A DNA stretch of 64,000 nt, taken from positions 32,001-96,000 of the forward strand of contig JAWLHY010000004.1 of the NCBI GenBank assembly GCA_041690135.1, in the 5' to 3' direction. Shown piece by piece: positions 1-64,000 of the stretch. Both the position numbers and the translations under genes were made by a program. The notes below the pieces were generated by a model. The model saw only the letters and a program-made list of their open reading frames with translations, was not told the origin of the DNA and made no database searches. Source of the stretch: Armatimonadota bacterium (GTDB lineage: Bacteria; Armatimonadota; SYMT01). Positions within the stretch are counted from its first letter, which is position 1. Each line of letters begins with the position of its first letter.

Positions 1-280
1 CCTCGTGCTCTTCCGCGTGGGGCAGCAGGCGCTGCTGCCCGGCCTCTGGATGTTGCTATGGGGCGTGGGCGCTTTGGCGATGAGCTTCTTCACCCCCCGG
101 GTGATCTCCATGCTGGGCGCCACGTTCCTGGCCGCCGGCACGCTCGTACTGCTGGCGCCCCCGGTTCACGACGCGCTGTCGATGGGTCTCACTTTCGGCG
201 CTATTCACCTGGCCTACGGAATCGTGCTGACCTGCGCCCGCCAGGCGACTTGTGCCGCTCACCCTGCCCTACCACTCTGA
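1..280 (+). CDS. Membrane hypothetical protein, 5'-truncated by window edge
   Basis: Hydrophobic ORF running in from the edge; its TGA overlaps the ATG of the next gene. Confidence 0.6.
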   Translation, partial: LVLFRVGQQALLPGLWMLLWGVGALAMSFFTPRVISMLGATFLAAGTLVLLAPPVHDALSMGLTFGAIHLAYGIVLTCARQATCAAHPALPL

Positions 281-660
281 TGTTAGACGTAACGCCGTTC
301 GAAAAGCTGGACAAGGTCATCCACGAGCGCGGTCGCCTCGCGATCATGTCGCTCCTGGCTGCGACCGACTCGCTGACCTTCAAGGAATTGAAGGAGCACC
401 TCGGCATGACCGACGGGAATCTCAGTGTCCACATGCGGACCCTGGAAGAAGGGGGCTACGTGCTGGTGACGAAGAGTTTCGTCAACCGGAAGCCACGCAC
501 CGAGTATTCCCTCACCCCCGACGGCCGACAGGCCTTTCAGGAGTACATCCAGACCCTGGAGGAGATCGTAAAACAGTCGCAACAGGCGGAAGCGCATTTC
601 CGGCCGGCGGGCCGAGAACGGGCCACCCTCCTGCCCCCCAGCCTGGTCCCGGCCAAGTAG
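280..660 (+). CDS. Winged-HTH transcriptional regulator (ArsR/MarR-like)
   Basis: LDKVIHERGRLAIMSLL...TDGNLSVHMRTLEEGGYV...KPRTEYSLT; ATG at 280 coupled to the upstream stop. Confidence 0.85.
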   Translation: MLDVTPFEKLDKVIHERGRLAIMSLLAATDSLTFKELKEHLGMTDGNLSVHMRTLEEGGYVLVTKSFVNRKPRTEYSLTPDGRQAFQEYIQTLEEIVKQSQQAEAHFRPAGRERATLLPPSLVPAK

Positions 661-774
661 TGAAATAAATCTCGGAGGCGCGGCCGAACGCCGCGCTTCT
701 TTCGGGCCATCTATCTTTATGAAACAAAGTTCTTTGACCGAGGCGAGCGCCCGGTTGGTATAGGAGATCTATCG

Positions 775-1647
775 ATGCGGGTCGTTCTGGCGGAAAGTTA
801 TGGAATGTGCTTCGGGGTGCGGGATGCGATCGCGCTGGCGCTCAATTCGCCCCAGCGGGAACAGCTCACCGTCCTGGGAGAACTGGTCCACAATCAAGAA
901 GTCCTGCATACCCTGCGGAACGCCGGAGTGCGCAGTCTCCCTTCCATCGAGGCCGCACTCGCAGGAGAAGTGGAAACCTCCCGCGTCCTGATCACCGCCC
1001 ATGGCGCCTCGGGACGCGCCGTAGCGGCCCTCCGGGAGCGCGGACTGGAGGTGCTCGAAGCCACCTGTCCCCTCGTGCGGCACGCGCACCGCTCACTCCA
1101 GAAGCTAGTCCGGCAGGGCTACTTCCCCGTGGTCATCGGCAAGCCGGACCATGTGGAAGTACGCGGGCTCGTGGGCGACCTCGACGCTTATCGAGTGATC
1201 CAGTCCGTGGAGGAGATCCCGCTCCTGGCGGGCCACACCCGGCTGGGCGTAGCGAGCCAGACCACGCAGCCGCTCGACTTCGTGCTGAAGATGGTCGATG
1301 CGATCCGCGCGGCCTTTCCGGAAACGGAAGTGCGGTTCCTGGATACCGTATGCCAACCGACCAAGGAACGACAGGCTGCGGTCCGCCGGTTGGCCAGCGG
1401 GTGCGAAGTAGTGATCGTAGTCGGTGGGCGCACCAGCAACAACACCCGGCAACTGGTAGAGACCTGCGAGCGGGAGGGCGCGCGTGCCTATCAGGTGGAG
1501 TCCGCCGCAGACCTTTGCCCAGAGTGGCTGGCCGGAGCGGATACCGTGGGTCTCACCGCCGGCACTTCCACCCCCGATCGCGTCATCCGTGAAGTCCACA
1601 ATGCCCTGCTGGCCATGGCAGAGCCCCACCTGCGAGAAGCCGCATGA
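775..1647 (+). CDS. ispH: 4-hydroxy-3-methylbut-2-enyl diphosphate reductase
   Basis: GMCFGV, LVHN, AHG, ATCPLV, SQTT, TVCQPT, SNN and AGTSTP motifs; GGAG RBS. Confidence 0.95.
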   Translation: MRVVLAESYGMCFGVRDAIALALNSPQREQLTVLGELVHNQEVLHTLRNAGVRSLPSIEAALAGEVETSRVLITAHGASGRAVAALRERGLEVLEATCPLVRHAHRSLQKLVRQGYFPVVIGKPDHVEVRGLVGDLDAYRVIQSVEEIPLLAGHTRLGVASQTTQPLDFVLKMVDAIRAAFPETEVRFLDTVCQPTKERQAAVRRLASGCEVVIVVGGRTSNNTRQLVETCEREGARAYQVESAADLCPEWLAGADTVGLTAGTSTPDRVIREVHNALLAMAEPHLREAA

Positions 1648-2342
1648 AACACTGGGCCCGCTGGACCGCGGTCGTACTCTTCGCCACGGCGATGGCCTGG
1701 ATGGAAGCGGCGACCGTGGTTTACCTGCGGACGTTGGTCGGCCGCCTCGAACCGTACCAGGCGAATCCGCTGCCGATCGACCCCCACCTGTCGTGGGTGG
1801 AGGTGGTCCGCGAGGCGGCGACGCTGCTGATGCTCGGGACGGCAGGCTGGCTCGCCGGGCGGAACGGCCGGAGCCGCTTCGCCTACTTCCTGCTCGCCTT
1901 CGGGGTGTGGGACATCCTGTACTACGTGTTCCTGGCGGTGATCGGGCCGTGGCCCCGCACCGTCGTGGACTGGGACATCCTGTTCCTGATTCCGCTCCCG
2001 TGGTGGGGACCGCTGATCGCGCCGGCCAGCATCGCCGCCCTGATGGTACTCGGCGCCACGTGCGTCGTCCTGGGCGAGGAACAGGGGCGGAAGACCTGGC
2101 CTAGCCGGCGCGCCTGGACCCTCAATCTCACCGGCGCCGCACTGGCACTGGGGGTGTTCATGCAGGACGCGGTCCTGGCCCTCGCCACCGGTTCCTCGCG
2201 CCTGGAAGCCGTCCTCCCCACAACCTTCAACTGGCCGGTGTTCCTTCCCGCCCTGGCGATGATGGCCGTGCCGGTGGTGGAGCTGGCACGGCAATTGCTC
2301 CTGGGGCCAACACAAACGGGGGAAACAGGCATCGCCGCTTGA
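1644..2342 (+). CDS. Conserved membrane hypothetical protein
   Basis: Multi-TM ORF (EAATVVYLR, WDILYY, WDILFLIPLPWWGP); ATGA overlap with ispH. Confidence 0.75.
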   Translation: MKHWARWTAVVLFATAMAWMEAATVVYLRTLVGRLEPYQANPLPIDPHLSWVEVVREAATLLMLGTAGWLAGRNGRSRFAYFLLAFGVWDILYYVFLAVIGPWPRTVVDWDILFLIPLPWWGPLIAPASIAALMVLGATCVVLGEEQGRKTWPSRRAWTLNLTGAALALGVFMQDAVLALATGSSRLEAVLPTTFNWPVFLPALAMMAVPVVELARQLLLGPTQTGETGIAA

Positions 2343-2412
2343 TGCGACACCCATTCCCCCCTGCATCACGAACTCGCAGTCGCCCCACTAGATCGGGGCG
2401 GAACCGCAAGAA

Positions 2413-3204
2413 TTACGGGCCGTTGTCGTAGAGGCAGTCCACCGAGCCGCGGGCCGGGTTGACGAGGGCCTGCGTCTTATACCACTTGACGTGGCCGTCG
2501 GCGAAGGTCACGTTGGTGCCGCCCGCGTGGACCGGCGCCGGCCGCCAGGGGCTGCTGTTGTAGATGTCGACGTAGTTTCCGCCGCCATTCATCTGGCCGT
2601 TGGGGTCCTGCGGGAAGCGCACGTAACCCGAGTAGTTCCAGCTTCCCAGTTGCAGTTGCCACAGCGTGGGATCTTCGTTGTGGACCGGGCGCACCGTGGG
2701 GTTGTTCACCCAGGCAGTGTCGCAGAACCAGATGGTCTCCGCGGGCCGCTTCAACTGGGACGTGCTGATCGTCCCAAACCAGAGGGTCGGCGCGTCATCG
2801 ATGTTGGGCGTCGTCCGGAACTGGGTCATGCGGTAATTCAAACCGTAGGTCGCCGCGAAATCGGGGTAGGGCGCTTCCGTCACGGTCATGCTGGGGCAGG
2901 CTAGGATCTTCTCATTCTTCACATACGGCTGAATGAGGTGATGCCAGACCCCCGAACGCATCGCAGGGTAGGTGTCGTTGCCGACCCCGCCCGTTCCCCA
3001 AACGCGCACCGGACAGAGGTGCTCGTCGTAATCCGACTGGTACATCTGCAGGCCCTTGGCGACCTGAGCCATGTTGCTGGAGCAACTTGCGGTCTTTGCC
3101 TTCTCGCGGGCCTGCGCGAAGACGGGGAACAGGATCGCTGCGAGGATGGCAATGATCGCCACCACCACCAACAGCTCAATGAGAGTAAAGCCACGTCTCT
3201 TCAT
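2413..3204 (-). CDS. Prepilin-type N-terminal cleavage/methylation protein with C-terminal H-X9-DG motif (DUF1559-like)
   Basis: [36 protein letters not shown]; C-terminal HAGGTNVTFADGHVK; start trimmed to ATG 3204. Confidence 0.9.
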   Translation of the reverse strand: MKRRGFTLIELLVVVAIIAILAAILFPVFAQAREKAKTASCSSNMAQVAKGLQMYQSDYDEHLCPVRVWGTGGVGNDTYPAMRSGVWHHLIQPYVKNEKILACPSMTVTEAPYPDFAATYGLNYRMTQFRTTPNIDDAPTLWFGTISTSQLKRPAETIWFCDTAWVNNPTVRPVHNEDPTLWQLQLGSWNYSGYVRFPQDPNGQMNGGGNYVDIYNSSPWRPAPVHAGGTNVTFADGHVKWYKTQALVNPARGSVDCLYDNGP

Positions 3205-3421
3205 GGAAGAATCCGCTCCGGGCCGATCCGTGGATCGACCAGTGGTGAGAATAAAAGTAGCGGCAGTAGCCGCGCAAGCAGCTCGCAAAGGAGCTCGGTA
3301 GGATAGTTCACTTGCCAGTTCGCCTCCAGGGCGAGAGTTTCCCTGCCCGTCGGGCATAAAGTTTTCTGTTACGGGCGCCAGCACCCAGGAATGTCCGCGC
3401 GGGTGTCTAACTAGTAGAGCG

Positions 3422-4924
3422 ATGACCGACCCGCTCACCGTTTACGCCGGCCTGGAGCCGCGCGAGTTGTGGCGCCACTTCGCGGCGCTGAATGCCATAC
3501 CCCGGCCTTCCGGGGAGGAAGCGGCCGCACGAGACTATGTGCGACGCACCGCCACCGCCGCCGGCGCCCGCTGGGAGGGAGACGCAGCCGGCAACACCGT
3601 GATCTACGTACCGGCCACACCGGGTCGGGAACAGGCGCCCGCCACGCTTATCCAGGCGCACCTCGACATGGTGAGCGAGAAGCGACCGGAGGTGACACAC
3701 GACTTCAGCCGCGATCCGATCCGCCCGCGCGTCGTCGAGGGATGGGTCTACGCCAGCGGCACCACCCTGGGAGCGGACAACGGAATCGGCGCCGCCTGCA
3801 CGCTGGCCCTGCTCACGCAGCCCGGTCTCGCACACGGCCCGCTGGAACTCCTGTTCACGGTGGAAGAGGAGACCGGTCTCGGCGGCGCGACCGACCTGGA
3901 CCCGTCGTTGATCTCCGCGCGTTCCATGATCAACCTGGATAGCGAGGACCCGCGAGAGCTCACCATCGGCTGTGCCGGCGGGGCTGGGGCGGCCCTTGAG
4001 GTGGACCTGGAGACCGAGGCCCCGCCCGCCGGTTGGATCGGACAGGAGATCCGCATCTCCGGTCTCAAGGGCGGGCACAGTGGTGTCCAGATCCACGAGC
4101 CGCTGGCAAACGCGATCAAGCTCCTCACCGGCGCGCTGTTGGCACTGCGAACGGCGGGAATCCCCTATCGCCTCTGCCGGCTCGACGGAGGAAATGCCCG
4201 GAACGCCATTCCTCGGGATGCGGCGGCCATCGCGGTCCTACCGGCCGCCTCCATCGACGCCCTACAGCAAGTACTCGCCCGCTACCGACAGGAACTGTGG
4301 GAGACCTGGTCGGCGGACGAACCCAACCTCGCCCTGCAGGTCACCGGCGCTCCCGTCGCCCCGGCGGTAAGTCTCAGTACGACCGAGCAAATCACGGGTA
4401 TCCTGGAGAAACTACCGCACGGCGTCCTGGCGATGAGCGACCAATTTCCGGGGAAAGTGGAGACCTCCGCCAACCTGGCCACGGTCCGAACCGAGCCAGG
4501 ATCCGCGGGCAAGGGCAAATGGGTCATCGTCTCCAGCGTTCGAGGTTTCGTACAGGCGGAATTGGGGAAATTGTTGGCGCAGATCACCTCCCTCGCCCAC
4601 GAGGCAGGTGCGCGAGCTATCCTGCACGAAGGTTATCCGGGCTGGGAACCCGATCCGCACTCCCGGCTGCTTCTGACCGCGGAGACTGTCTATAATGAGC
4701 TGTTTGGCCGGGCTCCCGAGGTCCAGGTAATCCACGCCGGCCTCGAGTGTGGGATCATCGCCGCCAAGGCGCCAGGAATGGAGGCCGTCTCCTTTGGCCC
4801 CCGCATCGAAGGCGCACACACCCCCGAAGAGAGAGTGCTCATTTCTAGCGTGGACGGCACATGGCAATTGCTCCTGCGGTTACTGGACGCTCTCTCGCGG
4901 TCCCCGGCAGAGGCGCAATCATAA
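3422..4924 (+). CDS. pepD: Aminoacyl-histidine dipeptidase (M20C)
   Basis: QAHLDMV, TTLGADNGIG, VEEETG, NLDSED, GGHSG, HAGLECG, HTPEE. Confidence 0.92.
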   Translation: MTDPLTVYAGLEPRELWRHFAALNAIPRPSGEEAAARDYVRRTATAAGARWEGDAAGNTVIYVPATPGREQAPATLIQAHLDMVSEKRPEVTHDFSRDPIRPRVVEGWVYASGTTLGADNGIGAACTLALLTQPGLAHGPLELLFTVEEETGLGGATDLDPSLISARSMINLDSEDPRELTIGCAGGAGAALEVDLETEAPPAGWIGQEIRISGLKGGHSGVQIHEPLANAIKLLTGALLALRTAGIPYRLCRLDGGNARNAIPRDAAAIAVLPAASIDALQQVLARYRQELWETWSADEPNLALQVTGAPVAPAVSLSTTEQITGILEKLPHGVLAMSDQFPGKVETSANLATVRTEPGSAGKGKWVIVSSVRGFVQAELGKLLAQITSLAHEAGARAILHEGYPGWEPDPHSRLLLTAETVYNELFGRAPEVQVIHAGLECGIIAAKAPGMEAVSFGPRIEGAHTPEERVLISSVDGTWQLLLRLLDALSRSPAEAQS

Positions 4925-5041
4925 ACGGAATTCGAGAACTCACCTTCCGTTCATAAGCGACGTTTAATAAACGAATTACTACAAGCAATTGGGAACGATC
5001 CAGACCCTATGGTAATATGCGCGCGGAAAGGATGACGCAGC

Positions 5042-5908
5042 ATGCGAAGCCGGTACTCTTCGGACGAGACCCCCTCGACTCCCGCCCCGCCGGAGCCTGA
5101 CCACCACTCCCAAAACGGGATCCCCCCCTGGCAGTATAAGGCTGACGGCCCCCTCCTCACCGTTACCGAAGAGATCGAGCTCACGGAACGGATCCGCAGA
5201 GGCGATGAGCGCGCCCGCGAGCGAATGATCGAGGCCAATCTCCGCCTCGTGGTCAGCATCGCGCGCCACTATAATTGCCGCGGGATGACCTTCGAAGACG
5301 TGGTGCAGGAAGGTATCCTCGGGTTGATGTCCGCCATCAACAAGTTTGACCCCACCAAAGGGTTCCGCTTCTCCACTTACGCCACTTACTGGATCCGCCA
5401 GGCTATCGTGCGCGCCATTGAGAAGCAAAGCCGGATGATCCGCCTCCCCACGTATGCCTACCACGCCGTAGGCAAGCTGGAGCGGAGCAGCATGCAGCTC
5501 TCCGACAAGCTCGGCCGCCAGCCGACTTCCGAAGAACTGGCGGTGGAGACCACCCTTTCCGTCAGCACGGTGAACGCCCTCCTCCAGAGCATCCAAGAGC
5601 CGGTGTCGCTCGACGTGTTGCTCGGTGAGGCGGAAGATTACACCCTGGGCGACCTCCAACTCGATGCCGAGGCGCAGGACCCCGAGGACTACGCGCTGCA
5701 AACCGCCGACCGGGAGAACCTGACCCGCATTCTGGGAGTGCTGAAGCCGAAGGAGCGCACGGTCATCGAGAATCGCTACGGCCTGCGCGACGGCCGGGTA
5801 CGCAGCCTGAAGGAACTGGCCCAGGAACTGAACATGTCCCGGGAAGGCATCCGGCACATCGAAACGCGGGCGCTGCGCAAGCTGCGCCACGCGGTGGGTG
5901 TGAACTAG
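5042..5908 (+). CDS. RpoD/RpoS-like group 2 sigma-70 factor
   Basis: ANLRLVVSIA, KFDPTKGFRFSTYATYWIRQAI, SREGIRHIETRALRKLR. Confidence 0.92.
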   Translation: MRSRYSSDETPSTPAPPEPDHHSQNGIPPWQYKADGPLLTVTEEIELTERIRRGDERARERMIEANLRLVVSIARHYNCRGMTFEDVVQEGILGLMSAINKFDPTKGFRFSTYATYWIRQAIVRAIEKQSRMIRLPTYAYHAVGKLERSSMQLSDKLGRQPTSEELAVETTLSVSTVNALLQSIQEPVSLDVLLGEAEDYTLGDLQLDAEAQDPEDYALQTADRENLTRILGVLKPKERTVIENRYGLRDGRVRSLKELAQELNMSREGIRHIETRALRKLRHAVGVN

Positions 5909-5940
5909 ATCCGACGCGCCGACCGCAGCGAACGGATTTT

Positions 5941-5985
5941 AAACCACCAGGGGCCCGTCCGAAGGACGGGCCCCTGGTGGTTTTT
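5941..5985. terminator. Bidirectional intrinsic terminator between convergent sigma genes
   Basis: Long perfect hairpin AAACCACCAGGGGCCCGTCC/GGACGGGCCCCTGGTGGTTT with a T run on the + side and an A run before it. Confidence 0.85.
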
Positions 5986-6854
5986 CAACCGACCATCACC
6001 TTCTTGAGCTCGCGGAGCGCTTCTCGTTCGAGCCGGCTCACGTGCATCTGCGAGATACCCATGGCCCGGCCCACCTCGCTCTGGCTCCACTCGTCGAAGT
6101 AGCGGCGACGCAGGATCCACTGCTTGCGTGGCTCGAGATTGTCCATCGCGACCCGGAGCGGTTCATTGGTGACCACGCTGTCTAACCGCTGATCGCGACG
6201 CCCCAGCACCTCGTTCAGCCGCTCGTGACTATCGGCATCGTCCGCGCCAAGGTGGGCATCGAGCGAGTAGGGACTGTAAACTACGTCCAGTTCCATCGCT
6301 TCCACGATGGTCTCTTCGGGCAGGTCGAGGTGCTTGGCCAACTCCGGAATTGTCGGCGCTCGACCGCGCGTCCGCGACAACTCCTCGTTGGTGCGGTGGA
6401 CCGTACAGGCTACCTCCTGGAGCTGGCGGGGCACCTTCACCACCCAGGTGTAATCTCGGAAGTAGTGCTTGATCTCCCCGACGATGGTGTTCACGGCATA
6501 GGTCGTGAACTTCACCCCTCGCTCCGGATCGAAACGGTCGAGGGCCATGATGAGGCCGATGGTGCCGACCTGCACGAGATCCTCGATCGGGGCGCCGCGG
6601 CGGGCCATCTTGGCGGAGAGAATCTCCACCAGGTTGCGAAACTCCAGGATCGTCAACTCTCGAAGACGGGGGTTTCGTGTGCGGGCGTAACGGGCCGCCA
6701 GCTCCTCTCCGCCTGCGCGGCCCGCCGCCCGGGTCGTGGGCGGCGGAGCACCGCCGGGCGGACCCGATGACGCGGGTGGGGTGGCCGGTAGAGGTCCGGG
6801 AGGTGAGTTACGCTGCGGGACTGCTGGTTCCGGGGCAATTGAGATCATCGTCAT
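5985..6854 (-). CDS. SigB/SigF/SigG-family sigma factor
   Basis: EDLVQVGTIGLIMALDRFDPERGVKFTTYA...GEIKHYFRD...VKVPR, ISQMHVSRL. Confidence 0.92.
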   Translation of the reverse strand: MTMISIAPEPAVPQRNSPPGPLPATPPASSGPPGGAPPPTTRAAGRAGGEELAARYARTRNPRLRELTILEFRNLVEILSAKMARRGAPIEDLVQVGTIGLIMALDRFDPERGVKFTTYAVNTIVGEIKHYFRDYTWVVKVPRQLQEVACTVHRTNEELSRTRGRAPTIPELAKHLDLPEETIVEAMELDVVYSPYSLDAHLGADDADSHERLNEVLGRRDQRLDSVVTNEPLRVAMDNLEPRKQWILRRRYFDEWSQSEVGRAMGISQMHVSRLEREALRELKKVMVG

Positions 6855-7024
6855 TGAGACTGCCAGACGAAACTTCTGCTTGGCCTGCTACTGCCAGGAC
6901 CGTGCGCTATCGTGCAAGAGAATGCCTCAATGAGCAGGCCTTGTGTCGAGATCAGGTGACAGAATGATTACGGCCACCCAGTCCCACCCCGAGATTGGCC
7001 CTCGAAGTTGGGTATAGGAATACC

Positions 7025-7999
7025 GTGAAACTGCTCAACTGTCGCCGCCATCCGGAAAGCGCGGAGAGCACCCTGTGCGTTCTCGTCCGCGACCATGTCG
7101 TCCCCCTATCGCTGGGCGCGTCGCTCTGGCGCGACTGTCCCGGAAACCTCGCCAGCGTCGATGAGTTACTTCCCCACCTGGTGGATGGGAACTGGCCGGA
7201 AGGGGAGCGCTGCTATCGCCGTATGCAGGAGCTAACGGACGCGCAACTTCGATCCGCGGCCCGGTCCCTCGACAGCCAGGACCTGTTGCCGCCGCTGCTC
7301 CATCCGCCCAGTTTCCGCGACTTTTACGCCTTCGAAGCGCATGTGGCGAATGCGAGGCGGGCACGAGGCCTGGAGATGCTCCCGGAGTGGTACGAGGCGC
7401 CGGTCTTCTACTTCTCGAACACCGCGGCCCTTCTGGGGCCGAACGCCCCGGTGCGAAAACCGCGGAACACCGCGAAGCTGGACTTCGAGCTGGAGTTGGC
7501 GGCGGTGATCGGCAAGGAAGGGCGCGACATCCGCGTGGAGGAGGCGGATGGGTACATAGCCGGCTTCACCATCCTCAACGACTGGAGCGCGCGGGATATC
7601 CAGCGCCGGGAGATGAAGGTGGGCCTGGGTCCGGCCAAGGGGAAGGATTTTGCCTCCAGCCTGGGACCCTACCTGCTGACTCCCGACGAACTGGAGGATC
7701 GCGTGCTTCCCGACCGCAGCCGCGGCAAGCGGTACGACCTTCCGATGATCGCGCGCGTCAACGGCCGGGAGTATTCCCGCGGCAACGCGCAGGAGATGCA
7801 CTGGACCTTCGCGGAGTTGATCGCGAAAGCGTCCGAGAACACGGTAGTGCTGCCCGGAGACCTCATCGGCTCCGGTACGGTGGGAACGGGCTGCATCGTG
7901 GAATTCCCGGAAGGGACCTACCCGTGGCTGCAGGCGGGCGACGTAGTGGAATTGGAGATCGAGCGCCTGGGCGTCCTACGGAACCGGATTGTGGAGTGA
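7025..7999 (+). CDS. Fumarylacetoacetate hydrolase family protein
   Basis: RDFYAFEAH, LDFELELA, NDWSARDIQ, KGKDF, GSGTVG; adjacent to hmgA; GTG start chosen. Confidence 0.9.
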   Translation: MKLLNCRRHPESAESTLCVLVRDHVVPLSLGASLWRDCPGNLASVDELLPHLVDGNWPEGERCYRRMQELTDAQLRSAARSLDSQDLLPPLLHPPSFRDFYAFEAHVANARRARGLEMLPEWYEAPVFYFSNTAALLGPNAPVRKPRNTAKLDFELELAAVIGKEGRDIRVEEADGYIAGFTILNDWSARDIQRREMKVGLGPAKGKDFASSLGPYLLTPDELEDRVLPDRSRGKRYDLPMIARVNGREYSRGNAQEMHWTFAELIAKASENTVVLPGDLIGSGTVGTGCIVEFPEGTYPWLQAGDVVELEIERLGVLRNRIVE

Positions 8000-8002
8000 C
8001 AG

Positions 8003-9172
8003 ATGCCGAGATACGTCAAGCTAGGAGAGGTGCCGAAGAAACGGCACGTACAGTTCCGCAAGCCGGATGGATCGCTTTATTCCGAGCAGGTGTTCGGCAC
8101 CCGCGGCTTCTCCGGGATCGCCTCGATCCTCTACCACCTGCATCCGCCAACCCAGGTTGCCGACTTCGCGCCGGTGCTCCGGCAGGAGGAGCCGCAAACA
8201 GCACCTGAGATCGTGTCTGAAGAGACGTTACGGCACCGCCACCTGCGCACCCGCGAACTGGCCGCGGCAGGCGACCCGATCTCCGGACGCACTCCCCTGC
8301 TGTTGAATGAGGATGTGTGCCTGGGATATTGCCGGCCCGCCGAACCGATGGATTACTTCTACAAGAATGCCGACGGCGATGACCTGCTGTTCATCCATCG
8401 CGGCCAGGGACGGCTGGAGACGATGTTCGGCACCCTTCCCTACGGGCCCGGAGATTACCTGGTGATCCCTCGTGGAATCATCTACCGGGTCGTGGCGGAG
8501 TCGGCGGAGACAGCAATGCTCGTGATCGAGTCCGCCAGCGCCATCGAGGTGCCGCGCCGCTACCGGAACGAGTACGGCCAGATGCTGGAGCACGCTCCGT
8601 TCTGCGAGCGGGACCTCCGCGTCCCGGAGGTCCTGGAAACCCATGATGAAGAAGGGCAGTTCGAGGTCCGCATCAAGGCTCGCGGTCGCACCACCGCCTA
8701 TCATTACCCGTTCCACCCGCTGGACGTGGTGGGGTGGGACGGCTTTCTCTATCCCTGGGCGTTCAACATCTCCGACTTCGAACCGATCACCGGCAGTCTG
8801 CACCAGCCGCCGCCGGTCCACCAGACCTTCGAGGCGCGCAACTTCGTTGTCTGCTCCTTCGTCCCCCGGATGCTCGATTACCATCCGGGCGCCATCCCGG
8901 TCCCGTATAACCACAGCAACCTGGAGAGCGACGAGGTTCTCTACTACGTGAACGGAAACTTCGGCAGCCGGCGGGGCATCGAGGAAGGCTCGATTACCCT
9001 CCACCCATCAGGCCTCCCACACGGACCGCAGCCGGGGGTGGTCGAAGCAAGCCTCGGGCAGAAGCGAACGGAAGAGATGGCCGTGATGCTCGACACCTTC
9101 CGGCCCCTCCGCCGCACGCGGACCGCCGCAAATATCGAGGATGACCAGTATGCCTTTAGCTGGCGAGGGTAG
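8003..9172 (+). CDS. hmgA: Homogentisate 1,2-dioxygenase
   Basis: NADGDD, HPLDVVGWDG, HQPPPVH, PYNHSN, SDEVLYY, LHPSGLPHGP. Confidence 0.92.
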   Translation: MPRYVKLGEVPKKRHVQFRKPDGSLYSEQVFGTRGFSGIASILYHLHPPTQVADFAPVLRQEEPQTAPEIVSEETLRHRHLRTRELAAAGDPISGRTPLLLNEDVCLGYCRPAEPMDYFYKNADGDDLLFIHRGQGRLETMFGTLPYGPGDYLVIPRGIIYRVVAESAETAMLVIESASAIEVPRRYRNEYGQMLEHAPFCERDLRVPEVLETHDEEGQFEVRIKARGRTTAYHYPFHPLDVVGWDGFLYPWAFNISDFEPITGSLHQPPPVHQTFEARNFVVCSFVPRMLDYHPGAIPVPYNHSNLESDEVLYYVNGNFGSRRGIEEGSITLHPSGLPHGPQPGVVEASLGQKRTEEMAVMLDTFRPLRRTRTAANIEDDQYAFSWRG

Positions 9173-9866
9173 TGACCCGGAGTGGGTCGGCTTCGAGATG
9201 GAGCAGCTCAGCCGGCCGGACGCTCACCGGCTGCTGCTGCACTGCGTGGCGCCGCGCCCCATCGCACTGACCTCCACCCTTTCTCCGGAGGGGATCCCCA
9301 ACCTCGCTCCGTTCAGCTACTTCATGGCGGGAGGCGCCAACCCACCCTCCGTGGTGATCTCTCCCCTGACGGACCGCACCGGCCAGCCGAAGGATACCCT
9401 CCGTAACATCACTGCGACGGGCGAATACGTCATCAATGTGGCGACCTACGCCCACCGGGAACCGCTGAACCAGGCTTCCGCCGAGTACCCCTACGGGGTG
9501 AGCGAGTGGGAGCAGAGTGGCTTCACCCCCGTGCCATCCATCCATGTGGCCCCTCCGCGGGTGCGGGAGAGCCCCCTTGCCCTGGAATGCCGCCTGTTTC
9601 AGGTGGTCCCGCACGGCAGTGGTCCCCTCGCCGGGAACTACATCATCGGCGAGGTCGTGTATGTACACGTTGCCCGATCGCTGCTGCTGCCGGAAGGCGA
9701 GCCCGGCCGGATCGACGCCCGGAAGGTGGATTACATCGCGCGCATGGGGGCGGACTGGTACGCCCGCGTGCAGAGCGAGTGCATGTTCGAGCTTCCCCGC
9801 CCTCCCCGCATCGAGAAGTATCCCCCGGATCCCCAAGATCCCCCCAGGACCTCCAGCCGGCAGTAG
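9150..9866 (+). CDS. Flavin reductase-like (FMN-binding split barrel) protein
   Basis: VAPRPIA, NLAPFSYF, KDTLRNI, PRVRESP; start uncertain (9141/9150/9198). Confidence 0.85.
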   Translation: MPLAGEGSDPEWVGFEMEQLSRPDAHRLLLHCVAPRPIALTSTLSPEGIPNLAPFSYFMAGGANPPSVVISPLTDRTGQPKDTLRNITATGEYVINVATYAHREPLNQASAEYPYGVSEWEQSGFTPVPSIHVAPPRVRESPLALECRLFQVVPHGSGPLAGNYIIGEVVYVHVARSLLLPEGEPGRIDARKVDYIARMGADWYARVQSECMFELPRPPRIEKYPPDPQDPPRTSSRQ

Positions 9867-10026
9867 GAGAATCCGCGGTCCGGGCCGAACCATGTCTGGT
9901 TGTCTCGTCAGCCCGAACCAGGGATGGCCCTGCCGGTGCTCCGCCCCTCCCACCGGCCGCGTTCTCATTTAGAAACAATAACGCCGCACCCTCGGGGCTC
10001 GCGGCGGAAATGAAGGAGTTCTTTGT

Positions 10027-11286
10027 ATGAGCGCAAGCTCCCACGGACAGGCCCCCAGTGCCATCGGCACCCGCCTGTCCATCATGATGTTCCTCCAGTT
10101 TTTCGTCTGGGGGGCCTGGTACGTCTCCGTTGGCCCCTTCATGACGGCCAACGGGATGGAAAGCCAGATTGCGAATATGTACTCGGTGGGGCCGATCGCC
10201 GCCATTGTCTCCCCGTTCTTCCTCGGGATGATTGCGGACCGCTTCTTCGCCACGGAGCGGGTTCTCGGGCTCCTGCACCTGCTCGGCGGCGGCATCCTCC
10301 TCGCGGCTCCCAGCATGGCGCCCCAGGGCGGCAGCATTTTCGTCGGCCTCTTCCTGGGCTACATGCTCTGTTACATGCCGACTCTGGGCCTGACGAACAC
10401 CCTGGCCTTCCACAACATGACGGACCAGGAAAAGCAGTTCCCCTTGATCCGTGTCTTCGGCACCATCGGCTGGATCGTGGCCAACCTGGTCGTCAGCAAC
10501 GTGCTCAAGGCGGATACCACGGCGGTGCAGTTCTACGTCGCCGGCGCCGCCAGCATCGCGCTGGGCCTGTACAGCTTCTCACTGCCGCACACCCCGCCGC
10601 CGATGGCCGGGAAGCAGGCGACGGCGCGCGACATCCTCGGCCTTGATGCGCTGGGCCTGATGCGGTCGCCCTCCTTCGCGATGTTCGTCATCTGCTCCTT
10701 CCTCGTCTGCATTCCGCTGGCGGCTTACTATGCCTTCGCGGGTGTGTACGTCGGAGCCTCGGGGATCGAGAACGTCGCCGGGACCATGTCCTACGGCCAG
10801 ATGTCCGAGATCTTCTTCATGCTCATCATGCCGCTCTGCTTCGCCCGCCTGGGCGTGAAGTGGATGCTGCTGGTCGGCATGCTGGCCTGGGTGGCGCGCT
10901 ACGGACTCTTCGCGGCGGCAGCCAGCAGCCAGACGATGTGGATGATCCTGGGCGGTATCGTCCTGCATGGAATCTGCTACGACTTCTTCTTCGTCACCGG
11001 CCAGATCTACGTCGACAAGAAGGCGCCCGCCGCCATCCGCGGCCAGGCCCAGGGCTTCCTGGTATTGGTAACCCAGGGCCTGGGAGCGCTGATCGGCGCC
11101 CAGATCATGGGGAAGGTCGTCGCCCATTTCACTCAGGGCGAAGTGGTGAACTGGCAGCAGATCTGGACCATTCCGTGCGTGATGGCCGCCGTGGTGGCAG
11201 TGATCTTCTTCCTGGCCTTCCGGGACGACGCCAAGTCGATGCCGGCGGATGAGGAGGGTGCGCTTGGACTGGGCGCCGCCCACTAG
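10027..11286 (+). CDS. Nucleoside:H+ symporter-family MFS transporter (NupG/XapB-like)
   Basis: MMFLQFFVWGAW, IRVFGTIGW, GQMSEIFFM, LHGICYDFFFVTGQIYVD. Confidence 0.92.
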   Translation: MSASSHGQAPSAIGTRLSIMMFLQFFVWGAWYVSVGPFMTANGMESQIANMYSVGPIAAIVSPFFLGMIADRFFATERVLGLLHLLGGGILLAAPSMAPQGGSIFVGLFLGYMLCYMPTLGLTNTLAFHNMTDQEKQFPLIRVFGTIGWIVANLVVSNVLKADTTAVQFYVAGAASIALGLYSFSLPHTPPPMAGKQATARDILGLDALGLMRSPSFAMFVICSFLVCIPLAAYYAFAGVYVGASGIENVAGTMSYGQMSEIFFMLIMPLCFARLGVKWMLLVGMLAWVARYGLFAAAASSQTMWMILGGIVLHGICYDFFFVTGQIYVDKKAPAAIRGQAQGFLVLVTQGLGALIGAQIMGKVVAHFTQGEVVNWQQIWTIPCVMAAVVAVIFFLAFRDDAKSMPADEEGALGLGAAH

Positions 11287-11366
11287 GGACGAACGCAGGA
11301 ATGATAAAGGGAGAAGGGGAGAGAGGCCAACCACGGGCTTTGGACCTTCTCTTCCTTCTCCGGTTC

Positions 11367-11400
11367 GAAAGAGGGCTGCTCGAATGGGCAGCCCTCTTTC
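11367..11400. terminator. Hairpin downstream of the MFS gene, probable terminator
   Basis: GAAAGAGGGCTGC...GCAGCCCTCTTTC inverted repeat. Confidence 0.6.
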
Positions 11401-12094
11401 TGGTGGTCCTCGCAGGCACCGGCTGAAGGCCGGAAGGATGCAGTTGGTGAATTCGATCGCGGGCAGGCATACGCCCGTACGGGTTGCACTGCGGACGCTA
11501 GTGGTCTCGCAGCGTCGTGGATCACCCCGATCACCAATGCCGCCTCCAGGTCGGGAGCGGCGCAGTGCAACTGCGCGCGAAGTATTCGGCTGCAGTCCAA
11601 CTGCAGCCGATCTTGTTGAAGTGATCGTAATCGTGCTCGACCGCGGGCGGGCAAGATACCCGCGCTATGCAGTACGAGTGCGGATGCAAGGTCGGGGCAG
11701 GAGCAGTCGGAATTCACTTCGGGTGCCCTGACCCGGGGTCTGCCGATCCGTGTAAGGGCAAGTTCCCTGACCAGGGGGCTGGCCACGCCTGCCCGGCGGA
11801 GTTAGGGTCGCTTACGGGTTCTGATACGTGTGGCCGACTGCTTCGGCGAGAGGCTCATCTGGTTCGAGGAAGTTGCTTCTAGTCGATCGCTCCTCGCCAT
11901 GACTACCGTTTTCAATGGATGATCTGTCCGGATGCCTGAACGTTTACCCCCTGTGGGGGACCCGAACGTCTGACCACCCGAACACCCTTCCCATTCGCCT
12001 CATTCGCCCAGTTCGCGGATCGCCATTCACCCCTTGGCCCCGGTGTCAACTTTGCCCGGACGGGGGAGTATCTGGGTGGAAGGGAGGGACAGTT

Positions 12095-12793
12095 ATGGCC
12101 GATCGAGGTCCTAACCAGGATTTTATGGGGGTGGGAAAGAGACCGGAGGCGATCGATCCGACCTACCGGGACGCATCCTACCTGGGCACCGACATTGAGG
12201 ACGACGAAGAGGTCCACGACCTGGGCTTCATCGTCGACGACCACGACGACCGCCGCGGCACGCTGACGGAGGGATTCCAGCACCTGGACGACCTCGACAG
12301 CAATGAGCCGCTGGAGACGAACCGGAACGGGAAGGTGCCTCATGCTACCTCGCTGGTGGCACGGGGCGCGCCGCGCGAATGGTTCGCCACCGATTACCAC
12401 GTCGACCATGCGGACGCCGAACAGCAGGAGGAGGACTTCGTCAACACCTCCATGCTCGAAACGGACCCGGACATGAACGACGGCACGGTCGACTTCACCG
12501 ACGAAACCTTTGCGAACCAGGATGGAAGCCCTGGAGCGACGGACCTGGTGGGCCACGTGCCCGGCGTGACGTACGGATTCGGGACGAGCGTGCCGCAGGA
12601 CCTGGGTAGCGGTGGCTTCCGCGTCCAGGACAATCCCCTGATGCAGCCGCAGAACCGGCCGGTGTCCGGCGACAACGTGAGTGACGAGGCCATCGGTTAC
12701 CGGGATGTCGATGACATGGGTAATGATGACGACCTGGATCGTCTGGCCAACCGTTATGCCCAGGACGTGGACCTGAAAGGGAAGAAGCCGTGA
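12095..12793 (+). CDS. Highly acidic hypothetical protein
   Basis: GGAGG-like RBS before ATG 12095; Asp/Glu-rich; GC-rich third codon positions like neighbouring genes. Confidence 0.7.
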   Translation: MADRGPNQDFMGVGKRPEAIDPTYRDASYLGTDIEDDEEVHDLGFIVDDHDDRRGTLTEGFQHLDDLDSNEPLETNRNGKVPHATSLVARGAPREWFATDYHVDHADAEQQEEDFVNTSMLETDPDMNDGTVDFTDETFANQDGSPGATDLVGHVPGVTYGFGTSVPQDLGSGGFRVQDNPLMQPQNRPVSGDNVSDEAIGYRDVDDMGNDDDLDRLANRYAQDVDLKGKKP

Positions 12794-13026
12794 GACCGGA
12801 GCGTCCGCTTAACCCGCCCCACATCGAGGACCCGGATGCCGACCCGGCCCTGGAGCGGATCCGGCGCGACCGCCGTCCGGGTGAGGTGGAAACGGGGATG
12901 ATGACGGGATCGGATGATGCGGAGATCAGCGCCACCGATCGGTTCGAGGGCGAATTGACCGAAGAAGAAGCCCTGGAAGTACTCGACCCCGGGCACACCC
13001 GGTCGTCCGCGGCGATCCGCGAATAA
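12790..13026 (+). CDS. Small acidic hypothetical protein
   Basis: GTGA overlap with the upstream gene; followed by a hairpin at 13076-13110. Confidence 0.6.
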   Translation: MRPERPLNPPHIEDPDADPALERIRRDRRPGEVETGMMTGSDDAEISATDRFEGELTEEEALEVLDPGHTRSSAAIRE

Positions 13027-13257
13027 CGCGAATGGGACGAATGAGGCGGTCGAAGACCGCTGAATGATAGCCTCACGAGGATACCCGCATTTGAAGTGCG
13101 GGTATCCTCGCGCTTATATTGGACCCGGTCCCCATTCGCTCCATTCGTCTAATTCGCGGATAGGAACGTCCGGTGGGTATCCAGAACCTAGCAGTGGTAG
13201 CATTCCCTTGACAGGCCGCCTTGCCTGTCCTGCTCTCCTCTCCACGAGGTCCACGCC

Positions 13258-14376
13258 ATGAAGATCCGGCAGATCACCACCTACATGATCGACGTCCCCA
13301 TCAAGAAGGAACTGATGATCACCAGTTCTCTCGGCACCCACTCCGCCACGCGGCTGGTGGTCCTCCGCCTGGACACGGACGACGGGATCTCCGGGATTGG
13401 GGAGGCCACGGTGACTCCGAAGTGGAGTGGCGAGACGGCCTGGGGCTGCAAGGCAATGATCGACCAGTACCTGGCCCCCGCCGTGATCGGGCTTGCGGTA
13501 GACGACATCGAGGGCGCTCTGGCCGCCATGGATAAGGAGGCCTTCGCGAACCCGTTTGCCAAGTCCGCAATCGAGATGGCCATGCTGGATGTGCGCGGGA
13601 AGGCGGAGGGTAAGCCGATCTTTGAGCTTTTGGGTGGGGCCGCACACGATCTGGCGATCCCGATCCGCTTCTCGCTGGCGGCGCTTTCACCGGAGCAGAC
13701 CGCCACCAACGCCCGCAAGCGGGTGGAATGGGGTCACAAGACCGTCAAGGTAAAGGTGGGCCTCGATCCGCAGGCGGATGTGAAGCGACTCTTCGCCGTA
13801 CGCGAAGCGATCGGTCCGGACGTCCGACTCACGTGCGACGCCAACGGCGGCTGGAGTGTCGAGGACGCCATCTGGGCGCTGAACGAGATGCGCCCACTCA
13901 ATCTCACCCTGGCCGAACAGCCGGTACGGCGCGAGGACCTGGATGGCATGGCGGAGGTCCGCCGCCGGGTGGAAGTCCCAATCATGGCGGACGAAGGCGT
14001 CTTCACCATCTGGGACGCGGAGCAGGCACTGAAAAAGGAGGCCTGCGACATCATCGCCGTATACCCCGGCAAGAACGGCGGGATCACCGTCAGCAAGCGC
14101 ATCGCCGAGATGGCCGCGGAGCACGGCGTGGCCTGTGCCGTCGGCAGCAACCTGGAACTGGATCCCGGCACCGCCTCCATGTGCCACCTCACCGTGGCTA
14201 CGGCAAACATCGCCGCCGACCGATATCACGGCGACATCCTGGGTACCCTCTACCACGAGTTCCCCATCGTTAAGAACCCGGTCCGCCTGGAAGCGGGTAT
14301 CGCCCACTGCCCCACCGGCCCCGGCCTGGGAGTGGAAATGGACTGGGAAGCCGTTGAGCGCCTGGCAATCCAGTAA
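13258..14376 (+). CDS. Enolase-superfamily enzyme (muconate cycloisomerase / dipeptide epimerase subgroup)
   Basis: KVKVG, DANGGW, EQP, MADE and KNGGIT motifs. Confidence 0.88.
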   Translation: MKIRQITTYMIDVPIKKELMITSSLGTHSATRLVVLRLDTDDGISGIGEATVTPKWSGETAWGCKAMIDQYLAPAVIGLAVDDIEGALAAMDKEAFANPFAKSAIEMAMLDVRGKAEGKPIFELLGGAAHDLAIPIRFSLAALSPEQTATNARKRVEWGHKTVKVKVGLDPQADVKRLFAVREAIGPDVRLTCDANGGWSVEDAIWALNEMRPLNLTLAEQPVRREDLDGMAEVRRRVEVPIMADEGVFTIWDAEQALKKEACDIIAVYPGKNGGITVSKRIAEMAAEHGVACAVGSNLELDPGTASMCHLTVATANIAADRYHGDILGTLYHEFPIVKNPVRLEAGIAHCPTGPGLGVEMDWEAVERLAIQ

Positions 14377-14430
14377 ACGCTCATGGGGACAACGCTACGG
14401 TAGACCTAACACGCTATGGGCTCGCGGAGT

Positions 14431-14630
14431 GTAGGGCCGGATCTCCGTCCCGGCCGGGTGAAGTTTGCGGTACGTGTCCCGCCGGTTGGGGCAACCCGTG
14501 GACACGCGGACACCCCAGAGTCCTGCTCCCTCGGAGCCAACGGGTTTCTACAGCAGTTCGCACGGGGTGTCGCGCCTGGCACGCCGAGAGGAAGTCCAGA
14601 AGCAGGCAGGCATCGGAGAGCCTGCCCTAC
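14431..14630. repeat. Inverted pair of GTAG-type REP elements
   Basis: GTAGGGCCGGATCTCCGTCCCGGCC at 14431 and a reverse-complement copy GTAGGGCAGGCTCTCCGATGCCTGCC ending at 14630. Confidence 0.6.
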
Positions 14631-14728
14631 TACTTCAGTACGTCCCCAGAAATACTGTGTGTGCCCCAGGTGGATTGCGACGAGTTCATTCCGTACGCTC
14701 CACCTGGGCTTTGCGTCGGGAGCGTCCC

Positions 14729-15364
14729 TCAATACGGACGCACGCTGAAGTCTCCGAGCGTCAGCGTCCAGCTGTCCCGCTGGTTTTCTGCCAGGAAACG
14801 CAGGACCGTTTCGCCTGCCAGGGCCGTGGCCATCAGGACCAGGTTGCGAGCCAGCGGGTAGTCGCAGACGTCGCCTGCGGCATCCGAGGGGACCCGGTAC
14901 TTTTCGTTCCAGATGACTTCAGCGTAGTCCGCGTTCAGGCCAACGTGCAGGCATGGCAGGCCCTCGCGCTCGCAGTGGTCGGCCACCAGACGACGGGAGA
15001 CGCTGTTGTCGAACCCGTCGACCACCAGGTCGGCGCCGGTCAGGAGTTTCCGGACGTTCTTCTCCGTAAGCTCCTTCGCTACCGCCTCGATCTCCACGCC
15101 AACCGCCCGAAACAGCAGGTGCTGGAGCGTCTCCGCCTTGAAGCCGCCCACGTCGTCGAGTGTCCACACCTGGGTGCTGACGTTATGCTCCTCGACGCGA
15201 TCGCGGTCGATGACGCACAGGTTTCCGGCGCCCTGCCGCGCCAGGTTCTCCGCCAGGTTCGACCCTACGGCCCCGGCACCGCATACAATGATTCGAGCTT
15301 CCGTCAGGCGAGCCATCACCTCCGGCCCGCGATAGATCTGTTCGTGGTGGAATTTCGTAGCCAT
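14729..15364 (-). CDS. ThiF/E1-like adenylyltransferase
   Basis: GAGAVGS nucleotide-binding loop, IDRDRVEEHNVSTQ, VVDGFDN, C-terminal DVCDY; start trimmed to MATKF. Confidence 0.9.
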   Translation of the reverse strand: MATKFHHEQIYRGPEVMARLTEARIIVCGAGAVGSNLAENLARQGAGNLCVIDRDRVEEHNVSTQVWTLDDVGGFKAETLQHLLFRAVGVEIEAVAKELTEKNVRKLLTGADLVVDGFDNSVSRRLVADHCEREGLPCLHVGLNADYAEVIWNEKYRVPSDAAGDVCDYPLARNLVLMATALAGETVLRFLAENQRDSWTLTLGDFSVRPY

Positions 15365-15404
15365 ACTCAGTACCCCCGGTTCCGTACGCCCGGTTCCGAA
15401 TTGA

Positions 15405-15627
15405 ACCGCCAAGACGCCAAGAACGCCAAGAGGGAAGAAGGGAAGTGCCAAGAAGAGAATGTAGGTAGCTCCGGATAGAGCGCCTGTTGTGCTCCGCCTA
15501 CACTAACTACCTGACGTATGCCCGTAGCTGCGTGCTGATTTGTCACCGCCAAGCACCAACTAAAAGCCATCCCATCCTCTTCTTCCACTCTCCTTTCCGA
15601 ACTTGGCGCTCTTGGCGTCTTGGCGGT
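15405..15627. repeat. Inverted-repeat element built from CGCCAAG-containing units (REP/MITE-like)
   Basis: ACCGCCAAGACGCCAAGAACGCCAAG (15405-15430) versus CTTGGCGCTCTTGGCGTCTTGGCGGT (15602-15627), with purine/pyrimidine-rich inner arms. Confidence 0.7.
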
Positions 15628-15639
15628 AAAGAGAGCACC

Positions 15640-16548
15640 CTAGCGGCGGCGCCGCCGCCGGCCTCCCGGCGGGTGGATCTCCCGGTAGACTTCCTCCGGC
15701 AAGCCGTGGTCGCCGCCGACGCGGGTCAGGTAACCCCGCTGCCCCTCGCGGATCACGCCGACCAGGCTGGTAAGGTCGAACTTCTCATCCTCGCCGGAGA
15801 GGCAGATCCCCGCCAGCATCACCGACAGGTCGTTCTTACGGACCGTCGCGGTGTGGGTCTCCCCGTCCACCGTAAAGGTCACGGCGTAAACGTCCTTCCG
15901 CTCGACGAAGCCGCGAAACTTCCCGTTCGCGTGATTTACCGCGGCCTTGAGGCGCTCCTCGGTGCTGTCACGCTGTTCCTGCTCGCGCAGCAGAAGCTGC
16001 CACTCGTAGGCCAGCCGCTCCTGTGGGGTCAGCGACGCCTTCCGGAGGTCATCCGGCTTGCGCCCTTCCTGGAGCGACTCCCGGAGGTAAGCCGCTATGG
16101 ACGGGCTCCGGCGGGGGTTGCGGCCCTCGACAAAGAACCGCGAGCCATCCCAACGCGCTCGCACCGTGTCGAAGACCTGGACCTCTCCCGGCAACAGGAC
16201 CGGCACCAGCCCGTCGAGCCGGAAGCGGGTGTCCGAGCCTTCGGCAGCCAATGCCCACCAGCCGTCCGCACGCTTCTCCGTAAGCACCAGCGACACCGCG
16301 GGAAACAGCCGGAGATACTCCCGGATCTGGCGCAGGCGCGCGGCCCCCACCACCCGCGCGGTGTGGGAGTCCTCCGGCTTCAGGAGCGCCCAGCCCTCGA
16401 AGTCGCGGGGCGCGACCTGAAACTTCCAGACGATGCCGGCAACCCGTACCTGAACCCCGGCCCCTTTCAACACCGGAGCCACGAAGGTGCTCTCCAGGAA
16501 ACTCTGCTCTTCCTGAGTCATTCGCCGCAGCAACTCCCGCACATCCAT
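15640..16548 (-). CDS. Hypothetical protein of the TROVE operon; possible E2-like C-terminal domain
   Basis: GAGG RBS; co-oriented with the operon; its only Cys lies in AGICLSGEDEKFDLTSLVGVI. The ORF is solid; the E2 call is inference. Confidence 0.7.
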   Translation of the reverse strand: MDVRELLRRMTQEEQSFLESTFVAPVLKGAGVQVRVAGIVWKFQVAPRDFEGWALLKPEDSHTARVVGAARLRQIREYLRLFPAVSLVLTEKRADGWWALAAEGSDTRFRLDGLVPVLLPGEVQVFDTVRARWDGSRFFVEGRNPRRSPSIAAYLRESLQEGRKPDDLRKASLTPQERLAYEWQLLLREQEQRDSTEERLKAAVNHANGKFRGFVERKDVYAVTFTVDGETHTATVRKNDLSVMLAGICLSGEDEKFDLTSLVGVIREGQRGYLTRVGGDHGLPEEVYREIHPPGGRRRRRR

Positions 16549-16559
16549 CGGAAATTCCT

Positions 16560-17327
16560 CTACTCCACGGGCTTCTGCCCCGTGATCACAAGACGGCGGC
16601 TCTCCAGGGTGAGCCGGCTGCCGTCGAGCCCACCGTAGACGACCACCCCCGCCAGGCCGGCGGAACGGAACATCGCCGTCAACTCGGCGGCGGTATACAG
16701 GCGCAGCGAATGACTGAAGCCCGAGCGGCGCCCATCCGGATAGATCAGCGTTCCCTTCACCTCCTGGCGACTGGTCGGGAGATCAAACGACCGCTCTTCC
16801 AGGACCAGGGTGCCGTCTTCCAGGCGCTGCACGCCGCTCTCCGCGAACCGGCGCAGGAGGCTGTCGCGATGGATGATCTCCATCAAGAACACGCCACCGG
16901 GTTTGAGGGCACGCACCACTCCCTGGAGAACCTTCTGATCTTCCGCCTCGTCTTCCAGGTAGCCGAAGGCGGTAAAGAGGTTGACCACGGCATCGAAACA
17001 GCCCTCGAAGGGGATCCGGCGCATGTCACTCCGCACCCACTGCACCTCCACGCCTTCCTCCGCAGCGTTCGCCTGCGCGTGGCGGAGGAAGCATTCACTC
17101 AGGTCGAGCCCGGTCATCCGGTAGCCTCGCCGGGCCAGTGGAACGGTATGCCGGCCGTGACCGCAGCAGAGATCGAGGAGGCGGCTTCCCGGCGACAGCG
17201 CCAGCAGTTCGCACACCCCCTCGACCTCCGCGGTGGTCCGCTCCGGAGTCAGCATGGGCGAGTAGCGCTGGAGGTACTCCTCATTGAAGATCTGCTCGTA
17301 CCAGGGGGTTTTCTCCATCGCTTGCAT
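16560..17327 (-). CDS. Class I SAM-dependent methyltransferase
   Basis: LLDLCCGHGRH, GLDLS, DMRRIPF, FTAFGY, ALKPGG; start 17327 or 17318. Confidence 0.9.
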   Translation of the reverse strand: MQAMEKTPWYEQIFNEEYLQRYSPMLTPERTTAEVEGVCELLALSPGSRLLDLCCGHGRHTVPLARRGYRMTGLDLSECFLRHAQANAAEEGVEVQWVRSDMRRIPFEGCFDAVVNLFTAFGYLEDEAEDQKVLQGVVRALKPGGVFLMEIIHRDSLLRRFAESGVQRLEDGTLVLEERSFDLPTSRQEVKGTLIYPDGRRSGFSHSLRLYTAAELTAMFRSAGLAGVVVYGGLDGSRLTLESRRLVITGQKPVE

Positions 17328-17470
17328 CTCCGCTCGCTCCACACCTTTATCGGAGGGGTGTGGGGGTGTGGGGGTGTGGGGGTGTGGAAGAATGGGAGAG
17401 TTGTTGCCCAAGTGGGGCTCCCTATCTCCCATTCGTCCCCCACCCATTCGTACCGAGTTTTCGCACCAGA

Positions 17471-18433
17471 TCAGGCGGCCGCCTCTTCCAGCAGCATCGC
17501 CCGGTAGACGCGACCAAGGGTCTTGCTGATCGCACTTCGGATGAGCTTGTCGTCGAACCCTTGCTCATGGAGCGCCTGCCACTCGGGCTCGCACTCCTTA
17601 CGAAGGTCATCGATCATCGCCGGCACCAGGCGCGGCATATCGGTCATGTCGCCGGCCACGGTCACGCCGGTATCCCGCAGGCGCCCGAGAGCGTTGATGA
17701 CACGCCCCCGCACGACGAAGGTTCGTGCGAACGTCTCGACCGGAGTCAGGTCGGGACGCTGCTCCCGGATCGACTGGCGGGAAACCTCCGCAAAGCGCTC
17801 GCACTTGTGCTTGACGATCAGCCATTCGCCGAACACGTTCCGCAGGAGCGGGTTGGAGCGGAGGACCACCCCTTCCATCAGGTTGGTCTCGCCGGCCACC
17901 CCTTGCGCCAACCCTTCCGGAGAGACGCGCTCCAGAAGGGCGTTGAACGCCTCCAGACTCGGCTCGCCGCGCCAGATTTCCGCCACCCGCGGCAGACCCG
18001 CCGCGTCGCACAACTCCACGAAGAGCTCATAGGTAACGAACGCCTCGCCGATGCGGATGTCGAAAGCCCGGAACAAGATGCGGTCGTCGGAGACGTAGCG
18101 CACGCCCTTCTGGATGCCGGCTCCGCAGATCTCGCCGTAAACCACCACGCTGCCGTAGCCGCGCTCGCGGAACAGGGACCCCAGCTTTTGGAGAAGTTCC
18201 GGACGCTCCTTGAACCAGCGCACCGGGCGCCCCGCGTAGAACTCATCGCCGCCGGAGGTTCCGAACTCCTCGTTGCGGCCTCCGTATTGGACCTCGTCAA
18301 TGGAGGTCATCCCGGCGGGAAAGTAGACCCGGAAGTTCGTGCCATGCAGTTTCTCCGTGGCGATGACTTCCTTCACCGCCAGCAGTTCCCGCCGTTTCTC
18401 CAGGCCCACGATTTCCGGGTACTTGTAGAACAT
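17471..18433 (-). CDS. ATP-dependent RNA ligase, Rnl2 family
   Basis: Motif I EKLHGTN, III YGEICG, IIIa FRAFDI, IV EGVVLR, V IVKHK, plus a C-terminal helical domain; GGAGG RBS. Confidence 0.9.
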   Translation of the reverse strand: MFYKYPEIVGLEKRRELLAVKEVIATEKLHGTNFRVYFPAGMTSIDEVQYGGRNEEFGTSGGDEFYAGRPVRWFKERPELLQKLGSLFRERGYGSVVVYGEICGAGIQKGVRYVSDDRILFRAFDIRIGEAFVTYELFVELCDAAGLPRVAEIWRGEPSLEAFNALLERVSPEGLAQGVAGETNLMEGVVLRSNPLLRNVFGEWLIVKHKCERFAEVSRQSIREQRPDLTPVETFARTFVVRGRVINALGRLRDTGVTVAGDMTDMPRLVPAMIDDLRKECEPEWQALHEQGFDDKLIRSAISKTLGRVYRAMLLEEAAA

Positions 18434-18460
18434 CTCTCCCTCCGGTTGAAGATGATTGAA

Positions 18461-18607
18461 TGGGGAGCCCGCGCGAGTTCCGAAAGCTGAGGTGTGTCTC
18501 TATCGATCTACAGTCGATTGCCTTTGACCGCTCGGCCACATCCTTACGGATGGTGGGATTCGAACCCACGGAGTGTGTGTAAGCTTCCGGGATGGGGCGC
18601 GGGCCCC
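18461..18607 (-). ncRNA. Y-like scaffold RNA 1 carrying a circularly permuted tRNA-Tyr(GUA) mimic
   Basis: Order: outer stem, T arm GUGGG-UUCGAAU-CCCAC, acceptor hairpin CAUCC-GUAA-GGAUG, D arm, anticodon arm AUCGA-CUGUAGA-UCGAU, outer stem; shared scaffold motif AGCUUACA. Confidence 0.85.
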
Positions 18608-18619
18608 TTAAACTGAAGT

Positions 18620-18670
18620 GAGGGCAATTTGCAATTTCAAATCTGCAATTTCAAATCTCAAATTGCCCTC
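18620..18670. repeat. AT-rich palindromic element with GCAATTTCAAATCT units
   Basis: GAGGGCAATTTG...CAAATTGCCCTC enclosing two tandem GCAATTTCAAATCT copies. Confidence 0.55.
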
Positions 18671-18689
18671 TGATGCGCTGTCGGAGCCC

Positions 18690-20318
18690 TCAGGAGGACC
18701 GCCGTACCGGCAGCGGGTACTCCATGATCTCCATCAGCATCTCGGTCCGCGAGGACTGCGAGAGCATCGGGATCAGGTTCGGCAGCGCGTAGTAATCGCC
18801 GCTGAACTGGAAAGCATCGGCCGCGAGACCGGCTGCCTTCATCTGCGTTTCAAGCATCTGCGAGGCCCCCCGCGTCTTCACGAAGCAGACATTCGGGTCC
18901 GCGTTGAGCTCCTCGCGATACTTCTGCAGCGACTGCGTGAAGCATGGCGGCGTGTTCTCCCCCTCGTCGGTGACCAGGATGATCTGCTCCACATACTGCC
19001 GCTTCTGCCGCAGGCGCTCGATACCCACGCCACAGGACGTCCCACCGCCGGCTTTCACCCCCGCCAGCGCCTTCTCCCAGGAGACCAGGTCCTGGCCCGC
19101 CGGTTCGATCTTGATGGCGATAGTGTCGAAGGCATAGACGTAGAGTTCGCTCTCACAGACGGTGCTGAGCATCGCCCCGATGCGCTTCCCCACCTCGATC
19201 GCCTCCTGCATCGACCCGGACTTGTCGATCAGCAGCGCGGTCGGCCGGGTGATCCGTCCCCGCAGCTTCACCTGGGCGTCGGTAACCTGGTCCAGCTTCT
19301 TCTCCAGGTCCGGATCGACGCCGGCCGCCTTCGCGGCTTCCTTCGCCTTGTAGGCAGAGACGCGCCGGTCGGTCTGCGCCCGCTCCAGCTTCTTCTCGAT
19401 GAGCGCCTTCAGGTCCGGGTTGTCCAGCGCCCCGCGCCGCTTCAGCGAACCGAGGTTGTTGATCAACTCCTGCGGCGTCATCGCTTCCACCAGCGCGACC
19501 AGCACCGTCGGCGTCATCTGGCGCACCGCCGACGACGCGATCCGGTACGGGATTCGGTGCTCCAGGATCGCCGCGGCCTGCTCCGCCGGCGTCGCCGCCC
19601 GCGCCAGGGCCTTCACCTGGAACAGCTTGCTGTCCGGAGGCGGGCTCTCCTCGAAGAGGATCGCCTGGGCTCGGTCGGACGGCGCGATGTGTGCCAGGGC
19701 ATAGAGTCGCTTCATCTGGCGGCGAGCCAGGGTCGCGCACTCATCGAACCAGGCCGGGTTCGCTTCCCGCTCTCGCAGGTAACGGCGCAGCTCCGTCTTC
19801 AGCGAGCGCGGCAGGTTCCGGAAGAGGCCCTGCTTGTCGAGCTTTTCCTGGACCACCGTCTCCACGGCCGCTCCCGGGGTTTCCGCCCCTACCCTCTGGA
19901 CAGCCTGTCCCTTGCGGCCCTTCTTCCCGCTGCGCTTCCGGCCCACCAGCGCGCGCAGCTCTTCGCGACGCTGCGTGGCATCCGGACGGACGCGCACCTT
20001 CCGGCGCTGGACCTTGCCGTGGATGAAATCCACCACCCGGCCGACCTGGTACGGCGGCATCCCCCGGAGCAGGGCCAGGCCGACATCCCGATGCCCTTCG
20101 AAGTCGCTCAAGACCAGGGTCGCCGCGAACATCTCCTTGTGGTCGCGCACCGCGCCGGTATCGGCATACCAAGCGGCCAGGTGCACGTAGAACCGCGGGT
20201 CCTGCTCGATCATGTCGGCATGCACGCAGTAGACCGACTCCAGGTCGCGGTGCGGGCACGCGAGCAGCGTGTTCAGGATCTGCAAACGGTTGTCCTGCTC
20301 GTTCATGGTCTGTTCCAT
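18690..20318 (-). CDS. Divergent TROVE/Ro60-like RNA-binding protein with C-terminal vWA domain
   Basis: Helical N-terminus with PRFYVHLAAW...VRDHK and QELINNLGSL; vWA MIDAS LIDKSGSM, GGTSCG, ILVTDEGEN; GAGGAGG RBS before ATG 20318; context of RNA ligase and tRNA-like RNAs. Confidence 0.8.
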   Translation of the reverse strand: MEQTMNEQDNRLQILNTLLACPHRDLESVYCVHADMIEQDPRFYVHLAAWYADTGAVRDHKEMFAATLVLSDFEGHRDVGLALLRGMPPYQVGRVVDFIHGKVQRRKVRVRPDATQRREELRALVGRKRSGKKGRKGQAVQRVGAETPGAAVETVVQEKLDKQGLFRNLPRSLKTELRRYLREREANPAWFDECATLARRQMKRLYALAHIAPSDRAQAILFEESPPPDSKLFQVKALARAATPAEQAAAILEHRIPYRIASSAVRQMTPTVLVALVEAMTPQELINNLGSLKRRGALDNPDLKALIEKKLERAQTDRRVSAYKAKEAAKAAGVDPDLEKKLDQVTDAQVKLRGRITRPTALLIDKSGSMQEAIEVGKRIGAMLSTVCESELYVYAFDTIAIKIEPAGQDLVSWEKALAGVKAGGGTSCGVGIERLRQKRQYVEQIILVTDEGENTPPCFTQSLQKYREELNADPNVCFVKTRGASQMLETQMKAAGLAADAFQFSGDYYALPNLIPMLSQSSRTEMLMEIMEYPLPVRRSS

Positions 20319-20341
20319 CGGGGACCTCCTCGTCCACATCA

Positions 20342-20490
20342 GGCCCGTACAAGTCGCTGGAGCGATTTAGACGTACAGGTGCTCTTCCACTGAGCTACGC
20401 CGGCAAGCAACGCCGGCGGCAGGACTCGAACCTGCGACCCCCCGGTCCGCAACCGAGACGTTTGTAAGCTCCCACCATAGGGTACGGGCC
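20342..20490 (-). ncRNA. Y-like scaffold RNA 2 carrying a circularly permuted tRNA-Arg(GCG) mimic
   Basis: Order: outer stem, anticodon arm CUCGG-UUGCGGA-CCGGG, GGGUC, T arm GCAGG-UUCGAGU-CCUGC, acceptor hairpin CGCCGGC-7 nt-GCCGGCG, D arm GCUC-AGUGGAA-GAGC, outer stem. Confidence 0.85.
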
Positions 20491-20492
20491 AA

Positions 20493-20564
20493 TCGGGGTG
20501 GGAGGAATCGAACCTCCGACATCGTGTACCCAAGACACGTGTTCTACCACTGAACTACACCCCG
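20493..20564 (-). tRNA. tRNA-Pro(TGG), no encoded CCA
   Basis: Full cloverleaf CGGGGTG/CACCCCG; anticodon loop CT-TGG-GT; A73. Confidence 0.92.
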
Positions 20565-20583
20565 TCCGCTCTCCTCACATTGA

Positions 20584-20794
20584 GGCTCGTGCAAGTCGCC
20601 GCAGCACTGCGTTTTTCGTTCCATGGACAGTCCGCCGGTGAGCTCTTACGCACTCTTTAAAGGGTGGCTGCTCTTGAGCCGACCTCCCGGGTTCTCTCCA
20701 TCCACTTCCCTTAGCGCCCGCCGGACTGCCTCTCGCCCAGCGGCCCATTTCCTCTCGTACTCGGTTTGTATGCTGCGCCCGTAGGGCACGAGCC
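20584..20794 (-). ncRNA. Y-like scaffold RNA 3 carrying a sarcin-ricin loop and a 23S H42-H44 (GTPase-associated centre) mimic
   Basis: Same outer scaffold; AGUACGAGAGGA at 20750-20761; 56-nt H43-H44-like segment at 20635-20690. Confidence 0.85.
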
Positions 20795-20816
20795 GCGGCG
20801 ACCCTGGCCGCCGGAA

Positions 20817-20890
20817 TGCCGATGATAGGATTCGAACCTACAACCAACAGGCTCTCGACCTGCCTCCTCTACCGATTGGGATACACCGGC
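20817..20890 (-). tRNA. tRNA-Leu(GAG), atypical (C33, short variable loop), no CCA
   Basis: GCCGGTG/CATCGGC acceptor, Leu-type D loop, anticodon loop TC-GAG-AG, A73. Confidence 0.75.
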
Positions 20891-20928
20891 ATCGCCCCAA
20901 TTCGGCCCCGCAACTGCGCGGCGACCGA

Positions 20929-21002
20929 TGCCCGCGGAGGGATTCGAACCCCCAACCTCCTGGTTCTAAGCCAGGCGCCTCTGCCAGTTGGGCTACGCGG
21001 GC
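20929..21002 (-). tRNA. tRNA-Leu(TAG), short variable loop, no CCA
   Basis: GCCCGCG/CGCGGGC acceptor; loop CT-TAG-AA; A73. Confidence 0.88.
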
Positions 21003-21014
21003 CTGAAAAATCCA

Positions 21015-21088
21015 GGCGAGTGGTGGGCCTCGAACCCACAACCTTCGGCATATGAGGCCGCTGCGCTCGCCAATTGCGCCACACTCAC
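21015..21088 (-). tRNA. tRNA with CAT anticodon (Met or Ile2), atypical, no CCA
   Basis: GTGAGTG/CACTCGC acceptor; loop CT-CAT-AT; G27:A43 mismatch; C at position 73. Confidence 0.75.
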
Positions 21089-21109
21089 TCAAAAAGAAAC
21101 GGGGCCAAG

Positions 21110-21180
21110 GGTGTCGGGAGGGAATCGAACCCTCATCGGCAGGGCCACAACCTGCTCGCTTCCCATTAGCGTACCGACAC
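21110..21180 (-). tRNA. tRNA-His(GTG), G-1 not encoded, no CCA
   Basis: GTGTCGG/CCGACAC acceptor; loop TT-GTG-GC; C73. Confidence 0.88.
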
Positions 21181-21181
21181 A

Positions 21182-21254
21182 CGGGGCTGGCGGGACTCGA
21201 ACCCGCGGTCTTCACCTCGACAGGGTGCTATGTTGACCACTACACCACAACCCC
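21182..21254 (-). tRNA. tRNA-Asp(GTC), no CCA
   Basis: GGGGTTG/CAGCCCC acceptor; loop CT-GTC-GA; G73. Confidence 0.88.
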
Positions 21255-21350
21255 AAGTGCTGCCCCCGGCATGGGGCAGCGAAGAAACTTGCATTCCAGA
21301 TTGTCAAAGAACGGTGCCGTAAACGCTCGCGCGTTCGCGGATCCCGGTTA

Positions 21351-21422
21351 CTCCGGCGGCAGGATTCGAACCTGCAGCCCGCGCCTTAACAGGGCGCCGC
21401 TCTACCGTTGAGCTACACCGGA
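21351..21422 (-). tRNA. tRNA-Asn(GTT), no CCA
   Basis: TCCGGTG/CGCCGGA acceptor; loop CT-GTT-AA; G73. Confidence 0.92.
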
Positions 21423-21435
21423 CCAGTTTTCAAGT

Positions 21436-21509
21436 TGCCTCCGGTGGGATTCGAACCCGCACTGAACCGCTCTTAAGGCGGTTGGCTCTGCCAATTGGCC
21501 TACGGAGGC
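21436..21509 (-). tRNA. tRNA-Leu(TAA), short variable loop, no CCA
   Basis: GCCTCCG/CGGAGGC acceptor; loop CT-TAA-GA; A73. Confidence 0.88.
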
Positions 21510-21525
21510 GCTATTCAATTTCCAA

Positions 21526-21599
21526 CAGGGAAGAGAGGATTCGAACCTCCGACCTCCGGGTCCGCAACCCGGTGCTCTATCCAGCTAAGCTACTCCCCC
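21526..21599 (-). tRNA. tRNA-Arg(GCG), no CCA
   Basis: GGGGGAG/CTTCCCT acceptor; loop TT-GCG-GA; A20 in the D loop; G73. Confidence 0.88.
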
Positions 21600-21604
21600 A
21601 AATT

Positions 21605-21740
21605 TAGCGGCGCGCAAGTTCAAGAAGCTGAAGTTCCGGATTTGAACCGGCACCTCCTGAGTAAGGATCAGGTGCTCTACCTTTGAGCTATTCGCTTGTG
21701 AAGCGAAGTTTGTAAGCTTCTCCGTTTGGGCGCGCCGCCA
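21605..21740 (-). ncRNA. Y-like scaffold RNA 4 carrying a circularly permuted tRNA-Lys(CUU)-like mimic
   Basis: Order: outer stem, acceptor hairpin UUCGCUU-CAC-AAGCGAA, D arm GCUC-AAAGGUA-GAGC, anticodon arm CCUGA-UCCUUAC-UCAGG, T arm CCGG-UUCAAAU-CCGG, outer stem. Confidence 0.85.
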
Positions 21741-21747
21741 GCCAAAT

Positions 21748-21981
21748 CTATCCGAACACGGCCTCGGGCCTTACGGTCCAATTTCCGCTTTCGTGATGCT
21801 CGACCACGTACTCTTCCAGTTCGCGGCTGGGCAGATCCAGATAACGAGCCAGCGCTACACGGACGTGGTAATCGCTCATCGGCTCGCCCACCCGCAACTC
21901 ACGCAGCGGAATATCGAAACTACGCCCCCGATAGCGAACGTGCAGCACTGCTTCCTGACGATTTCGCACTTGCTGAGCCAT
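21748..21981 (-). CDS. Small protein ending in ...EAVFG, candidate ubiquitin-like modifier
   Basis: AGGAG RBS; 77 aa; strand-strand-helix-strand-strand pattern; terminal Gly; first gene of an operon that contains an E1. Confidence 0.7.
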   Translation of the reverse strand: MAQQVRNRQEAVLHVRYRGRSFDIPLRELRVGEPMSDYHVRVALARYLDLPSRELEEYVVEHHESGNWTVRPEAVFG

Positions 21982-22001
21982 TTCTTTCTCCTATCCAGTC
22001 C

Positions 22002-22044
22002 AAAAATACCGAAGCCCCGAGGTCCGGATGGACCTCGGGGCTTC
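22002..22044 (-). terminator. Attenuator terminator A
   Basis: 15-bp hairpin GAAGCCCCGAGGTCC/GGACCTCGGGGCTTC followed by GGTATTTTT, just upstream of the first operon gene. Confidence 0.75.
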
Positions 22045-22071
22045 TACGCAAAGCCACTGCAGCCAAAATAG

Positions 22072-22230
22072 CTACACCGGAGGTCCTATCTGAATATTGC
22101 GATCACTTCGCCGCGGGAGATGTCCGGGGTTGACGGCATTACCCAGCAGCACAGCCAGATTCAGCAAGGAGCTAATCATCCCTGTCTGAACGTTCTTCTT
22201 ATTGATCTGCGTGTAATCCATCCAGCCCAT
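22072..22230 (-). CDS. Putative leader peptide A (52 aa, ends IQIGPPV-stop)
   Basis: First in-frame ATG downstream of the promoter at 22271-22298; the GPP codons are complementary to the 5' arm of terminator A. Confidence 0.6.
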   Translation of the reverse strand: MGWMDYTQINKKNVQTGMISSLLNLAVLLGNAVNPGHLPRRSDRNIQIGPPV

Positions 22231-22270
22231 CTTCGCTCTTCCGATCTCATCAACCCCGTCTCTGCATCGC

Positions 22271-22298
22271 ATTATAGATGCATTCTCCGAAGAGTCAA
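22271..22298 (-). promoter_or_regulatory. Sigma70-type promoter A
   Basis: TTGACT-N16-TATAAT on the minus strand. Confidence 0.7.
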
Positions 22299-22569
22299 TA
22301 CCTAATTTCAAGTATCTTCTAACTCGATTTCATCAATTGATTCGGATAGCTATTTGCTTTTATTCCGCAGATCCTTCAAGGGTTCTGCGACGCGTGAATG
22401 CGATTCCCCATCCCCCATAAGAGATGCGGTTCTATTCCACGAGCGAATGCAAAACGCCGGACCGCAGAGACACGGACGCTTTACGTTTACGCCAATCCAG
22501 TTCTTCTGATTTTCCGGATGGCCGGGTTTCGGGTCACTGTCCATCGATCATCTTCGGGCTCCGATCACG

Positions 22570-22604
22570 AAAAAGCCCCGAGGCCGGTGGGACCTCGGGG
22601 CTTT
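22570..22604 (-). terminator. Attenuator terminator B
   Basis: AAAGCCCCGAGGTC/GGCCTCGGGGCTTT hairpin ending in a U5 tract; near-copy of terminator A. Confidence 0.8.
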
Positions 22605-22630
22605 GCAGAACGGGCAAATACTACAACTGT

Positions 22631-22789
22631 CTAGCCGGGAGGTCCGCTGATACGCGTGTGGCGCAGGTGCTCGAAGCCGAGATTCCATCCGCTAAGCGCG
22701 ACACGCGGCGCCATGGAGTCAGTGCGTCGATCACAGGCCGGATCTGTGGTTAATCTGCGCTGGATCGAAATCACGACTCTTACTCGCAT
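22631..22789 (-). CDS. Putative leader peptide B (52 aa, ends RISGPPG-stop)
   Basis: Translated by hand (absent from the ORF track): MRVRVVISIQRRLTTDPACDRRTDSMAPRVALSGWNLGFEHLRHTRISGPPG. Confidence 0.6.
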   Translation of the reverse strand: MRVRVVISIQRRLTTDPACDRRTDSMAPRVALSGWNLGFEHLRHTRISGPPG

Positions 22790-22831
22790 GGAAAACGGTG
22801 GCCCCGCGAGGGGGTACTCCCTTGGTAACCG

Positions 22832-22860
22832 ATTATTGTCAGCACTTCCGGAGAAGTCAA
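22832..22860 (-). promoter_or_regulatory. Sigma70-type promoter B
   Basis: TTGACT-N17-AATAAT with an A-tract upstream; spacer resembles that of promoter A. Confidence 0.6.
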
Positions 22861-23058
22861 GGACTTTTTTGGCCCCGGTGCGACGGCGACTCTCTTCGAG
22901 CCGGACGCGGCTGTACTGCAGAGGGTCTACCTACCTCCGGCCCGGTTCAAACATGTTCTCGCCGGGCGCGCCGACGGACACTCGCCTCACCACTCCCGAT
23001 CTTATCGTCTCCATACCGCCGATCCGCTTCAGTTCGCCGCCTCGCCGGCAAAGTCATC

Positions 23059-23087
23059 CGGACAAACGCAAACACTTGTTCTATAAT
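23059..23087 (+). promoter_or_regulatory. Promoter with an overlapping LexA-like box
   Basis: CGGACA-N17-TATAAT; the spacer holds AAAC-ACTT-GTTC (7/8 match to GAAC-N4-GTTC). Confidence 0.55.
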
Positions 23088-23131
23088 TCATCCGTGGCAA
23101 CTGACCTGGATACAAGGGACTTTGGGAGAGG

Positions 23132-24490
23132 ATGAAGATGGGCAGAGCATCAGCGATTGCGGACATGCAGGAACCGGTGGAAGCGAGCGATGCACTGGAA
23201 CTGCTGTGGGACGAAGAAACGGATCCCGGTCTTCCCGAAATGGATGACTTGCCGGCAGAGGGAGCCGATCCGCGGAGCCCCACCGCATCGGAATTGCCGG
23301 TCCGGATTGCAGCCCTGGTCCGCCGCTGCGCGCCGTTGGAGCCAAAACCGCTGCTAAAGCCGACGCCGCGCTCCTATCAGGACGAGGCTCTGGCGGCCTG
23401 GCTGGAAGAAGGGGGCCGTGGCGTGGTGGTCCTCCCCACCGGAGCGGGCAAGTCGATCCTGGCAATGATGGCGGTAGTACGCCTGGGGGTGCGTCCGCTG
23501 GTCGTCGTCCCCACGCTGGAACTCCTCAAGCAGTGGGCCGAAGGTCTTTCCACTCATCTGGGGCTGCCCGCGGAGAGTGTCGGCGTCGTGGGCGGCGGTG
23601 CGCGCCGCATCGGCCCGGCCACGGTCATCACCTACGACTCCGCCTGGCGCCGGCCACGCGACCTGCGGTCGTTCGGGTTACTGGTCTTCGACGAAGTCCA
23701 TCACCTCCCCGCGGCTTCTTACCGCCGCATCGCGGATGCTTCGGAAGCACCGTTTCGCCTCGGCCTTACAGCCACCCCCGAGCGGGGTGACTTCCGCCAC
23801 AGCGACCTGGATGAACTGGTGGGACCGGTAGTCTTCCGTCGCTCGCCCGCGGAACTCTCACGGAGCCGGCACATCGCGCGCTTCCGCCAGGAGCGGCTCT
23901 TCATCGAGCTCACGGAAGAGGAAGAGTTCGAGTACCACCAGCTTATGGCGCAATTCAAGTGGTACATGGCGCAGAAACGGCTGTGGGGCCAGGGCTTTCA
24001 GCGACTCGTCTTCCGTGCTGCCTCCGATCCCGGGGCGCGGGAGGCGCTGCGGTGCCACCAGCGAGCCCGGCAGGTCGCCCTCAATGCTTCCCGGAAAGCG
24101 ACCGAGGTGCTGAATCTCCTCCAGCGTCACACCGACGACCGGGTGCTCATCTTCTGCGAGTTCACCTCCGTGGTGGATAGCTTGAGTCGCCAGCTACTGC
24201 TTCCCTCCGTCACCTACCGCACCCCGCCCGCGGAGCGACGCCTGACCCTGCAGCGCTTCCGCAGCGGCGTTTACACGAAGCTGGTGACCGGACGGGTGTT
24301 GAACGAAGGGGTCGACGTGCCGGACGCCAATGTCGCCATTGTGGTCAGCGGCAGCTCCACGCCCCGCGAGCAGATCCAGCGTCTCGGGCGAGTACTGCGC
24401 CCCAAAGAGGAGGAAGCAGTCCTCTACGAGTTGGTCGCGCGGGGAACCGTGGAAGAGCGCGCTGCCCGCGCCCGCAAGGTCCGGGACTGA
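23132..24490 (+). CDS. XPB/Ssl2-like superfamily II helicase
   Basis: PRSYQ, LPTGAGKS, FDEVHH, LGLTAT, EGVDVP, QRLGRVLR. Confidence 0.92.
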   Translation: MKMGRASAIADMQEPVEASDALELLWDEETDPGLPEMDDLPAEGADPRSPTASELPVRIAALVRRCAPLEPKPLLKPTPRSYQDEALAAWLEEGGRGVVVLPTGAGKSILAMMAVVRLGVRPLVVVPTLELLKQWAEGLSTHLGLPAESVGVVGGGARRIGPATVITYDSAWRRPRDLRSFGLLVFDEVHHLPAASYRRIADASEAPFRLGLTATPERGDFRHSDLDELVGPVVFRRSPAELSRSRHIARFRQERLFIELTEEEEFEYHQLMAQFKWYMAQKRLWGQGFQRLVFRAASDPGAREALRCHQRARQVALNASRKATEVLNLLQRHTDDRVLIFCEFTSVVDSLSRQLLLPSVTYRTPPAERRLTLQRFRSGVYTKLVTGRVLNEGVDVPDANVAIVVSGSSTPREQIQRLGRVLRPKEEEAVLYELVARGTVEERAARARKVRD

Positions 24491-24558
24491 GCTGGGGAAG
24501 GGAGCTGGTGAGGGGTGAGTGGTGAGTGGTGAGTGGAATTTGGAGAGGCGAAGCGGAG

Positions 24559-25920
24559 ATGAGTTTTCGATTGGTGGATTTGAAGAAGACGGTACGCAAG
24601 GGGAAGGACGGCTACCAGGTAACTCCCGCGCGCCTGGAAGGGCGCCAGGAGCAGTACCGGATTGAGTTCCTGCTGGGGCAGTTCGAGCAACACCTGGGAC
24701 AGCCCCGGAAGAACCTGGACCCCGCGGTCTTGCTGGATTTCGTGGGAGACGCTCGGATCGGGCGGGGTCTCCTGGCCACCCTTTCGCAGTGGTACCGCAT
24801 GCGGCCGCGCACGTTCACGGAAGTCCTCACAGCACCAGGGCCGGAGAAAAGGGCACGGGGTCGCGGAGATATAGCGGGCGATAAGAGCAGCGATGAACGT
24901 CTTCGACACCTGGCGGAGCTGGGCATAGAGGGACCCGCCGACCTGCGGGCCTGGTTGTATGCCGCCGTGAACCGGGGAGGCGGCGGGTTTCTGGCCCCGG
25001 CCGACGAAACACTCTTTTGGAAGATCCAGGCCCGCGCGCTGGGAATCGGCCGGGAAGAGTTGGAGCTGATGATGCTTCTCGATCGTACCGAAGAAGCGGT
25101 CCTGGTGCGCACCGGTCCGCGCCCCACGGCGGCGGATGTGATCGCGGCCTATAACGCCCGCGCCCACACAACTCTACTCCGCTCCTGCGCGGAACTCACC
25201 CTCCGGTGCGATGGCCGGCGCGAAGCCCTCGCAACGGCCCTGGAGAGTTGGGCCGCTCCGCTGGGTGTAGAGGGGCGGGTGGATGGCTCCTGCGTCACGC
25301 TCCTTGGCCAGGCGGACGTCCTGGGCTGCTGGACGCGTCACGGTCGCAAGCTGGAACGAGTGGCTCTCGAACTCCTGGGCCTACCGGAGCTCCAGGTGCG
25401 AGAGGCGCGTGGTCTCCTGGGTATCGGAGAACGGGAGTGCGGCTTCGCCTGGAAAGGAGAGACCCTCGCCCTCCTGACCGCCGGAAGCGAATGTCCGCTC
25501 CGCCATGAGCCGCTGGAAAGGATCGAGGCGCTTGCGACCGGCCTCCGGCGTCTGCGAACGGAAACGGATGGAGGCATTTCCTGGGGCGTACGGCGGCCGG
25601 GTCAGCTCCTCGGCGTAGCCGGCGGCGCCTGCCTTCCCCATCTGGAGCTCCGCTACAACGATCTCGCCCTCTACCTCCGGTTGACAGAGGCTGGAGAGGG
25701 TGCGCAGTGGCCTCGGACCTTCGCCGGCAAGACCCCGATCGGATTGATCGAGGGAAAGTCGGGAGACACCGCCACGCGCGTCCACCTCGCCGGGGCCGAG
25801 CCGCGATCATGCGAACTGGGGGACCTGGGAGCTCTCCTTCGCGAACATTGCTCACGGCTGGCCCCTGAACTCTACCCACAGCCCCGCGCGACCGGCCGGC
25901 AACTCCCGCAAGCCGCGTGA
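24559..25920 (+). CDS. DUF790/Bax1-like protein with a degenerate nuclease motif
   Basis: Directly follows the XPB-like helicase; IGRGLLATL, IAAYNARAHTTLL and TRHGRKL resemble DUF790 blocks. Confidence 0.6.
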   Translation: MSFRLVDLKKTVRKGKDGYQVTPARLEGRQEQYRIEFLLGQFEQHLGQPRKNLDPAVLLDFVGDARIGRGLLATLSQWYRMRPRTFTEVLTAPGPEKRARGRGDIAGDKSSDERLRHLAELGIEGPADLRAWLYAAVNRGGGGFLAPADETLFWKIQARALGIGREELELMMLLDRTEEAVLVRTGPRPTAADVIAAYNARAHTTLLRSCAELTLRCDGRREALATALESWAAPLGVEGRVDGSCVTLLGQADVLGCWTRHGRKLERVALELLGLPELQVREARGLLGIGERECGFAWKGETLALLTAGSECPLRHEPLERIEALATGLRRLRTETDGGISWGVRRPGQLLGVAGGACLPHLELRYNDLALYLRLTEAGEGAQWPRTFAGKTPIGLIEGKSGDTATRVHLAGAEPRSCELGDLGALLREHCSRLAPELYPQPRATGRQLPQAA

Positions 25921-25942
25921 GTTTTCGGTTTCTCTTCCCGGG

Positions 25943-26410
25943 GGCGGGCGAGTCGCCCGCCCCACTGGACGGCTACCGGTTTGCAGTCCGGGTACCAGGA
26001 CATGATCCTGGTCGGGGACAGCCCTAACTCCGCCGGGTGTACGCCCCGACCCTACAGAACGGCTACCGGCTCCCAATCCGAGTGCGAAGGCAAGAGACAC
26101 ATCCGCCGGCGGGCGAGACGCCCGCCCCACACCCGCCATCTTTCGTCATCGCAATCGCAATCCTGAGCGAACTCTGGCGGGCGAGACGCCCGCCCCACTT
26201 TCCGCTCCCCAAGCTCCCGCTCCTACACCGCCTGTTCACCACCCCCTACCTTCTGCCCCCCTGCCCCCTACCTTCTGCCCCCCTGCCCCCTACCTTCTGC
26301 CCCCCTGCCCCCTGCCTTCTGCCTTCTGCCTTCTGCCTTCTGCCTTCTGCCCCATGCCCACCCTCGTGATCGTGATCGGATTCTGGCGGGCGGGACGCCC
26401 GCGCTCCTCC
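25943..26410. repeat. Cluster of palindromic REP-like repeats plus a heptamer tandem tract
   Basis: Four GGCGGGCG(A/G)G(A/T)CGCCCGC copies (about 25944, 26107, 26176, 26385) and a CCTTCTG/CCCCCTG/CCCCCTA heptamer array at about 26243-26360. Confidence 0.75.
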
Positions 26411-26616
26411 TACTCACCACTTACATCTGTTGAGTGTTTCCAGTCCCAAGGGAAGAGGGGGTGTCTAAGGTGAATTGCAGAGATAGTCCCGATTCCCCGC
26501 GCCGGCAATGATTGCCCCCCTGGGTGGGGCACCCTGGGGGTGGTGGGACGCGGCAGATCCGCGCGGGTCCGGGCGAATTTGGGCGGGACAGAAGCATCGG
26601 AACAAGGAGTGTGGAG

Positions 26617-28725
26617 ATGGCCGAAGCCCATCCCCCAATCGTGGCCCTGGTACGACTCGCCGTTGAGCACGTAGCCGCAGACCCGGTTGACGAGCAGCGT
26701 TACCTCGAGCTGAATTTTGCCGTTGATCGGGCCGTCGAGCAGAACCTGCGCTACCGTGAACTGCTCCAGGTATTCGAAACCGGTGCGGAATCGGCGCCTC
26801 CCGATGCGGCCTGGGCCTGGCGGCTCGCGGCCGGCCTCAGCGCCAACCTCATGGGCGACACCCAGGCCGCCGTCCGGCTCCTGGAGGAAGGCCGTTTCGG
26901 CCTGGAAATGGTGGGGAAGGACCACACCGCCATTGCATCCTTCCTGCTGGGGGAACTCGCTCGCGCCTGTTACCATCAAGCCGACCATCGCGCCGGAGTG
27001 GAGGCCGCCACGCAGGCTCTCCAGATCGCGCGGGCCGTCAACTCCCCGCTCGCGGAGGCCTACGCCCACCATTACCTCGGCCTCATCAGTATCCGACGCC
27101 GCGACTTCGCCTATGCCCGCCGGCACGTCACGCGGGCACGCGACCTTTTCGAGCGGATGAACCAGCGCCTCGGCCGGGCGCGGGTGCTGGATTCCCTTGC
27201 TTCCCTCGAAATGGAAGAGGGCCGCAACGATACGGCGCAGGCCATGCTGGAGGAGTGCCTGGCGGTTAAGGAGGAACTGCACGATCTGCGGGGCCAGGCG
27301 CTCACGTGCGGGAACCTGGCGCGGCTCTACGCCGTGCTGGGCGATTATCCACTGGCGATGCACTACCTGGATCGCGAGCAGGCACTCACGACCCGGGTAG
27401 GCGACGAGCGCAACGCCAATCTGGTCAGGATCCAGCTAGGCGAGCTCCATCTCCGGCACGGCGAGCCCGACCTGGCGTGCCAGGAGTTGACGGCCGCCCG
27501 CGACCTGGCCCGGCAGCGCCAGGACCTCCGCGCCGAAGCGCACGCCTGCTTCGCTCTCGCCCAGGTGGAACATCAACTCGGACGCCGCCAGGAGGCTTTG
27601 CAAGCGGTCGAACGCGCTTGCGAGTACTTTTCCGACAGCGAGGATGACGTGATGCGCGACCGGGCGTTGATCCGGCTTGCGCTCCTGCAGGGGTTCGGGC
27701 TGGACGCCCCCGACATCCACGAGCCCCTGGACCGACTGCGAGCCGCGCACGCTTCCGGTCCCCTCGCGGAGACGCTGTATGAAGTGGCTACCTGGGCGCA
27801 CGCGCGCGGGCAAACCGGAGAAGCGACCGCCCTCTACACCGAAGCGCTCGACGTAGCGGATCCGCCGCTGGCCGCGCAGCTGGCCGCCGCTATGCGGCAG
27901 CGGGCGGAGAGCGGAGAGAGCCGAGCCTGGGTGGACGCGATGCTGACTGTGCAGGATCAAAAGGATCGGTTGGAACAGGCCTATGCCGAGCTGCGCCGTG
28001 CCGAGAGCCTGCGCGAATCCCTCACTCAGATGATCGTCCACGATCTCAAGAACCCCCTCACCGCCATTACCCCGTGGCTCGAAACCATCCAGATGGGGGG
28101 CCTCACCCAGGATGAAAGTTCCGAGTATCTGCAAACGGTCATCGATGAGTGCGGCTATTTGCTTCGGATGATCGAGGACTTGAACGACGTTGGAAAGATG
28201 CAGTACGAAGGCCGCATCGATCTCGTGTGCGAACCGCTGGACCTGCCGCCGTTGTTGCGCGAAGTCGGCGAGCGGCTGCAGGGCCGCGCCCGTGACAACG
28301 GCATGCGCGTGAGGGTGGCCGAGTTGCCGGCGTTACCCAACGTCTCCGGTGATCGGAACAAACTCCGCCGGGTGCTGGAGAACCTGGTGGCCAACGCGAT
28401 CAAGTACGGACGGCCCCCGGAAGAGAGCGGCCGGCCCCCGGAAGTGGTACTGGCGTCTGCCCTAGAACCGGCCCACCCGGAAGGCGAAGGTCCATCGGTG
28501 AGGGTAGAAGTCCGCGATTTCGGCGAGGGGATTCCCCTCCTGGAGGCGGAGCGTGTCTTCGAGCCCTACTACCAGGCCGAGGCCGGCCGGCGGCGGAAGG
28601 CCGGAGTCGGCCTCGGGCTTGCGTTCTGCCGCATGGTGGTGGAAGCCCATGGCGGGACAATCTGGACCGAGCCGAATCCAGGAGGCGGCACCGTTTTCGC
28701 GTTCCGGCTGCCCGTGGCACTCTAG
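26617..28725 (+). CDS. TPR-repeat sensor histidine kinase
   Basis: TPR-like helices followed by VHDLKNPL, ENLVANAIKY, DFGEGI, GVGLGL. Confidence 0.9.
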   Translation: MAEAHPPIVALVRLAVEHVAADPVDEQRYLELNFAVDRAVEQNLRYRELLQVFETGAESAPPDAAWAWRLAAGLSANLMGDTQAAVRLLEEGRFGLEMVGKDHTAIASFLLGELARACYHQADHRAGVEAATQALQIARAVNSPLAEAYAHHYLGLISIRRRDFAYARRHVTRARDLFERMNQRLGRARVLDSLASLEMEEGRNDTAQAMLEECLAVKEELHDLRGQALTCGNLARLYAVLGDYPLAMHYLDREQALTTRVGDERNANLVRIQLGELHLRHGEPDLACQELTAARDLARQRQDLRAEAHACFALAQVEHQLGRRQEALQAVERACEYFSDSEDDVMRDRALIRLALLQGFGLDAPDIHEPLDRLRAAHASGPLAETLYEVATWAHARGQTGEATALYTEALDVADPPLAAQLAAAMRQRAESGESRAWVDAMLTVQDQKDRLEQAYAELRRAESLRESLTQMIVHDLKNPLTAITPWLETIQMGGLTQDESSEYLQTVIDECGYLLRMIEDLNDVGKMQYEGRIDLVCEPLDLPPLLREVGERLQGRARDNGMRVRVAELPALPNVSGDRNKLRRVLENLVANAIKYGRPPEESGRPPEVVLASALEPAHPEGEGPSVRVEVRDFGEGIPLLEAERVFEPYYQAEAGRRRKAGVGLGLAFCRMVVEAHGGTIWTEPNPGGGTVFAFRLPVAL

Positions 28726-29002
28726 ATTTTCTTTCGAAATCAATCCACACCACGTTATTTGGCACCATTCTTGCTACGACCAAAGGTTGATAAGCGACCG
28801 TGCATCGACCGATGGAATGCTTGGTGCCCGAACGGTGGAGAAAGTCAGATCTATCTCGGTAGCTCTGTAGGAATCTGTTGCGGCATGCAGCGAACTGGGT
28901 GAGCAAGCGTCTGCAGGTAGGAATGCAGGCGAACACCAGGAGCGGTCGACGGCACACCCCGATACACCCGCCTTCGGGGGCCGCCAAAGAAAGGAACGCT
29001 CA

Positions 29003-31180
29003 ATGCCGAAACGGTACCTGTGGCTCGGGGGCCTGATGGTGGGCCTGACCGGGCTTGCGGGTGCGAGCCAACCCAGCATGCCGGGCCTGCAGAACTTCGC
29101 GGAATGGAAGGCGCTTCCACCTGCGGCCCTGGAAAAACTCGCCCCCAATCTACGGACTCATCCGGTGTCCTCCCCGCAGGACGAGTCCCGCTCGTATATC
29201 GTCCAGTTCCAGAGGGAGGCAGATCGCCCGGCCATCCTTCGCGGTGCGGGCGTCACAACGGTCCGAAACTACGCCCACCTCCCCATGGCCGCCGTCGAGG
29301 CGGACGACCGCGGGCTGCGACACCTCGCTTTGAACGCCGGTGTCAGGCGCATCAGCCTCGACGCAACGGTCAAGCGATCGATGGACACGGCCATTCCCAC
29401 CGTCGGCGCCGACCTGGCACACCAGAAGGGCTGGGACGGGCAGGGGGTCGGAATCGCGGTCATCGACAGCGGTATCGCGCGTCATTCGGACCTCGGGCAG
29501 GATGGCGTCCTCCTCGGCCGGTTGCGACAACGGTCGGTCGCCGGTTACGACTTCATCCAGAACTGCGCTGACCGCAACGGTAACGACGCCTGCGGACACG
29601 GAACGATGATCGCGGGCATCGCGGCCGGAAACGCCACCGCCAGCACGAACTTTTGGAGCCCACTGCTCAAGAACACCAAGAGCTTCTATGGAGTGGCGCC
29701 GCAGGCGAACATCCTGAACCTGCGCATCCTCGACCGGCATGGAGTCGGCACCGTACATAACGCCATTGCTGCCATCGACTGGTGCATACAGAACCGCAGC
29801 ACTTACAACATCCGGGTGATGAACCTGTCGCTCGGCCACCCGCCCTACGAGAGCTACCGCACGGACCCCCTCTGCCAGGCGGTGGAAGCCGCATGGAAGG
29901 CCGGGATCGTGGTGGTCTGCGCTGCGGGCAACCGCGGGCGGGCGGTGGCGGACAGCCAGAACGGCGGCACGGCGTACGGTACGATCAACAGCCCCGGCAA
30001 CGATCCCTACGTGATCACTGTCGGTGCGCTGAACGACCAGAACACGCGCTCGCGAGACGATGACTGGATCGCCAGCTTCAGCAGCCGGGGACCTACGGTC
30101 ATCGATCACATCGTCAAGCCGGACCTGGTGGCGCCCGGAAATATGGTGATCAGCCTGCGGCATCCGGGCAGCGAGTTGGAACGGGTGGCCGGCGGCACCA
30201 ACCTGGTATCGCTCAGCTACTATTGGAACCGGAACCTGAGCTTCAACTCGCCGCAGTATTTCCACCTCTCCGGCACCAGTATGGCGGCCGCGGTGGTTAC
30301 CGGGGCCGTGGCACTCATGCTGGAGCGCGACCCCACCGCCACGCCGGACACCGTCAAAGCGCGGTTGATGATCACGGCGCGCAAGCGGTGGCGGGCCGAC
30401 GGGAAGCACCCGGACGTCTTCAGCCGGGGCTCCGGCCTGTTGAACGTACCCCTCGCTTTGCGCGCGAACTTCCACGTCACGGCCCCGGCGCTCTCGCCTT
30501 GGGCCGAGCGCGTGCCCCGGGGCATTCGCCTCCATATGGCGCTGAGCCGCACGGGGGAGACCACCTGGTGGGCCGGGTCCGGGGTTGGCGCCTCACAGGC
30601 GCTCTGGACGGACGACCCTTACTACGACTACCCGCCGCCCCCGCCGGACGACTACGCACCGCCGGGCGAGTATCCCTATCCCTACGATCCCTACATGCCG
30701 CCGCCCCCGGCGGAGCCGGACCCGACGGAGTATCCGGACTATTACCCGCCGCCGCCAGACGACTACTACCCGCCGCCGCCGGACGATTACTACCCGCCCC
30801 CGGGTGAGGAACCGCCACCGCCGGGGGACTATCCGCCGCCGCCGGCTGACGACCCCTACTACTATGAGGACCCATATATTCCGCCGCCCAGCGACGGGAC
30901 TTCCGGGGGACCAGTAGCAGAGTGGCCCGACGATCCCTACAACAACCCGGACGACGGGCAGGCGCTCTGGACGGACAACACCCTCTGGGGTGATTATGCG
31001 GGCTCAGAGCAGCAGGCCCAGTCCGTGTGGAGCAATCAGGCGGTCTGGTCCGACCAACTCGTGGTCGGTGCGGGCGGCATCGTACCGAATCACGCCATCT
31101 GGGCGGACCAGCCGGGAGTGCTCCCCGGATTCAGCATCTGGGCGGACATTTTCCGCCTCTGCATCACCGGTGACCGTTAA
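29003..31180 (+). CDS. Secreted S8 subtilase (AprX-like) with a Pro/Tyr/Asp-rich C-terminal insert
   Basis: Signal peptide; VIDSG, GHGT, AAGN, GTSMA. Confidence 0.9.
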   Translation: MPKRYLWLGGLMVGLTGLAGASQPSMPGLQNFAEWKALPPAALEKLAPNLRTHPVSSPQDESRSYIVQFQREADRPAILRGAGVTTVRNYAHLPMAAVEADDRGLRHLALNAGVRRISLDATVKRSMDTAIPTVGADLAHQKGWDGQGVGIAVIDSGIARHSDLGQDGVLLGRLRQRSVAGYDFIQNCADRNGNDACGHGTMIAGIAAGNATASTNFWSPLLKNTKSFYGVAPQANILNLRILDRHGVGTVHNAIAAIDWCIQNRSTYNIRVMNLSLGHPPYESYRTDPLCQAVEAAWKAGIVVVCAAGNRGRAVADSQNGGTAYGTINSPGNDPYVITVGALNDQNTRSRDDDWIASFSSRGPTVIDHIVKPDLVAPGNMVISLRHPGSELERVAGGTNLVSLSYYWNRNLSFNSPQYFHLSGTSMAAAVVTGAVALMLERDPTATPDTVKARLMITARKRWRADGKHPDVFSRGSGLLNVPLALRANFHVTAPALSPWAERVPRGIRLHMALSRTGETTWWAGSGVGASQALWTDDPYYDYPPPPPDDYAPPGEYPYPYDPYMPPPPAEPDPTEYPDYYPPPPDDYYPPPPDDYYPPPGEEPPPPGDYPPPPADDPYYYEDPYIPPPSDGTSGGPVAEWPDDPYNNPDDGQALWTDNTLWGDYAGSEQQAQSVWSNQAVWSDQLVVGAGGIVPNHAIWADQPGVLPGFSIWADIFRLCITGDR

Positions 31181-31593
31181 GCGGCCAGGAGAAGTGAATG
31201 AACAGAACTGAAAAGGGGTCGTTCCGAGCTGCGGCCCGTGGTGAGGTCGTCATCCGGCCTTTATCCTTTCCCCGGCCGCGGCCGAGCCAGATCCTCTGGA
31301 GTGACTGACGCGCCGGGTCCGCCGGTATCCATCCGGTGACCAAGAAAGCGACAAACGGGGGCTCGTCGATGACGGGCCCCCGCTTTGTTTGGAGGTGTCT
31401 GGCGTCCGGCGCCGGCGCTACGGACGGTCCTCAACAGTCGCCGTTGGGGCCTGACCGTGTATTCCGGGGTGGGTACGGGCCTGAATCCCGGCCATGAAAG
31501 GGAGCCTCTTCAACCGAACCCCGTACCTGCCGATAATCTCCCAGAAGCCATTTCCGCAATCCCTCTCCACCGGTACACCTTCGCAGGAGAACC

Positions 31594-32586
31594 ATGCACA
31601 TTCGCCAGCGCGCCCTCCAATTCTGCCTCGCATTGGCTGTGGGGCTCGGAACGATCCCCGGCAGCCTGGCGGCTCCCTCCAACAACACGGGTAGAGCCAC
31701 GGCGCCGGCCAGGTCCGGCACCACCCGTGCCCCGAAACCAACCGTCCCCGGCAAAACTCCGCTCCGCCGCCTCGCCCGTCCGGATTCCGCTGCGTTCGGA
31801 GCGCTACCGTCCGGCCGTTCTTCCGGGATTGCCGGCCTCCTGGCCGGTAATTCGGCGGATCTGCTCGTATTCGAACGGCTCATGGAGAGACGGGTAACCA
31901 CTACCGTGCGGGGAATCCGTTTTGTGACCGGCGAACTCGCCGGGGAACCGGTCGTTGCGGCGGCATGTGCGGGTGGAAAGCTGAATGCGGCCCTGGTGAC
32001 GACCGCCCTGATCGAAAAGTTTCAGCCAGCGGAAATCGTGCTCACCGGAACGGCGGGAGCGCTGAAGGCGGCGCTTGCGCCGGGCGACCTGTTGGTTGCG
32101 GAGCGGACTGCGTTCTTTGATATTGGCCTGCTGGGTCCGGACGGTCTCCAGCCCCAATCGCCCCTCGATTCCAGCGGGGACGAATTGCCGATGCACTTTA
32201 CAGCCGACCGGCGGATGCTCGCCGCTGCCGCCGCCGTTGCCCGGGAACTCTCCGCAACGCGGAGCAAAGCGAGTGTCCCCAGGATTGTTCGCGGTCTCCT
32301 CGTCTCCGGAGATTCCTTCATTGCGTCAACCCGTCACCGGGACGAGATCGCCGCCCGCACCGGCGGTGAAGCCGTGGACAGTGACGCCGCCGCTGTCGCC
32401 CAAATATGCGCGCAAGAGCGCCTGCCACTCCTGATCGTCCGGGGAATCAGTCATCGTGCCGGTGAGCAAGCGGTAGAGGAACACCGCCGCAATCGCTCGG
32501 TAGTGGCGGGAAACTGCGCGCGTTACGTGGCGGCCGTGCTCCAACGGCTGAAGGCGTCCCGCGTGACGTCGTCCCCCAATCGCTGA
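31594..32586 (+). CDS. Exported MTA/SAH nucleosidase-like (PNP_UDP_1) protein, divergent
   Basis: GGKLNAA, TGTAGAL, PGDLLV, SGDSFI, IVRGIS; signal peptide and Pro/Ala/Thr-rich linker. Confidence 0.75.
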   Translation: MHIRQRALQFCLALAVGLGTIPGSLAAPSNNTGRATAPARSGTTRAPKPTVPGKTPLRRLARPDSAAFGALPSGRSSGIAGLLAGNSADLLVFERLMERRVTTTVRGIRFVTGELAGEPVVAAACAGGKLNAALVTTALIEKFQPAEIVLTGTAGALKAALAPGDLLVAERTAFFDIGLLGPDGLQPQSPLDSSGDELPMHFTADRRMLAAAAAVARELSATRSKASVPRIVRGLLVSGDSFIASTRHRDEIAARTGGEAVDSDAAAVAQICAQERLPLLIVRGISHRAGEQAVEEHRRNRSVVAGNCARYVAAVLQRLKASRVTSSPNR

Positions 32587-32781
32587 TAGAGTAAGTTACC
32601 AATTAAGAAACAAGCACGTCTCCGCACCTCCCCGATCGCTGCCACGATCCGACGGGCGTGCTCAATAGAGACGTTCCCCGCCAGCAGCATCGACCAAAGG
32701 TCCCATTGGGGACCGGCAGATTAGGGGCGCCCTCGCAATGCAGGCCCCTGATTGATTCGTCTGCCTGGAGATGGGTTCTTA

Positions 32782-33828
32782 ATGGCGGTAACCATTCGAG
32801 ACGTGGCGAAGCTGGCAGGCACTTCCACCGCCGCGGTGTCGGCCGTCCTCAGCGGCAGCAGTCGGACCAACATACGGGTCAGCGAAGTCACCCGCGCCCG
32901 GATCATTGCCGCCGCGCGCGAGTTGGGCTTTACGCCGAACCCCCTGGCGCGCGGGCTGGTAACGGGAAAAACTCGGGTCCTCGGGGCCGTATTCCCCTAC
33001 CTCAGCACGCTGATCTATCAGAACCCGTTCTGCATGAAAGTGCTTAGCGGGGTGACCGAGGAGCTCATTCGGCAGCGGTACAACCTGATGTTTCACACCG
33101 CGCTGGGGGACGATTGGACTCGGGCCGACCCCAATGCGCTGCTCGACCGCCGGGTAGACGGACTGCTCCTCTTCGCACCCCCGCTCGGGAGTCCGCTGAT
33201 CGAGCGCTGCCTGGAATCCCGCTTCCCCGCCGTGGCTATCGTGCATCCCGCCAACCCGCAGGGTTTGCCTTCGGTCAACGCGGAGGACTATACCGGCGGG
33301 AAACTGGCCGCGGAACACCTCCTCGCGCTGGGACACCGCCGGCTGGCCCACTTCACCGGCGACCCGCATGGGGCTGCCAGCGTCCCCCGACGCCTCGGCT
33401 TCACGGAGACTCTCGAGCAGGCGGGGGTGGCGATCCGTCCGGAATGGGTTATCGAGGCCGGCTTCGATTGGAAGGACGGCTATGCAGCCGCGGAACGCCT
33501 CTTCGCGCTCCCGCGGGACCAGAGGCCGACGGCGGTGTTTGCGGCGAATGATCTTTGCGCCAGTGGATTGCTCCGGTATGCCCGCGAGCACGGTATTCAG
33601 GTTCCGGAAGAAGTGGCGGTGGTCGGCTTCGACGATACCTGGTTCGCGGAACGGACCGACCCACCTCTCACCAGCATCCATGTTCCCCTGTACACCATGG
33701 GCATCCTGGCCGCCGATTTGCTGATAAGCCTCATCGAAGGCCGGGAGATCAAGCAACGCCACGCCACTCTGCCCGTTGCGCTCAAAGTACGTGCCTCAAC
33801 GGTGGGGGCCTCGGAACCAGTCTCGTAG
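32782..33828 (+). CDS. LacI-family transcriptional regulator
   Basis: TIRDVAKLAGTSTAAVSAVL, PNPLARGL, AANDLCA, VVGFDD. Confidence 0.93.
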   Translation: MAVTIRDVAKLAGTSTAAVSAVLSGSSRTNIRVSEVTRARIIAAARELGFTPNPLARGLVTGKTRVLGAVFPYLSTLIYQNPFCMKVLSGVTEELIRQRYNLMFHTALGDDWTRADPNALLDRRVDGLLLFAPPLGSPLIERCLESRFPAVAIVHPANPQGLPSVNAEDYTGGKLAAEHLLALGHRRLAHFTGDPHGAASVPRRLGFTETLEQAGVAIRPEWVIEAGFDWKDGYAAAERLFALPRDQRPTAVFAANDLCASGLLRYAREHGIQVPEEVAVVGFDDTWFAERTDPPLTSIHVPLYTMGILAADLLISLIEGREIKQRHATLPVALKVRASTVGASEPVS

Positions 33829-33840
33829 GATCCGTACTCG

Positions 33841-34344
33841 ATGCGCACCCGATCCCGCGGTTTCACCCTGATAGAGCTGCTGGTGGTAATAGCGATCATT
33901 GCCGTTCTCGCCGCCCTCCTCTTTCCTGTATTCGCGCAGGCCCGAGAGAAAGCCCGGCAGACCGCCTGTCTCAGCAACCTGAAGCAGGTGGGAACCGCTC
34001 TCGCCCTGTACGTCCAGGACTTCGATGAGGTCTTCCCCAAAGCCGAATTCTGGGGAGGCGGCTCGTTCTCCGAGTACTACTCGTGGAGCAGCCGTCGCTG
34101 TCTCCAGCCCTACCTGAAGAACGTCGGCGTCTATCGCTGCCCCTCGGACACCTTCCCCACCCCGTTCGATGCCGGCTACTACGGTCTCTCGGCGGACCGC
34201 ACGCCCGCGCCTATCTCGTACATGGCCAACACCCCCTTCTATCCGATGTTCGGCGTGGATTCCCCACGGGGGCTTCTCACCTACGGCCCAGAGCACGGCG
34301 GTGTACCGGAAGCCACCTCCATGGCGGCCGTGGATCCAGCCTGA
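33841..34344 (+). pseudogene. 3'-truncated DUF1559-like prepilin protein
   Basis: [34 protein letters not shown]; stops before the usual H-X9-DG motif. Confidence 0.65.
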
Positions 34345-34781
34345 TGCATGTGGCCGGCACCCTGGAACTCGCTACCACCGTGCAGAACGGCGTCGACCAG
34401 AACGCCTCCAAGGCGATGCAACGCATTACCCTGGAAGTGCGGGAAGCCAAGCGGGTGCAAATCCTCAGCGAGTACCGCTTCCGAGTCTTTTACCCCCTGG
34501 TCGTCAGTGGCGTGTACGACCGCTTCCAGGAGGACAGCGCCCGCTACGTCGAGTTCGTGCAGGGCGATGCGCGAGGCGCTCCGTCCGCGAACGGCAACCT
34601 CCTGTGGCGTAAGACCGATTCCGGCGAGGCTCGGATCCTCGCCCAGGACCTCGATCTTCTCAGCGTGTCGCAGACCTCTCCGCGCAGTATCACGCTCACC
34701 ATTGAAGTCCGGCGTCAGGCCGGGCGGCGCGCGGGGGTCACGCGGCTCACCAACCGCGTGCTGTACCTGCGGAACAGTTAG
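34344..34781 (+). pseudogene. 5'-truncated minor pilin / pseudopilin (PilW-like)
   Basis: QNASKAMQRITLEVREA...LLWRK...RVLYLRN pattern, but the prepilin N-terminus is missing. Confidence 0.5.
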
Positions 34782-34859
34782 GGCAACGGAGCACCCGAAT
34801 GCAACTCACCGTCCATGCGATAGCCCGCCTCATGCCGACAACTCCCGGTCGTGCCGGCC

Positions 34860-35169
34860 CCGCGCCAACCGGAGACCCAAGCGGGGATCCGCGCTGGTTT
34901 CGGCCATGCTGGTCCTGCTCCTGATGACCATCGTGGGCATGGGCATGCCGGCCGCAACGACCCAATCGGTGTTCCTCGCCCGCCTCCAGAAGAACCGTTC
35001 GTACGCTTTCAACAGCGCGGAATCCGGAGCCGAGGCCGCCCTGCTGTACCTGGCCAACGAAGTGGCCGGGGGGAGTGAGACCTCCGCCCGGATGCTCCTC
35101 GCCGCTAAGGCCGGAAGGCTGAAGCGCCCCCCGTCTCCCGCGGGCCGTCCGGCCCCGGCTCCCCGTTAG
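34860..35169 (+). pseudogene. PilX-like N-terminal fragment
   Basis: KRGSALVSAMLVLLLMTIVG...AFNSAESGAEAALLYL; no local in-frame start upstream of the motif and an early stop. Confidence 0.55.
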
Positions 35170-35276
35170 ATCGCCGAAAGAGGGCTGGCCGCACCTGCGA
35201 CCCGCCCTCTCACACCGTTTTGCCTCGATCCCGCTTCCCCGGAAACCCCGAGGTGGGGACGGTGCTCGCACGCGAT

Positions 35277-35939
35277 CTACGCGGCCGGCGGGCAGAACCA
35301 CCCCCGCTGCAGCGCGAAGATGGCTGCCTGGGTACGGTCCCGCACGTTCAGCTTCTCAAAGATGCGGTGAAGGTGCGTCTTCACGGTCGTCTCATCGATG
35401 CAGAGCTCCCGGGCGATCTGCTTGTTGCTATAACCGCGCACGACCCATTCGAGCACATCCATCTCGCGGCGCGATAGTACATCGCACGGGGTGGGCGTGA
35501 TGCGCGCCCGGTTCTGCCGGAGTTGCCGGAACTCCGTAAGTAGCTTGCGCAGCAGGTTCGACGGCAGATAAGCGCCGCCGCGGGCCACTTCCCGCAGGGT
35601 GCCGATCAGCTCCTGATGACTGCAGTCCTTCATCAAGTAGGCACGGGCCCCGGAAGCAATCCCCTCAAAGATGAACTCATCTTCGTCGTGCATAGTTAGC
35701 AGCACGACCCCCACGTCGGGCCAACGCGAAGCGATCTGCTGGGAGGCCGCAATCCCCCCGATGCCCGGCATCCGCACATCCACGAGGGCTACATTGGGTT
35801 TCAGACGCTCCACCAGGTTGACGGCCTCTTCTCCATCCGAAGCGACCCCCACGACCTGCACGTCTTTCTCCAGGCTGAGGAGGCGGATGAGACCCTCTCG
35901 CACTAGCTGGTGGTCATCTGCCACTACAAGTCGGATCAC
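35277..35939 (-). CDS. NarL/LuxR-family response regulator
   Basis: VADDH, DVRMP, LSRREMDVL...SNKQIA...TVKTH. Confidence 0.93.
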   Translation of the reverse strand: MIRLVVADDHQLVREGLIRLLSLEKDVQVVGVASDGEEAVNLVERLKPNVALVDVRMPGIGGIAASQQIASRWPDVGVVLLTMHDEDEFIFEGIASGARAYLMKDCSHQELIGTLREVARGGAYLPSNLLRKLLTEFRQLRQNRARITPTPCDVLSRREMDVLEWVVRGYSNKQIARELCIDETTVKTHLHRIFEKLNVRDRTQAAIFALQRGWFCPPAA

Positions 35940-36066
35940 GACGCATTCCTTTCTCTATTCGGACACACGACCCCCAGGGTCGCGTGGATTGAGTTCCATC
36001 CTGTGCACCGGACCGGCGGAGAGGTGACACATTCTCTCGCCCGGAACCGGCTTCCACGCCACGTTC

Positions 36067-37296
36067 CTAATCCGTCACCGGCGCTGTCACCCGGATCACG
36101 GTGCCTTCGCCCGGATCCGTAACCACGCTCAGCTGCCCGCCTACCAACTCGACCCGATCCCGCAGCGAGCTCAGCCCCAGGTGTTGCCCTTCCCGTTGCC
36201 CGAACTCTTCGGGATCGAAGCCCTTTCCGTCGTCCCTGATCTCCAGTGCACAGGACCGCTCCCGGAGATCGAGGAGCACCCACGCATGGCGCGCTTCCGC
36301 GTGCTTCCACACGTTGGTAAGCGCTTCCTGGGTGATCCGGTAAAAGCAGGACTCCAATACGGAGGGCAACCTGCGCCGGAGCCCCTGGCGGACGACTTCG
36401 GTGCGAATTCCCGTTCGTTTTTCAAACTGTTCCGCGTAACTCCGCAGAGCGGAGTGCAACCCCATGTCATCAAGGACGGGAGGGCGAAGGTCCAACATGA
36501 GGCCCCGGGTTTCCTGGATGGCGCTGCGGATGATGCGCTCCAGTTCATCCATCACCGTCTGAAACGTGGCGCCGTCCGCCGGATCGACGGCGCGCGCCGT
36601 CTCCAGGTTTCGGAGCACCGCAAACATAGTTTGGGCAGGACCATCATGAATCTGGAGGGCGATCCGCTTGCGTTCTTCCTCCTGCGCGCACGTAACCTCA
36701 TCCAACAGGCGCTCCACGGTCCGGCGCTGACGCCGCATCTCCTCGTAGGAACGGGCATTCCGGATGGCGAGCGCCGCCTGGTGGCCGAATGCCGTCAGCA
36801 ACTCCAGGTCCGCTTCCGTGAAAGGCTGCTCTCCTTCCCGGTTGTTCACGCTTACCACGCCGAGGATCTGCTCCTCCGCCTGGAGTGGCACGCACATGGC
36901 GTCGCGCACGTCGCTGCGGCGGCAAACCCTCCGGAACCGAGGATCCGAAGTAGACCCATGAATCAGTAGAGGCTGCCCCGTGGAGGCCACCCATCCCGCC
37001 ACTCCCTGATCCAACTTTTGCGTGCGGCCCTGGATCCGGCGCGCGCGGGGGCCGAACGCCGCCACCACTTCGAGCTCGGCACCTCCCGGCTTGAGCAGCA
37101 TGATCGAGCCGCTCTCCGCCTCGAGAATACTCTTCGCCTGGCTCAAGATATGATCGAGGACCGCGTTCAACTCCAGGCTGGAATTGACCACCCGCGCCAC
37201 ATCCACCAGACAGCTCAGCCGCCGCGCGACCTGGGCCGAAATTTCGGTTCCGGCAACTACTGCGTCCGGAGTAGGGGCCATCGTGCTACAGTCCAC
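36067..37296 (-). CDS. GAF-domain sensor histidine kinase (HisKA_3)
   Basis: GAF domain, ERKRIALQIHDG, QEALTNVWKH, DDGKGF, HLGL. Confidence 0.92.
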   Translation of the reverse strand: MDCSTMAPTPDAVVAGTEISAQVARRLSCLVDVARVVNSSLELNAVLDHILSQAKSILEAESGSIMLLKPGGAELEVVAAFGPRARRIQGRTQKLDQGVAGWVASTGQPLLIHGSTSDPRFRRVCRRSDVRDAMCVPLQAEEQILGVVSVNNREGEQPFTEADLELLTAFGHQAALAIRNARSYEEMRRQRRTVERLLDEVTCAQEEERKRIALQIHDGPAQTMFAVLRNLETARAVDPADGATFQTVMDELERIIRSAIQETRGLMLDLRPPVLDDMGLHSALRSYAEQFEKRTGIRTEVVRQGLRRRLPSVLESCFYRITQEALTNVWKHAEARHAWVLLDLRERSCALEIRDDGKGFDPEEFGQREGQHLGLSSLRDRVELVGGQLSVVTDPGEGTVIRVTAPVTD

Positions 37297-37701
37297 CCGT
37301 CAGTTCCTTTCACTTCAGTAATTGTTGCGGGTGGTTCGCAATCCTGTAGGGTAACCCGTCGGGCGGTTGTGCCACGGGAACCGGAACGGTCTCATCCGTA
37401 CGATTTCAACGAATTGCCCAAACTTTCCGGGCTCGACCTCCGTCTAATCGGCGGCTCGCAGTCGGTTCGGCGCCCCTCCACCAAATCTCCGGCACGCTCT
37501 CCGCGAACGGGAGGAAGGAAATCGCCGAGCGGTCGCCGAACTTTCGGCGGAAGCGTTGCCCCCGAGCGCAGAATCGGTGCCCCGCGCCCCCAGCGCCTCA
37601 GGTGTCGCGCACACTCCACAGCCTTTAGAACATTAGCTTTCCTATTGCCCGCTCCCGGCCCGGGTCACCCCGAAACGCCCGGCCGGCCACGGAGGCAGCT
37701 C

Positions 37702-40170
37702 GTGATAGCCCGATTGACCCGTTTCCGCACGGCGGCGGTATCTCTAACACTTCTCGGCCTGGCAGCCCTGTCTGTTTCCGCTGAGCCGCCCATTTCCCTC
37801 GAGCGTGTCAGCGTCTCATCCTCCGAACTGGAAGATGAGAACCCCAGCTACGGCACCCTCGGCCTCAGTTCCGATGGCCGCTACGTGGCCTTCACCTCCA
37901 ACGCCGAGGCGTGGGTGCCGCAGTTCGCCCAGAATTTCCAGCCCGACATCTGGGTGCGGGACCGGAAGACGGGAATCACCGAACTGGTCAGCGTGGCGAC
38001 CTCCACTCTCAACGGTCGCGCCATCGGCAATGGGCGCAGCTACCTGCCCAGCATCAGCGATAACGGGCGGTTCGTCGCCTTCGTGTCCAATGCGACCAAC
38101 TTCGCCGGTGTTGGAATCACCGACGATAACAACGCGAGCGACATCTTTTACCGCGATCGGCGCGGGCGCACCACGCGCGTCAGCGTCGGTCCCGGCTCCG
38201 CGCAGGCCAACGGGGCCAGCACGAACCCGCACATCAGCGGCAACGGTGAGTTCGTGGCCTTCCAATCGGACGCCACCAACCTTGACGGCGCGGATCAAAA
38301 CGATTCGACGGACGTCTTCGTCCACCAGGTCGATACCAGCGGCTTCGGGTTTCTCGGGATCACCACCCGCGTGAGCGAGGATGAGTTCGGCGTCGAGGGC
38401 GATGGACCGAGTAGTTTCCCTTCGATCAGTGCCGACGGCCGGTTCGTAGCCTTCCAATCGCAGGCCACCAACCTGCATCCCGACGACACGGACCCGAATA
38501 CGGACATCTACGTTAAGGACATGACCACGGGGGCCATTACCCTGGTGAGCGTAGACGATGCCGGATTGCCGGGCGATGGGGAGAGCACTCTCCCGGCCAT
38601 CAGCGCGGACGGGCAGTTCGTCGCCTTCGTTTCTACTTCCACCAACCTGGTTCTGGACGATTTCAACGACGTCAGTGACGTGTTCGTCCGGGACCTGGTC
38701 AACGGCATCACCTTGCGGGTAAGCATCGACTCCGACGGCGTGGAATCCCCCGACCTTCCCAGCGGAGAGTACCTGACCGACCCGATCCTGGGCCGGCCCA
38801 CCCTCAGCGCCGACGGCAACCTGGTCGCCTTCATCTCCGACGCCGCCCTGGAGTTCGACGACTCCAACGACGCTCCGGATGTCTACATCCACAACGTGGC
38901 GGAAGCGCTCACGGAACGGTTGAGCATCTCCACGGACGGCTTCGAGAGCGACGGGGCGAGCCTGGCGCCCGTGATGACTCCGGACGGCAGTGTCGTGGCG
39001 TACCAGTCCGATGGGACTGCCCTGGTCGACGACGACTTCAACGACGTCACCGACGTCTTCGTGGCCACCATCGGGGAATCGAGCGTGCTCAACCTGCCCC
39101 CGGTGGCGGATGCCGGGTTCGACCAGGTGGTGACCGAGGGTGATGTCGTGACGCTCGACGCCTCCGGGAGCAGCGATCCGAACAACGATCCGCTCTCGTT
39201 CCTCTGGCGCCAGGTTGACGGACCGACGGTCACGCTGAGCAGCACGACCTCGCAGGTGCCGTCCTTCACGGCCCCCCTGGTGGATCAGTTCGAGGTCATC
39301 GAGTTCGAAGTGGTCGTCTCCGATGGGATCAACGAACCGGATTTCGCCTCGGTGTTTATCGAGGTAAGTGCGGCCCCCCCGGCAGTGCTGACCGGTTCCG
39401 TCCGGGACATCCACGGCAACGGGATCCAGGGGGCGCTGGTCACCGCGGTGCGGTCCGACGGCGTCTCCGCAATCCCCATCGAGACCGATGAAAACGGCAA
39501 CTACATCATGTTCGACCTGCGGGAGGGTCTGAACACAATCACGGCCAGCGCGCCCGGGTATGAGCCGGCCGTTCGGACTATCAACGCCCGCCGCCTGGAG
39601 ATCTACGTCGAACAGTTCGGCCTCCAGGCCGTGACCACCACTCTCCGTGGCGAAGTTCTCCAGCGCAATGGGCAGCCGGTGGGCGAGGCGGCAGTGGAGT
39701 TGCTCGACGTGAACGGCGATGTGCTGGACAGCACCACCACCGACGCCGATGGCACTTACCTTCTGGACAAGATCGACCGCTTTGCCCTGAGCGCGGCCAC
39801 CACCCTGCGTGTCAGCAAAGAAGGCTATATCGATTGGCTGGAGTCCACCGCGGGCATCAGCAGCGGAACGGAGAACGTACGGAATTTCCGGTACGGGGAT
39901 CTGGTGGTCCTGGTGGATACGAAGCCGGCGAAGCTGCGTAAGAACCTGGACGGGACGATGGTGCAGATCCTGATCGGCGACAAGGTGGTGGCCGACAACG
40001 AGGCCACGAAGAAGGTGCGCCGCCTGGTCTTCACCAACGTGCCGGCTACCACGGTGAAGATCCGTGCCGTCAACCCCAACCTGACCGCATCGCAGGTTCT
40101 CCAGCGAGTCGGCTCCGGCCCTCGCCAGACCAAGACGGTCATCAAGCTGCTCCGGAAGGGCGTCTTCTAG
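37702..40170 (+). CDS. Secreted protein with TolB-like beta-propeller repeats, a PKD-like domain and carboxypeptidase-regulatory-like domains
   Basis: GGAGG then GTG at 37702; signal peptide; repeated PSISADGRFVAF.S.ATNL; PVADAG...TLDASGSSDP. Confidence 0.85.
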   Translation: MIARLTRFRTAAVSLTLLGLAALSVSAEPPISLERVSVSSSELEDENPSYGTLGLSSDGRYVAFTSNAEAWVPQFAQNFQPDIWVRDRKTGITELVSVATSTLNGRAIGNGRSYLPSISDNGRFVAFVSNATNFAGVGITDDNNASDIFYRDRRGRTTRVSVGPGSAQANGASTNPHISGNGEFVAFQSDATNLDGADQNDSTDVFVHQVDTSGFGFLGITTRVSEDEFGVEGDGPSSFPSISADGRFVAFQSQATNLHPDDTDPNTDIYVKDMTTGAITLVSVDDAGLPGDGESTLPAISADGQFVAFVSTSTNLVLDDFNDVSDVFVRDLVNGITLRVSIDSDGVESPDLPSGEYLTDPILGRPTLSADGNLVAFISDAALEFDDSNDAPDVYIHNVAEALTERLSISTDGFESDGASLAPVMTPDGSVVAYQSDGTALVDDDFNDVTDVFVATIGESSVLNLPPVADAGFDQVVTEGDVVTLDASGSSDPNNDPLSFLWRQVDGPTVTLSSTTSQVPSFTAPLVDQFEVIEFEVVVSDGINEPDFASVFIEVSAAPPAVLTGSVRDIHGNGIQGALVTAVRSDGVSAIPIETDENGNYIMFDLREGLNTITASAPGYEPAVRTINARRLEIYVEQFGLQAVTTTLRGEVLQRNGQPVGEAAVELLDVNGDVLDSTTTDADGTYLLDKIDRFALSAATTLRVSKEGYIDWLESTAGISSGTENVRNFRYGDLVVLVDTKPAKLRKNLDGTMVQILIGDKVVADNEATKKVRRLVFTNVPATTVKIRAVNPNLTASQVLQRVGSGPRQTKTVIKLLRKGVF

Positions 40171-40270
40171 AGAACAGCCGGACGAACCGGAAGGTTCGGA
40201 CGTAACCTGGATACAATACCGGCAGGTCGAGAGTGCTCGACCTGCCGTTTTCATTCCGGGAGGACCGAAG

Positions 40271-41458
40271 TTGGCACGCCCGCTGCGCACCGGAATCGGG
40301 TTGCTCCTTTCTCTGCTCGCCGCCTCTACCTCGCCGGTCCCCGGACAAGGTCGGGAGACCGGGCGCTGGCAGCCGGCGGGTTCACTTTCGGTGGGCCGCT
40401 ACGCACCGGCGGGCGTCCTCCTCCCCGATGGGCGCTGCCTCATCGCGGGCGGCTATAGCTTCGAGACGAACCGGACCCACCGCAGCTCCGAGCTCTTCGA
40501 TCCCGGACAGGACCCGGATAAGGCCTGGAACTCCGGCCCGGAGATGGCCCTGGATCGTAACTTCCCCGTTGCCGTGCCGCTACCCGGCGGCGGGGCACTC
40601 TTTTCCGCGGGATTCCGGGTCCGTACGGGCACCACGGCCAGCACCGAGCACCTGCAGCTAACGCCGCTGCGTTTCCGAACTGGCGAGCCCTTGCAGCAGG
40701 AGCGGGAGTTATTCAGTGTCACGCGTCTTCACGATGGCCGCTTCCTGCTCGCCGGTGGCTTCTCTACCCGTCGCGGCCGCACCCTCGACAGCGCGGAGAT
40801 CTTCGATCCCCTGAAGGGAAGCTTCGTCCTTACGGAAGGGCCGCTCCTCCACGCGCGCTTCGGCCACACCGGCGTGCTGCTTCCGGATGGCAAGGTCCTT
40901 ATCGTTGGGGGGAAAGTTCTCGGAACCAACGATGACGTGCTGCCCGCCGAACTGTACGATCCCGCGACCGGCCGCTTCACCGAAACCGGAAAGCTGCAGG
41001 TGGGCCGCGACCGCTGCACGGCATGGCCGGTCCAGATGGCCGTGGCGCCGGAGAAGGAGAAGCGCGACTTCGTGCTGATCGCCGGCGGCTCCGCGAAAGA
41101 GGGGGGCACCCTTCCCGCTCGACGCTGCGAGCTGTACGACCCGGTCGCCGGATCCTTCCGACCGGGACCGGAACTGCTGACCGACCGCATGGCCCACACC
41201 GCAACGCCCCTCGCCGGGAGTCGCGTGTTACTGGTGGGCGGCTGGTCCGGCTCCGAGAACCGCACGACCCCGCGCGCCGAGTTGTGGAGCCCCACGGAGC
41301 AGCGCTTCCTTCCGGCCGGAACTCTCCAGGTGGGGCGTCACGATCACGTCAGCATCCTTCTCAAAGGCGGACGGGTGCTCGTTGCCGGGGGCAAGGAAGC
41401 TCCGGCCCGAGCAGGCGTCGAAACCCCCACGCTCTGCGAGCTCTGGTCTCCCGAGTAA
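40271..41458 (+). CDS. Secreted Kelch-repeat protein
   Basis: Repeated R..HT...L.DGKVLIVGG...AELYDP units; signal peptide. Confidence 0.85.
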   Translation: MARPLRTGIGLLLSLLAASTSPVPGQGRETGRWQPAGSLSVGRYAPAGVLLPDGRCLIAGGYSFETNRTHRSSELFDPGQDPDKAWNSGPEMALDRNFPVAVPLPGGGALFSAGFRVRTGTTASTEHLQLTPLRFRTGEPLQQERELFSVTRLHDGRFLLAGGFSTRRGRTLDSAEIFDPLKGSFVLTEGPLLHARFGHTGVLLPDGKVLIVGGKVLGTNDDVLPAELYDPATGRFTETGKLQVGRDRCTAWPVQMAVAPEKEKRDFVLIAGGSAKEGGTLPARRCELYDPVAGSFRPGPELLTDRMAHTATPLAGSRVLLVGGWSGSENRTTPRAELWSPTEQRFLPAGTLQVGRHDHVSILLKGGRVLVAGGKEAPARAGVETPTLCELWSPE

Positions 41459-41550
41459 CCGAACGCAGTTCTCGTGACGCAAGACCCCTCGGCATTGCCT
41501 GCAATGGGTGGCGGATACGGGACCCCGGCGTCCTTCGAGGAGAGCCCGAT

Positions 41551-41579
41551 TTGACCCCTGCCGGACCCCCTCATATAAT
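41551..41579 (+). promoter_or_regulatory. Sigma70-type promoter of hisD
   Basis: TTGACC-N17-TATAAT. Confidence 0.7.
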
Positions 41580-41609
41580 GGGGCGGTTCACCCACAAGGC
41601 AGCAGGGCC

Positions 41610-42893
41610 ATGCAATTCCTCAACACCCGCACCGATAGTGCCGAGCGGATCGCCGCCGTACTCACCCAAAGCAACACGATGGACCTTCCCGAGGTCGAGG
41701 CGGCGGTCCGCGAGATCGTCGCTAACGTCCGGGCCCGCGGAGATGCCGCCGTACGCGAGTATCTCCAGCGTTTCGACGGCGTCGCCCTCGACCATCTGGA
41801 GGTCACCGAGGCCGAATTCGCGGCCGCGGAAGCCGCCGTCGACGCGGAATTCGTGGCCGCGGTGGAGACGGCCATCGCTAACGTGCGCGCCTTCCACGAA
41901 CGCGAGCGCCCGCAGAGCTGGATCTGGGAAGAGGACGGCACGCGGCTCGGACAACTCGTGCGACCCCTCGAGCGCGTGGGGGTGTGCGTGCCGGCCGGTA
42001 AAGCCCCCCTCCCCAGCACGGTGATCATGGCGACGGTGCCGGCCCGCGTGGCGGGGGTGCGGGAGATCGTGGTCGCCTCGACCCCACAAAAGGACGGCAG
42101 CGCCAACCCCTACACCCTCGTGGCGGCGCGCCGCGCGGGTGTGGACCGCGTCTTTAAGATCGGAGGCGCGCAGGCCGTGGCCGCCATGGCTTTCGGGACG
42201 GACTCCGTGCCCAAGGTGGACAAGATCGTCGGACCCGGAGGGCCCTACACGGTGCTGGCGAAGCGCCTGGTCTTCGGGTTCGTGGACATCGAAAGCCTGC
42301 CGGGACCCACCGAGGTCCTGGTGATCGCGGATGAAACCGCCAACCCCCGCTGGCTCGCCGCCGACCTGCTCTCCCAGGCGGAACACGGGGCGGACAGCCT
42401 GGCCATCCTGCTCACTCCCAGTGAAGAACTGGGCCGGGCGGTAGCGGCGGAAGTGGAAGTTCAGACCGAGCGGCTCTCCCGCCGGGACACCATCCGGGAA
42501 TGCATCCGCAACAACGGTTGGGTAATCCTGACTCGGGATCTGGAAGAGGCATGCGAGCTCTCGAACCGGTGCGCCCCGGAACACCTGGAGGTGGTCATCC
42601 GGGACCCCGACGCTTACCTGGACCGCCTGCACCACGCGGGGGCCATTTTCGTGGGCGGCTACACCCCCGAGCCGATCGGCGACTACATCGCGGGCCCGAG
42701 CCACATCCTCCCCACGGGAGGCACAGCCCGGTTCTCCTCGCCGCTCCACGTGGATGACTTCGTGAAGAAGACCTCCCTGCTCCAGTACTCCCGCAGCCGC
42801 TTCGAGCGCGAGGCCGGACACGTCATCCGCCTCGCCGAGGCGGAAACGCTGGATGCGCACGCCAACTCCGTCCGCGTACGCCTTGCCGAGTAG
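41610..42893 (+). CDS. hisD: Histidinol dehydrogenase
   Basis: GGAQAVAAMA, KIVGPG, GPTEV, DLLSQAEH, APEHLE, GDYIAGPSHILPT. Confidence 0.95.
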   Translation: MQFLNTRTDSAERIAAVLTQSNTMDLPEVEAAVREIVANVRARGDAAVREYLQRFDGVALDHLEVTEAEFAAAEAAVDAEFVAAVETAIANVRAFHERERPQSWIWEEDGTRLGQLVRPLERVGVCVPAGKAPLPSTVIMATVPARVAGVREIVVASTPQKDGSANPYTLVAARRAGVDRVFKIGGAQAVAAMAFGTDSVPKVDKIVGPGGPYTVLAKRLVFGFVDIESLPGPTEVLVIADETANPRWLAADLLSQAEHGADSLAILLTPSEELGRAVAAEVEVQTERLSRRDTIRECIRNNGWVILTRDLEEACELSNRCAPEHLEVVIRDPDAYLDRLHHAGAIFVGGYTPEPIGDYIAGPSHILPTGGTARFSSPLHVDDFVKKTSLLQYSRSRFEREAGHVIRLAEAETLDAHANSVRVRLAE

Positions 42894-42962
42894 TCTCGTG
42901 CAAGGCCCTGGCGTTCGGGGCCTCAATTGCACGTGACACCTGATTCTGGGAAGCACCTAGCG

Positions 42963-43877
42963 ATGACACGACTACTCGACAACCCTATTCTCACCGCCGA
43001 CTGCCCACCCAAGATCAACCTCTACCTCCGCATCGTCCGCCGGCGGGAGGATGGCTACCACGAGTTGGAGACGGTGTTCCAATCCGTCGGCGGCGGGGAC
43101 ACGTTGTCCGTAACTGCGGCCGGTTCGCTCGTCCTCACCTGCGATGCGCCCAACGTGCCCCTGGACGAGAGCAACCTGGTCCTCAAGGCCGCACGATTGC
43201 TCCAGGCCAGGCACCCACAAGCGGCGACCAGCGGCGCCGCCTTACACCTGCAAAAGCGGACCCCGATGGGTGCGGGAATGGGTGGAGGGAGTGTGGATGG
43301 CGCCGCCGCCCTGGTCCTGCTGAGCCGCCTCTGGGGTCTTGCCGTCCCCCCGGAAGAGCTGCACGCGATGGCCGCGGAGTTGGGCTCCGACGTTCCTTTC
43401 TTCCTGCGCGGCGGCACCGCCCTCGCCCGCGGGCGCGGAGAGGTGCTGGAGAGCCTCCCGACCCCGCCGCTCTGGCTGGTCCTGCTCCGCCCGCCCGTGA
43501 GTGTCAGTACGCCCTGGGCGTACCGGCAGTGGAGCGCCGGGGACTGCGGCGGCGCCACCCTGGATGAGTTCACGACGGCCCTGGCCTCCAGCGATCCGCA
43601 GGCAGTGGCCGAAACCCTACGCAACGACCTGGAACCCGGCGTGGCGGCCGGCGTTCCCGAGATCGCCGCGGCGCGCGACTGGCTGCTCCGGCAGGGCGTC
43701 CTGGGCGCGCGGATGACCGGCAGCGGCAGCGTGGTGTTCGGGATCTGCGCCAACGAAACGCACGCCCGCGAGATCGCCGCGCGGCCGGGTGCCCCCGGTC
43801 GCCTCTGGGCCGCCCCGGCCCTTTCGGCCACGCAGGCAACACTCGGGGTGGCTGCGGCTGGTACGGATCGGCAGTAG
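42963..43877 (+). CDS. ispE: 4-diphosphocytidyl-2-C-methyl-D-erythritol kinase
   Basis: KINLYL, DGYHELET, PMGAGMGGGS, LGSDVPFF, MTGSGS. Confidence 0.95.
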   Translation: MTRLLDNPILTADCPPKINLYLRIVRRREDGYHELETVFQSVGGGDTLSVTAAGSLVLTCDAPNVPLDESNLVLKAARLLQARHPQAATSGAALHLQKRTPMGAGMGGGSVDGAAALVLLSRLWGLAVPPEELHAMAAELGSDVPFFLRGGTALARGRGEVLESLPTPPLWLVLLRPPVSVSTPWAYRQWSAGDCGGATLDEFTTALASSDPQAVAETLRNDLEPGVAAGVPEIAAARDWLLRQGVLGARMTGSGSVVFGICANETHAREIAARPGAPGRLWAAPALSATQATLGVAAAGTDRQ

Positions 43878-44110
43878 CCGGGATCAGCGTCGGCAGGTTG
43901 AAGGTTGGAGGTTGAGGGTTGGGGAACCCCTAAACCGCTGGCGGGTGCGGTTTGGCCGATGTGGGTGCTGAGTTACAGCCCCCCGCAGATTAAAGGTTGG
44001 AACTCCTGAATGCCGCGTGCCTGAACACCTGAACGCCCGAACATTTACGCCCCACAGGGGTGCCTGACCACCCCAACACCGGCGGACGGGACGTCCGCGC
44101 TCCATTCCTC

Positions 44111-45652
44111 TCACCTTCTCCGGTAGATCGCGAACTGGTAGTCCGGCAGGAGGTGCTTGGGAACGTCGGGGGTGCCGAACTCGGCCGCCTTCTCGTAGTT
44201 GTGCTCGAACTCGCGACGGTCGTTCTCGTTGGCAAACATCGGCACCTTGGAGTTGAGGGTTGCGTTCTTCCGCAGGAACTCCGGGCGCTCCACGACGTAG
44301 TCGGGACGGTACTTTCGAAGCATTTCCGCGAACCAGCCGGCGCCGGCCCGGTTCAGCGGCACCAACTCCGGAGACACCAGGCCCACCTCATCCAGCACGG
44401 GGCGCCGCGAGTAGTAGCCGATGTAGCCGATCGGCTCCATCGCGATGAGCGCATCCTCGGGAGTATTCTCGCGGAGCCAGACGCCGATCTGCCGCCGGAC
44501 CCCATTTTCCGCTCGCTGAATCCGCCGGGCGCCCAGCCCCACATAGCCCAACCAGAAGACCAATCCCACCCCCAGAATCACGGGGGCCAGAACGCGACCG
44601 CTCTCGGGTAGTCTCCACCGCCCCCACGGCTCCCGCATCCAGGCGGCAAACCCCAGAGCCGCCAGCACAAAGGGGGCCAGGAGGAACGGTGGGTAATACC
44701 AGGTGAAGAGCAGCGTCTTCGGTAAGACAAGATAAGCCCACCAGGCGAAAAAGAGGAGCGGCAGGGCGCGGAGCCGGGAATCGCGCCAGGCTTCCACGAC
44801 ACCACGCAGCAGACACGGAAGCAGCACCAGGGTCACCAGCCACCGGGACCACGGGCCCCGGATGGGCGCCAGTTGCGAGAGGGTGTCCCAGAGGTTCGGC
44901 AGCGGGCTCGGCCGGTGGAGGTTGTAGGCGGCCGCCTTGGCGGGAATGCTGTGGGGAACGGGCGTGCCGTAGTAGAGTGTCGCGCTTACCAGCCAGGGTA
45001 GCACCAATAGCCCCGCGATCAGAGCCGTGCGCCAGGGCAGGCGACCCGTGTTCCGGAAATGCAAACCCACGACCACTAAACCCGCCAGCGCGCCCTCCGG
45101 ACGCACCAGGGCCAGCAGTCCCAGCGGGATTCCCACCGCCAGGGGGCGCTCTTCCGCTCCGGCCTCGATCCCCCCCAACAGCACCAGCGTGAGGAGCAGG
45201 AGGGCGAACGCCGTCTCCATACCGCTCACTCCCACCTGCACCATCAGCGGCGATAGACCGAACAAAAGACCGAGAAAGAGGACCGCCTCCGCTCTTCCCG
45301 TGCGGCGCAGGAGAAACCGGCCCCACAGCCAGAGGGTAGCCCCATCGGCCATCACGGCGAAAAACTTGGCGACTGTGAGCGCGGGCGCTCCGATATAGGT
45401 CAACCCCGAGAGGAAAAGCACGTATAACGGTGTAGAGGCGCCGAAGACCCTCTGCCCGGGGTTGTAGACGAGTCCCAGCCCGTTTGCCAGGTTCTCCGCA
45501 TAGCGGAGCGAAATATAGGCGTCCTCGAAGGTGGCGCCGGTGACGGCCCAGAAACAGCCGCGCACCAGCACGGCCAGGGCGACCAGGGTGGCCAGCAAGA
45601 CTACCGGAGTATTATTTCCGGACTTCTGGGGAACCGAAGGGGATGCAGGCAA
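44111..45652 (-). CDS. Polytopic membrane protein, GT-C glycosyltransferase-like
   Basis: EDAYISLRYAENL, SGMET, RPEG, IGYIGYYS...DEVGLV. Confidence 0.75.
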   Translation of the reverse strand: MPASPSVPQKSGNNTPVVLLATLVALAVLVRGCFWAVTGATFEDAYISLRYAENLANGLGLVYNPGQRVFGASTPLYVLFLSGLTYIGAPALTVAKFFAVMADGATLWLWGRFLLRRTGRAEAVLFLGLLFGLSPLMVQVGVSGMETAFALLLLTLVLLGGIEAGAEERPLAVGIPLGLLALVRPEGALAGLVVVGLHFRNTGRLPWRTALIAGLLVLPWLVSATLYYGTPVPHSIPAKAAAYNLHRPSPLPNLWDTLSQLAPIRGPWSRWLVTLVLLPCLLRGVVEAWRDSRLRALPLLFFAWWAYLVLPKTLLFTWYYPPFLLAPFVLAALGFAAWMREPWGRWRLPESGRVLAPVILGVGLVFWLGYVGLGARRIQRAENGVRRQIGVWLRENTPEDALIAMEPIGYIGYYSRRPVLDEVGLVSPELVPLNRAGAGWFAEMLRKYRPDYVVERPEFLRKNATLNSKVPMFANENDRREFEHNYEKAAEFGTPDVPKHLLPDYQFAIYRRR

Positions 45653-45769
45653 AGGCTCAGCCAGGGTTGGGGAGAGTAGGACCGGCTCCCGCGCCGGCCC
45701 GGCTCCCTGATTGTAGGATGGGAGGGTTCCGGCGTCAACGGATTCACCAACTGGAAGGAGTGCCGCGCG

Positions 45770-46471
45770 ATGGAGACTCGACGGATTCCGCTATTCCCGC
45801 TGAACGTAGTCCTATTTCCGGGGATGCTGCTGCCACTGCACATCTTCGAGCCGCGGTACAGGGAGATGGTCCGGGATTGCCTGAATGCGGATCGCCGTTT
45901 CGGAGTGTGTCTCATTGCCTCGGGAGAAGAAGTGGGCGGACCCGCGGAGCCCTGCCGGGTCGGCACCCTCTGTGAGATTCTCCAGGTTACTCCCGCGGAA
46001 GGCGAAAACCAGGAAGCGGTCGAGATTACAGCGGGTCGGATGAATCTCCTTACGGTCGGCCGGGAGCGGTTCGAGGTACTTGCCCTCCACCACACCGCGC
46101 CCTACCTCGAAGCGGATATCCGCCTTCTGCCCGACGACCCGCAGGACTCCGGCCCCGAAGAACTGGCGGCAGCCGTGCATGCCGCTGCCAGTGACCTCCT
46201 TAACGAGCTTCTCGCCCTGCAAGGCGAAACCCGCCAGAAGGTGCAACTGCCGGGAGATCCGGAGGCCCTTTCGCATGCGGTGGCAGCCATCCTTCCCAGT
46301 CCGCTGCCTGTCCGCCAGCAACTCCTGGAAATGCGCACCGCCCGAGAGCGCCTATCCCGCCAATTGGAGTTACTGGCTGCCGAGGCAGAGCAACTGGCCG
46401 TGTTGAAGGAGAACATGCCTATCGTCGCCCGCCCGTTCGAGTTCCAACCGGATAATTTCAATCCCAACTAG
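45770..46471 (+). CDS. LON peptidase substrate-binding (LON_N) domain protein
   Basis: IPLFPLNVVLFPGMLLPLHIFEPRYREMV. Confidence 0.9.
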   Translation: METRRIPLFPLNVVLFPGMLLPLHIFEPRYREMVRDCLNADRRFGVCLIASGEEVGGPAEPCRVGTLCEILQVTPAEGENQEAVEITAGRMNLLTVGRERFEVLALHHTAPYLEADIRLLPDDPQDSGPEELAAAVHAAASDLLNELLALQGETRQKVQLPGDPEALSHAVAAILPSPLPVRQQLLEMRTARERLSRQLELLAAEAEQLAVLKENMPIVARPFEFQPDNFNPN

Positions 46472-46589
46472 CATGCGCAGAATTCTTCTCTCCCGATAGG
46501 TTTTAGACACGGGCATCCCTGGTAAATACCCGTAGGTTTACCGCCTGTCTGCAAGCTGAATGCTTGACTACGAGAAGGAGAGAATTCCG

Positions 46590-47180
46590 ATGACGCTTCG
46601 ACTCACTGGGGCGCTTCTTACCGCTATGGTGGGACTCGTGCTGGCCACTCCGGCCCAGTCGCAGCAGCGAAGGCTACGCGTCGCTGTAATGCCGGCCCTG
46701 TACTTCTCTGCCGACGAGCAGAGCGCCGTCAACCTCACCCAGGGTCTCGTCGCCCAGTACGAACAGCAGGGCTACGAGGTCATTCCGATGGACGACGCGC
46801 GCACCAAGTTCCAGGGCATGGGCCTCAGCCGCACCACGCACTACCCGGATATGACTGCTCTGCGTTTCGGCCGTGAACTCGGCGCCGACCTGGTCGCCTA
46901 TCCTCGCCTCCTGGCCGTGGGTATCCCGATCAACGACGAGCCGAATGAGAACTCGCTGTTCCAGCCGTCCGCCGTCGTGCACCTCCGCGTGCTCAACGTC
47001 CACAGCCGTCAGCCGATCTATTTCCGGCAGGTTGGCCATAACTTCAACGTAGCCGGCGAATTCAACGCCGCCGAGTTCTCGCTGCCGCAGCCGGTCGCCA
47101 CGGCCGCCGCCGGCGATGTGATGCAGAACTACTTCGACCGCGTGGCGGGCAGCCGCCAGGAGATCCGCACCACCCGATAA
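46590..47180 (+). CDS. Exported hypothetical protein
   Basis: AGGAG RBS; signal peptide; RVAVMP...GRELGADLV pattern resembling CsgG/TolB-N-like folds. Confidence 0.7.
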   Translation: MTLRLTGALLTAMVGLVLATPAQSQQRRLRVAVMPALYFSADEQSAVNLTQGLVAQYEQQGYEVIPMDDARTKFQGMGLSRTTHYPDMTALRFGRELGADLVAYPRLLAVGIPINDEPNENSLFQPSAVVHLRVLNVHSRQPIYFRQVGHNFNVAGEFNAAEFSLPQPVATAAAGDVMQNYFDRVAGSRQEIRTTR

Positions 47181-47336
47181 GGGAGCGCAGCGCCCGCTCA
47201 TGTGAGCGAGTGTAGGAATCCGAGCGGGGACGAGGCGGCGGCCTCGTCCCCGCTTCGCTTGTACGCCCTTTGCGGGAAGTGGCAGGAAGGGATGTACCGT
47301 CTCCCGGGAGAACCGCTCCGGTAGTGAGGTACTGAA

Positions 47337-48113
<777 letters not shown>

Positions 48114-48114
48114 T

Positions 48115-48153
48115 GGATCAGGATCGAGAGGATCAGGATCGAGAGGATCAGGA
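48115..48153. repeat. Short tandem repeat (15-bp unit GGATCAGGATCGAGA, about 2.6 copies)
   Basis: Directly visible after the SDR stop codon. Confidence 0.7.
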
Positions 48154-48283
48154 AAGGGAGCGAGGTACCCGGTGCAGGTTCCCAGCCTGACGGGGGATTA
48201 TGCCGGAGCACGCGGCCGTGCAAACCGGGCCGGCGCAATTGCGCCGGCCCGGTTAGCTCCTTGCCGTTGCCGGCAACCGCTGC

Positions 48284-51200
48284 TTACCTGAGCTGAAGGC
48301 CCAGGCGGTTGGCCTTCTTCGCCATCGGCAACACTACGATGCTGCCATCCGGGCGCGCACCGTCCGCGCCCGTCGAGGTGCTGTCCGGACGGAAAATCCG
48401 AATGCGCCGCCTTCCGGTTACCTGTATGGAGAAGAGCCCGCTGGCCCGCGGGATGGGTGTGCTCGTAATGCTGAAGAGCAGCACCCGGACTCGCCCGTCC
48501 GGCTGCGGGTTTTGCGCGATCTGGAGATCGCTGCGGTTAAGTCCCAGGCTGACGGCGTTCAACTGGCCTCCCGCCAGGTCCAGATCGAAGGCCATGGCCG
48601 AGATCGACTCCCGGGCGGGATTGAAGTTCAGCCGGTAGGTTTTCGGCCTCACCCGCGCGTCGGGACTTATCCCCGCAGCTTTGCTTTCCCCCGTGACGTT
48701 CAGGAACAGGTTCACGAGCTGTTGGATGTCGCCCACGTCGATCCCACCGTTGCCGTTGAGATCATGCAGGGCCGGCACAAAGGTGGCCGTGCCCAAGAAA
48801 ACGTTGACGATCATCTGAACGTCCCCGACGTCGACCGAGCCATTGCCGTTCAGATCGCCGCGCAAGCCGAACTGGATCGTAGATGCCGTCGCCGTGGAAT
48901 TGAAGATGCTGCCGCCGGGATCGGTGACCTGAACGCCGGCGCTACTGGTGTCCGGAAGCACGACCCGGACCTGCGTACTGGTGCCCGCAATGCCGGCGGC
49001 CGCCGTGACTGAGACATTGGCAACATTGCCGGAACTGAAGGACGTGCGGTTGGCGACCCCAAAGATCAGACACCGCAAACGTCCGGGACTCACCAGGCTC
49101 GTTTGGACATCCACCCCACTGGGGAGAGCACCGCGTGCCGCGGAAAGGGTGGTGATCTTCGTGGTGTCGTAGAGCAGGTCGAAGCCGGCCGCCGTCACCT
49201 GGCCGCCGTTCGCCGCGAACTGCAGCGGGATCGAGCCCGTGCTTCCAGGGGAGAGTGTTCCATTCGCCAGCACAAATGCGGGCGAACCGCCGCCCGGCGC
49301 GGGAATGGTGAAGTTGCCGTTGCTGGTATCCCGGCAGGTCGCGTTGTTGACGGCACTTACCCGGACACGGCACTGATTGCTCGCTTGGCCTGGGACAGTG
49401 ATGCTCTGGCTGCCGTCGTTAGGCGTATTCGCCAGAAGCGTCGTGTAAGAGGTGCCGTCATTGGTTGACAGCTCGATTTTCACCTCGCCCACGACATTCT
49501 GGCTCGTCCAGGTAACCGCCTGCGTGGAGCCCTGCTGCCAGGTTTCTCCGCCGTTCGGCGAGATGACCGTGATCGTCCATTCTGGCTCACCGATGATGAA
49601 GTTCGCGTTGCTGATATCTGCTGCGCCCGAATTGTCGACCGCACTGACCCGGACTCGGCACTGGTTGCTCGGCGTATTCGGGACGGTCACGCTCTCCGAA
49701 CCGTCGTTGGGGGTGCTCGGCGCCAACGTGGAGTAGGTCGTTCCTCCATTGGTGGACAGCTCGATCCTCACTCCGCCGCCCACGTTCTCACTCGTCCAGG
49801 TGACCGCCTGGGTGGTTCCTGGGACCCAGGTCTCGCCGCCGTTTGGAGAGGATACCGTCACGCTCGCATCGGGGACGATCGGCACCAGAGCGGGTCCGCA
49901 AATGCGGATGTCATCCAACCAGACGCCGTCATGAACGACGCTGCCGTCCGTAATAAGGCGGAAACGCACTTTCAGGTTCTGGCCGAGATAGTCATGTAAC
50001 GGTATCAGGTACTCGCGCCAGTCCGATGTACCAGTGAGGCGGAGCGACTGGCGCTGCCAGGTGCTTCCATTGTTGCTGGAGACTTCCACGTACAGGTAAT
50101 CGTACTGGACCTCGAGGTCCGTCTTCGCGCGGAACATCAGAGATGGGATCATCCCAGTCAGGGCCGGCGAGGCGTTGGTGCTCAGCGAGAGATCGACGCT
50201 GTCGGCGTACGACCCACTCGGACTGTCCGTGTAGGAATGCGTCGGACTGAAGCTCTCCGTCGTTGTCACGGCCCAGGGCGAGCTCCCCGAAAGTTGGGGG
50301 GCGCCTTCCACGGTCTCCTCGAATACGCAGGGCGTCTCGGCGATGCAGATCTTGATATCGTCGAGGTAGACGCCGTCCAGGGTGACGCTTCCGTCGGTGA
50401 TGAACCGGAACCGCACGCGGATACTCTGACCCTGGAAGCTCGCGAGCGGCACGGTGTACGCGGTCCAGTTCGCGGAGCCGTTCAGCACGAGGCTTTGCCG
50501 CCGCCAGGTGGTCCCGTTGTCCGCGCTCACCTCGATGTAGACATAGTCAAAGCCGGATTCCAGATCGTATTTCGCTTTGAAGTTGAGGCTCGCGTCTCCC
50601 GTGATCGCGACCGCGGCACTCTGCGTCAGCGAGAGGTCGATGTTGTTGCCATAGGCACCCGCGGGGCTGTCCGTGTAGGAGCGAGTGGGACTTACACTCT
50701 GGGAAGTAGTGGTTCCCCAGGGAGACTGGCCGGTGAAGCGCAAGGCGCCCTCGACATTATCGTCGAGCGGGCAGAGAACGGTAAGCGTGCGGAACGGGCC
50801 GGCCGTGGCGATGGCGGACGGGTTGCCGACGTTATCCAGGGCTCGGATGGCGAAATGGTAGCTGGTGTTCGGGTCCAGCCCGGAAACGAAGTACGCTTGC
50901 GCAGACCCCGAAGGGAGGGGTGCGGGTGCACCCGCGGCCAGCGTGGCGGACGCGAAGTTACCGGGCGTAATGACCTGTGTACTGTAGCGGATCTCCAGGC
51001 GGCTGGCTGCGCCGGAGCTTCCGTCATCACCGGAGGTGGTCCACGCCAGCAGCATGCCGTTGACAGCCTGGTGAGTAGCGCGAAAACTAATCGGGGCGCC
51101 GGGAGCGAAGGTGTCGTTCTCCACGGCATTGTTGACGTTCAGGCGTCCCCCGGTAACACAAAGTCCATTGAATCCGGCGGGCCGGTCCACCCCTCCCAGG

Positions 51201-52411
51201 ATGCGCCCGATGAGTTGCGACACACTTGCGGTGGGGAACTGGGCAAGGACGAGCGCCGCGGCTCCGGCGACATGCGGACACGCCATAGACGTCCCGTTAA
51301 ACGACGCATAGGCGTTGTTTGGGATGGTGCTTAAAATAGAATCTCCCGGTGCGAACAGGTCGACCGACGCTGCTCCGAAGTTGGAGAACGATGCCGGCTG
51401 GTCATTGCGATCGGAAGCGCCAACGGACAGAACGTTCTCGACTGCGTACGAGGAGGGGTAGTGGGGGGAAGCATCCGTGTTTTCCGTGTTATTTCCTGCA
51501 GCCGCCACGAACAGGATGTTCGCGTTGCGCGCACGCTGGATCGCTTCCAGAAGCAACTGGCTGTAACCACCGCCTCCCCAGCTATTGCTCATCACGCGGG
51601 CGCCGTTGTTCCGGGCGAAATCGATGCACTGGATAGCGGCGGAGAGATTCCCAAAACCATCGGCAGCAAGGAACTTCAAGGGTATGATCTTCACGCGCCA
51701 GTTCACGCCCGTCACTCCCGAGGCATTGTTTCCCCGACCTCCGATGGTGCCGGCACAGTGGGTGCCGTGATCATGGTCGTCCATCGGATCGGCGTCTCCG
51801 TTCACGTAATCGAAGCCGACAACCCGGTTATTAGCGTCCCGTAGAATATTTTGCGTGAGGTCCTCGTGGTTGTAATCCACGCCCGTATCGATCACCGCCA
51901 CGACGATGGTGTCGCTTCCCTGGACCCGGTCCCACGCCTCCGGCGCATCGATGTCCGCATCCGGAGTGCCGCCGTTCTGACCCGTGTTGTGAAGGCCCCA
52001 CAACTCGTCGAAACGGGTATCGTTTGGGATCGCGAGCACTCGCTGGATATAGTCCGGCTCCGCCACCCGCACGGCAGGGTCGCTTCGGAGCTGCCGGAGG
52101 ACTGCCTTGGTGTCGAGTCCTGCTGCCCGGGCGCCGGGCGTCAGCACCACGCGGGAGAAGAAGGGACTCTCAACCTTGCGATCGAGCATCACCCCAGCGC
52201 GCGAGAGAGCATTCATCCGGGCCACCCGTGGCGCGGGCTGCTTGAAGGCTACCAGGATACCCGATGACTCGGGCGGTGCAGCCTTTGCTGCCGGAGCGTT
52301 ACCTGCTGCTTCCCGGCTGGAAATCAAACCGCTACTCGCGCAAATAACAAGCGCTGTAGTGGCAAGCGCCCGGCGCCAAAACATGCGTGCCGGAGGGCAA
52401 GTCTGCGTCAT
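48284..52411 (-). CDS. Large secreted S8 protease with FnIII, jelly-roll repeats, Ig-like repeats, cohesin-like and dockerin-like domains
   Basis: VIDTG, HGTHCAG, AAGN, GTSMACP; two SPNGGETW repeats; GFDLLYDTT; duplicated DLNGNG..DVGD. Confidence 0.9.
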   Translation of the reverse strand: MTQTCPPARMFWRRALATTALVICASSGLISSREAAGNAPAAKAAPPESSGILVAFKQPAPRVARMNALSRAGVMLDRKVESPFFSRVVLTPGARAAGLDTKAVLRQLRSDPAVRVAEPDYIQRVLAIPNDTRFDELWGLHNTGQNGGTPDADIDAPEAWDRVQGSDTIVVAVIDTGVDYNHEDLTQNILRDANNRVVGFDYVNGDADPMDDHDHGTHCAGTIGGRGNNASGVTGVNWRVKIIPLKFLAADGFGNLSAAIQCIDFARNNGARVMSNSWGGGGYSQLLLEAIQRARNANILFVAAAGNNTENTDASPHYPSSYAVENVLSVGASDRNDQPASFSNFGAASVDLFAPGDSILSTIPNNAYASFNGTSMACPHVAGAAALVLAQFPTASVSQLIGRILGGVDRPAGFNGLCVTGGRLNVNNAVENDTFAPGAPISFRATHQAVNGMLLAWTTSGDDGSSGAASRLEIRYSTQVITPGNFASATLAAGAPAPLPSGSAQAYFVSGLDPNTSYHFAIRALDNVGNPSAIATAGPFRTLTVLCPLDDNVEGALRFTGQSPWGTTTSQSVSPTRSYTDSPAGAYGNNIDLSLTQSAAVAITGDASLNFKAKYDLESGFDYVYIEVSADNGTTWRRQSLVLNGSANWTAYTVPLASFQGQSIRVRFRFITDGSVTLDGVYLDDIKICIAETPCVFEETVEGAPQLSGSSPWAVTTTESFSPTHSYTDSPSGSYADSVDLSLSTNASPALTGMIPSLMFRAKTDLEVQYDYLYVEVSSNNGSTWQRQSLRLTGTSDWREYLIPLHDYLGQNLKVRFRLITDGSVVHDGVWLDDIRICGPALVPIVPDASVTVSSPNGGETWVPGTTQAVTWTSENVGGGVRIELSTNGGTTYSTLAPSTPNDGSESVTVPNTPSNQCRVRVSAVDNSGAADISNANFIIGEPEWTITVISPNGGETWQQGSTQAVTWTSQNVVGEVKIELSTNDGTSYTTLLANTPNDGSQSITVPGQASNQCRVRVSAVNNATCRDTSNGNFTIPAPGGGSPAFVLANGTLSPGSTGSIPLQFAANGGQVTAAGFDLLYDTTKITTLSAARGALPSGVDVQTSLVSPGRLRCLIFGVANRTSFSSGNVANVSVTAAAGIAGTSTQVRVVLPDTSSAGVQVTDPGGSIFNSTATASTIQFGLRGDLNGNGSVDVGDVQMIVNVFLGTATFVPALHDLNGNGGIDVGDIQQLVNLFLNVTGESKAAGISPDARVRPKTYRLNFNPARESISAMAFDLDLAGGQLNAVSLGLNRSDLQIAQNPQPDGRVRVLLFSITSTPIPRASGLFSIQVTGRRRIRIFRPDSTSTGADGARPDGSIVVLPMAKKANRLGLQLR

Positions 52412-52619
52412 ACCGACCTCCTTGGAACGTGAGCCGCATTTCTGGAGTGCTACCGGGCAGCCGGCTTACTACAAAGGTTGCAACCCGTAACCCAGATAAC
52501 ATCCCATCGGCATAATGCCAGCAGGTCAGATTTTGGATGCTGATTGACTAGTTTTTTCCTACGCCACAGTATCGGGACTTACGGACGATTCCTTGGTACC
52601 TGCTCCCAGGGCGTCTTTC

Positions 52620-52990
52620 TGGGCCCGTAGCCATCGAGCGCCACCCCCGCTGGGTCCCCACGAAACTTGCCAACCGGCAGCGGTCCGGCGCCTCATACTC
52701 GGCCGCAGCCATCCAGGCCCGGAGTTCCGTTTCCAGCGCTTCCCACGGCAGGATCTGCAGGACCTTAAAGAGGGTACCGACCGCCGGGGTCCGCCCGTGA
52801 TTGAAGCCGAGTTTCTTGCGCTCCCGCTTGGAGAGTTTCCGGACCCATTGGGCGACCGGGGGGGTAGCCGTGGATCCCCGAGAGCATCGCCAAACACAGC
52901 AGTATCAGGATGGCGACCAGCGGATGACGCCGCCCCCGTGGGTCCCGTGGGTCGGGGACCTGCGCCAGATAAACGCGGAGCGGTGATAGG
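52620..52990 (-). mobile_element. ISAs1-family transposase remnant (frameshifted, truncated)
   Basis: Manual translation LAQVPDPRDPRGRRHPLVAILILLCLAMLSGIHGY, frameshift in the G7 run at 52858-52864, then VAQWVRKL...LGF...TPAVGTLFKVL...LRAW, then VALDG in another frame. Confidence 0.8.
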
Positions 52991-53343
52991 GCGACCTACC
53001 GGCGTCGCGGCCTGGCGACCAACTCGGAAAAGTGCCGCGTTCCGGACGGCGAACTCTGGGACAGCGGAGCGAGGGGCAGCGGAGGTCTTTTCTTTTCACT
53101 TTCACTCTCGAAAGAATCTTCGGCCGTCACTCCGCTTCCGATTCAGCTCCGTGTCGTACCCAACCTTCCCTCTTCAGCCCGGCCGAGAATCGAAACACCC
53201 TGCGGATGGGACGAATGAACACGGATGATTGTACGTTCGCCGGATTTGCCGGGGGCAGCGCTAGGCCCACCCCGGCAAATCTCCGGTCGCCCCTCTGGGG
53301 CTGCCAATCCGATCACACCGATATCTCCCCCCCGCCTCTACGA

Positions 53344-54384
53344 TCAGGGACGGACTCTGGCGGAGCGAGAATGAGCCGGTGCACTGCGATACCGCTCTTT
53401 CCACTGGCTGAAATCGAAGCTCTCCCAGAACTGTCTTCCGGCGGTCAGCCCGGACTGGTAGAGAGTTGCCACTTGCTGCGGTGAAAGTCCGAAATCAGTG
53501 CCTGAAACCCCATCAGTGGGGATCGGGATGGTTCGTGCAAACTCCCGATCTTCGATGTACCGCGCATCGTTCGCCTCCAGCATCGTGGAAATCAAGGCAC
53601 CAAACATACTGATTGGCCCGTTGATTTCCCACCGCCGCTGCCATTGGTCTTGGGGAACTTTGCGCTGGTCACCTTCGACCAGCTTGAATCCGATGGTTGG
53701 CCATTCGGGCTCATGGCCCTTGGGTGTATCAAAAAGCCAGACGGGGAAGCTGCTTACTACTCCACCATCAACGATATAGCAGGTGCGGCCCTGCTGATCC
53801 TGAAGTGTCACTGGTTCAAAGAAGAAGGGAATACTCATGCTCATACGAACCGCGAAGGCAACATCCAGTTGATCCGGATCGCGACCAAAACGCTTAATAT
53901 CGTGAGGCAATCGCAGCATCCGGCAATGTGTTACGTCGGTTGCGATTACTTGAAGCTTATACCGGTACCTCTCATCGTTGGCGTACGGTTGCAGAATCAG
54001 ATCACTAAACGTATGGACATTCTTTCTTGCCAGGAGTTCACGAAGCCATTCTTCGAAGTAATCTCCCTCATATAGCCCTTTTTCCAGACCAACACTGAGG
54101 ATAGGTCCGAGTCCAGGTATGCCACTGAAAAAATCTCGCTGCAGGAACTTCCTGAAGTTCAGGCCCTTTAGAATCAGTTCTAGCTCGTCGGCCGAATATC
54201 CGGCTGCCACGAGCGCGGCAACAATGGCACCCGCGGAGGTACCCGCAACATTGACAAAGGTGCAATTCTGTTCCTCTGTGGCCCTTACCGCGCCAACTAG
54301 ACCGATTCCCTTCACCCCGCCGCCTTCGAAGACGGCATCAATATTCCCGGAGTAGTGATGGACGTTCGCTGTTTGGTCGGTCAT
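53344..54384 (-). CDS. Patatin-like phospholipase
   Basis: EGGGVKG, GTSAG, DGG; visibly lower GC than flanking genes. Confidence 0.92.
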   Translation of the reverse strand: MTDQTANVHHYSGNIDAVFEGGGVKGIGLVGAVRATEEQNCTFVNVAGTSAGAIVAALVAAGYSADELELILKGLNFRKFLQRDFFSGIPGLGPILSVGLEKGLYEGDYFEEWLRELLARKNVHTFSDLILQPYANDERYRYKLQVIATDVTHCRMLRLPHDIKRFGRDPDQLDVAFAVRMSMSIPFFFEPVTLQDQQGRTCYIVDGGVVSSFPVWLFDTPKGHEPEWPTIGFKLVEGDQRKVPQDQWQRRWEINGPISMFGALISTMLEANDARYIEDREFARTIPIPTDGVSGTDFGLSPQQVATLYQSGLTAGRQFWESFDFSQWKERYRSAPAHSRSARVRP

Positions 54385-54475
54385 GGTCGTGATCTCCTGA
54401 TGTGATAAGTTGGTCCGAACTGTAAATCCGGAACCTGTGGCTAGAACCATTGCATTCTTGGTCGGCAGCTTCTCC

Positions 54476-55171
54476 TCAAACGCGGCGGCATCGCTGCAGC
54501 ACAGCCACTACGCCCAGAGTCGGTAGGAACAACAATACCGAAGTGGGCTCTGGAACAACCGGCTCCGACCCTTGGGCAACCAATTGCATCCCGGAGAGCC
54601 CTCCGCTTCCTGATGTACTGGAGGAGGCAACCAGTAGTGTGCCGCCAGTGACTTCCACAGCCACCTTCGTCCAGTCGCTTCCCTGGTTCAGGCTATCGCT
54701 GTTGGCGCCCGTGAGATTGGCGACGGGTGTTCCGTTGACCGTAAAAGGGCGGGTGGGAACTGCCGTGTTTGTCGGCGCATACAAATAGACCTGATAGAGT
54801 CCGTTCTCAAGATTGGAAAGGGTGACGGACCAGTGTCTCCCATTGAAGGCGAACATGTTATCGCCGCGCAACTTGGCGGGCTCGCTGGTGCCCACAAAGC
54901 TGTTACCGTCGAACGAATCGGCAACGACATTTACACCGACGGCGGTCGTCGCCCCGCCAACGTTCAGAAGGTGGCTGGTGGTGGCCTGGACGATTGGATT
55001 CCAGTGTCCCGGGCTTGCCGCGGCCGCCCCGAAGGTATTCGCTGGCAATCCGCTTGCGTGCCCAAAGTCAATGTTGATCGTCTGTGCATCCGCGGACTGC
55101 GCATCTCCAGGCAATCCGAGAGCCAGAACGGCACCCGTGAGAGCAATGCGGAGTGAGTTTCCGGTCTGCAT
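54476..55171 (-). CDS. PEP-CTERM sorting-domain surface protein
   Basis: Signal peptide; C-terminal VPEPTSVLLFLPTLGVVAVLQRCRRV. Confidence 0.88.
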   Translation of the reverse strand: MQTGNSLRIALTGAVLALGLPGDAQSADAQTINIDFGHASGLPANTFGAAAASPGHWNPIVQATTSHLLNVGGATTAVGVNVVADSFDGNSFVGTSEPAKLRGDNMFAFNGRHWSVTLSNLENGLYQVYLYAPTNTAVPTRPFTVNGTPVANLTGANSDSLNQGSDWTKVAVEVTGGTLLVASSSTSGSGGLSGMQLVAQGSEPVVPEPTSVLLFLPTLGVVAVLQRCRRV

Positions 55172-55405
55172 TGAGCCTCTCCTAGCTGTTAACCCGGGGG
55201 CACCGTATTGTTCCGGTCCGGGACTTGATAGATGGCTGGCGTTTTGATACCACCCCGCTCTACACGAAATCTCCCGGGTCCGTCACAAGTTCATCAAACA
55301 GCCTCTTGACGTCCATGACGGGCAGGCGACGCTGCCCCAAAGCGGTAACCTAATCCTGACGAAACCGATTGGTGGAGCGAACGGGTGACGGCAGGTGAGG
55401 TGCAA

Positions 55406-57250
55406 ATGAACCGGCTCAGGATCAACCTGCTCGGAGGGTTGCGGGTCGATTGCGGCGACCAGGTACTCTCGCGCTTCCGCACGCATAAGACGGCGATGCT
55501 GCTGGCCCGGCTCGCTTTCCATCACCCCCGCCCTCAGCACCGGGAGTTGCTGGTAGAGCTCCTCTGGCCGGACGACCCGCCTGATGCCGGTCGCCGCAGC
55601 CTGAGCACGGCCCTCTGGTCGCTTCGCCACGACCTGGAGACGCTTGGGCTAAACGGGGAGGACGTTATCAGCAGCGACCGTGCCACCATCAGCCTGCGCC
55701 CGGAGAGCGTCCAAATCGACCTGCGGGAGTTTGAGGAGGCACTCCGGGAAGCACAGCGATGCGGCAACCCGGCCGACCGTGCCGCCTGGTTGAGTTGCGC
55801 CGCGGATCTTTACCGGGGCGAACTGCTGCTGGGTTATGCGGAGGACTGGATCTACCCGGAGCAGACCCGCCTGGAAGTCCTTCACGGGGAGTGCCTGCTG
55901 GCCCTGGTGGACGCGTGGGAAGGGGCGGGCGACCCACACCAGGCGCGTGAGGCCGCCGTGCAAGCCGTCCGGGTATCTCCTCTCTCGGAGGAGGCCTGCT
56001 ACCGGTTGATGCGGCTGTATGCGGCCACCGGGCAGCCGGCCGCCGCTCTGCAACTCTACCGAGAACTGGAGCGAAAGCTGCGTGAAGAACTCGACACCCG
56101 CCCCAGCCCCCTCCTCCAGCAACTGGCTCGGGAACTGACCGCCGCGCCGCGGCCCCAACTGTCGGCCCCTGCGGTGTCCGCTACGGTAACCGCACCCTCT
56201 CCCAATCCGATCCAGGGGGACGAACTTCCGCTAGAATCGACGGGAGCGATGCCGGTCAACTCCATGTTCTATGTGGAGCGACCTGTGGATGGCGCTTTTC
56301 ACCAGGCGGTGATACGCCGGGAGAGCACGCTCCTTCTTACGGGTCCGCGGCAAACGGGCAAAACCTCTCTCCTGGCGCGCGGTCTCCGGACGGCGCGCGA
56401 TCATGGCTGTTTGACCCTGCTGACCGACTTCCAGGCTTTGAACCCCGCGCAACTGAACGATGCAGGATCATTCACACGGGCCCTGGCCGAATCACTTGCG
56501 GACCTGGATGAGGTGACCGCCGATCCGCGCGAGAGCTGGAGTGAGAGTCGCAGTTCGGCCTTCAACCTGCGCCGCTTTCTCCACCGGCAGGTGCTGGGAA
56601 GCCTGGACCGCCCGCTCGTCTGGGCGATGGACGAAGTCGACCGCCTCTTCCTCTGTCCCTTCGCCGCAGAGATCTTCGGGCTGTTCCGCTCCTGGCACAA
56701 CGAGCGGGCGGCGGACCCGGCCTCGCCCTGGAACCGGCTGACCCTGGTCCTGGCCTATGCCACGGAGGCGCATCTCTTCGTTTCGGACCTCAGCCAGTCC
56801 CCCTTCAACATAGGCATCCGGTTCGAGCTCGCCGACTTCACCGGACAGCAGGTGGAGGACTTGAACCGCCGCTACGGCTCGCCGCTTGGGGATGAGCGGA
56901 GCCTGGCACGCTTTCAGGGGCTCGTCGGCGGTCATCCCTTTATGGTCCGCCGCGGACTGCAGGAGATGGTCCGGCAGGGGATTACCCCGGCGGAGCTCGA
57001 ACAGATGGCCGGGCAGGACGGCGGCATCTTTCGCGACCACCTCCGCCGGCTCGTCCATGGCCTCGCCGGAGATTCCGCTCTGTTGGCAGCCGTCCGCGGG
57101 CTCCTTTCCGGCACACCCCCTCCCGACGAAGCGTTTTATCGGCTGCGAAGTGCGGGCGTGTTGAAGGGAGAGGAACCGGGGAGTGCAGAATTCCGATGTG
57201 GGCTTTACCGGCTCTACCTGCGAAAGCACCTGCCTTCGGTGCCGGAATGA
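55406..57250 (+). CDS. SARP-type wHTH/BTAD activator fused to an AAA_35-type STAND NTPase
   Basis: RINLLGG, LVELLWPD, LYRGELL, PLSEEAC..LMRLY; FYVERP, GPRQTGKTS, DEVD, SPFNIG, GGHPF. Confidence 0.88.
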   Translation: MNRLRINLLGGLRVDCGDQVLSRFRTHKTAMLLARLAFHHPRPQHRELLVELLWPDDPPDAGRRSLSTALWSLRHDLETLGLNGEDVISSDRATISLRPESVQIDLREFEEALREAQRCGNPADRAAWLSCAADLYRGELLLGYAEDWIYPEQTRLEVLHGECLLALVDAWEGAGDPHQAREAAVQAVRVSPLSEEACYRLMRLYAATGQPAAALQLYRELERKLREELDTRPSPLLQQLARELTAAPRPQLSAPAVSATVTAPSPNPIQGDELPLESTGAMPVNSMFYVERPVDGAFHQAVIRRESTLLLTGPRQTGKTSLLARGLRTARDHGCLTLLTDFQALNPAQLNDAGSFTRALAESLADLDEVTADPRESWSESRSSAFNLRRFLHRQVLGSLDRPLVWAMDEVDRLFLCPFAAEIFGLFRSWHNERAADPASPWNRLTLVLAYATEAHLFVSDLSQSPFNIGIRFELADFTGQQVEDLNRRYGSPLGDERSLARFQGLVGGHPFMVRRGLQEMVRQGITPAELEQMAGQDGGIFRDHLRRLVHGLAGDSALLAAVRGLLSGTPPPDEAFYRLRSAGVLKGEEPGSAEFRCGLYRLYLRKHLPSVPE

Positions 57251-57274
57251 TGCCGGACGGAAGAACTGACGATC

Positions 57275-60200
57275 TTGCGATCCCAAGACCCGGATAGCAC
57301 TCCACGACTACCCTTTTACGTGAGCGGCGGTACGCTGCGAGCCGATGCCCGCTGCTACGTCCACCGCGAGGCGGATGAGGTGCTCTTCCGAAGCCTCTGC
57401 GCGGGAGAATACTGCTACGTCCTTACCTCGCGGCAGATGGGGAAGAGCTCGCTGATGGTGCGCACGGCCCTCCGACTCCGCGAAGCCGGCATCACCCCCG
57501 TGCTCCTTGACCTCACCGCCCTGGGACAGAACCTCACGCCGGACCAGTGGTATCGCAGCCTGCTCGACATGGTGGGCGAGCAACTGGCCCTGGAAGACGA
57601 ATTGGAGGCCTTCTGGGAGAGCCATCTCCACGTGGGCCCCATCCGGCGCTTCGTCGAAGCCCTCATCCAGGTCGTTCTGCCACTTCTACAGGATAAGGAC
57701 AGTGGGCAGCGGGCAGAAGTCAGCAGGCAGACGGTAGAAGGCAGTGGGCGGAAGCTCGTGTTGTTCATCGATGAGATCGACACGGTGCAGGCACTGCCGT
57801 TCTGCACGGACGAGTTTTTCGCCGCCATCCGCGAGTGCCACAATCGCCGGAGCGACACCCCGCTGCTGGAAGGCCTCACCTTCTGTCTGTTGGGCGTAGC
57901 CACCCCCAGCGACCTGATCCGCGATCCCCGCACCACCCCCTTCAATATCGGACGAAGGGTGGAGTTGACCGACTTCCGCTCCGCCGAAGCGGCGCTTCTG
58001 GCGCATGGATTAGAACCCCTGCGCCTCGACCCTGCCGCGGTGCTGAAGCGGGTCCTTCACTGGACCGGCGGCCACCCGTACCTCACCCAACGGTTCTGCC
58101 AGGCCCTGGTGGAGCAAGGGGGTGTCCAAAACCTCCGGGATGTCGATGCCGCCTGCGAAGCGCTGTTTCTCAGCAAGCAGGCGCGGCTCCGGGACAACAA
58201 CCTTCTCTTCGTGCGGGAACAGGTTCTCCGCTCCCAACTGGCCGACCGTTCCCTGGAAGAGACGCGGTCGGCGGCCCTGGACCTTTACCTCCAGGTATGG
58301 CGGGGACGGAAGGTGGCGGAGGATCCGGCGGACCCCGTGACCGGCCTCCTCCGCCTGGCGGGATTGGTCCGGAGCGAGCGAGGACGCCTGTACCCACGCA
58401 ACCGCATCTACACCCGCGTGTTCGACGGGGAGTGGGTCCAGAGCCAGTTACCGGAGGCGGAAGTGCTGCGCCAGCGCACTGCCTTTCTCCGGGGCGTGCG
58501 GCGCACGGCATCTGTTGCCGGCGTGGTGCTGGTCGTGGTCGGCGGCCTGGCTGTTTCCCTGGTCGTGACCTTAAAGGAGAAGGACGCGGCCCTCAGCCGT
58601 CTCCGGCTTACACTCGGCAACCTGGAGCGGCAGACCGCGCGGGCCGAACAGGAAGCCCACCGCGCGGAACAGGCGGGGCGCCGGGCCGCACTGGGCGAGC
58701 GGCTGGCGGAGCAGCGCCGGGCAGAGACCGAGCGGGAACGACAGGGCGCCCGCGCACTGCAACAGATAGCCGAAAGTGCTCGCGACCAGGCTCAATGGCG
58801 CCTGGCACAGATGCATCTGACAGAGGGCTGGCGTAAGATCGAGGAGGCCCAGCCGGCCATTGGCCTGCTCTGGTTCGTGGAGGCACTCAAGCTTCTAGAA
58901 GGCAAAGCGGCGGAGGAGCAGCGCGTTCTTATCGCTACCCTCCTCCGCCTGACGCCCCACCCCCGCCTTACCTGGAGCCATTCGGGGCAGGTCCAGTTCG
59001 CCCGGTTCAGCCCGGACGGAAGTCGGGTACTGACCGCGGCTAACAACGGTTCCATCGAAGTCCGGAACGTCGAGACGGGCGAACGGGTGGGGAAGGCCCT
59101 ATGTGGAATAGGGTTGCCCAGGGACGCGAGTATCCAGCAGGGCGGAGTCGTCCGGGTAGTCTGTGTCCAGGGCAAGGAGGCCCGTGTCTGGGATGCCCGC
59201 CGGGGCCTGCCGGTAAGTCCGCCTTTGCGTCACCCTGCGGGAGTAACTTACGCGGCCTTCAGCCCGGATGGCCGCCACATCACCACCTCCTGCGATGACG
59301 GAATGGCAAGGGTCTGGGATGCCTACACCGGTGCCTCGGTTGTTCCGCCGCTGCGACACGAGGCGAGCGTCTGGCATTGCACCTACACGCCGGATGGGAA
59401 GAAACTGCTGACCCAGGACGCCAACCGGCAGCTCTTCCTGTGGGAACTGGGAACCGCTTCTTCCTCTCGCAGGAGACATCTTGGGGCGGCCGAGACCTGG
59501 GGAATCTGTGCCGCTACCGGTGCCCTGGTCGCGGGAATGCGAGGCACGGAGCGCTCCGTTCTCCTGCATTCCCTCCGAACCCAAGGGGCCGTCGCGCAAC
59601 CGCTGGACCATCACGGAACCATCTTCCAGGCTGCATTCAGCCCGGACGGCCGCTGGGTCGCCACGGCCGGCTCCGATCATTTCGCCCGGGTGTGGAGTAC
59701 GGCAACCCGCCGCCGGGTCAGCGTACTTCCTCGTCACACCGCACCGGTGGCGGGAGTGACCTTCGGCCCATACGCCTCTCAACTCGTGACTACCTCCGTC
59801 GACCGCACCGCCCGGGTCTGGAGTACGAGCACGGGAGTACCCCTCTCCCCACCCTTGCCGCACGGCGGTCCCGTTCTCACCTCCGTCTTCGCTCCCAACG
59901 GGCAACACCTGGTCACGTTGGGAAAGGATGGCCTCGTACGGCTCTGGGATCTGGCCACAGTTGATCGCGCCGCCGCGGAGGTCTACTCTCGCGAGGAGGA
60001 ACAAGTAACTTCGCTGCACCCCGACCGCGATCGGTGGATCACCGCCGGTCCTCTCGGAGCGGGAATCTGGAAGATCAGCGACGGCACCGCCATAGCGAGC
60101 GGGTTGCCGCATGCGGATCCCGAACACTTCGCACTGCCCCAGTTGAGCCCGGATGGAAGGCGTCTGGTTACCCGGTCCCACAAACCTGCGGGGCTCCATT

Positions 60201-61843
60201 TCTGGCAGAAAGATGGAAGGCTGACGACGGGTCGGAACAGCGAACTCCACCGCTACTACGTGCTCGCGGTCGACCCGACGGGGCAGCTCATGGCGGCCGG
60301 CACTGGGGGAGGCGGTATCGAGGTACGCCGAATGCGGGACACGGAACTGATCACTCTGATCCGCAGAAACGGACCTGTGCTCAGAGATTTGTGCTTCAGT
60401 CCGGATGGCAAACTCCTACTCGCTTCGGATGCGGAGGGCAAAGCCCGCCTCTGGAGCGCTCACAGCGGCAAACCCGCGGCGCCCCCCTTATCCCACCTGG
60501 CGGATATCCGGTTTGGACAGTTCAGCCCCGACGGTCGCTGGGTCGCCACGGGGAGTGAGGGCAGCAAGGCGCAAGTCTGGGAGACGGCGACCGGCCATCC
60601 CGTGACGCGTCCGCTCCCCCACGAGGCAGTCGTTACCTCGCTGCGCTTTCATCCTACTGGAAAGACCCTCGCCACGGCGGGGCGTGACCGGGTCGCGCGG
60701 GTCTGGCGCTTGCCCGAGGGCACGCGCCTCGGCTCTGCGATGCACCACCGGGAAACGATCACCGACCTGGCCTTCAGTCCGGACGGTCAGTGGCTGGCAA
60801 CCGGCAGTGAGGACGGCACCGTGCGCGTGTGGGATGCGCGGACGGGTCGTCCGATTACCCCCTATCTTCCCGTCGGCGAAGGGGTCAGCCGGGTCGCTTT
60901 CGGATTGGATGGTAAGAAACTGTATGTCGGGACGGATAAGGGTGCCGTGCAAACCTGGAACTTGAACCCCGACAACCGTTCGGTCAGCGACCTGAAACGC
61001 CTGGCGTGGTATCTTTCGGGTCACCAGCTGAATGCGGCAGGCGGCCTGGTCCCCCTGGAGGCCGACACCCTGGCCCGGCTCTCGCGCGAGCTTCGCGAGT
61101 TTTCGCCCTCTCCCCTGCGCTCCGGGACCCCTCAGGTTCTCGCCTGGCACCGTCGCGAGGCCGCGGTGGCCGAGCGCGACGGGATGTGGGTGGCGGCGGC
61201 CAGGCACCTCGACCCCCTGCTGAAGGAGTACCCGACGTCGCGCTGGCTGCGCGTGCGACGAGCTCACGCCCGATCCGAGGCGGAGCTCTGGTCCGGAGCG
61301 GCCGAAGATTGGATGCGCCTGCGGAAGCGGGAGCCGCATGACCCGATCTTCTGGTATCAGGAAGCCCTTTGTCGCCTGGGCGCGGACGATCTCGGAGGGT
61401 ACCGAGCGACCTGCCGCGGGATGTTGCGTCAATTCGAAGATGCGTCCGATCCCCGATCTCGCGACCTCACTGCCTGGACTTGCGCTCTGGGTGACTGTTC
61501 ACCGGACGCCCGGGCGCGAGCACTGGCCCTGGTGGAAGACCTGCTGAAGGGCCAACCGGAGCACGAGAATCACCTCAACACCCGGGGATTACTTCTTTAT
61601 CGCGCCGGACGGCATCACGAGGCGCACGTGACCCTCCAGCGGGCCATCCGGCTCCGAGGCGAGAACGGCTCTCCCGTCGACCGCCTCTTCAGCGCTCGCG
61701 CCCAGGCCAGGCTGGGCGACACCCGCGCCCTCGCGGGAGCCCGCGAGGACGTGGAAGAGGAGGCCTCTCGCCTGGTCGCCGCCCTCAAATCTGCCTGGGC
61801 GGACCGGCTGGAGATGCGGTTGTTCCTGCGGGAACCGGACTGA
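57275..61843 (+). CDS. AAA_35-type STAND NTPase with TM helix, WD40 propellers and TPRs
   Basis: SRQMGKSS, IDEID, TPFNIG, GGHPYLTQ; hydrophobic helix; many FSPDG...ARVWD repeats. Confidence 0.9.
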   Translation: MRSQDPDSTPRLPFYVSGGTLRADARCYVHREADEVLFRSLCAGEYCYVLTSRQMGKSSLMVRTALRLREAGITPVLLDLTALGQNLTPDQWYRSLLDMVGEQLALEDELEAFWESHLHVGPIRRFVEALIQVVLPLLQDKDSGQRAEVSRQTVEGSGRKLVLFIDEIDTVQALPFCTDEFFAAIRECHNRRSDTPLLEGLTFCLLGVATPSDLIRDPRTTPFNIGRRVELTDFRSAEAALLAHGLEPLRLDPAAVLKRVLHWTGGHPYLTQRFCQALVEQGGVQNLRDVDAACEALFLSKQARLRDNNLLFVREQVLRSQLADRSLEETRSAALDLYLQVWRGRKVAEDPADPVTGLLRLAGLVRSERGRLYPRNRIYTRVFDGEWVQSQLPEAEVLRQRTAFLRGVRRTASVAGVVLVVVGGLAVSLVVTLKEKDAALSRLRLTLGNLERQTARAEQEAHRAEQAGRRAALGERLAEQRRAETERERQGARALQQIAESARDQAQWRLAQMHLTEGWRKIEEAQPAIGLLWFVEALKLLEGKAAEEQRVLIATLLRLTPHPRLTWSHSGQVQFARFSPDGSRVLTAANNGSIEVRNVETGERVGKALCGIGLPRDASIQQGGVVRVVCVQGKEARVWDARRGLPVSPPLRHPAGVTYAAFSPDGRHITTSCDDGMARVWDAYTGASVVPPLRHEASVWHCTYTPDGKKLLTQDANRQLFLWELGTASSSRRRHLGAAETWGICAATGALVAGMRGTERSVLLHSLRTQGAVAQPLDHHGTIFQAAFSPDGRWVATAGSDHFARVWSTATRRRVSVLPRHTAPVAGVTFGPYASQLVTTSVDRTARVWSTSTGVPLSPPLPHGGPVLTSVFAPNGQHLVTLGKDGLVRLWDLATVDRAAAEVYSREEEQVTSLHPDRDRWITAGPLGAGIWKISDGTAIASGLPHADPEHFALPQLSPDGRRLVTRSHKPAGLHFWQKDGRLTTGRNSELHRYYVLAVDPTGQLMAAGTGGGGIEVRRMRDTELITLIRRNGPVLRDLCFSPDGKLLLASDAEGKARLWSAHSGKPAAPPLSHLADIRFGQFSPDGRWVATGSEGSKAQVWETATGHPVTRPLPHEAVVTSLRFHPTGKTLATAGRDRVARVWRLPEGTRLGSAMHHRETITDLAFSPDGQWLATGSEDGTVRVWDARTGRPITPYLPVGEGVSRVAFGLDGKKLYVGTDKGAVQTWNLNPDNRSVSDLKRLAWYLSGHQLNAAGGLVPLEADTLARLSRELREFSPSPLRSGTPQVLAWHRREAAVAERDGMWVAAARHLDPLLKEYPTSRWLRVRRAHARSEAELWSGAAEDWMRLRKREPHDPIFWYQEALCRLGADDLGGYRATCRGMLRQFEDASDPRSRDLTAWTCALGDCSPDARARALALVEDLLKGQPEHENHLNTRGLLLYRAGRHHEAHVTLQRAIRLRGENGSPVDRLFSARAQARLGDTRALAGAREDVEEEASRLVAALKSAWADRLEMRLFLREPD

Positions 61844-61939
61844 TTCACAGCGCCAGGACATCGAACTGAACCTCCACCCTGGCCCGCCGGGTGATGGAGC
61901 CCGCGCTGGGATGCGAGCACCCTTAAGGTCAGGCGCGGC

Positions 61940-62698
61940 TTACTGCCCGTATCCGTAGGGAGAGGGCTGGTTGGGATCCAACTCTACCCGCGCGGCAGCC
62001 TCCTGATCCAGGGCGAACACCTCCGCATAGCCCACGGCCATCATCAACAGGCTGACCGGCAGCGTGATGAGCATACCAAACCCTGCCAGGAGCCCGCCCA
62101 GGCTCGCCACGATCTGGATCACCAGGGCCCACAGCACGTACATCCCCAGGAACGGCCGCGTGGCCCGCGCGCTGGCCGACATCGCGTCGCTCATCGACAT
62201 CCCGCGGTCCACCACCAGGATCGGCACGTACAGCCAGAGCCCGGCGAGAATCAGGCCCGGAACCAGGCAGAAGAGGGAGGCCACACCCACGGCCAACCCC
62301 ACCACCAGCATCGTGCCGAACAAACGGATGGCGGTGTCGGCCGGCACCATAATGTCCCGGTAGTCCACCGTCTGCCCTCGCACCTGCCGGGCGGCGATGT
62401 GAATCATTCCGGCATAGAGATAGCTGGTCGGGACCCAGGCCACCACCACCGCAAGGATAATCGTTCCGATGAGCACCAGCACACCGGTAATGTCGCCCCC
62501 TCCGGCTGCCACGGACACGAACCCGAGCGCTAATCCAACCATCACTACCAGGGTCACGAGCAACCCGGGCACAAAAAGTAGGATCAGGGAGTGAACGACC
62601 CACACCGCCCACGCCTCGCCGAACAGGTTGAAGGCCCGCGACGTCCAGTCACCAAACCGGGGACTGATCTCCCGGATGTCGTAGCTTCCCATCATCAT
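61940..62698 (-). CDS. Membrane hypothetical protein
   Basis: About 5-6 hydrophobic segments; GGAGG RBS; overlaps the upstream stop. Confidence 0.75.
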   Translation of the reverse strand: MMMGSYDIREISPRFGDWTSRAFNLFGEAWAVWVVHSLILLFVPGLLVTLVVMVGLALGFVSVAAGGGDITGVLVLIGTIILAVVVAWVPTSYLYAGMIHIAARQVRGQTVDYRDIMVPADTAIRLFGTMLVVGLAVGVASLFCLVPGLILAGLWLYVPILVVDRGMSMSDAMSASARATRPFLGMYVLWALVIQIVASLGGLLAGFGMLITLPVSLLMMAVGYAEVFALDQEAAARVELDPNQPSPYGYGQ

Positions 62699-63483
62699 CT
62701 GGTCCTCCGCGGATAGGGAGTAGTCCCTGGACTACATTCTCCCTCCATCAGCCGTGAGCCTCCAACAGTTTTGCCTTCGGCTTCCAAGGCGGATCTCAGC
62801 ATGGCTACGTACTCCTCCAGAACCTGCCGCTGGCAGGGGTGCAAATCCACGCCGGAGCGCTTTTCCCGCACCCGGCGCACCGCTTCATCCGCCGTTGCGG
62901 CGTGCCCGGCGGCCACCAAATACGCCGCCACGAACAGGGCGCTCCGCCCATGCCCCAGGGCGCAGTGCACGTAGACACTCCCTTCCGCCAGGCGCCTCCG
63001 CATGTAATCGACCCCGACGATCAATTGCTCCAGCGAAGGCGCGCGGGTGTCCAGCAAGGGAATGCAGTGGTAGTGAAGCACCCGCTTCCCAGTTCCCGGC
63101 GCGGGAAACTCGCTGGTCAGGTCGAGCACCCCAGAGATCCGCAACCGGCCAAAGAGCTCGGGTTCGAAAGCGGTGGGCTTGCGGCCCAGGTAGAGACCCG
63201 GAACGATTTCGTGGAAACCGGAATCCCGCGCCCAGCGCAGCGCAGCCAGGAAACCACCATTGATGAGCAGGTAAGGCCAGAAGACGGCATAGGCTACGGG
63301 CGCGAACTCTCCCGTCACCCTCTTACCGAACACCCGCGGCCCGAGCCATCCATACGCCAGCCCCACCCCCGTGAAAGCGAGGGCCGTGCAAACGAGGACC
63401 AGGCGCTGCCAAAACGGACCCTCCTTCGCAGCGTAGAGAGCACAGGTCGCTCCAAGAGTGAGAAAAGCCAAAGCGTACTTCAT
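62695..63483 (-). CDS. Membrane-anchored dual-specificity phosphatase
   Basis: LYLG, VLDLT, IPLLD, VHCALGHGRS (CX5R). Confidence 0.9.
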   Translation of the reverse strand: MKYALAFLTLGATCALYAAKEGPFWQRLVLVCTALAFTGVGLAYGWLGPRVFGKRVTGEFAPVAYAVFWPYLLINGGFLAALRWARDSGFHEIVPGLYLGRKPTAFEPELFGRLRISGVLDLTSEFPAPGTGKRVLHYHCIPLLDTRAPSLEQLIVGVDYMRRRLAEGSVYVHCALGHGRSALFVAAYLVAAGHAATADEAVRRVREKRSGVDLHPCQRQVLEEYVAMLRSALEAEGKTVGGSRLMEGECSPGTTPYPRRTR

Positions 63484-63517
63484 CTGGCGGACACCGCGGC
63501 GGAACCGGCAGAACGTG

Positions 63518-64000
63518 CTATTGTAACGGCGCGCGCCGGCCGCGGGTTACGGTCGCCCAGAGGCCCAATACCAGTCCGATGAGGATGCCGACCGCTCCAC
63601 AGAGCGGTCCGAAAAGGATGGCGAGGATGACGGCGACGTAGAACGGCTGTCCCCCGGCGCCCACCGAAAGGGAACTCCCGAAGGCGATCAGGAGACCGAT
63701 CACGGCGCCGACCAGAATCCCGGCCACCACCCCGGCCGCCCCGCCGACCCACGCACCACGTAAAGCTGGGGAGCCACCCTCGGAAACCTCCCGCAGGGCG
63801 TGACCGACGATGCCGCCGGTGGCGCCGCCGGCCGTGACGGTAATCAGCAGCACCAGGCCGGGGGCGAGACGGAACTCCGGAGCACTGAAGAAGAGGGCAT
63901 GAATCACCAGACCGCAGAGCCAGCCGATCAGCCCACCCGTGATCCCCGCCCGGAACGGTGGGCCCAAATGGGATACGCTCCAGTTTCGCCGCTGCGCCAT
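63518..64000 (-). CDS. Gly-rich membrane hypothetical protein
   Basis: Four hydrophobic Gly-rich segments; ATG at the window edge, so it may extend further. Confidence 0.6.
   Translation of the reverse strand: MAQRRNWSVSHLGPPFRAGITGGLIGWLCGLVIHALFFSAPEFRLAPGLVLLITVTAGGATGGIVGHALREVSEGGSPALRGAWVGGAAGVVAGILVGAVIGLLIAFGSSLSVGAGGQPFYVAVILAILFGPLCGAVGILIGLVLGLWATVTRGRRAPLQ

Follow-up and report, generated by a model that had tools for sequence, protein, structure and literature searches.

The window, a 64,000-nucleotide stretch of an Armatimonadota contig (JAWLHY010000004.1), carries between positions 14729 and 22860 a minus-strand unit of protein genes, tRNA genes and small RNAs, in which we found every element listed in the preliminary description and in the order given there (Table 1). 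At its upstream end two promoter-like sites accompany two terminator-like hairpins whose arms are nearly identical on inspection; the first hairpin went unreported by our scan because the scan limited loops to 8 nt. Promoter-like and terminator-like signals are present where attenuators had been described, whereas the attenuator itself is an interpretation of them.

Table 1. Positions of the features of the unit and the evidence by which each was assigned.
Feature	Position	Strand	Evidence
Sigma-70-like promoter site, distal (TTGACT-17-AATAAT)	22832-22860	minus	10 of 12 positions agree; consensus likeness only
Terminator-like hairpin 1 (12-bp stem, 9-nt loop, U tract)	about 22572-22604	minus	read off the sequence
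Sigma-70-like promoter site, proximal (TTGACT-16-TATAAT)	22271-22298	minus	11 of 12 positions agree
Terminator-like hairpin 2 (15 pairs)	22011-22044	minus	hairpin scan; immediately 5′ of the small ORF
S77, 77-aa ubiquitin-like candidate	21748-21981	minus	ORF, ends in conserved ...RPEAVFG
Scaffold RNA1	21605-21740	minus	partial tRNA match, 40.9 bits; MFE z = -6.1
Eight-tRNA array	20816-21600	minus	tRNA searches
Scaffold RNA2, 23S rRNA mimic	20584-20794	minus	Rfam LSU_rRNA match and sarcin-ricin 12-mer
tRNA-Pro(UGG), extra copy	20493-20564	minus	tRNA searches
Scaffold RNA3	20342-20490	minus	YrlA model, 36.6 bits (gathering score 69)
Divergent Ro60 paralog, TROVE-like ring and vWA, 549 aa	18690-20339	minus	predicted fold
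Scaffold RNA4	18464-18607	minus	MFE z = -4.2
RNA ligase, Rnl2/PF09414 superfamily	17471-18433	minus	PF09414, 1.9e-19
Class I SAM methyltransferase, predicted	16560-17447	minus	profile matches
OB-fold/Cys protein, 302 aa	15640-16548	minus	predicted structure, pLDDT 91.8
ThiF-family E1-like adenylating enzyme	14729-15451	minus	PF00899, 1.7e-30

The Pfam TROVE model does not match the 549-aa protein, so its identity rests on its predicted fold, by which assignment to a divergent Ro60 (TROVE ring plus vWA) is strongly supported. Among the top 12 matches listed (ranks 1-14) in a structure search, all but that at rank 14 were Ro60/Rsr/TROVE chains, and the best match had an E value of 4.2e-11 and a TM of 0.50. 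The vWA domain carries the MIDAS residues DxSxS..T..D, and relatives of the protein reach Pfam vWA_Ro60. The earlier name TROVE-vWA thus holds for the fold and not for the Pfam TROVE model. A canonical TROVE gene, accompanied by a Y-like RNA of its own, lies in the same genome as well. The Ro60-like family comprises 588 confirmed stretches in species genomes; gene order is kept in dozens of species from several phyla, and the system is also found in viral contigs and in one 595-kb phage record.

The four small RNAs are built on one scaffold, consisting of a closing helix S1, an internal loop CCnACnG / nnACUY, a helix S2 and a single-stranded UACAAAC. When all 9.1 Mb of the genome were scanned for the strict scaffold at high score, only the four sites in the window came up. 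Across 80 homologous loci and the window there were 195 scaffold matches, 189 on the strand of the Ro60-like gene and 6 on the opposite one, and 179 of the same-strand RNAs lay no more than 2.5 kb from that gene. Helix S2 played no part in detection; of 172 unique RNAs, 170 pair at least 5 of its 7 positions, and compensatory changes occur. In an alignment of 47 RNAs, 98.8% of cells were paired compared to 75.6% in shuffles (none of 500 equaled the observed value), pairing fell to 28-47% when the partner was slid, and double changes occurred in 22 of 29 pairs, covariation that supports the predicted scaffold fold. The RNAs follow the Ro-like gene, since 8 of the 12 loci that lack ubiquitin-like genes retain them.

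That one scaffold bears different cargo, as had been proposed, was borne out by the window, where three of the RNAs carry tRNA-like bodies that include anticodon loops and the fourth carries a mimic of 23S rRNA that holds both the sarcin-ricin loop (SRL) and the L11/GTPase-associated-center (GAC) site. RNA1 presents an acceptor-like hairpin, D arm, anticodon arm and T arm; its loop, UCCUUAC, is a weak copy of that of the genomic tRNA-Lys(CUU), CUCUUAA, because position 33 is C rather than U, so that of the "permuted-Lys RNA" the tRNA-like body stands but a true anticodon loop does not. RNA3 (anticodon arm, T arm, closed acceptor hairpin, D arm) amounts to a YrlA-like core plus an anticodon stem-loop, with a loop, UUGCGGA, identical to those of the genomic tRNA-Arg(GCG), and RNA4 (T arm, closed acceptor hairpin, D arm, anticodon arm) has the loop CUGUAGA, that of tRNA-Tyr being CUGUAAA. 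In RNA2 the sarcin-ricin 12-mer, AGUACGAGAGGA (20750-20761), which in five of five real planctomycete 23S loci lies some 240 nt before the 3′ end, accompanies the H42-44 domain of the GAC; positions 20623-20705 match positions 1077-1160 of the Rfam LSU_rRNA model (54.3 bits, gathering score 50), and the GAC part is identical to real planctomycete 23S at 57-62 of 78-85 aligned columns.

Across the family the commonest cargo has the T arm/closed acceptor/D arm order of YrlA Y RNAs, often with an added anticodon stem-loop. T-arm hairpins were present in 128 of 175 RNAs and canonical anticodon-type hairpins in 59 of 169 (shuffle mean 9.2, maximum 18); among the latter were 29 different anticodons, and we found in this repertoire no bias toward one particular toxin. 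Cargos of the rRNA type comprise the SRL, the L11/GTPase center and the H69-H70 junction, which matches real 23S at 19 of 19 positions. The module that pairs the SRL with the L11 site is rare: of 81 sources, 2 have SRL modules and 1 has a GAC module. All eight exact matches to an SRL-on-scaffold pattern in viral contigs were judged to be chance.

The C-terminal G77 of S77 is invariant among 33 sequences, and 45 of 46 homologous small ORFs end in Gly. The E1 protein probably starts at Met30 of its ORF (about 15364); its best NCBIfam matches are ThiF, MoeB and SAMP-activating E1, and PADLOC E1-E2 models match it at 1e-17. The suggestion that the two form a ubiquitin-like pair gained support from a complex model, scoring 0.73 where the best control had 0.00, in which the S77 tail docks into the nucleotide site of the E1; the partner had a pLDDT of 81, and runs agreed in at least 89% of contacts. 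The calibration mark is one that 58 of 80 solved complexes attain, as do 2 of 110 mismatched pairs. However, this pass may reflect likeness to solved pairs of the MoeB-MoaD and ThiF-ThiS type, which resemble the model, and the model would fit a sulfur-carrier role equally well. The 302-aa protein is predicted to have tandem OB-like barrels and a C-terminal domain bearing Cys249, its one invariant cysteine. Its 520 relatives are all unnamed and have no Pfam domain; searches gave OB-fold matches at Z of about 5 only, together with a single FANCL-DRWD row at Z 4.5, and sequence searches found no E2 family match. From its topology, invariant Cys and operon context we regard it as a candidate E2-like carrier. 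A Prok-JAB peptidase occurs in 25 of 80 loci, and no JAB gene was found in the window. The neighborhood is conserved: of 44 loci with complete flanks, 28 have all three ubiquitin-like genes beside the Ro60-like gene (for a Gly-ended protein of ~75 aa, an OB-fold/Cys protein of ~300 aa and a ThiF E1), 12 have none and 4 a partial set, a co-occurrence close to all-or-none.

The tRNA array runs Arg-GCG, Leu-UAA, Asn, Asp, His, Met, Leu-UAG, Leu-GAG, and the rest of the genome contains a housekeeping counterpart of each, with 48-57 of 74-85 positions identical. Extra tRNA genes are frequently co-oriented beside the unit, up to near-complete sets, and large arrays adjoin 11 loci. Arrays of tRNA genes are known from the cyanobacterial trn operon, mycobacteria and phages. 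Those found here are likewise co-oriented clusters, with up to 35 extra genes differing from housekeeping copies, and the leader with terminator-like hairpins in the window and the presence in huge phages, which carry tRNAs according to the accessible text of Al-Shayeb et al. (2020, PMC7162821), are further likenesses; the difference is that these arrays are physically joined to a Ro60-like/Ubl unit and, in the window, interleaved with scaffold RNAs. The ligase and methyltransferase, previously counted as parts of the system, are local accessory genes: neither occurs in any of the 80 homologous loci, and the ligase recurs only in the close relative L091 (72% identity). AAA ATPases are accessories in two loci.

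Like the Rsr/Y RNA particles, the unit places a ring-shaped TROVE plus vWA protein beside at least one small RNA and occurs in phages, and like YrlA (Rfam RF02553) its RNAs join a long closing stem to a tRNA-like T arm/closed acceptor/D arm module, as far as the accessible portions of the sources go (Chen et al., 2014, PMC4201824; Wang et al., 2018, preprint 10.1101/312249). Unlike Rsr, the window protein is missed by Pfam TROVE and is a paralog separate from the canonical one; the RNAs fall below the YrlA gathering score (none reaches it in nine further loci either), have an invariant loop and UACAAAC of their own and lack the GNCGAAN0-1G motif given in the accessible text of Chen et al. (2014), and the particle adds cargo with full anticodon loops and 23S rRNA pieces and a tie to ubiquitin-like genes. 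The Salmonella rsr-yrlBA-rtcBA operon, linked to tRNA damage, also unites Ro60, Y RNAs and an RNA ligase, to judge from part of Hughes et al. (2020, PMC7790460); in contrast, the window ligase is of the Rnl2 type rather than RtcB and unconserved in the family, neither RtcR nor RtcA was seen, and ubiquitin-like genes and tRNA arrays are added. With the prokaryotic Ubl operons, namely Ubl-E1-E2-JAB (Iyer et al., 2006, PMC1779556), Bil/Bub (Bub preprint PMC11601596) and CBASS Cap2/Cap3, the unit shares a small protein whose C-terminal Gly is free, an E1 of the ThiF type, a third protein bearing a Cys, Prok-JAB in many loci, and mobile and phage contexts. It differs from them in that its candidate E2 has no E2-family match and is fused to tandem OB folds, in its NCBIfam 6A-MBL cap2_3 score (68 bits, cut-off 320), and in its tie to a Ro60 protein and non-coding RNAs, which no known member has; neither PMC1779556 nor PMC11601596 uses the terms TROVE, Ro60 or vWA. 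Our literature search found no paper linking Ro60 with ubiquitin-like genes and no description of the combination, in keeping with the earlier claim.

What might such a unit do? Our leading interpretation, which we put a little short of an even chance, is a so far undescribed Ro60-type RNP system in which scaffold RNAs carry cargo as mimics and ubiquitin-like tagging is the output. The Ro-like ring would bind the scaffold, and the cargo modules would mimic targets and attract proteins that recognize anticodon loops or ribosomal factor-binding RNA, which could be RNA-cleaving toxins of phage, competitor or host, or endogenous factors. Once the E1 had charged it, the OB/Cys protein would pass the small protein to the captured protein or to the particle itself, a JAB peptidase would reverse or process the tag, the extra tRNAs would serve as replacements and the ligase of the window would mend damaged RNA; we infer these bait, decoy or tagging functions. 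Counting against this interpretation are the rarity of rRNA-mimic cargo, the lack of a JAB gene in the window, the off-pattern loop of RNA1, the 12 complete loci of 44 without ubiquitin-like genes and an anticodon repertoire that points to no particular toxin.

Could the particle instead perform classical Ro60 RNA quality control or repair, without any baiting? Y RNA tethers Rsr to PNPase, and the cargo might similarly tether the ring to ribosomal proteins and factors or to enzymes that process, modify or degrade tRNA or rRNA; damaged molecules of either kind would be threaded through the ring and degraded or repaired, and the ubiquitin-like genes would do no more than regulate the particle. 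The Ro60 fold, the YrlA-like core of the commonest cargo, the ligase adjoining the gene in the window and L091, the recognition of YrlA by tRNA enzymes (in the accessible text of Chen et al., 2014, PMC4201824) and the retention of most RNAs in the 12 loci without ubiquitin-like genes all fit this role. We nevertheless consider it rather unlikely, because it accounts neither for the near all-or-none linkage of the Ubl, OB/Cys and E1 genes nor for the display of ribosomal factor sites and of anticodon loops in full, a canonical TROVE gene with a Y-like RNA of its own is already present in the genome, and the repair genes are unconserved. JAMM peptidases also accompany sulfur-carrier pathways such as ThiS/ThiF, MoaD/MoeB, TtuB/TtuC/TtuA and CysO/Mec. 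On the model of ThiS/ThiF, MoaD/MoeB, TtuB/TtuC and CysO/MoeZ with its JAMM peptidase, S77 and the E1 could form a sulfur-carrier pair whose sulfur, via the Cys of the 302-aa protein, thiolates the scaffold RNAs or adjoining tRNAs, and the best family matches of the E1, the Gly-ended small protein, the tail-in-pocket model, the optional JAMM peptidase and OB folds suggestive of RNA binding would agree with this. We judge such a role improbable: the 302-aa protein, with one invariant Cys and no family match, has no PP-loop or Fe-S features of a thiolase, no thiolase partner and no rhodanese or cysteine desulfurase gene was found in the conserved set, the small protein ends in FG rather than GG, and the linkage to a Ro60-like RNP and the AAA ATPases of two loci sit poorly with it.

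Permuted tRNA genes are known from a red alga, and the tRNA-like scaffold RNAs might be circularly permuted precursors, their helices joining the ends for cleavage and ligation and the opening of the closed acceptor loop giving functional tRNAs. Such precursors would account for the closed acceptor hairpins, the three different points at which otherwise complete cloverleaves are entered and the ligase of the window and L091, and in M. smegmatis, according to the accessible text of Chen et al. (2014, PMC4201824), RNase P cuts YrlA, which also gains CCA. Yet many cargos are incomplete tRNAs (45 T arm only, 11 anticodon stem-loop only, 30 other, 8 rRNA-like), phage loci contain near-empty scaffolds of 67-79 nt, the ligase is missing from all 80 loci and the scaffold sequence is conserved far beyond the needs of a splice signal, which makes this very improbable. 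To the remaining idea, that of chance resemblance or decaying tRNA/rRNA pseudogene debris next to an unrelated vWA protein, we give next to no credence; the failure of Pfam TROVE and the chance SRL matches in viral contigs speak for it, but it is already contradicted by the strand bias, the covariation, the confinement of the scaffold to four local RNAs genome-wide, the conserved gene order and the Ro60 fold.

The gene cluster is widespread in bacteria and phages and apparently undescribed. Its union of a Ro60-like ring, RNAs that copy parts of tRNAs and the ribosome, and ubiquitin-like tagging suggests a new way in which cells may guard or manipulate the translation apparatus.

A single frame underlies all four scaffold RNAs of the window (RNA1 to RNA4), consisting of a closing helix S1, an asymmetric internal loop, a helix S2, an invariant single-stranded UACAMAC and a variable insert, which we call the cargo, and it is reproduced by the minimum-energy folds of the four (z = -6.1 for RNA1, -4.2 for RNA4, and -2.4 and -2.2 for the other two). 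If the frame belongs to the system, the loci of Ro60-like relatives should carry such RNAs, and a script that looks for the motif and a closing helix after ACU found at least one in 66 of 81 sources, that is, 80 related loci and the window. There were 195 in all, 189 on the same strand as the Ro60-like gene, with 179 of these at most 2.5 kb from it, and six on the opposite strand, of which the four that look genuine all lie in one locus (L067). These counts are lower bounds because motif variants were missed, such as UACAAGC in L091, the locus of the closest relative available. As a control, the 9.1-Mb genome was scanned in full: loose hits numbered 111, the strict motif combined with a high score left only the four local RNAs, and one further strict hit is marginal.

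Helix S2, which was not used in detection, has at least five of its seven positions paired in 170 of 172 unique RNAs; its offset is fixed in 160 of the 172, and AU, GC, GU and CG pairs alternate. The consensus of the scaffold reads ...CCCGUAC / CCnACnG / CAGGAGC / n / UACAAAC - cargo - GCUUUUG / nn ACU Y / GUACGGG. For covariation, RNAalifold and pair counting were applied to the commonest cargo type (47 RNAs) and gave 29 pairs, distributed over five helices (S1, S2, the T stem, a closed acceptor hairpin and the D stem). Overall 98.8% of cells are paired, relative to 75.6% in shuffles (none of 500 reached the observed value) and 28-47% when the partners were slid, and double changes occur at 22 of the 29 pairs. 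Because S1 belonged to the selection rule, independent covariation support comes from the four other helices. Some scaffold RNAs of viral low-GC loci are just 67-79 nt long and almost without cargo, and therefore the bare scaffold may be a functional unit by itself.

Most of the cargo resembles parts of tRNA. Among 175 strict scaffold RNAs, 128 contain a T-arm-type hairpin, 83 of them together with a D-arm motif; 11 have an anticodon-type stem-loop only, six have rRNA-like cargo and 30 fall into no class. The scaffold joins the cloverleaf at differing points, with the orders T-D and A-T-D in 61 of the 175 RNAs, D-T and D-A-T in 15, and T-D-A and others besides. A canonical anticodon-type hairpin, defined as 5 bp and a 7-nt loop with U at loop position 2 and a purine at position 6, is present in 59 of 169 non-rRNA cargos (mean of 9.2 and maximum of 18 in shuffles), and these 59 display 29 different anticodons. 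Shuffling was the only control kept here, since the U33/R37 rule makes T loops and anticodon loops quasi-symmetric and a reverse-complement control therefore uninformative. In the window itself, the preliminary description had recognized permuted Arg, Tyr and Lys RNAs. The loop of RNA3 is indeed identical to both genomic tRNA-Arg(GCG) loops and that of RNA4 matches genomic tRNA-Tyr at six of seven positions, but the loop of RNA1 is a poor copy of that of genomic tRNA-Lys(CUU).

The same scaffold also carries rRNA. RNA2 had been described as a mimic of both the sarcin-ricin loop and the L11 site, and both identifications hold. One segment aligns to positions 1077-1160 of the Rfam LSU 23S model, which correspond to H42-44, the GTPase-associated centre (54.3 bits), and shares 57-62 identical positions, over 78-85 columns, with the real 23S of four planctomycete genomes. 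A 12-mer further along, closed by a short stem of its own, occurs once per locus in all five of the real 23S loci compared, some 240 nt before their 3' end, a position that we take to be the sarcin-ricin loop (H95). The 23S genes for comparison came from the genomes of four other loci; the source assembly contains no true 23S gene, the mimic being its only match, and a 23S gene is missing in 11 of 12 relatives searched. In other loci the cargo is the sarcin-ricin loop only (L012), or its first 19 nt copy the 23S H69-H70 junction exactly (L002 and L047), a cargo that recurs in varied form in L008, L010, L019 and L058. Among the 81 sources, the sarcin-ricin loop and GTPase-associated centre are found together in the window only. 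Two further rRNA-like RNAs lie outside the scaffold calls and came from a motif search, and a metagenome scan for close relatives yielded two loci only. Eight exact-pattern matches to a sarcin-ricin loop on a scaffold in IMG/VR were all rejected as chance, none being a scaffold RNA and none lying with the system's proteins.

ORF listing, ARAGORN, Rfam and a reading of the minus-strand sequence itself bore out the order of the unit exactly: a 77-aa ORF (C-terminus VFG), RNA1, eight tRNAs, RNA2, tRNA-Pro, RNA3, the 549-aa Ro60-like ORF, RNA4, an RNA ligase (PF09414, 1.9e-19), a methyltransferase of the class I SAM type, a 302-aa ORF and a ThiF-family ORF (PF00899, 1.7e-30), the last being the candidate E1. 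Its flanks are ordinary chromosomal genes, namely those for an enolase-superfamily enzyme, a nucleoside symporter, a histidine kinase and, divergent from the unit, an XPB/ERCC3-like helicase (ResIII and Helicase_C) with a DUF790 protein, presumably a pairing of the XPB-Bax1 type. Upstream of the unit, two sigma-70-like promoter sites each have a strong terminator-like hairpin with a U tract about 225-230 nt further on. The arms of the two hairpins are nearly identical (AAGCCCCGAGG / CCUCGGGGCUU), and from the sequence the pair looks like a duplicated leader unit; a search upstream of the unit for a leader peptide found no convincing ORF. Between the stop codon of the Ro60-like gene and RNA4 lies another hairpin, with arms of about 12 nt (GAGGGCAAUUUG / CAAAUUGCCCUC) and a loop that holds a tandem duplication of a unit of about 14 nt; from its sequence, this hairpin may serve as a signal for processing or termination.

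Arrays of tRNAs adjoin the Ro60-like gene in other loci also. ARAGORN called 230 tRNAs outside scaffold RNAs in the 80 loci, 227 of them on the operon strand, and 11 loci have at least four. The arrays of 16-35 tRNAs cover most amino acids and end directly upstream of the small ORF. The nine array tRNAs of the window are extra copies, sharing 48-57 identical positions of 74-85 with housekeeping tRNAs. Those with the Leu anticodons UAA, UAG and GAG are 74-76 nt long and, unlike the genome's housekeeping tRNA-Leu genes (81-85 nt), have no long variable arm. Four-base anticodons (gtca, gaaa) were called in the arrays of L055 and L100, and, judging from the calls, these tRNAs may be frameshift-suppressor-like or aberrant.

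Coordinates of features in the window and, where a locus or genome handle is given, elsewhere
Feature	Position	Strand	Basis or remark
XPB/ERCC3-like helicase and DUF790 protein	23132-25920	plus	divergent from unit
Sigma-70-like promoter site, distal	22860-22832	minus	sequence match
Terminator-like hairpin and U tract	~22604-22572	minus	direct sequence reading
Sigma-70-like promoter site, proximal	22298-22271	minus	sequence match
Terminator-like hairpin and U tract	22044-22011	minus	upstream-signal scan
Small protein, 77 aa	21748-21981	minus	ubiquitin-like candidate
RNA1	21605-21740	minus	scaffold RNA
Array tRNAs with Leu anticodons	21436-21509, 20929-21002, 20816-20891	minus	
RNA2	20584-20794	minus	scaffold RNA
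RNA2, GTPase-associated centre part	20623-20705	minus	Rfam LSU alignment
RNA2, 12-mer	20750-20761	minus	match to real 23S loci
RNA3	20342-20490	minus	scaffold RNA
Ro60-like protein, 549 aa	18690-20339	minus	
Hairpin	18608-18689	minus	between Ro60-like stop codon and RNA4
RNA4	18464-18607	minus	scaffold RNA
OB/Cys protein, 302 aa	15640-16548	minus	
ORF-free gap, 275 nt	~15365-15639	minus	between 302-aa gene and probable E1 start
ThiF-family protein (E1)	14729-15451	minus	probable start ~15364
Near-empty scaffold RNA	L096 4551-4621		
Near-empty scaffold RNAs	L098 5311-5377, 5627-5697, 5716-5783		
Near-empty scaffold RNAs	L100 7608-7677, 7686-7764		
tRNAs with four-base anticodons	L055 7010; L100 5540-5615		ARAGORN
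Canonical TROVE gene, same genome	G000:C2:299609-300502		PF05731, 145 bits
Stem-bulge RNA match near canonical TROVE gene	L090 7442-7510		sub-threshold

The protein at the centre of these loci belongs to an unnamed family with 2765 members at E <= 1e-3 among 8000 scored. The name TROVE-vWA given to it in the preliminary description is correct with regard to fold, though not to Pfam family: PF05731 TROVE has no match to the protein at E <= 0.01 and phmmer against the PDB reached E 5e-3 at best, with two TROVE entries, but when its AF2 model (pLDDT 74) was used for a structure search of the PDB, ranks 1-12 were all Ro60, Rsr or phage Ro60 chains matched over their full length (506-559 columns, E 4.2e-11 to 1.6e-7, TM about 0.5, with 0.50 in the row of best E). 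The vWA MIDAS residues D372, S374, S376, T434 and D458 are invariant in 17 sequences, and two relatives (P0018 and P0042) pass the Pfam vWA_Ro60 cut-off of 27.7 bits, at 30.7 and 28.7. As modelled, then, the protein is a Ro60 by fold, a helical-repeat ring followed by a vWA domain. A canonical TROVE gene is present elsewhere in the same genome, so that the protein of the window represents a second, distinct Ro60 system. About 100 nt upstream of that canonical gene is a match to the nematode stem-bulge RNA family (36.5 bits, below the threshold of 38), which we take to be a relative of the Y RNAs.

The other proteins of the unit suggest a ubiquitin-like pathway. Homologs of the small protein end in Gly in 45 of 46 ORFs, with a tail ...RPEAVFG, and the final residue, G77, is invariant in 33 sequences. 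That the Gly-ended protein and the ThiF protein form a ubiquitin-like pair, as had been proposed, is upheld by a complex model that scores 0.73 versus 0.00 for the best control, with a partner pLDDT of 81 and contact agreement of at least 89% between runs; in calibration, 58 of 80 solved complexes scored at or above the mark, as did 2 of 110 mismatched pairs. In the model the tail residues 71-77 touch E1 residues 58, 60-63, 146-150 and 170-178, and they lie against the GxGxxG loop and active-site segments next to it. The Gly-ended small protein thus fits the E1 site as modelled, a likeness and not a proof, because what the model does is resemble solved Ubl/E1-type pairs.

The 302-aa protein is harder to place. 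Its family has 520 members, all labelled hypothetical and none with a Pfam domain. No family was found for it in Pfam, NCBIfam, PADLOC or the ESM Atlas, and a profile search of the PDB returned only ribosomal protein L14 (E 0.005). Its model (pLDDT 91.8) has two OB-like barrels, which match the tandem OB of Mpa/PAN type (Z 5.2 over 101 residues) and those of S17, IF1, RsgA and RNase II/R (Z about 5), and a C-terminal domain predicted to consist of a helix, four strands, Cys249 and further helices. The cysteine is invariant and is embedded in AGICLsGxDxxFDLxSLVGVLRE. We read this predicted C-terminal topology as candidate E2-like. The OB domain dominates structure searches, and the sole E2-like row obtained is the central domain of FANCL (DRWD; Z 4.5, rmsd 3.8, 75 residues), all other rows from Foldseek and VIA being OB folds with Z about 5. 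The E2 reading gains weight because a Prok-JAB peptidase gene (PF14464; matches of 37.1 and 35.9 bits versus a cut-off of 25) is situated between the 302-aa gene and E1 in 25 of the 80 loci. The window has no JAB gene by tblastn or as an ORF in the corresponding slot, which is there an ORF-free gap and may be the remnant of a gene loss.

The linkage of these genes could be counted in the 44 loci whose flanks are long enough on either side. The small protein, OB/Cys protein and E1 are all present with the Ro60-like gene in 28, which answers in the affirmative the question of whether the neighbourhood is conserved; none of the three is present in 12 and the set is partial in four. Scaffold RNAs are still found in eight of the 12 loci without ubiquitin-like genes. 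Consequently, it is the Ro60-like gene that the RNAs accompany, and the three ubiquitin-like genes form one optional block. The ligase and methyltransferase, which had been counted as parts of the system, are not among its conserved components: they were found in none of the 80 loci, although the ligase is found again in L091, where the Ro60-like protein is 72% identical. Accessory genes of other loci include AAA ATPases (two loci), an extra vWA protein (seven loci) and a number of ORFs without a name. A greedy clustering of flank ORFs also gave two clusters (3 and 4) of antisense shadow ORFs, which were disregarded.

In species-representative genomes, at least 588 of the 598 pattern stretches listed encode a Ro60-like relative, and among the relatives listed most come from Planctomycetota, others from Chloroflexota, Myxococcota-type and further bins. 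Phages are also carriers. Seven loci were found in IMG/VR, in contigs whose viral status was taken mainly from IMG/VR's own classes, and six have the small protein and OB/Cys protein, scaffold RNAs and tRNAs. These records include one classed as a complete 97.5-kb genome with terminal repeats (DTR), one of 204 kb in which the terminase model matched, and two classed as proviruses; across five viral records the terminase model matched two and the capsid model PF05065 none. A 595-kb GenBank record named "uncultured phage" has the complete set, including seven or more scaffold RNAs. Carriage by phages fits a part in contests over the translation machinery, whichever side gains from it.

Conservation of Ro60/Y-RNA particles extends from bacteria to humans, and there is continuing debate on what they do. 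The system of the window would work like such a particle, its protein being a Ro60 by fold, and its RNAs share with YrlA (RF02553) a T arm, a closed acceptor stem and a D arm inside a long closing stem, as seen in the 47-RNA consensus. Because this core is the YrlA arrangement, the YrlA model matches RNA3 in part (model positions 24-84), with the best score in the window, 36.6 bits relative to a gathering threshold of 69; at that threshold it has no match in the window or in nine loci. YrlA, in the accounts of Chen 2014 and Wang 2018, reportedly lacks an anticodon loop, its anticodon stem running on into the Ro-binding stem; the anticodon passages of Chen 2014 deal with Yrn1 of D. radiodurans. 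By contrast, RNA3, RNA4 and many relatives have a separate 5-bp/7-nt anticodon-type hairpin, and the system has another scaffold motif, anticodon loops and rRNA cargo. The gene block is similar to that of prokaryotic Ubl/E1/E2/JAB operons but has an unrecognised OB-fused Cys protein. In the full-text literature searched, we found no paper that links Ro60/TROVE to ubiquitin-like genes and none on Y-type RNAs with rRNA cargo; the papers examined include Kaur 2020. The terms TROVE, Ro60 and vWA are absent from Iyer 2006 (PMC1779556) and from the Bub preprint (PMC11601596), and Ro60/TROVE terms from the huge-phage paper (PMC7162821); a jumbo-phage review devotes a single sentence to ROT/TROVE and its tRNA-like partner. 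The nearest co-mention is in an Asgard virus preprint, where Ro60, an RNA ligase and three ThiF/E1-like genes appear, unconnected, in one virus. Within the literature searched, the modular cargo including rRNA mimics, the coupling to a ubiquitin-like set and the adjoining tRNA arrays are unprecedented. Burroughs and Aravind 2016 (NAR 44:8525) is said to survey TROVE-linked repair systems and may bear on this claim.

How might these parts work together? The overall interpretation of the preliminary description stands with regard to a scaffold with tRNA and rRNA mimics, the Ro60 fold and a conserved neighbourhood, and falls short where it drew on the ligase, the methyltransferase and the double rRNA cargo of the window. 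In our reading, the ring of the Ro60-like protein would bind the conserved scaffold, and the cargo, with its anticodon arms or ribosomal factor sites, would draw proteins that recognise these elements. The OB/Cys protein would carry the activated small protein and mark either the captured protein or the particle itself, and JAB would undo the mark. Spare tRNAs would make good any losses and, in the window, could be repaired by the ligase. We hold this reading as a whole tentatively, judging it not quite an even bet. Its boldest part, that RNA mimics on the Ro60-like ring specify which proteins are covalently marked by the Ubl, E1 and OB-E2, is doubtful, if well worth entertaining; the marked proteins would be, for instance, RNases or effectors that attack translation, and bacteria and huge phages would both be users in translation conflicts.

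Other explanations have to be set beside the same data. The particle could act in RNA quality control as a classical Ro60 tether, a reading favoured by the loci with scaffold RNAs and no ubiquitin-like genes and opposed by the 28 loci with the full block; we think it unlikely, but of real weight. The small protein and the ThiF-type enzyme could also serve a sulfur-carrier or thiolation pathway, which we regard as improbable. That the RNAs are permuted tRNA precursors is very improbable; many cargos fall short of a complete tRNA, and rRNA pieces occupy the same scaffold. Chance, given the paired helices and the recurrence of the frame among the 81 sources, we can practically dismiss.

The large, unnamed sister family of Ro60, with its 588 or more stretches and thousands of proteins, takes the idea of the Y RNA to an extreme: one scaffold with swappable cargo, be it an anticodon arm, the sarcin-ricin loop, the GTPase-associated centre or H69-H70. 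It links two fields that have been apart in the literature searched, Ro RNPs and prokaryotic ubiquitin-like conjugation, and, if the bait-directed marking proposed here is true, it would be the first case of non-coding RNAs choosing the substrates of a ubiquitin-like pathway. The complete DTR phage contig, the 595-kb phage record and the near-complete sets of spare tRNAs nearby place the system in the struggle between phage and host over translation. Finally, as the cargo can be swapped and both bound proteins and tagged targets can be read out, these loci offer a handle on what Y-RNA modules do.

Follow-up and report, generated by a model that had tools for sequence, protein, structure and literature searches.

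The window analysed here is a stretch of 64,000 nucleotides from an Armatimonadota bacterium (contig JAWLHY010000004.1), and it holds an operon in which structured RNAs lie among protein genes:

14729-15451, minus strand: ThiF/E1-family enzyme (PF00899, 106 bits), found in 39 of 98 loci
15640-16548, minus strand: X302, 302 aa, with OB-like beta domains, a long helix and a C-terminal domain with an invariant Cys248 (GICL)
16560-17447, minus strand: class I methyltransferase, inserted locally and seen in 1 of 98 loci
17471-18433, minus strand: ATP-dependent RNA ligase (PF09414), likewise inserted locally (1 of 98 loci)
18464-18607, minus strand: RNA1, scaffold around a permuted cargo resembling tRNA-Tyr(GUA), arranged as T arm, closed acceptor of 5 bp, D arm and anticodon arm
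18690-20318, minus strand: divergent Ro60/TROVE-vWA protein, 542 aa (by Foldseek and hhalign)
20342-20490, minus strand: RNA2, scaffold around a permuted cargo resembling tRNA-Arg(GCG), arranged as anticodon arm, T arm, closed acceptor of 7 bp and D arm
20493-21599, minus strand: nine ordinary tRNA genes among RNA2-4 (Pro, Leu x3, Met/Ile2, His, Asp, Asn, Arg)
20584-20794, minus strand: RNA3, scaffold with a 23S rRNA mimic as cargo
20623-20705, minus strand: mimic of the L11-binding (GTPase-associated) domain in RNA3 (Rfam RF02541 model positions 1077-1160, 54.3 bits), which we take to be helices 42-44
20750-20761, minus strand: sarcin-ricin loop (SRL) 12-mer that opens the RNA3 cargo; two 23S rRNAs contain the identical 12-mer, and the Kovacikia element has it in the corresponding position
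21606-21739, minus strand: RNA4, scaffold with a hairpin and D, anticodon-like and T arms but no acceptor stem
21748-21981, minus strand: putative ubiquitin-like modifier (Ubl), 77 aa, ending RPEAVFG (C-terminal R-P-x-A-x-x-G)
22011-22272, minus strand: leader with a 66-codon uORF ending GPPV, a putative attenuator in which the final codons can base-pair with the 5' side of a terminator hairpin
22271-22298, minus strand: sigma-70-like promoter upstream of the operon, a consensus match only (11/12)
22572-22789: second attenuator-like unit

A tRNA-Arg called by ARAGORN at 20411-20489 is an artefact of RNA2 and not a separate tRNA gene. A crude scan of 35 upstream regions, near-duplicates included, found leader attenuators in none of 34 other loci.

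The original prediction was that four non-coding RNAs at this locus share an outer scaffold, and all four pairs of 5' and 3' arms that it quoted are present on the minus strand. The four RNAs are confirmed as real and beyond chance. RNA1-4 are the sole covariance-model matches in the 9.1-Mb genome, with RNA3 having been outside the training set, and folding z-scores were -5.0 for RNA1, -2.4 for RNA2 and -5.3 for RNA4. Pairing was assessed in 140 distinct copies from 65 loci, chosen by sequence motif alone and without a pairing filter. The stems covary as had been proposed: eight outer-stem positions are paired in 83-94% of these copies, mutual information at each of the eight exceeds the maximum of 500 shuffles, and the compensatory changes take in G-U pairs. 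The proposed 6x5 internal loop needs one refinement: the pair adjoining it differs from the first drawing, being paired in 42% of the copies versus 46% in shuffles. The neighbouring 5' base pairs better at the loop (60/78 versus 50/78). The better drawing runs from P1 through a 5x5 loop (CCRAC/RACUY), a single pair and a bulge of 1 nt to a P2 of 7 bp.

The scaffold reaches the threshold of no Rfam family, and its 5' motif is, as anticipated, unlike the canonical one: among 152 copies GGUCCGA and a loop CGAA each occur in none, GNCGAA in only 5 and CCGA in 39. The 3' ACUYG (145/152) and YUAC (105/152) are common, although both are partly built into the selection motif; both are also in the Rfam consensus lines of YrlA and nematode RF01656, and a sister scaffold adjoins another TROVE clade. 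The claim of a new module agrees with the Rfam result but overstated the distance from known Y RNAs. Because the scaffold lacks the 5' CGAA but has other Y-RNA features, it is a divergent Y-RNA handle rather than an unrelated module.

YrlA (RF02553), which accompanies Rsr/Ro60 in Salmonella and Mycobacterium, likewise lies beside Ro60 with several Y RNAs per locus, and combines a terminal stem with a tRNA-like domain that has a closed acceptor loop, YUAY and a 3' ACUUG. Scores against its model are nevertheless only 36.6-42.5 bits (39.1-42.5 at other loci) compared with a cut-off of 69, the lowest being that of RNA2, which aligns to model positions 24-84 only. The GNCGAA loop of YrlA is missing here, YrlA has no anticodon loop whereas many cargos here keep one, and the RNAs described here add at least four opening points and rRNA mimics. 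PMC4201824 reports that the orientation of the D and T arms in Yrn1 differs from that in YrlA, a precedent for more than one arrangement. Deinococcus Yrn1/Yrn2 with RYPER, metazoan Y RNA and nematode RF01656, which shares a 3' AACUUG, share the principle of joining a handle for Ro to an effector domain. In contrast to these, the RNAs here lack GGUCCGA and show no link to PNPase, and they are linked instead to E1, JAB and a Gly-ending small protein.

By its predicted structure, the protein beside the RNAs is a full-length Ro60 fold, a helical ring plus vWA, hidden from Pfam TROVE. Foldseek TM values against Ro60, Rsr and phiLo Ro60 are about 0.55-0.62 over the whole length, the 11 best-ranked of the matches listed all belong to Ro60, Rsr or TROVE (E 1e-11 to 7e-9), and hhalign gave 91.7% against the canonical TROVE protein of the same genome. 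There is no match to PF05731 (Pfam TROVE), so this clade would have fallen outside the targets of a survey made in 2014 on genomes with a TROVE annotation; PF25045 is over its cut-off in 2/2 homologues, both chosen for that label. The canonical Y-RNA-binding helix of Ro60 carries the motif D-x-x-R-x-x-H. Here His210 aligns with the His of that helix and is invariant, while R204 and A207 replace the D and R. The clade is large, with 2375 matches among 8000 scored candidates.

The scaffold occurs more than 200 times beside homologues of this Ro gene. Covariance-model matches were found in 78/97 loci by hand tally, and 16 of the 19 misses have less than 500 nt upstream of the protein match. Among 150 unselected genomes, strong matches were confined to the 8 with this Ro clade (8/8), and no match reached 48 bits in the 142 genomes without it. 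Further copies are found in tRNA arrays distant from the Ro gene, in genomes that have the gene (L193, L194), as expected of a trans-acting RNA. In a sample of the bacterium's own phylum, the 5' pattern occurred in 23/301 genomes against about 15 control matches, and the full scaffold in only 5. A strict 5' pattern had 9 matches in IMG/VR, none with the 3' half; the copy in a 595-kb phage was reached through protein search. A GTDB contig scan with a single protein returned 1 locus only. On a quickly built Ro tree of 74 rows, a 7-nt loop variant is clustered (6 changes versus a shuffled mean of 9.6; 0/500 shuffles gave so few), and it is mostly uniform within a locus. The fold and the co-occurrence support a distinct Y-like RNA class tied to a divergent Ro/TROVE clade, as the original prediction had it; for the co-evolution that it also proposed, the clustering of the loop variant is consistent but not proof. 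The literature search found no paper on this RNA family, although reviews outside that search could mention the gene neighbourhood.

At the level of sequence and secondary structure, the cargo inside the scaffold folds into a mimic of a working surface of a tRNA or of a 23S functional centre. The kinds of cargo are tRNAs permuted at several points, lone anticodon arms and 23S rRNA mimics, and apart from the rRNA mimics the copied RNAs are opened at no fewer than four points. The order T arm, closed acceptor, D arm is found in RNA1, RNA2 and about 48-55 of 148 cargos, but not in RNA3, RNA4 or the rest. In RNA3 the sarcin-ricin loop is joined to the L11-binding domain, sites about 1,500 nt apart in 23S rRNA, and this design recurs on a cyanobacterial plasmid (Kovacikia) and so spans two phyla. 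In six loci the cargo consists of helices 67-71 with the break in the loop of helix 69, and L184 shows a compensatory stem. A small class of cargo (L024, L076, L118, L028) matched nothing, and a pattern of scaffold plus SRL was found in 0/11 genomes, a sample too small to inform. Ribosomal-protein leaders that mimic rRNA (rplK-rplA, L10) act in cis on mRNA. They too are RNAs that copy an rRNA binding site, whereas here the mimics are stand-alone RNAs in a common scaffold and RNA3 fuses two sites. Within the searches made, this is a first sign of rRNA-mimicking Y RNAs, and RNA3 is a compact fusion of the two elongation-factor contact sites of the ribosome.

It is hardly credible that the elements are DNA-level repeats or processing signals holding trapped tRNA and rRNA debris without RNA function of their own. 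They do sit in tRNA arrays on mobile elements, but the compensatory changes with their G-U pairs, cargos re-engineered with closed acceptor loops and shortened helices, the conservation of the SRL plus L11 design across phyla and the strict coupling to one Ro clade all argue against this. Very improbable as well is the idea that the scaffold is removed or tolerated while the cargo is processed, by RNase P, CCA addition and ligation, into spare tRNAs or rRNA patches. PMC4201824 reports that RNase P cuts M. smegmatis YrlA, which gains CCA. In RNA2 all four arms are present, with an acceptor of 7 bp and a genuine anticodon, and 38 cargos, including RNA1 (GUA) and RNA2 (GCG), have a canonical-looking 7-nt anticodon loop. 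Against processing, the acceptor is 5 bp in RNA1 and absent in RNA4, which aligns to the Rfam tRNA model over positions 5-66 only; short hairpins make up 34/148 cargos, and in many cargos one arm is missing altogether; and an SRL plus L11 fusion cannot serve as a part of the ribosome. Permuted tRNA genes that mature by circularisation encode a complete cloverleaf and depend on a ligase. Among the four RNAs here only RNA2 is complete, and the ligase is not conserved (1/98 loci). Ligase-driven circularisation was rejected as a general role on that count.

From element to element the natural RNA is opened at another loop or junction, so that a locus displays several non-redundant surfaces. All 22 loci with at least three elements hold at least two cargo classes, and 66/82 cargos are distinct versus a shuffled mean of 59 (7/2000 shuffles as high). 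The classes come from a crude regex that assigns some rows wrongly, including RNA1.

From the small Gly-ending protein the conserved operon order runs through the RNAs, Ro, the Cys/OB-fold protein (X302) and JAB to ThiF E1, and it is kept in metagenomes, Planctomycetes, cyanobacterial plasmids and the 595-kb phage. Ubl was found in 44, X302 in 59, E1 in 39 and JAB (PF14464) in 22 of 98 loci, many of which are truncated; tblastn with the JAB query used found none in the genome of the window. The C-terminal R-P-x-A-x-x-G of the small protein is invariant in 33 aligned homologues, rows with other ends having been left out, and searches of PDB and Atlas gave no informative match. X302 matched nothing in Pfam, PADLOC or Atlas and no E2 fold; its listed structural matches, from searches that took in the C-terminal domain together with the rest of the protein, are OB folds with Z under 6. 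PADLOC matches cover generic E1 and JAB domains only. A model of a Ro-X302 complex scored 0.54 versus 0.00 for the best control, with contact agreement of at least 73% and partner pLDDT of at least 70. The mark used for such scores was reached by 116/157 solved and 2/215 mismatched pairs, and scores of 0.60 or less among these comprise 18 solved pairs and both mismatches, so the model lends weak support to such a complex.

Bacterial operons for ubiquitin-like conjugation include CBASS Cap2/Cap3, Bil and Bub. With its E1/ThiF, its small protein with an invariant C-terminal Gly and, in some loci, JAB, the operon looks like such a ubiquitin-style tagging system, with the difference that no E2 fold was found, that a Cys/OB protein takes the place of an E2, and that Ro60 and structured RNAs are coupled to it. 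Ro60 particles are thereby linked to ubiquitin-like conjugation genes. Neither these genes nor the mimic cargo were part of the original prediction, and they are the more surprising parts of the locus.

Taken together, the RNAs, Ro and the tagging-like operon suggest an undescribed bacterial way to catch proteins that attack or use ribosomes. The operon would be transcribed and then cut into unit RNAs, and the 5'/3' scaffold would bind the outer face of the divergent Ro60 ring, as fold, gene linkage and Y-RNA precedent indicate. We give a little under an even chance to the reading that Ro displays a panel of baits and that proteins grabbing them are tagged or held. The sites mimicked in rRNA and tRNA are toxin targets. 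The proteins captured on the Ro particle would most likely be nucleases of the anticodon, sarcin-ricin loop or helix 69/70, or else translation factors. ThiF would then activate the small protein that ends in Gly, a Ro-docked Cys/OB protein would hand it to the captured protein, and JAB would take it off again. The net outcome would be translation protected or controlled under attack or stress. A fuller version, held tentatively and on balance doubtful, is a new kind of surveillance by a Ro60 ring with an expandable RNA-encoded bait library, in which a non-canonical cascade of E1, Cys/OB protein, Ubl and JAB marks whatever binds or cuts a bait. The bait surfaces in this version are anticodon arms, tRNA elbow plus acceptor, the sarcin-ricin loop with the L11 domain, and helices 67-71. 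If true, bacterial ubiquitin-like tagging would here have its substrates chosen by an RNA program, one that cells use and that a jumbo phage has captured.

Tagging is not obligatory, because Ubl, X302 and E1 are absent nearby in some Planctomycete loci with long flanks that have Ro and the RNAs (L119, L121-L123, L126-L129). Their absence from some loci fits a tether like RYPER, in which Ro-bound RNAs recruit enzymes of RNA decay or repair (PNPase, ligases, modification enzymes) through the mimics, and the Ubl genes regulate Ro or X302 themselves instead of tagging what is captured. Such a tether is the role shown for Deinococcus Y RNA in PMC4201824, and X302 has OB-like domains and the operon of the window an RNA ligase. 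It is unlikely, though to be taken seriously: a single nuclease partner leaves the many tRNA permutations and the precise copies of SRL, L11 and helix 69 unexplained, and the ligase is that of one locus.

Less probable still are passive decoys, which Ro merely stabilises and whose abundance soaks up ribotoxins, ribosome-binding drugs or factors under translation stress. In favour, the cargo reproduces functional hot spots, the leader of the window has units resembling attenuators, and long tRNA arrays often adjoin the operons. Extra tRNA genes lie within the operon or beside it (9 in the window, 27 in L045, 24 in L050 and 33 ARAGORN calls in Kovacikia), although most loci have no array within the fetched DNA. 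One such array, the Anabaena trn operon, is induced by translation stress according to PMC8421152, in whose main text 'Y RNA' and 'Ro60' occur 0 times. A few small RNAs would nevertheless face the cell's whole mass of tRNA and rRNA, and the conserved Ubl, X302, E1 and JAB are left unexplained.

A constant handle with a varied effector domain means that pull-downs made cargo by cargo can test directly which partners the effector domains of Y RNAs recruit, here in a Ro clade that is large and escapes Pfam TROVE. With its free cargo slot the handle could also serve as a natural RNA display scaffold. The operon is present without JAB in a cultured cyanobacterium, Kovacikia minuta, where it lies on a plasmid.

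The four pairs of arms reported for this locus are present on the minus strand, within four RNAs (RNA1 to RNA4) around the gene of a divergent Ro60/TROVE-type protein, here called Ro:

18464-18607, minus strand: RNA1, between the 542-aa Ro gene and the RNA ligase gene
18690-20318, minus strand: 542-aa Ro gene, without a match to Pfam PF05731
20342-20490, minus strand: RNA2, upstream of the Ro gene
20584-20794, minus strand: RNA3, upstream of the Ro gene
21606-21739, minus strand: RNA4, upstream of the Ro gene

The consensus drawing of the shared scaffold has an outer stem P1 (8-11 bp), an internal loop CCRAC/RACUY, a single base pair followed by one bulged nucleotide, an inner stem P2 of 7 bp terminating in AGC/GCU, and an unpaired NUACAAAC; the variable domain inside it is referred to as the cargo. 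Nine ordinary tRNA genes are interspersed among RNA2-4. Three of the array's genes, all tRNA-Leu (20817-20890, 20929-21002 and 21436-21509, minus strand), are 74 nt each and do not have the long variable arm that is the norm for bacterial tRNA-Leu.

Loci around Ro homologues were sampled from metagenomes (79 loci, from the best 80 of 707), 15 genome regions and three more. A descriptor that required pairing yielded 162 elements (152 distinct) in 68 loci, the window counted among them. Because such a set would make a test of pairing circular, elements were also selected by sequence motif alone, which gave 140 distinct elements in 65 loci and 5 further 5' motifs without a 3' match. In this motif-only set all 8 positions of the outer stem were paired in 83-94% of elements and mutual information was above that of 500 shuffles, which bears out the predicted covariation. 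In 78 pairing-filtered elements chosen for similar length, a set biased to pairing and containing non-independent kin, 91% of cells were paired, double changes occurred at 16 of 18 pairs and the covariation score was 0.608 compared to 0.224 when shuffled. The covariance model trained on the alignment of these 78 found exactly four elements in the window's own genome and 248 matches in the 97 loci, a count that takes in near-duplicate loci and some 7 partial matches to tRNA alone. Tallied by hand, 78 of these 97 loci had a match, and 16 of the 19 others have less than 500 nt upstream. The family is real and widespread, and that its members are inert repeats is barely credible.

The AlphaFold model of Ro (pLDDT 85.5) aligns over the full length with Ro60, Deinococcus Rsr and phage phiLo Ro60 (E 1e-11 to 7e-9, TM ~0.55-0.62). 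The sole TROVE match in the genome falls on a gene other than this one, on contig C2. When Ro was compared with the canonical paralogue by hhalign (91.7%), its invariant His210 aligned to the His of the canonical helix, which has a role in Y RNA binding, whose Asp and Arg are replaced in Ro. Upstream of the canonical TROVE gene (L001 1160-1405, on C2) lies a tRNA-like RNA whose anticodon arm is enlarged by a big insertion, and after it comes a short Y RNA scoring 36.5 bits against nematode RF01656 (cut-off 38). The Ro clade is large, and its named members come from Planctomycetes, from two plasmids of cyanobacteria and from an uncultured phage of 595 kb.

In the reverse direction, 150 genomes of a single class (G061-G210) were drawn regardless of the Ro gene. 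Scaffold matches of at least 48 bits were found in 8 of them, the same 8 that carry the Ro clade, and six of these had contributed no training sequence to the covariance model. Eighteen other genomes gave weak matches of 37-45 bits; in nine examined, 7 matches are next to a TROVE-type gene other than Ro and have a sister scaffold:

L185, L187-L191 and L196: sister Y-RNA class (CCGA, GAGUACAU, CACCACUU) adjoining another TROVE clade, often within tRNA arrays

This suggests that each Ro clade brings its own handle. The sister class may overlap the YrlA candidates of the 2014 survey. The original prediction of a distinct class co-evolved with a divergent Ro clade is supported, but the scaffold also grades into the Y RNAs already known. 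In Rfam, the consensus lines of YrlA and nematode RF01656 both have the 3' ACUUG and YUAY-like word of this scaffold, and the divergence sits in the 5' strand. Of the canonical Ro motifs, GGUCCGA occurs in 0/152 elements and CGAA in the loop in 0/152. The scaffold has no family in Rfam; RNA2 reached 36.6 bits against YrlA (cut-off 69), with the match confined to its tRNA-like part. At the RNA level the family is a divergent kind of Y RNA: it falls short of YrlA and lacks the 5' motif, but is predicted to work like one. It is apparently undescribed, as no description was found in the literature searched, though reviews may have mentioned the gene neighbourhood earlier. YrlA candidates beside TROVE-annotated genes in some Planctomycetes and one Armatimonadetes, and no rRNA mimic, appear in the sections of PMC4201824 that were covered; further related literature includes 10.1101/312249, PMC12135203, PMC8421152, PMC7824862 and PMC8058203.

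The cargos of 148 elements (4 of the 152 span two units and were left out) were sorted by a rough regex. By this sorting 48 have an anticodon or variable arm, T, closed acceptor and D; 37 have a T arm without a recognised D arm, many beginning within the D loop; 34 are short hairpins; 14 are D-anticodon-T without an acceptor; 5 are helix-69; 1 is sarcin-ricin loop plus L11; 6 are other; and 3 are T-first, a class from which RNA1 and at least two others were misfiled. Anticodon-type loops of 7 nt occur in 38 cargos. All 22 loci with at least three elements mix cargo classes, with 66 distinct of 82 compared to a shuffled mean of 59 (7 of 2000 shuffles as high). That the RNAs are tRNA precursors is improbable.

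The RNA3 cargo starts with the sarcin-ricin 12-mer and matches LSU model 1077-1160 at 54.3 bits. On its own the 12-mer, with 2 copies in the 9.1 Mb of the genome, is close to what chance would give. A Kovacikia minuta plasmid element has the identical 12-mer right after the scaffold, then LSU 1081-1156 (49.5 bits). The RNA3 query found no true 23S rRNA in the whole genome, so RNA3 could be mis-annotated as that genome's rRNA fragment. A shortened copy of 23S helices 67-71, with both ends inside the helix-69 loop, is present in six loci; in the Dolichospermum copy both strands of that helix are altered together. The rRNA cargos are rebuilt mimics rather than debris. Another conserved cargo, a three-way junction, had no tRNA, rRNA or Rfam match:

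L024 3883-4012: three-way-junction cargo
L076 1625-1754: three-way-junction cargo
L118 4437-4563: three-way-junction cargo
L028 3158-3281: three-way-junction cargo

A Kovacikia cargo (L182 9801-9951) holds the word GGGAUAACA, which may resemble the peptidyl-transferase region. Elements of ~187 nt (L043, L054, L064, L119, L121, L122, L129) hold a permuted tRNA-Ser-like cargo with a long variable arm and two extra hairpins. One locus, L138 (NZ_AP027888.1), is a 'plasmid' of 2,750 bp in an E. coli assembly; it contains nothing but 23S rRNA, does not have two motifs of E. coli 23S and is probably a contaminant contig.

Genes adjoining Ro were counted over 98 loci, many of them incomplete: X302, a 302-aa Cys/OB-fold protein, at 59, a small protein ending RPEAVFG (a putative ubiquitin-like modifier) at 44, a ThiF E1 at 39, a JAB at 22 and a vWA at 5. 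The window's RNA ligase and methyltransferase occur in 1 of the 98. The genes most often run small protein, RNAs, Ro, RNA, X302, JAB, E1. In the X302 model (pLDDT 89), OB-like domains are joined by a C-terminal domain that holds an invariant Cys; the matches listed for it include no E2 fold. The predicted Ro-X302 complex scored 0.54 compared to 0.00 for the best control (contacts agreed to at least 73%, and the partner had a pLDDT of 70 or more). Among solved pairs 116 of 157 reached the mark, as did 2 of 215 mismatched ones; at scores up to 0.60 it was reached by only 18 solved pairs and by both mismatches. The modelling thus gives weak support to a complex of the two. Speaking against an obligatory link of the ubiquitin-like genes to Ro and the RNAs, several Planctomycete loci hold Ro and the RNAs alone despite their long flanks, and no JAB was found in the window's genome.

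The data establish how the scaffold is built, what the cargos are, the fold of Ro and the linkage of the genes. The RNAs are very probably Ro-bound Y-type RNAs with modular mimic domains. Once transcribed and processed, they would be bound by Ro, and proteins captured through the particle would be tagged; this full bait-and-tag model is plausible and is put forward tentatively. A tether of the Deinococcus Rsr-Y RNA-PNPase type (RYPER) is rather unlikely, and that the RNAs act as passive decoys is more doubtful still. Ribotoxins usually attack the very rRNA and tRNA sites that are mimicked, and translation factors dock there too, so the sequence alone cannot tell which proteins would be caught. 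The rRNA-mimic cargos and the ubiquitin-like linkage set this family well above an ordinary new Y subclass.

The operon also occurs in a phage, which fits a counter-defence use:

L183 10700-21610 (LR756511.1): operon of a 595-kb phage, with small protein, Ro, X302, JAB, E1 and about ten elements

Some of these elements are apparently nested or interleaved, and they lie upstream of a 24-tRNA array. Kovacikia has all operon genes except JAB, adjoining a 33-tRNA array. In the window, two tandem units (22011-22298 and 22572-22860, minus strand) each consist of a promoter, uORF and terminator. Both uORFs terminate in G-P-P plus one residue, with these codons able to pair with the terminator 5' arm, and the units are a possible ribosome-sensing attenuator for the operon.

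What the first reader, a model, noticed from the sequence alone, without database searches (positions are those of the whole stretch)
20584..20794. A 211-nt RNA fusing the sarcin-ricin loop and the 23S GTPase-associated centre in one scaffold
SEEN on the minus strand: CCG-AGUACGAGAGGA-AAUGG (20745-20764), then CCGGGAGGUCGGCUCAAGAGCAGCCACCCUUUAAAGAGUGCGUAAGAGCUCACCGG (20635-20690). KNOWN: AGUACGAGAGGA is the universal SRL dodecamer. The 56-mer aligns without gaps to E. coli 23S 1052-1107 (H43-H44, the L11/thiostrepton site), with 44/56 identities against my recalled sequence. The A1067 and A1095 equivalents are kept and the 1054:1105 and 1058:1080 pairs covary to G-C. A flanking helix GUGGAUGG/CUGUCCAU with a purine-rich internal loop resembles H42. 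In real 23S these two elements are about 1600 nt apart and in the opposite order, yet together they form the binding site for translational GTPases. INFERENCE: a selected mini-mimic of the factor-binding centre, acting as a decoy for SRL nucleases or glycosidases (alpha-sarcin, ricin-type RIPs, VapC20/26) or as a tether for L11, L10, EF-G or EF-Tu.
Basis: partly seen in the sequence, partly recalled or inferred. Interest (0 to 1): 0.95.

Follow-up and report, generated by a model that had tools for sequence, protein, structure and literature searches.

The report
Ribosome-mimicking Y RNA in tRNA array
A small RNA gene wedged between tRNA genes carries look-alikes of two distant pieces of ribosomal RNA that together form the docking site for translation factors, mounted on the stem used by Ro60-associated Y RNAs; it recurs in unrelated bacteria and looks like a new kind of ribosome decoy or tether.

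Summary
On the minus strand, 20584-20794 encodes a 211-nt RNA. It has an exact sarcin-ricin-loop (SRL) dodecamer at 20750-20761. It also has a gap-free look-alike of 23S helices 42-44, the GTPase-associated centre (GAC), at 20623-20705 (Rfam LSU 54.3 bits).

It is not debris or a chimera. Six homologues exist with the same SRL-then-GAC order: one other Planctomycetota genome, two cyanobacterial plasmids and three metagenome contigs. Fifteen of 32 scored base pairs show compensatory changes. These include a coordinated change at a documented GAC base triple.

Its two helices, internal loop and UACAUAC junction are the same as in the YrlA-like, tRNA-mimicking RNAs next to a divergent Ro60 gene, both here and in relatives. 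The element is therefore best read as a Y-RNA paralogue whose tRNA-like module is replaced by an rRNA factor-binding-site mimic.

It sits in tRNA arrays, or beside a conserved gene set of Ro60-like, an unknown OB-like protein and a ThiF-like enzyme. RNA ligase, methyltransferase or nucleotidyltransferase genes lie nearby.

Function (decoy, sentinel or tether) is inferred, not shown. No Rfam family and no paper in the library searched describes it.

The parts
20584..20794 (-). Whole SRL-GAC RNA, 211 nt, bounded by closing helix P1
   Evidence: Sequence read. Six homologues were found. A 7-sequence alignment gives 91.5% of pair cells paired and 15 of 32 pairs compensatory.
20786..20794 (-). P1 5' strand (GGCUCGUGC), followed by the internal loop CCUACGGG at 20778-20785
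   Evidence: It pairs with 20584-20592. P1 is 10 pairs in alignment A4, and 7 of them show changes on both sides. The same stem and loop occur in the neighbouring YrlA-like RNA.
20771..20777 (-). P2 5' strand (CGCAGCA); its partner UGCUGCG lies at 20600-20606
   Evidence: RNAalifold and pair counts: 3 of 6 pairs are compensatory.
20750..20761 (-). Sarcin-ricin-loop dodecamer AGUACGAGAGGA, preceded by the junction UACAAACCG at 20762-20770
   Evidence: Single exact match in the window. It is exact in 7 of 7 family members. This includes L062, which was found through a protein, and L060, which was found by BLAST.
20718..20743 (-). Variable hairpin after the SRL
   Evidence: RNAfold shows a hairpin at this place in 7 of 7 members, each with a different sequence.
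20623..20705 (-). GAC arm: H42-like helix (20698-20705 with 20623-20630), purine-rich loop, then the H42 base with H43 and H44 (the 56-mer at 20635-20690)
   Evidence: Rfam LSU 54.3 bits. Gap-free alignment to 14 real 23S segments. The isolated arm folds into the canonical three-way junction.
20584..20599 (-). 3' internal loop GCGACUU (20593-20599) and P1 3' strand GCACGAGCC (20584-20592)
   Evidence: The motif (G/A)ACUU followed by the P1 strand is shared by 23 Y-like RNAs, with 0 in reversed controls.
20342..20491 (-). YrlA-like Y RNA with the same stem architecture and a tRNA-like module
   Evidence: Rfam YrlA 36.6 bits, below the cut-off of 69, over model positions 24-84 (T arm, acceptor-like stem, D arm). 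Stem detected. ARAGORN miscalls part of it as tRNA-Arg.
20493..20564 (-). tRNA-Pro(UGG), 19 nt downstream of the RNA
20816..21693 (-). Array of nine tRNA genes upstream; tRNA-Leu(GAG) ends 21 nt before P1
   Evidence: Rfam and ARAGORN.
18690..20339 (-). Divergent Ro60 (TROVE plus vWA) gene
   Evidence: No Pfam or NCBIfam hit. PDB sequence hit to a TROVE protein at E 0.005. AlphaFold model has pLDDT 84. The top Foldseek hits (ranks 1-12) are all Ro60/Rsr or TROVE structures, with E down to 3.9e-12 and TM 0.62/0.64.
17471..18433 (-). Rnl2-type RNA ligase gene
   Evidence: PF09414 at 1.9e-19. TIGR02307 matches below its cut-off.
16560..17447 (-). SAM-dependent methyltransferase gene
15640..16548 (-). 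Unknown conserved protein ('DUF') that travels with the RNA
   Evidence: 36% identical to the gene directly after the RNA in L060. Also directly after the RNA in L038 and L062. At least 1053 relatives. Fold search gives only weak OB-like matches.
14729..15451 (-). Short ThiF/E1-like adenylyltransferase gene
   Evidence: PF00899 at 1.7e-30. 51% identical to the L060 gene that follows the DUF.

Best explanation
The element is a structured non-coding RNA of the bacterial Y-RNA type.

**Scaffold.** Its 5' and 3' ends form a two-part stem. P1 is followed by a conserved internal loop (5' side CCC(U/C)AAC-like, 3' side (G/A)ACUU), then P2, then a UACAUAC-like junction. This is the same scaffold as in the YrlA-like, tRNA-mimicking RNAs encoded beside a divergent Ro60 gene.

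**Module.** Where those RNAs carry a tRNA-like module, this one carries look-alikes of two parts of 23S rRNA: the sarcin-ricin loop and helices 42-44. In the ribosome these two parts together form the docking and activation site for translational GTPases.

**Shown here.**
- The motifs and their order.
- Conservation in 7 loci.
- Covariation that preserves both the stem and the authentic GAC secondary and tertiary pattern.
- The Ro60 fold of the neighbouring protein.
- The shared stem.
- The linkage to tRNA arrays and to the conserved DUF and ThiF-like gene pair.

**Inferred.**
1. The RNA is cut out of a tRNA-array transcript by RNase P and RNase Z acting on the flanking tRNAs.
2. The Ro60-like ring binds the stem.
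3. The module folds on its own like the isolated 58-nt GAC fragment and presents an L11/L10-stalk, GTPase or toxin binding surface.
4. Most likely use: a decoy or sentinel for agents that attack the factor-binding site (SRL RNases, rRNA ADP-ribosyltransferases, thiopeptides). This would couple damage to the RNA-repair and quality-control enzymes of the operon.

**My odds.**
- A real, selected Y-type RNA with an rRNA mimic: about 0.9.
- Bound by the Ro60-like protein: about 0.7.
- Decoy or sentinel role: about 0.35.
For: **The mimic is real.**
- Rfam LSU gives 54.3 bits in the window and 55.1 bits in the Kovacikia plasmid member L062.
- The arm aligns without gaps to 14 real 23S segments.

**Recurrence.**
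- G388, found in Ro60-like loci.
- Three metagenome contigs.
- A Dolichospermum plasmid.
- A Kovacikia plasmid, found through the DUF protein alone.
- The SRL dodecamer is exact in 7 of 7 members.

**Structure.**
- 91.5% of pair cells are paired, against 79.3% in shuffles and 32-45% when partners are slid.
- 15 of 32 pairs are compensatory; 0 of 500 shuffles reach this.
- L060 and L062 carry U1072 with U1092-A1099 where the others have C with C-G. This is a documented base triple (passages in PMC8614978 and PMC2952862).

**Y-RNA identity.**
- The protein model matches Ro60 structures over its full length.
- The window's YrlA-like RNA has the same stem, with two compensatory pairs.
- 23 RNAs with this stem were found in 168,532 nt of the window and 22 loci, 19 of them in loci that carry a Ro60-like gene, on its strand, against 0 in reversed controls.
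- Seven of them score as sub-threshold YrlA.

**Context.**
- The RNA sits inside tRNA arrays in 3 of 7 members.
- The DUF and ThiF-like genes follow it in 4 of 7.
- Neighbours include an RNA ligase and a methyltransferase, a PolyA_pol-type nucleotidyltransferase, and PARG-like and NADAR ADP-ribose hydrolases.

**Both mimicked sites are known toxin targets.**
- SRLase1 cleaves the SRL and needs EF-Tu (abstract).
- Tre23 ADP-ribosylates H44 (abstract).
Against: - No expression, processing or binding data exist. No RNA run holds the stretch.
- The whole-RNA minimum-free-energy fold is no better than shuffles (z = -0.59).
- The helix closing the SRL is only about 3 bp and differs among members. 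An SRL fold is therefore assumed, not shown.
- H44 is partly broken in G388. The isolated arm does not fold canonically in G388 or L062.
- No Ro60-like, DUF or ThiF-like gene lies within 2.5 kb in 3 of 7 members (L054, L055, L056). Two of those contigs are short.
- Three of the 7 members were found with a pattern that required the SRL and part of H43. Conservation at those positions is by construction for them.
- The RNA is twice the size of known Y RNAs and does not match the YrlA model.
- The family is rare: 2 of 401 Planctomycetota genomes.
Confidence: 0.6

Rival explanations
1. Tether or platform rather than decoy. The module recruits ribosomal proteins L11 and L10-(L7/L12), or a translational GTPase. 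This would bring the Ro60-like ring and partner nucleases or repair enzymes to them, or buffer their free pools. It is the classical 'Y RNA as tether and gate' model.
For: - The tertiary core of the L11 site is kept, and part of H42 is kept.
- Known Y RNAs tether Ro60 to effectors (introduction passages of PMC4201824).
- Position 1061 is U in 14 of 14 real 23S segments but A in 4 of 7 mimics.
- A1061 raises Mg-dependent tertiary stability of the isolated GAC (passage in PMC6239185). This fits a free-standing protein-binding domain.
Against: - No binding data exist.
- No ribosomal-protein or factor genes lie in the loci examined.
- The RNA's presence in tRNA arrays beside ADP-ribose hydrolases fits a conflict setting better.
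Confidence: 0.3
2. A cis-acting 5' leader that controls the downstream DUF and ThiF-like genes by binding a ribosomal protein or factor, as rRNA-mimicking r-protein leaders do.
For: - In L062 the RNA ends 3 nt before the DUF start codon, and the 3' strand of P1 contains the GGAG in front of it.
- In G388 the DUF start lies about 33 nt after the RNA.
- In L060 it lies about 85 nt after.
Against: - In the window the RNA is flanked by tRNAs and lies 4 kb from the DUF gene.
- L054 and L056 have no DUF nearby.
- The stem is shared with free-standing YrlA-like RNAs.
Confidence: 0.07
3. An antibiotic sponge. An abundant free GAC domain soaks up thiopeptides that bind the H43/H44 cleft with L11.
For: - A1067 and A1095 are kept in the window, and the GAC tertiary core is kept.
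- By recall only, thiostrepton binds the isolated GAC fragment.
Against: - This does not explain the strictly conserved SRL or the Ro60-type stem.
- The 1067 equivalent is G in L055, and one base of that loop is deleted in L056.
Confidence: 0.06
4. Neutral debris or an artefact: captured fragments of a 23S pseudogene, or a chimeric assembly.
For: - The own assembly holds no true 23S for comparison.
- The GAC core is 79-92% identical to real 23S of the phylum.
Against: - Seven loci in two phyla keep the same permuted order, with compensatory changes.
- The mimics share derived features that are absent from 14 real 23S segments.
- An independent contig bridges the junctions.
Confidence: 0.02

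Closest known systems
YrlA and other bacterial Y RNAs (Rfam RF02553; Chen et al. 2014, PMC4201824)
   Same: - Encoded beside a Ro60 homologue.
- A long stem is formed by the two ends, with a conserved internal loop.
- The rest of the RNA is a module that mimics an RNA of the translation apparatus.
- Several paralogues occur per locus.
   Different: - The module mimics rRNA (SRL plus H42-44), not tRNA.
- Length is 211-255 nt, against 80-130 nt.
- The RNA does not match the YrlA model.
- The partner Ro60 is too divergent for the Pfam TROVE model.
- It is often embedded in tRNA arrays.
23S rRNA helices 42-44 (GAC) and helix 95 (SRL)
   Same: - Gap-free sequence match over about 85 nt, with the same helices.
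- The named tertiary residues are conserved and the base triple covaries.
- The SRL 12-mer is exact.
   Different: - The two parts are excised and joined in the reverse order, 60-85 nt apart instead of about 1600 nt (the latter by recall).
- H42 is truncated.
- The helix closing the SRL is only about 3 bp.
- Position 1061 is mostly not U.
- The mimics share a specific AAC-C before, and CGGAG after, the base of H42.
rRNA-mimicking leaders of ribosomal-protein operons, such as the L10 leader (named from recall)
   Same: The principle is the same: an RNA outside the ribosome imitates an rRNA protein-binding site in the stalk region.
   Different: - Those leaders are short, partial mimics in mRNA leaders of r-protein genes.
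- Here there is no r-protein gene nearby.
- The mimic scores above the LSU gathering cut-off and adds the SRL.
- No Rfam leader family was among the matches listed.
[quoted passage not shown]
   Same: The setting is the same: horizontally spread arrays of supernumerary tRNA genes. In Anabaena these are induced when translation is impaired.
   Different: That paper contains none of the terms '23S', 'sarcin', 'ncRNA', 'non-tRNA', 'Ro60' or 'Y RNA'. A non-tRNA passenger that mimics rRNA is not described there.

Membership tests
Y RNA (Ro60-associated ncRNA) | Encoded close to a Ro60 (TROVE) gene | tested here: met
   Met in 4 of 7 members. The window RNA lies 245 nt upstream of a gene whose model matches Ro60 structures. 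G388, L060 and L062 also qualify. L054, L055 and L056 have none within the 1-5 kb held.
Y RNA (Ro60-associated ncRNA) | Long stem formed by the 5' and 3' ends, carrying the conserved Ro60-binding helix or loop | tested here: inconclusive
   The stem is present, covaries and is shared with the neighbouring YrlA-like RNAs: 23 instances against 0 in controls. Binding to the protein was not tested. The loop sequence differs from what I recall of canonical Y RNAs.
Y RNA (Ro60-associated ncRNA) | Size of 80-130 nt (PMC4201824 introduction) | tested here: not met
   211 nt here, and about 225-255 nt in the six relatives.
YrlA (RF02553) | Match to the covariance model, with a tRNA-like T arm, acceptor-like stem and D arm | tested here: not met
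   No YrlA match on 20584-20794 at E up to 10. The neighbouring RNA at 20342-20491 matches at 36.6 bits, below the cut-off of 69.
Bacterial LSU rRNA (RF02541) | Match to the model above the gathering score | tested here: met
   54.3 bits over model positions 1077-1160 only. L062 gives 55.1 bits. The hit was not returned in sub-range searches.
Bacterial LSU rRNA (RF02541) | Full-length molecule with domains in the native order | tested here: not met
   Only 84 of 2925 model positions match. The SRL lies 5' of the GAC and 60-85 nt away.
Sarcin-ricin loop motif | Universal dodecamer carrying the bulged-G motif and GAGA tetraloop | tested here: met
   Exact in 7 of 7 members. For 3 members it was required by the search pattern, and for G388 the scan itself required it at up to 1 mismatch.
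Sarcin-ricin loop motif | Adopts the SRL three-dimensional fold on a closing helix | not testable with these tools
   Only about 3 flanking base pairs, which differ among members. Probing or a solved structure is needed.
GTPase-associated centre (58-nt L11-binding domain) | Three-way junction H42/H43/H44 with its tertiary triples (G1071 with G1091-C1100; C1072 with C1092-G1099) | tested here: met
   The pairs are kept and covary. The triple residues are invariant, or change together as U with U-A in L060 and L062. The triples are documented in passages read. The lower H44 pairs are broken in G388.
GTPase-associated centre (58-nt L11-binding domain) | Binds L11 and thiostrepton | not testable with these tools
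   A biochemical assay is needed.
Known anti-phage defence systems (PADLOC-DB 2.0) | Proteins of the locus match a catalogued system | tested here: inconclusive
   No hit for the Ro60-like protein, the ligase or the DUF. The methyltransferase resembles mad2, and the ThiF-like protein resembles generic E1-E2 models.

The most novel reading that the evidence does not exclude
The RNA is the core of a free-standing 'mini factor-binding centre'. The module would assemble L11 and the L10-L7/L12 stalk next to an SRL and engage translational GTPases, or toxins that ride on them, away from the ribosome. The Ro60-like ring on the stem, with the ligase, nucleotidyltransferase and DUF/ThiF-like enzymes, would then read out or repair what happens to the bait. 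That would be an RNA-based surveillance device for attacks on the most vulnerable site of the ribosome, spread horizontally together with spare tRNAs.
Probability: 0.3. Interest if true: 0.95.

Novelty: new variant of a known kind. Interest (0 to 1): 0.85.

Why it matters
**What is known.** Bacterial Y RNAs are known to mimic tRNA. Their effectors, and the job of bacterial Ro60 outside Deinococcus and Salmonella, are largely open.

**What this adds.** A Y-type RNA that instead imitates the ribosome's GTPase centre and sarcin-ricin loop would show three things.
- The Y scaffold is a general display stand for mimics of translation RNAs.
- Ro60 biology is tied directly to the ribosomal site hit by ribotoxins, rRNA ADP-ribosyltransferases and thiopeptides.
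- The result is a compact, naturally optimised RNA of about 220 nt that may fold into both elements on its own. That is useful for studying factor recruitment, toxin recognition and antibiotic binding without ribosomes.

**Wider context.**
- It suggests that tRNA arrays carry more than tRNAs.
- It flags a conserved, uncharacterised gene trio (Ro60-like, OB-like DUF, ThiF-like) with more than a thousand members.

**Testability.** Two hosts are cultured cyanobacteria, so the claims can be tested directly.

Tried and rejected
**Rfam sub-range searches.** Searches of 19800-22200, 20560-20820 and 1-21100 did not return the LSU hit that the whole-window and own-genome searches give. I treat this as a filter effect, and I never saw the LSU alignment block.

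**Own 23S.** Relatives' 23S were used instead.

**Whole-RNA fold.** The minimum-free-energy fold is not better than shuffles.

**Genome-contig search with the Ro60-like protein.** One locus (L023), with no tRNA and no rRNA-like RNA.

**Viral contigs.**
- The SRL-GAC pattern gave 0 hits.
- CATACA...SRL gave 1 hit, with no GAC arm downstream in the stretch read, so taken as a chance match.

**Phage database.** 12 records matched. Most are short records or are annotated as 23S. Only two were opened.

**Expression.**
- No RNA holder is listed.
- The one run laid is flagged as probably DNA. It gives no starts, ends or strand information.

**DUF protein.**
- No Pfam, NCBIfam or PADLOC hit.
- The protein atlas gave no usable hit.
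- Foldseek found nothing at E ≤ 0.001, and VIA-align gave only Z 5-6 OB-like matches. The fold is left open.

**Other.**
- Literature searches found no description of an SRL or GAC mimic RNA. The library lacks most subscription journals, and supplements were not read.
- A helix proposed by RNAalifold between UAC of the junction and GUA inside the SRL was rejected. It never varies and would destroy the SRL motif.
- A covariance model was not built. A full-length model would probably exceed the calibration limit, and the pattern and protein routes had already found the relatives.
Full report
**1. What is in the window**

All features below lie on the minus strand.

- Nine tRNA genes occupy 21693-20817.
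- A 251-nt spacer without a tRNA follows at 20815-20565.
- Next come tRNA-Pro (20564-20493) and a second non-tRNA RNA (20491-20342).
- Then comes an operon that starts at 20339.

Inside the spacer, 20794-20584 reads from 5' to 3' as follows:

| Segment | Sequence or coordinates |
|---|---|
| P1, 5' strand | GGCUCGUGC |
| Internal loop, 5' side | CCUACGGG |
| P2, 5' strand | CGCAGCA |
| Junction | UACAAACCG |
| SRL dodecamer | AGUACGAGAGGA (20761-20750) |
| Variable hairpin | 20743-20718 |
| Linker | purine-rich |
| GAC arm | 20705-20623 |
| Linker | (not described further) |
| P2, 3' strand | UGCUGCG |
| Internal loop, 3' side | GCGACUU |
| P1, 3' strand | GCACGAGCC |

**2. Is it more than chance?**

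The dodecamer alone is not significant. At up to 1 mismatch, 13 of 100 shuffles of the window contain one.

The GAC arm is significant.

- Rfam LSU_rRNA_bacteria gives 54.3 bits (cut-off 50) over model positions 1077-1160.
- Searches of sub-ranges did not return the hit, so I looked for independent support.
- BLAST of the spacer against 60 relatives hits stretches that are 77-92% identical.
- I tested 7 of the 21 loci from that search. Six are genuine 23S and one (L022) has no RNA family match.
- An 89-column alignment of the arm with 14 real Planctomycetota 23S segments needs no gap in the window's arm. It includes the H42-like helix and its purine-rich internal loop.
- Against a 23S in an E. 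coli-labelled record, the 56-mer is 80.4% identical.
- The own assembly has no true 23S.

**3. Relatives**

The 549-aa protein downstream has at least 2765 relatives. It occurs in 20 of 401 Planctomycetota genomes sampled.

I scanned the 30 loci held around those genes, representing 22 distinct places, for the SRL (up to 1 mismatch) and a GAC 16-mer (up to 3 mismatches). This found one further case, G388. There the RNA lies about 70 nt downstream of the Ro60-like gene, on the same strand.

Other routes found more members:

- A pattern that demands the SRL followed 70-100 nt later by part of H43 found 3 metagenome contigs and no viral contig.
- L054 holds 12 tRNA genes in 5.1 kb, and L056 holds 20 in 3.5 kb.
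- BLAST with the L054 RNA against plasmids found a full-length relative on Dolichospermum flos-aquae plasmid pAfl69 (L060).
- tblastn with the unknown 302-aa protein found Kovacikia minuta plasmid pA. The RNA there ends 3 nt before that gene (L062).
- L062 also scores 55.1 bits against the LSU model.

A broader pattern over the same 401 genomes hits 2 (G000 and G388), and the reversed control hits 0. The family is real, rare and spread across phyla.

**4. Structure**

Results on the 7-sequence alignment A4:

- RNAalifold recovers P1, P2, the base of H42 and H43, plus the two loop-closing pairs of H44. The two lower H44 pairs came from the 5-sequence alignment.
- For 32 pairs that I specified, 91.5% of cells pair. 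Shuffles give 79.3%, and none of 500 reaches the observed value. Sliding the partners gives 32-45%.
- 15 pairs change on both sides, which none of 500 shuffles reaches.
- Within the GAC arm, 1053:1106 is U-A in L060 and L062, 1054:1105 is A-U in L056, and 1058:1080 takes three pair types.
- L060 and L062 have U at 1072 together with U-A at 1092:1099, where the other five have C with C-G. These three residues form a tertiary base triple in the authentic GAC (passages of PMC8614978 and PMC2952862). That a U/U-A version also occurs in natural rRNAs and restores folding is my recollection and was not checked.
- The other named tertiary residues (A1070, G1071, G1091, A1095, A1096, C1100) are invariant in the 7.

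Numbering was assigned by recall and agrees with the residue names in those passages.

Further observations:

- Folded alone, the arm gives the canonical junction in the window, L054, L055 and L056, partly in L060, and not in G388 or L062.
- The hairpin after the SRL is present in 7 of 7 members with unrelated sequences.
- Weak points: the helix closing the SRL is only about 3 bp, and the whole-RNA fold energy is unremarkable.

**5. Mimic, not a copy**

The seven arms share features that none of the 14 real 23S segments has.

- AAC-C precedes the base of H42, and CGGAG follows it.
- Position 1061 is variable. It is U in 14 of 14 real segments. In the mimics it is A four times and G, C and U once each.

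A1061 increases the Mg-dependent stability of the isolated GAC (passage in PMC6239185). A free-standing domain might need exactly this. The shared derived features suggest a single origin followed by horizontal spread.

**6. The scaffold is a Y-RNA stem**

The downstream protein has no Pfam or NCBIfam hit. Its AlphaFold model (pLDDT 84) matches Ro60/Rsr structures over its full length in the top hits (ranks 1-12). The best is 9nfa_A, with E 3.9e-12 and TM 0.62/0.64. vWA domains follow in the ranking.

The RNA at 20491-20342 has these features:

- It has a YrlA-type tRNA-like core, scoring 36.6 bits below the cut-off, over model positions 24-84.
- Its stem reads GGCCCGUAC, CCUAUGG, UGGGAGC on the 5' side and GCUCCA, GCGACUU, GUACGGGCC on the 3' side.
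- This is the architecture of the SRL-GAC RNA, with two compensatory pairs in P1.

Upstream of the Ro60-like genes of relatives lie tandem small RNAs with the same P1, loop, P2 and UACAUAC junction. A strict motif scan finds 23 such RNAs in 168,532 nt and none in reversed controls. Nineteen of them lie in loci that carry a Ro60-like gene and are on its strand; two more are the window's own, and the L056 contig holds no such gene. Of these, 4 carry the SRL, 13 have T- and/or D-arm signatures, and 6 have other inserts. Seven score as sub-threshold YrlA at 32-43 bits.

The SRL-GAC RNA is therefore a paralogue in a modular Y-RNA family. Binding of the stem by the protein is inferred.

**7. Gene company**

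| Locus | Order of features |
|---|---|
| Window | Ro60-like, Rnl2-type RNA ligase, SAM methyltransferase, unknown 302-aa protein ('DUF'), short ThiF-like enzyme |
| G388, L060, L062 | DUF and ThiF-like follow the RNA directly; 36% and 51% identity to the window proteins for L060 |
| L062 | A PolyA_pol/CCA-type nucleotidyltransferase lies between the Ro60-like gene and the RNA |
| L054 | The RNA is followed by a NADAR gene and preceded, beyond four tRNAs, by an MNT/HepT pair and a microbial PARG-like gene |

- Ro60-like followed by DUF on the same strand is seen at 13 of 24 places held, mostly with only 1.5 kb of flank; a ThiF-like gene follows the DUF at 6 of the 13, and the DUF runs off the locus end at 5 of the other 7.
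- The DUF has at least 1053 relatives and an invariant AGICL...FDL.SLV.V.RE motif.
- The DUF model shows β-barrels with only weak OB-like matches.

**8. How it most likely works**

Shown: the anatomy, the conservation and the company. The rest is inferred.

- Flanking tRNAs lie 21 nt upstream and 19 nt downstream here, and directly abut the RNA in L056. RNase P and RNase Z would therefore release the RNA.
- The Ro60-like ring would hold the stem.
- The module would display the two rRNA elements that, in the ribosome, recruit and activate translational GTPases.

Both elements are targets of bacterial conflict toxins. SRLase1 cleaves the SRL and needs EF-Tu to do so (abstract). Tre23 ADP-ribosylates H44 (abstract). 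A bait that offers the SRL together with the stalk base would also catch factor-dependent attackers. This may be why the two elements are joined.

With spare tRNAs, ADP-ribose hydrolases, a ligase and a nucleotidyltransferase around it, I favour a decoy or sentinel role at about 0.35. A tether or platform role is at about 0.3. Leader, sponge and debris readings rank lower.

**9. Novelty**

- No Rfam family covers the RNA apart from the partial LSU hit.
- Nine literature searches and three look-ups inside papers found no description.
- The library omits most subscription journals, and no supplements were read.

I class it as a new variant of a known kind: a Y RNA with an rRNA-mimic module.

**10. 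Limits**

- There are seven sequences, of which three were found by a pattern that fixes the SRL and part of H43.
- L060 and L062 are close kin.
- No expression or binding data exist.
- No RNA 3D prediction was available.

Noticed in passing
L058 2501-2538 (Pseudomonas phage Milchi PQ464597.1, 79150-79187); also phage Astolliot OM982621.1: A 38-nt look-alike of H43 only (87% identical to the window arm). It sits in about 500 nt of apparently non-coding DNA just upstream of tRNA-Met in a 175-kb phage rich in tRNAs. There is no SRL and no H44. It may be a different rRNA-mimicking phage RNA.
   Followed up: partly
L061 2851-2937 (Leptolyngbya boryana plasmid3, 13 kb); L059 2351-2436 (Paenibacillus phage Pd_22F): GAC-only matches to the family profile (57 and 66 bits in nhmmer) in unannotated stretches of a small plasmid and a phage record. 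I did not resolve whether these are true 23S fragments, contamination or further mimics.
   Followed up: no
L032 572-1123, L033 2959-3799, L035 715-1021, L036 2952-3239, L037 2970-3411, L039 557-1011: Tandem arrays of two to four Y-like RNAs on one stem type lie upstream of Ro60-like genes. Some have YrlA-like permuted tRNA modules, some embed an almost complete tRNA body, and some carry small non-tRNA inserts of unknown kind.
   Followed up: partly
L025, L027-L030, L044 (one Planctomycetota family): These loci lack the Y-like stem motif. Instead they have a tRNA-Ser and tRNA-Tyr pair (both long-variable-arm tRNAs) directly upstream of the Ro60-like gene.
   Followed up: no
window 22271-22298 (-) and 22011-22044 (-): A strong sigma-70-like promoter match (11 of 12) is followed about 230 nt later by a 15-bp GC-rich terminator-like hairpin, just upstream of the tRNA array. 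This may be a short separate transcript.
   Followed up: no
window 23132-25920 (+): An XPB/ERCC3-type helicase gene is followed by a DUF790 gene, divergently oriented from the tRNA array.
   Followed up: no
window 20411-20489 (-): ARAGORN calls a tRNA-Arg(GCG) here. It is the tRNA-like module of the YrlA-like RNA, not a tRNA gene.
   Followed up: yes
L062 3889-4761 (+) and the gap in L036 (446-1501, -): A further unknown protein of about 290 aa recurs between the Ro60-like gene and the DUF in two distant loci. The similarity was seen by eye in the translations and was not tested.
   Followed up: no
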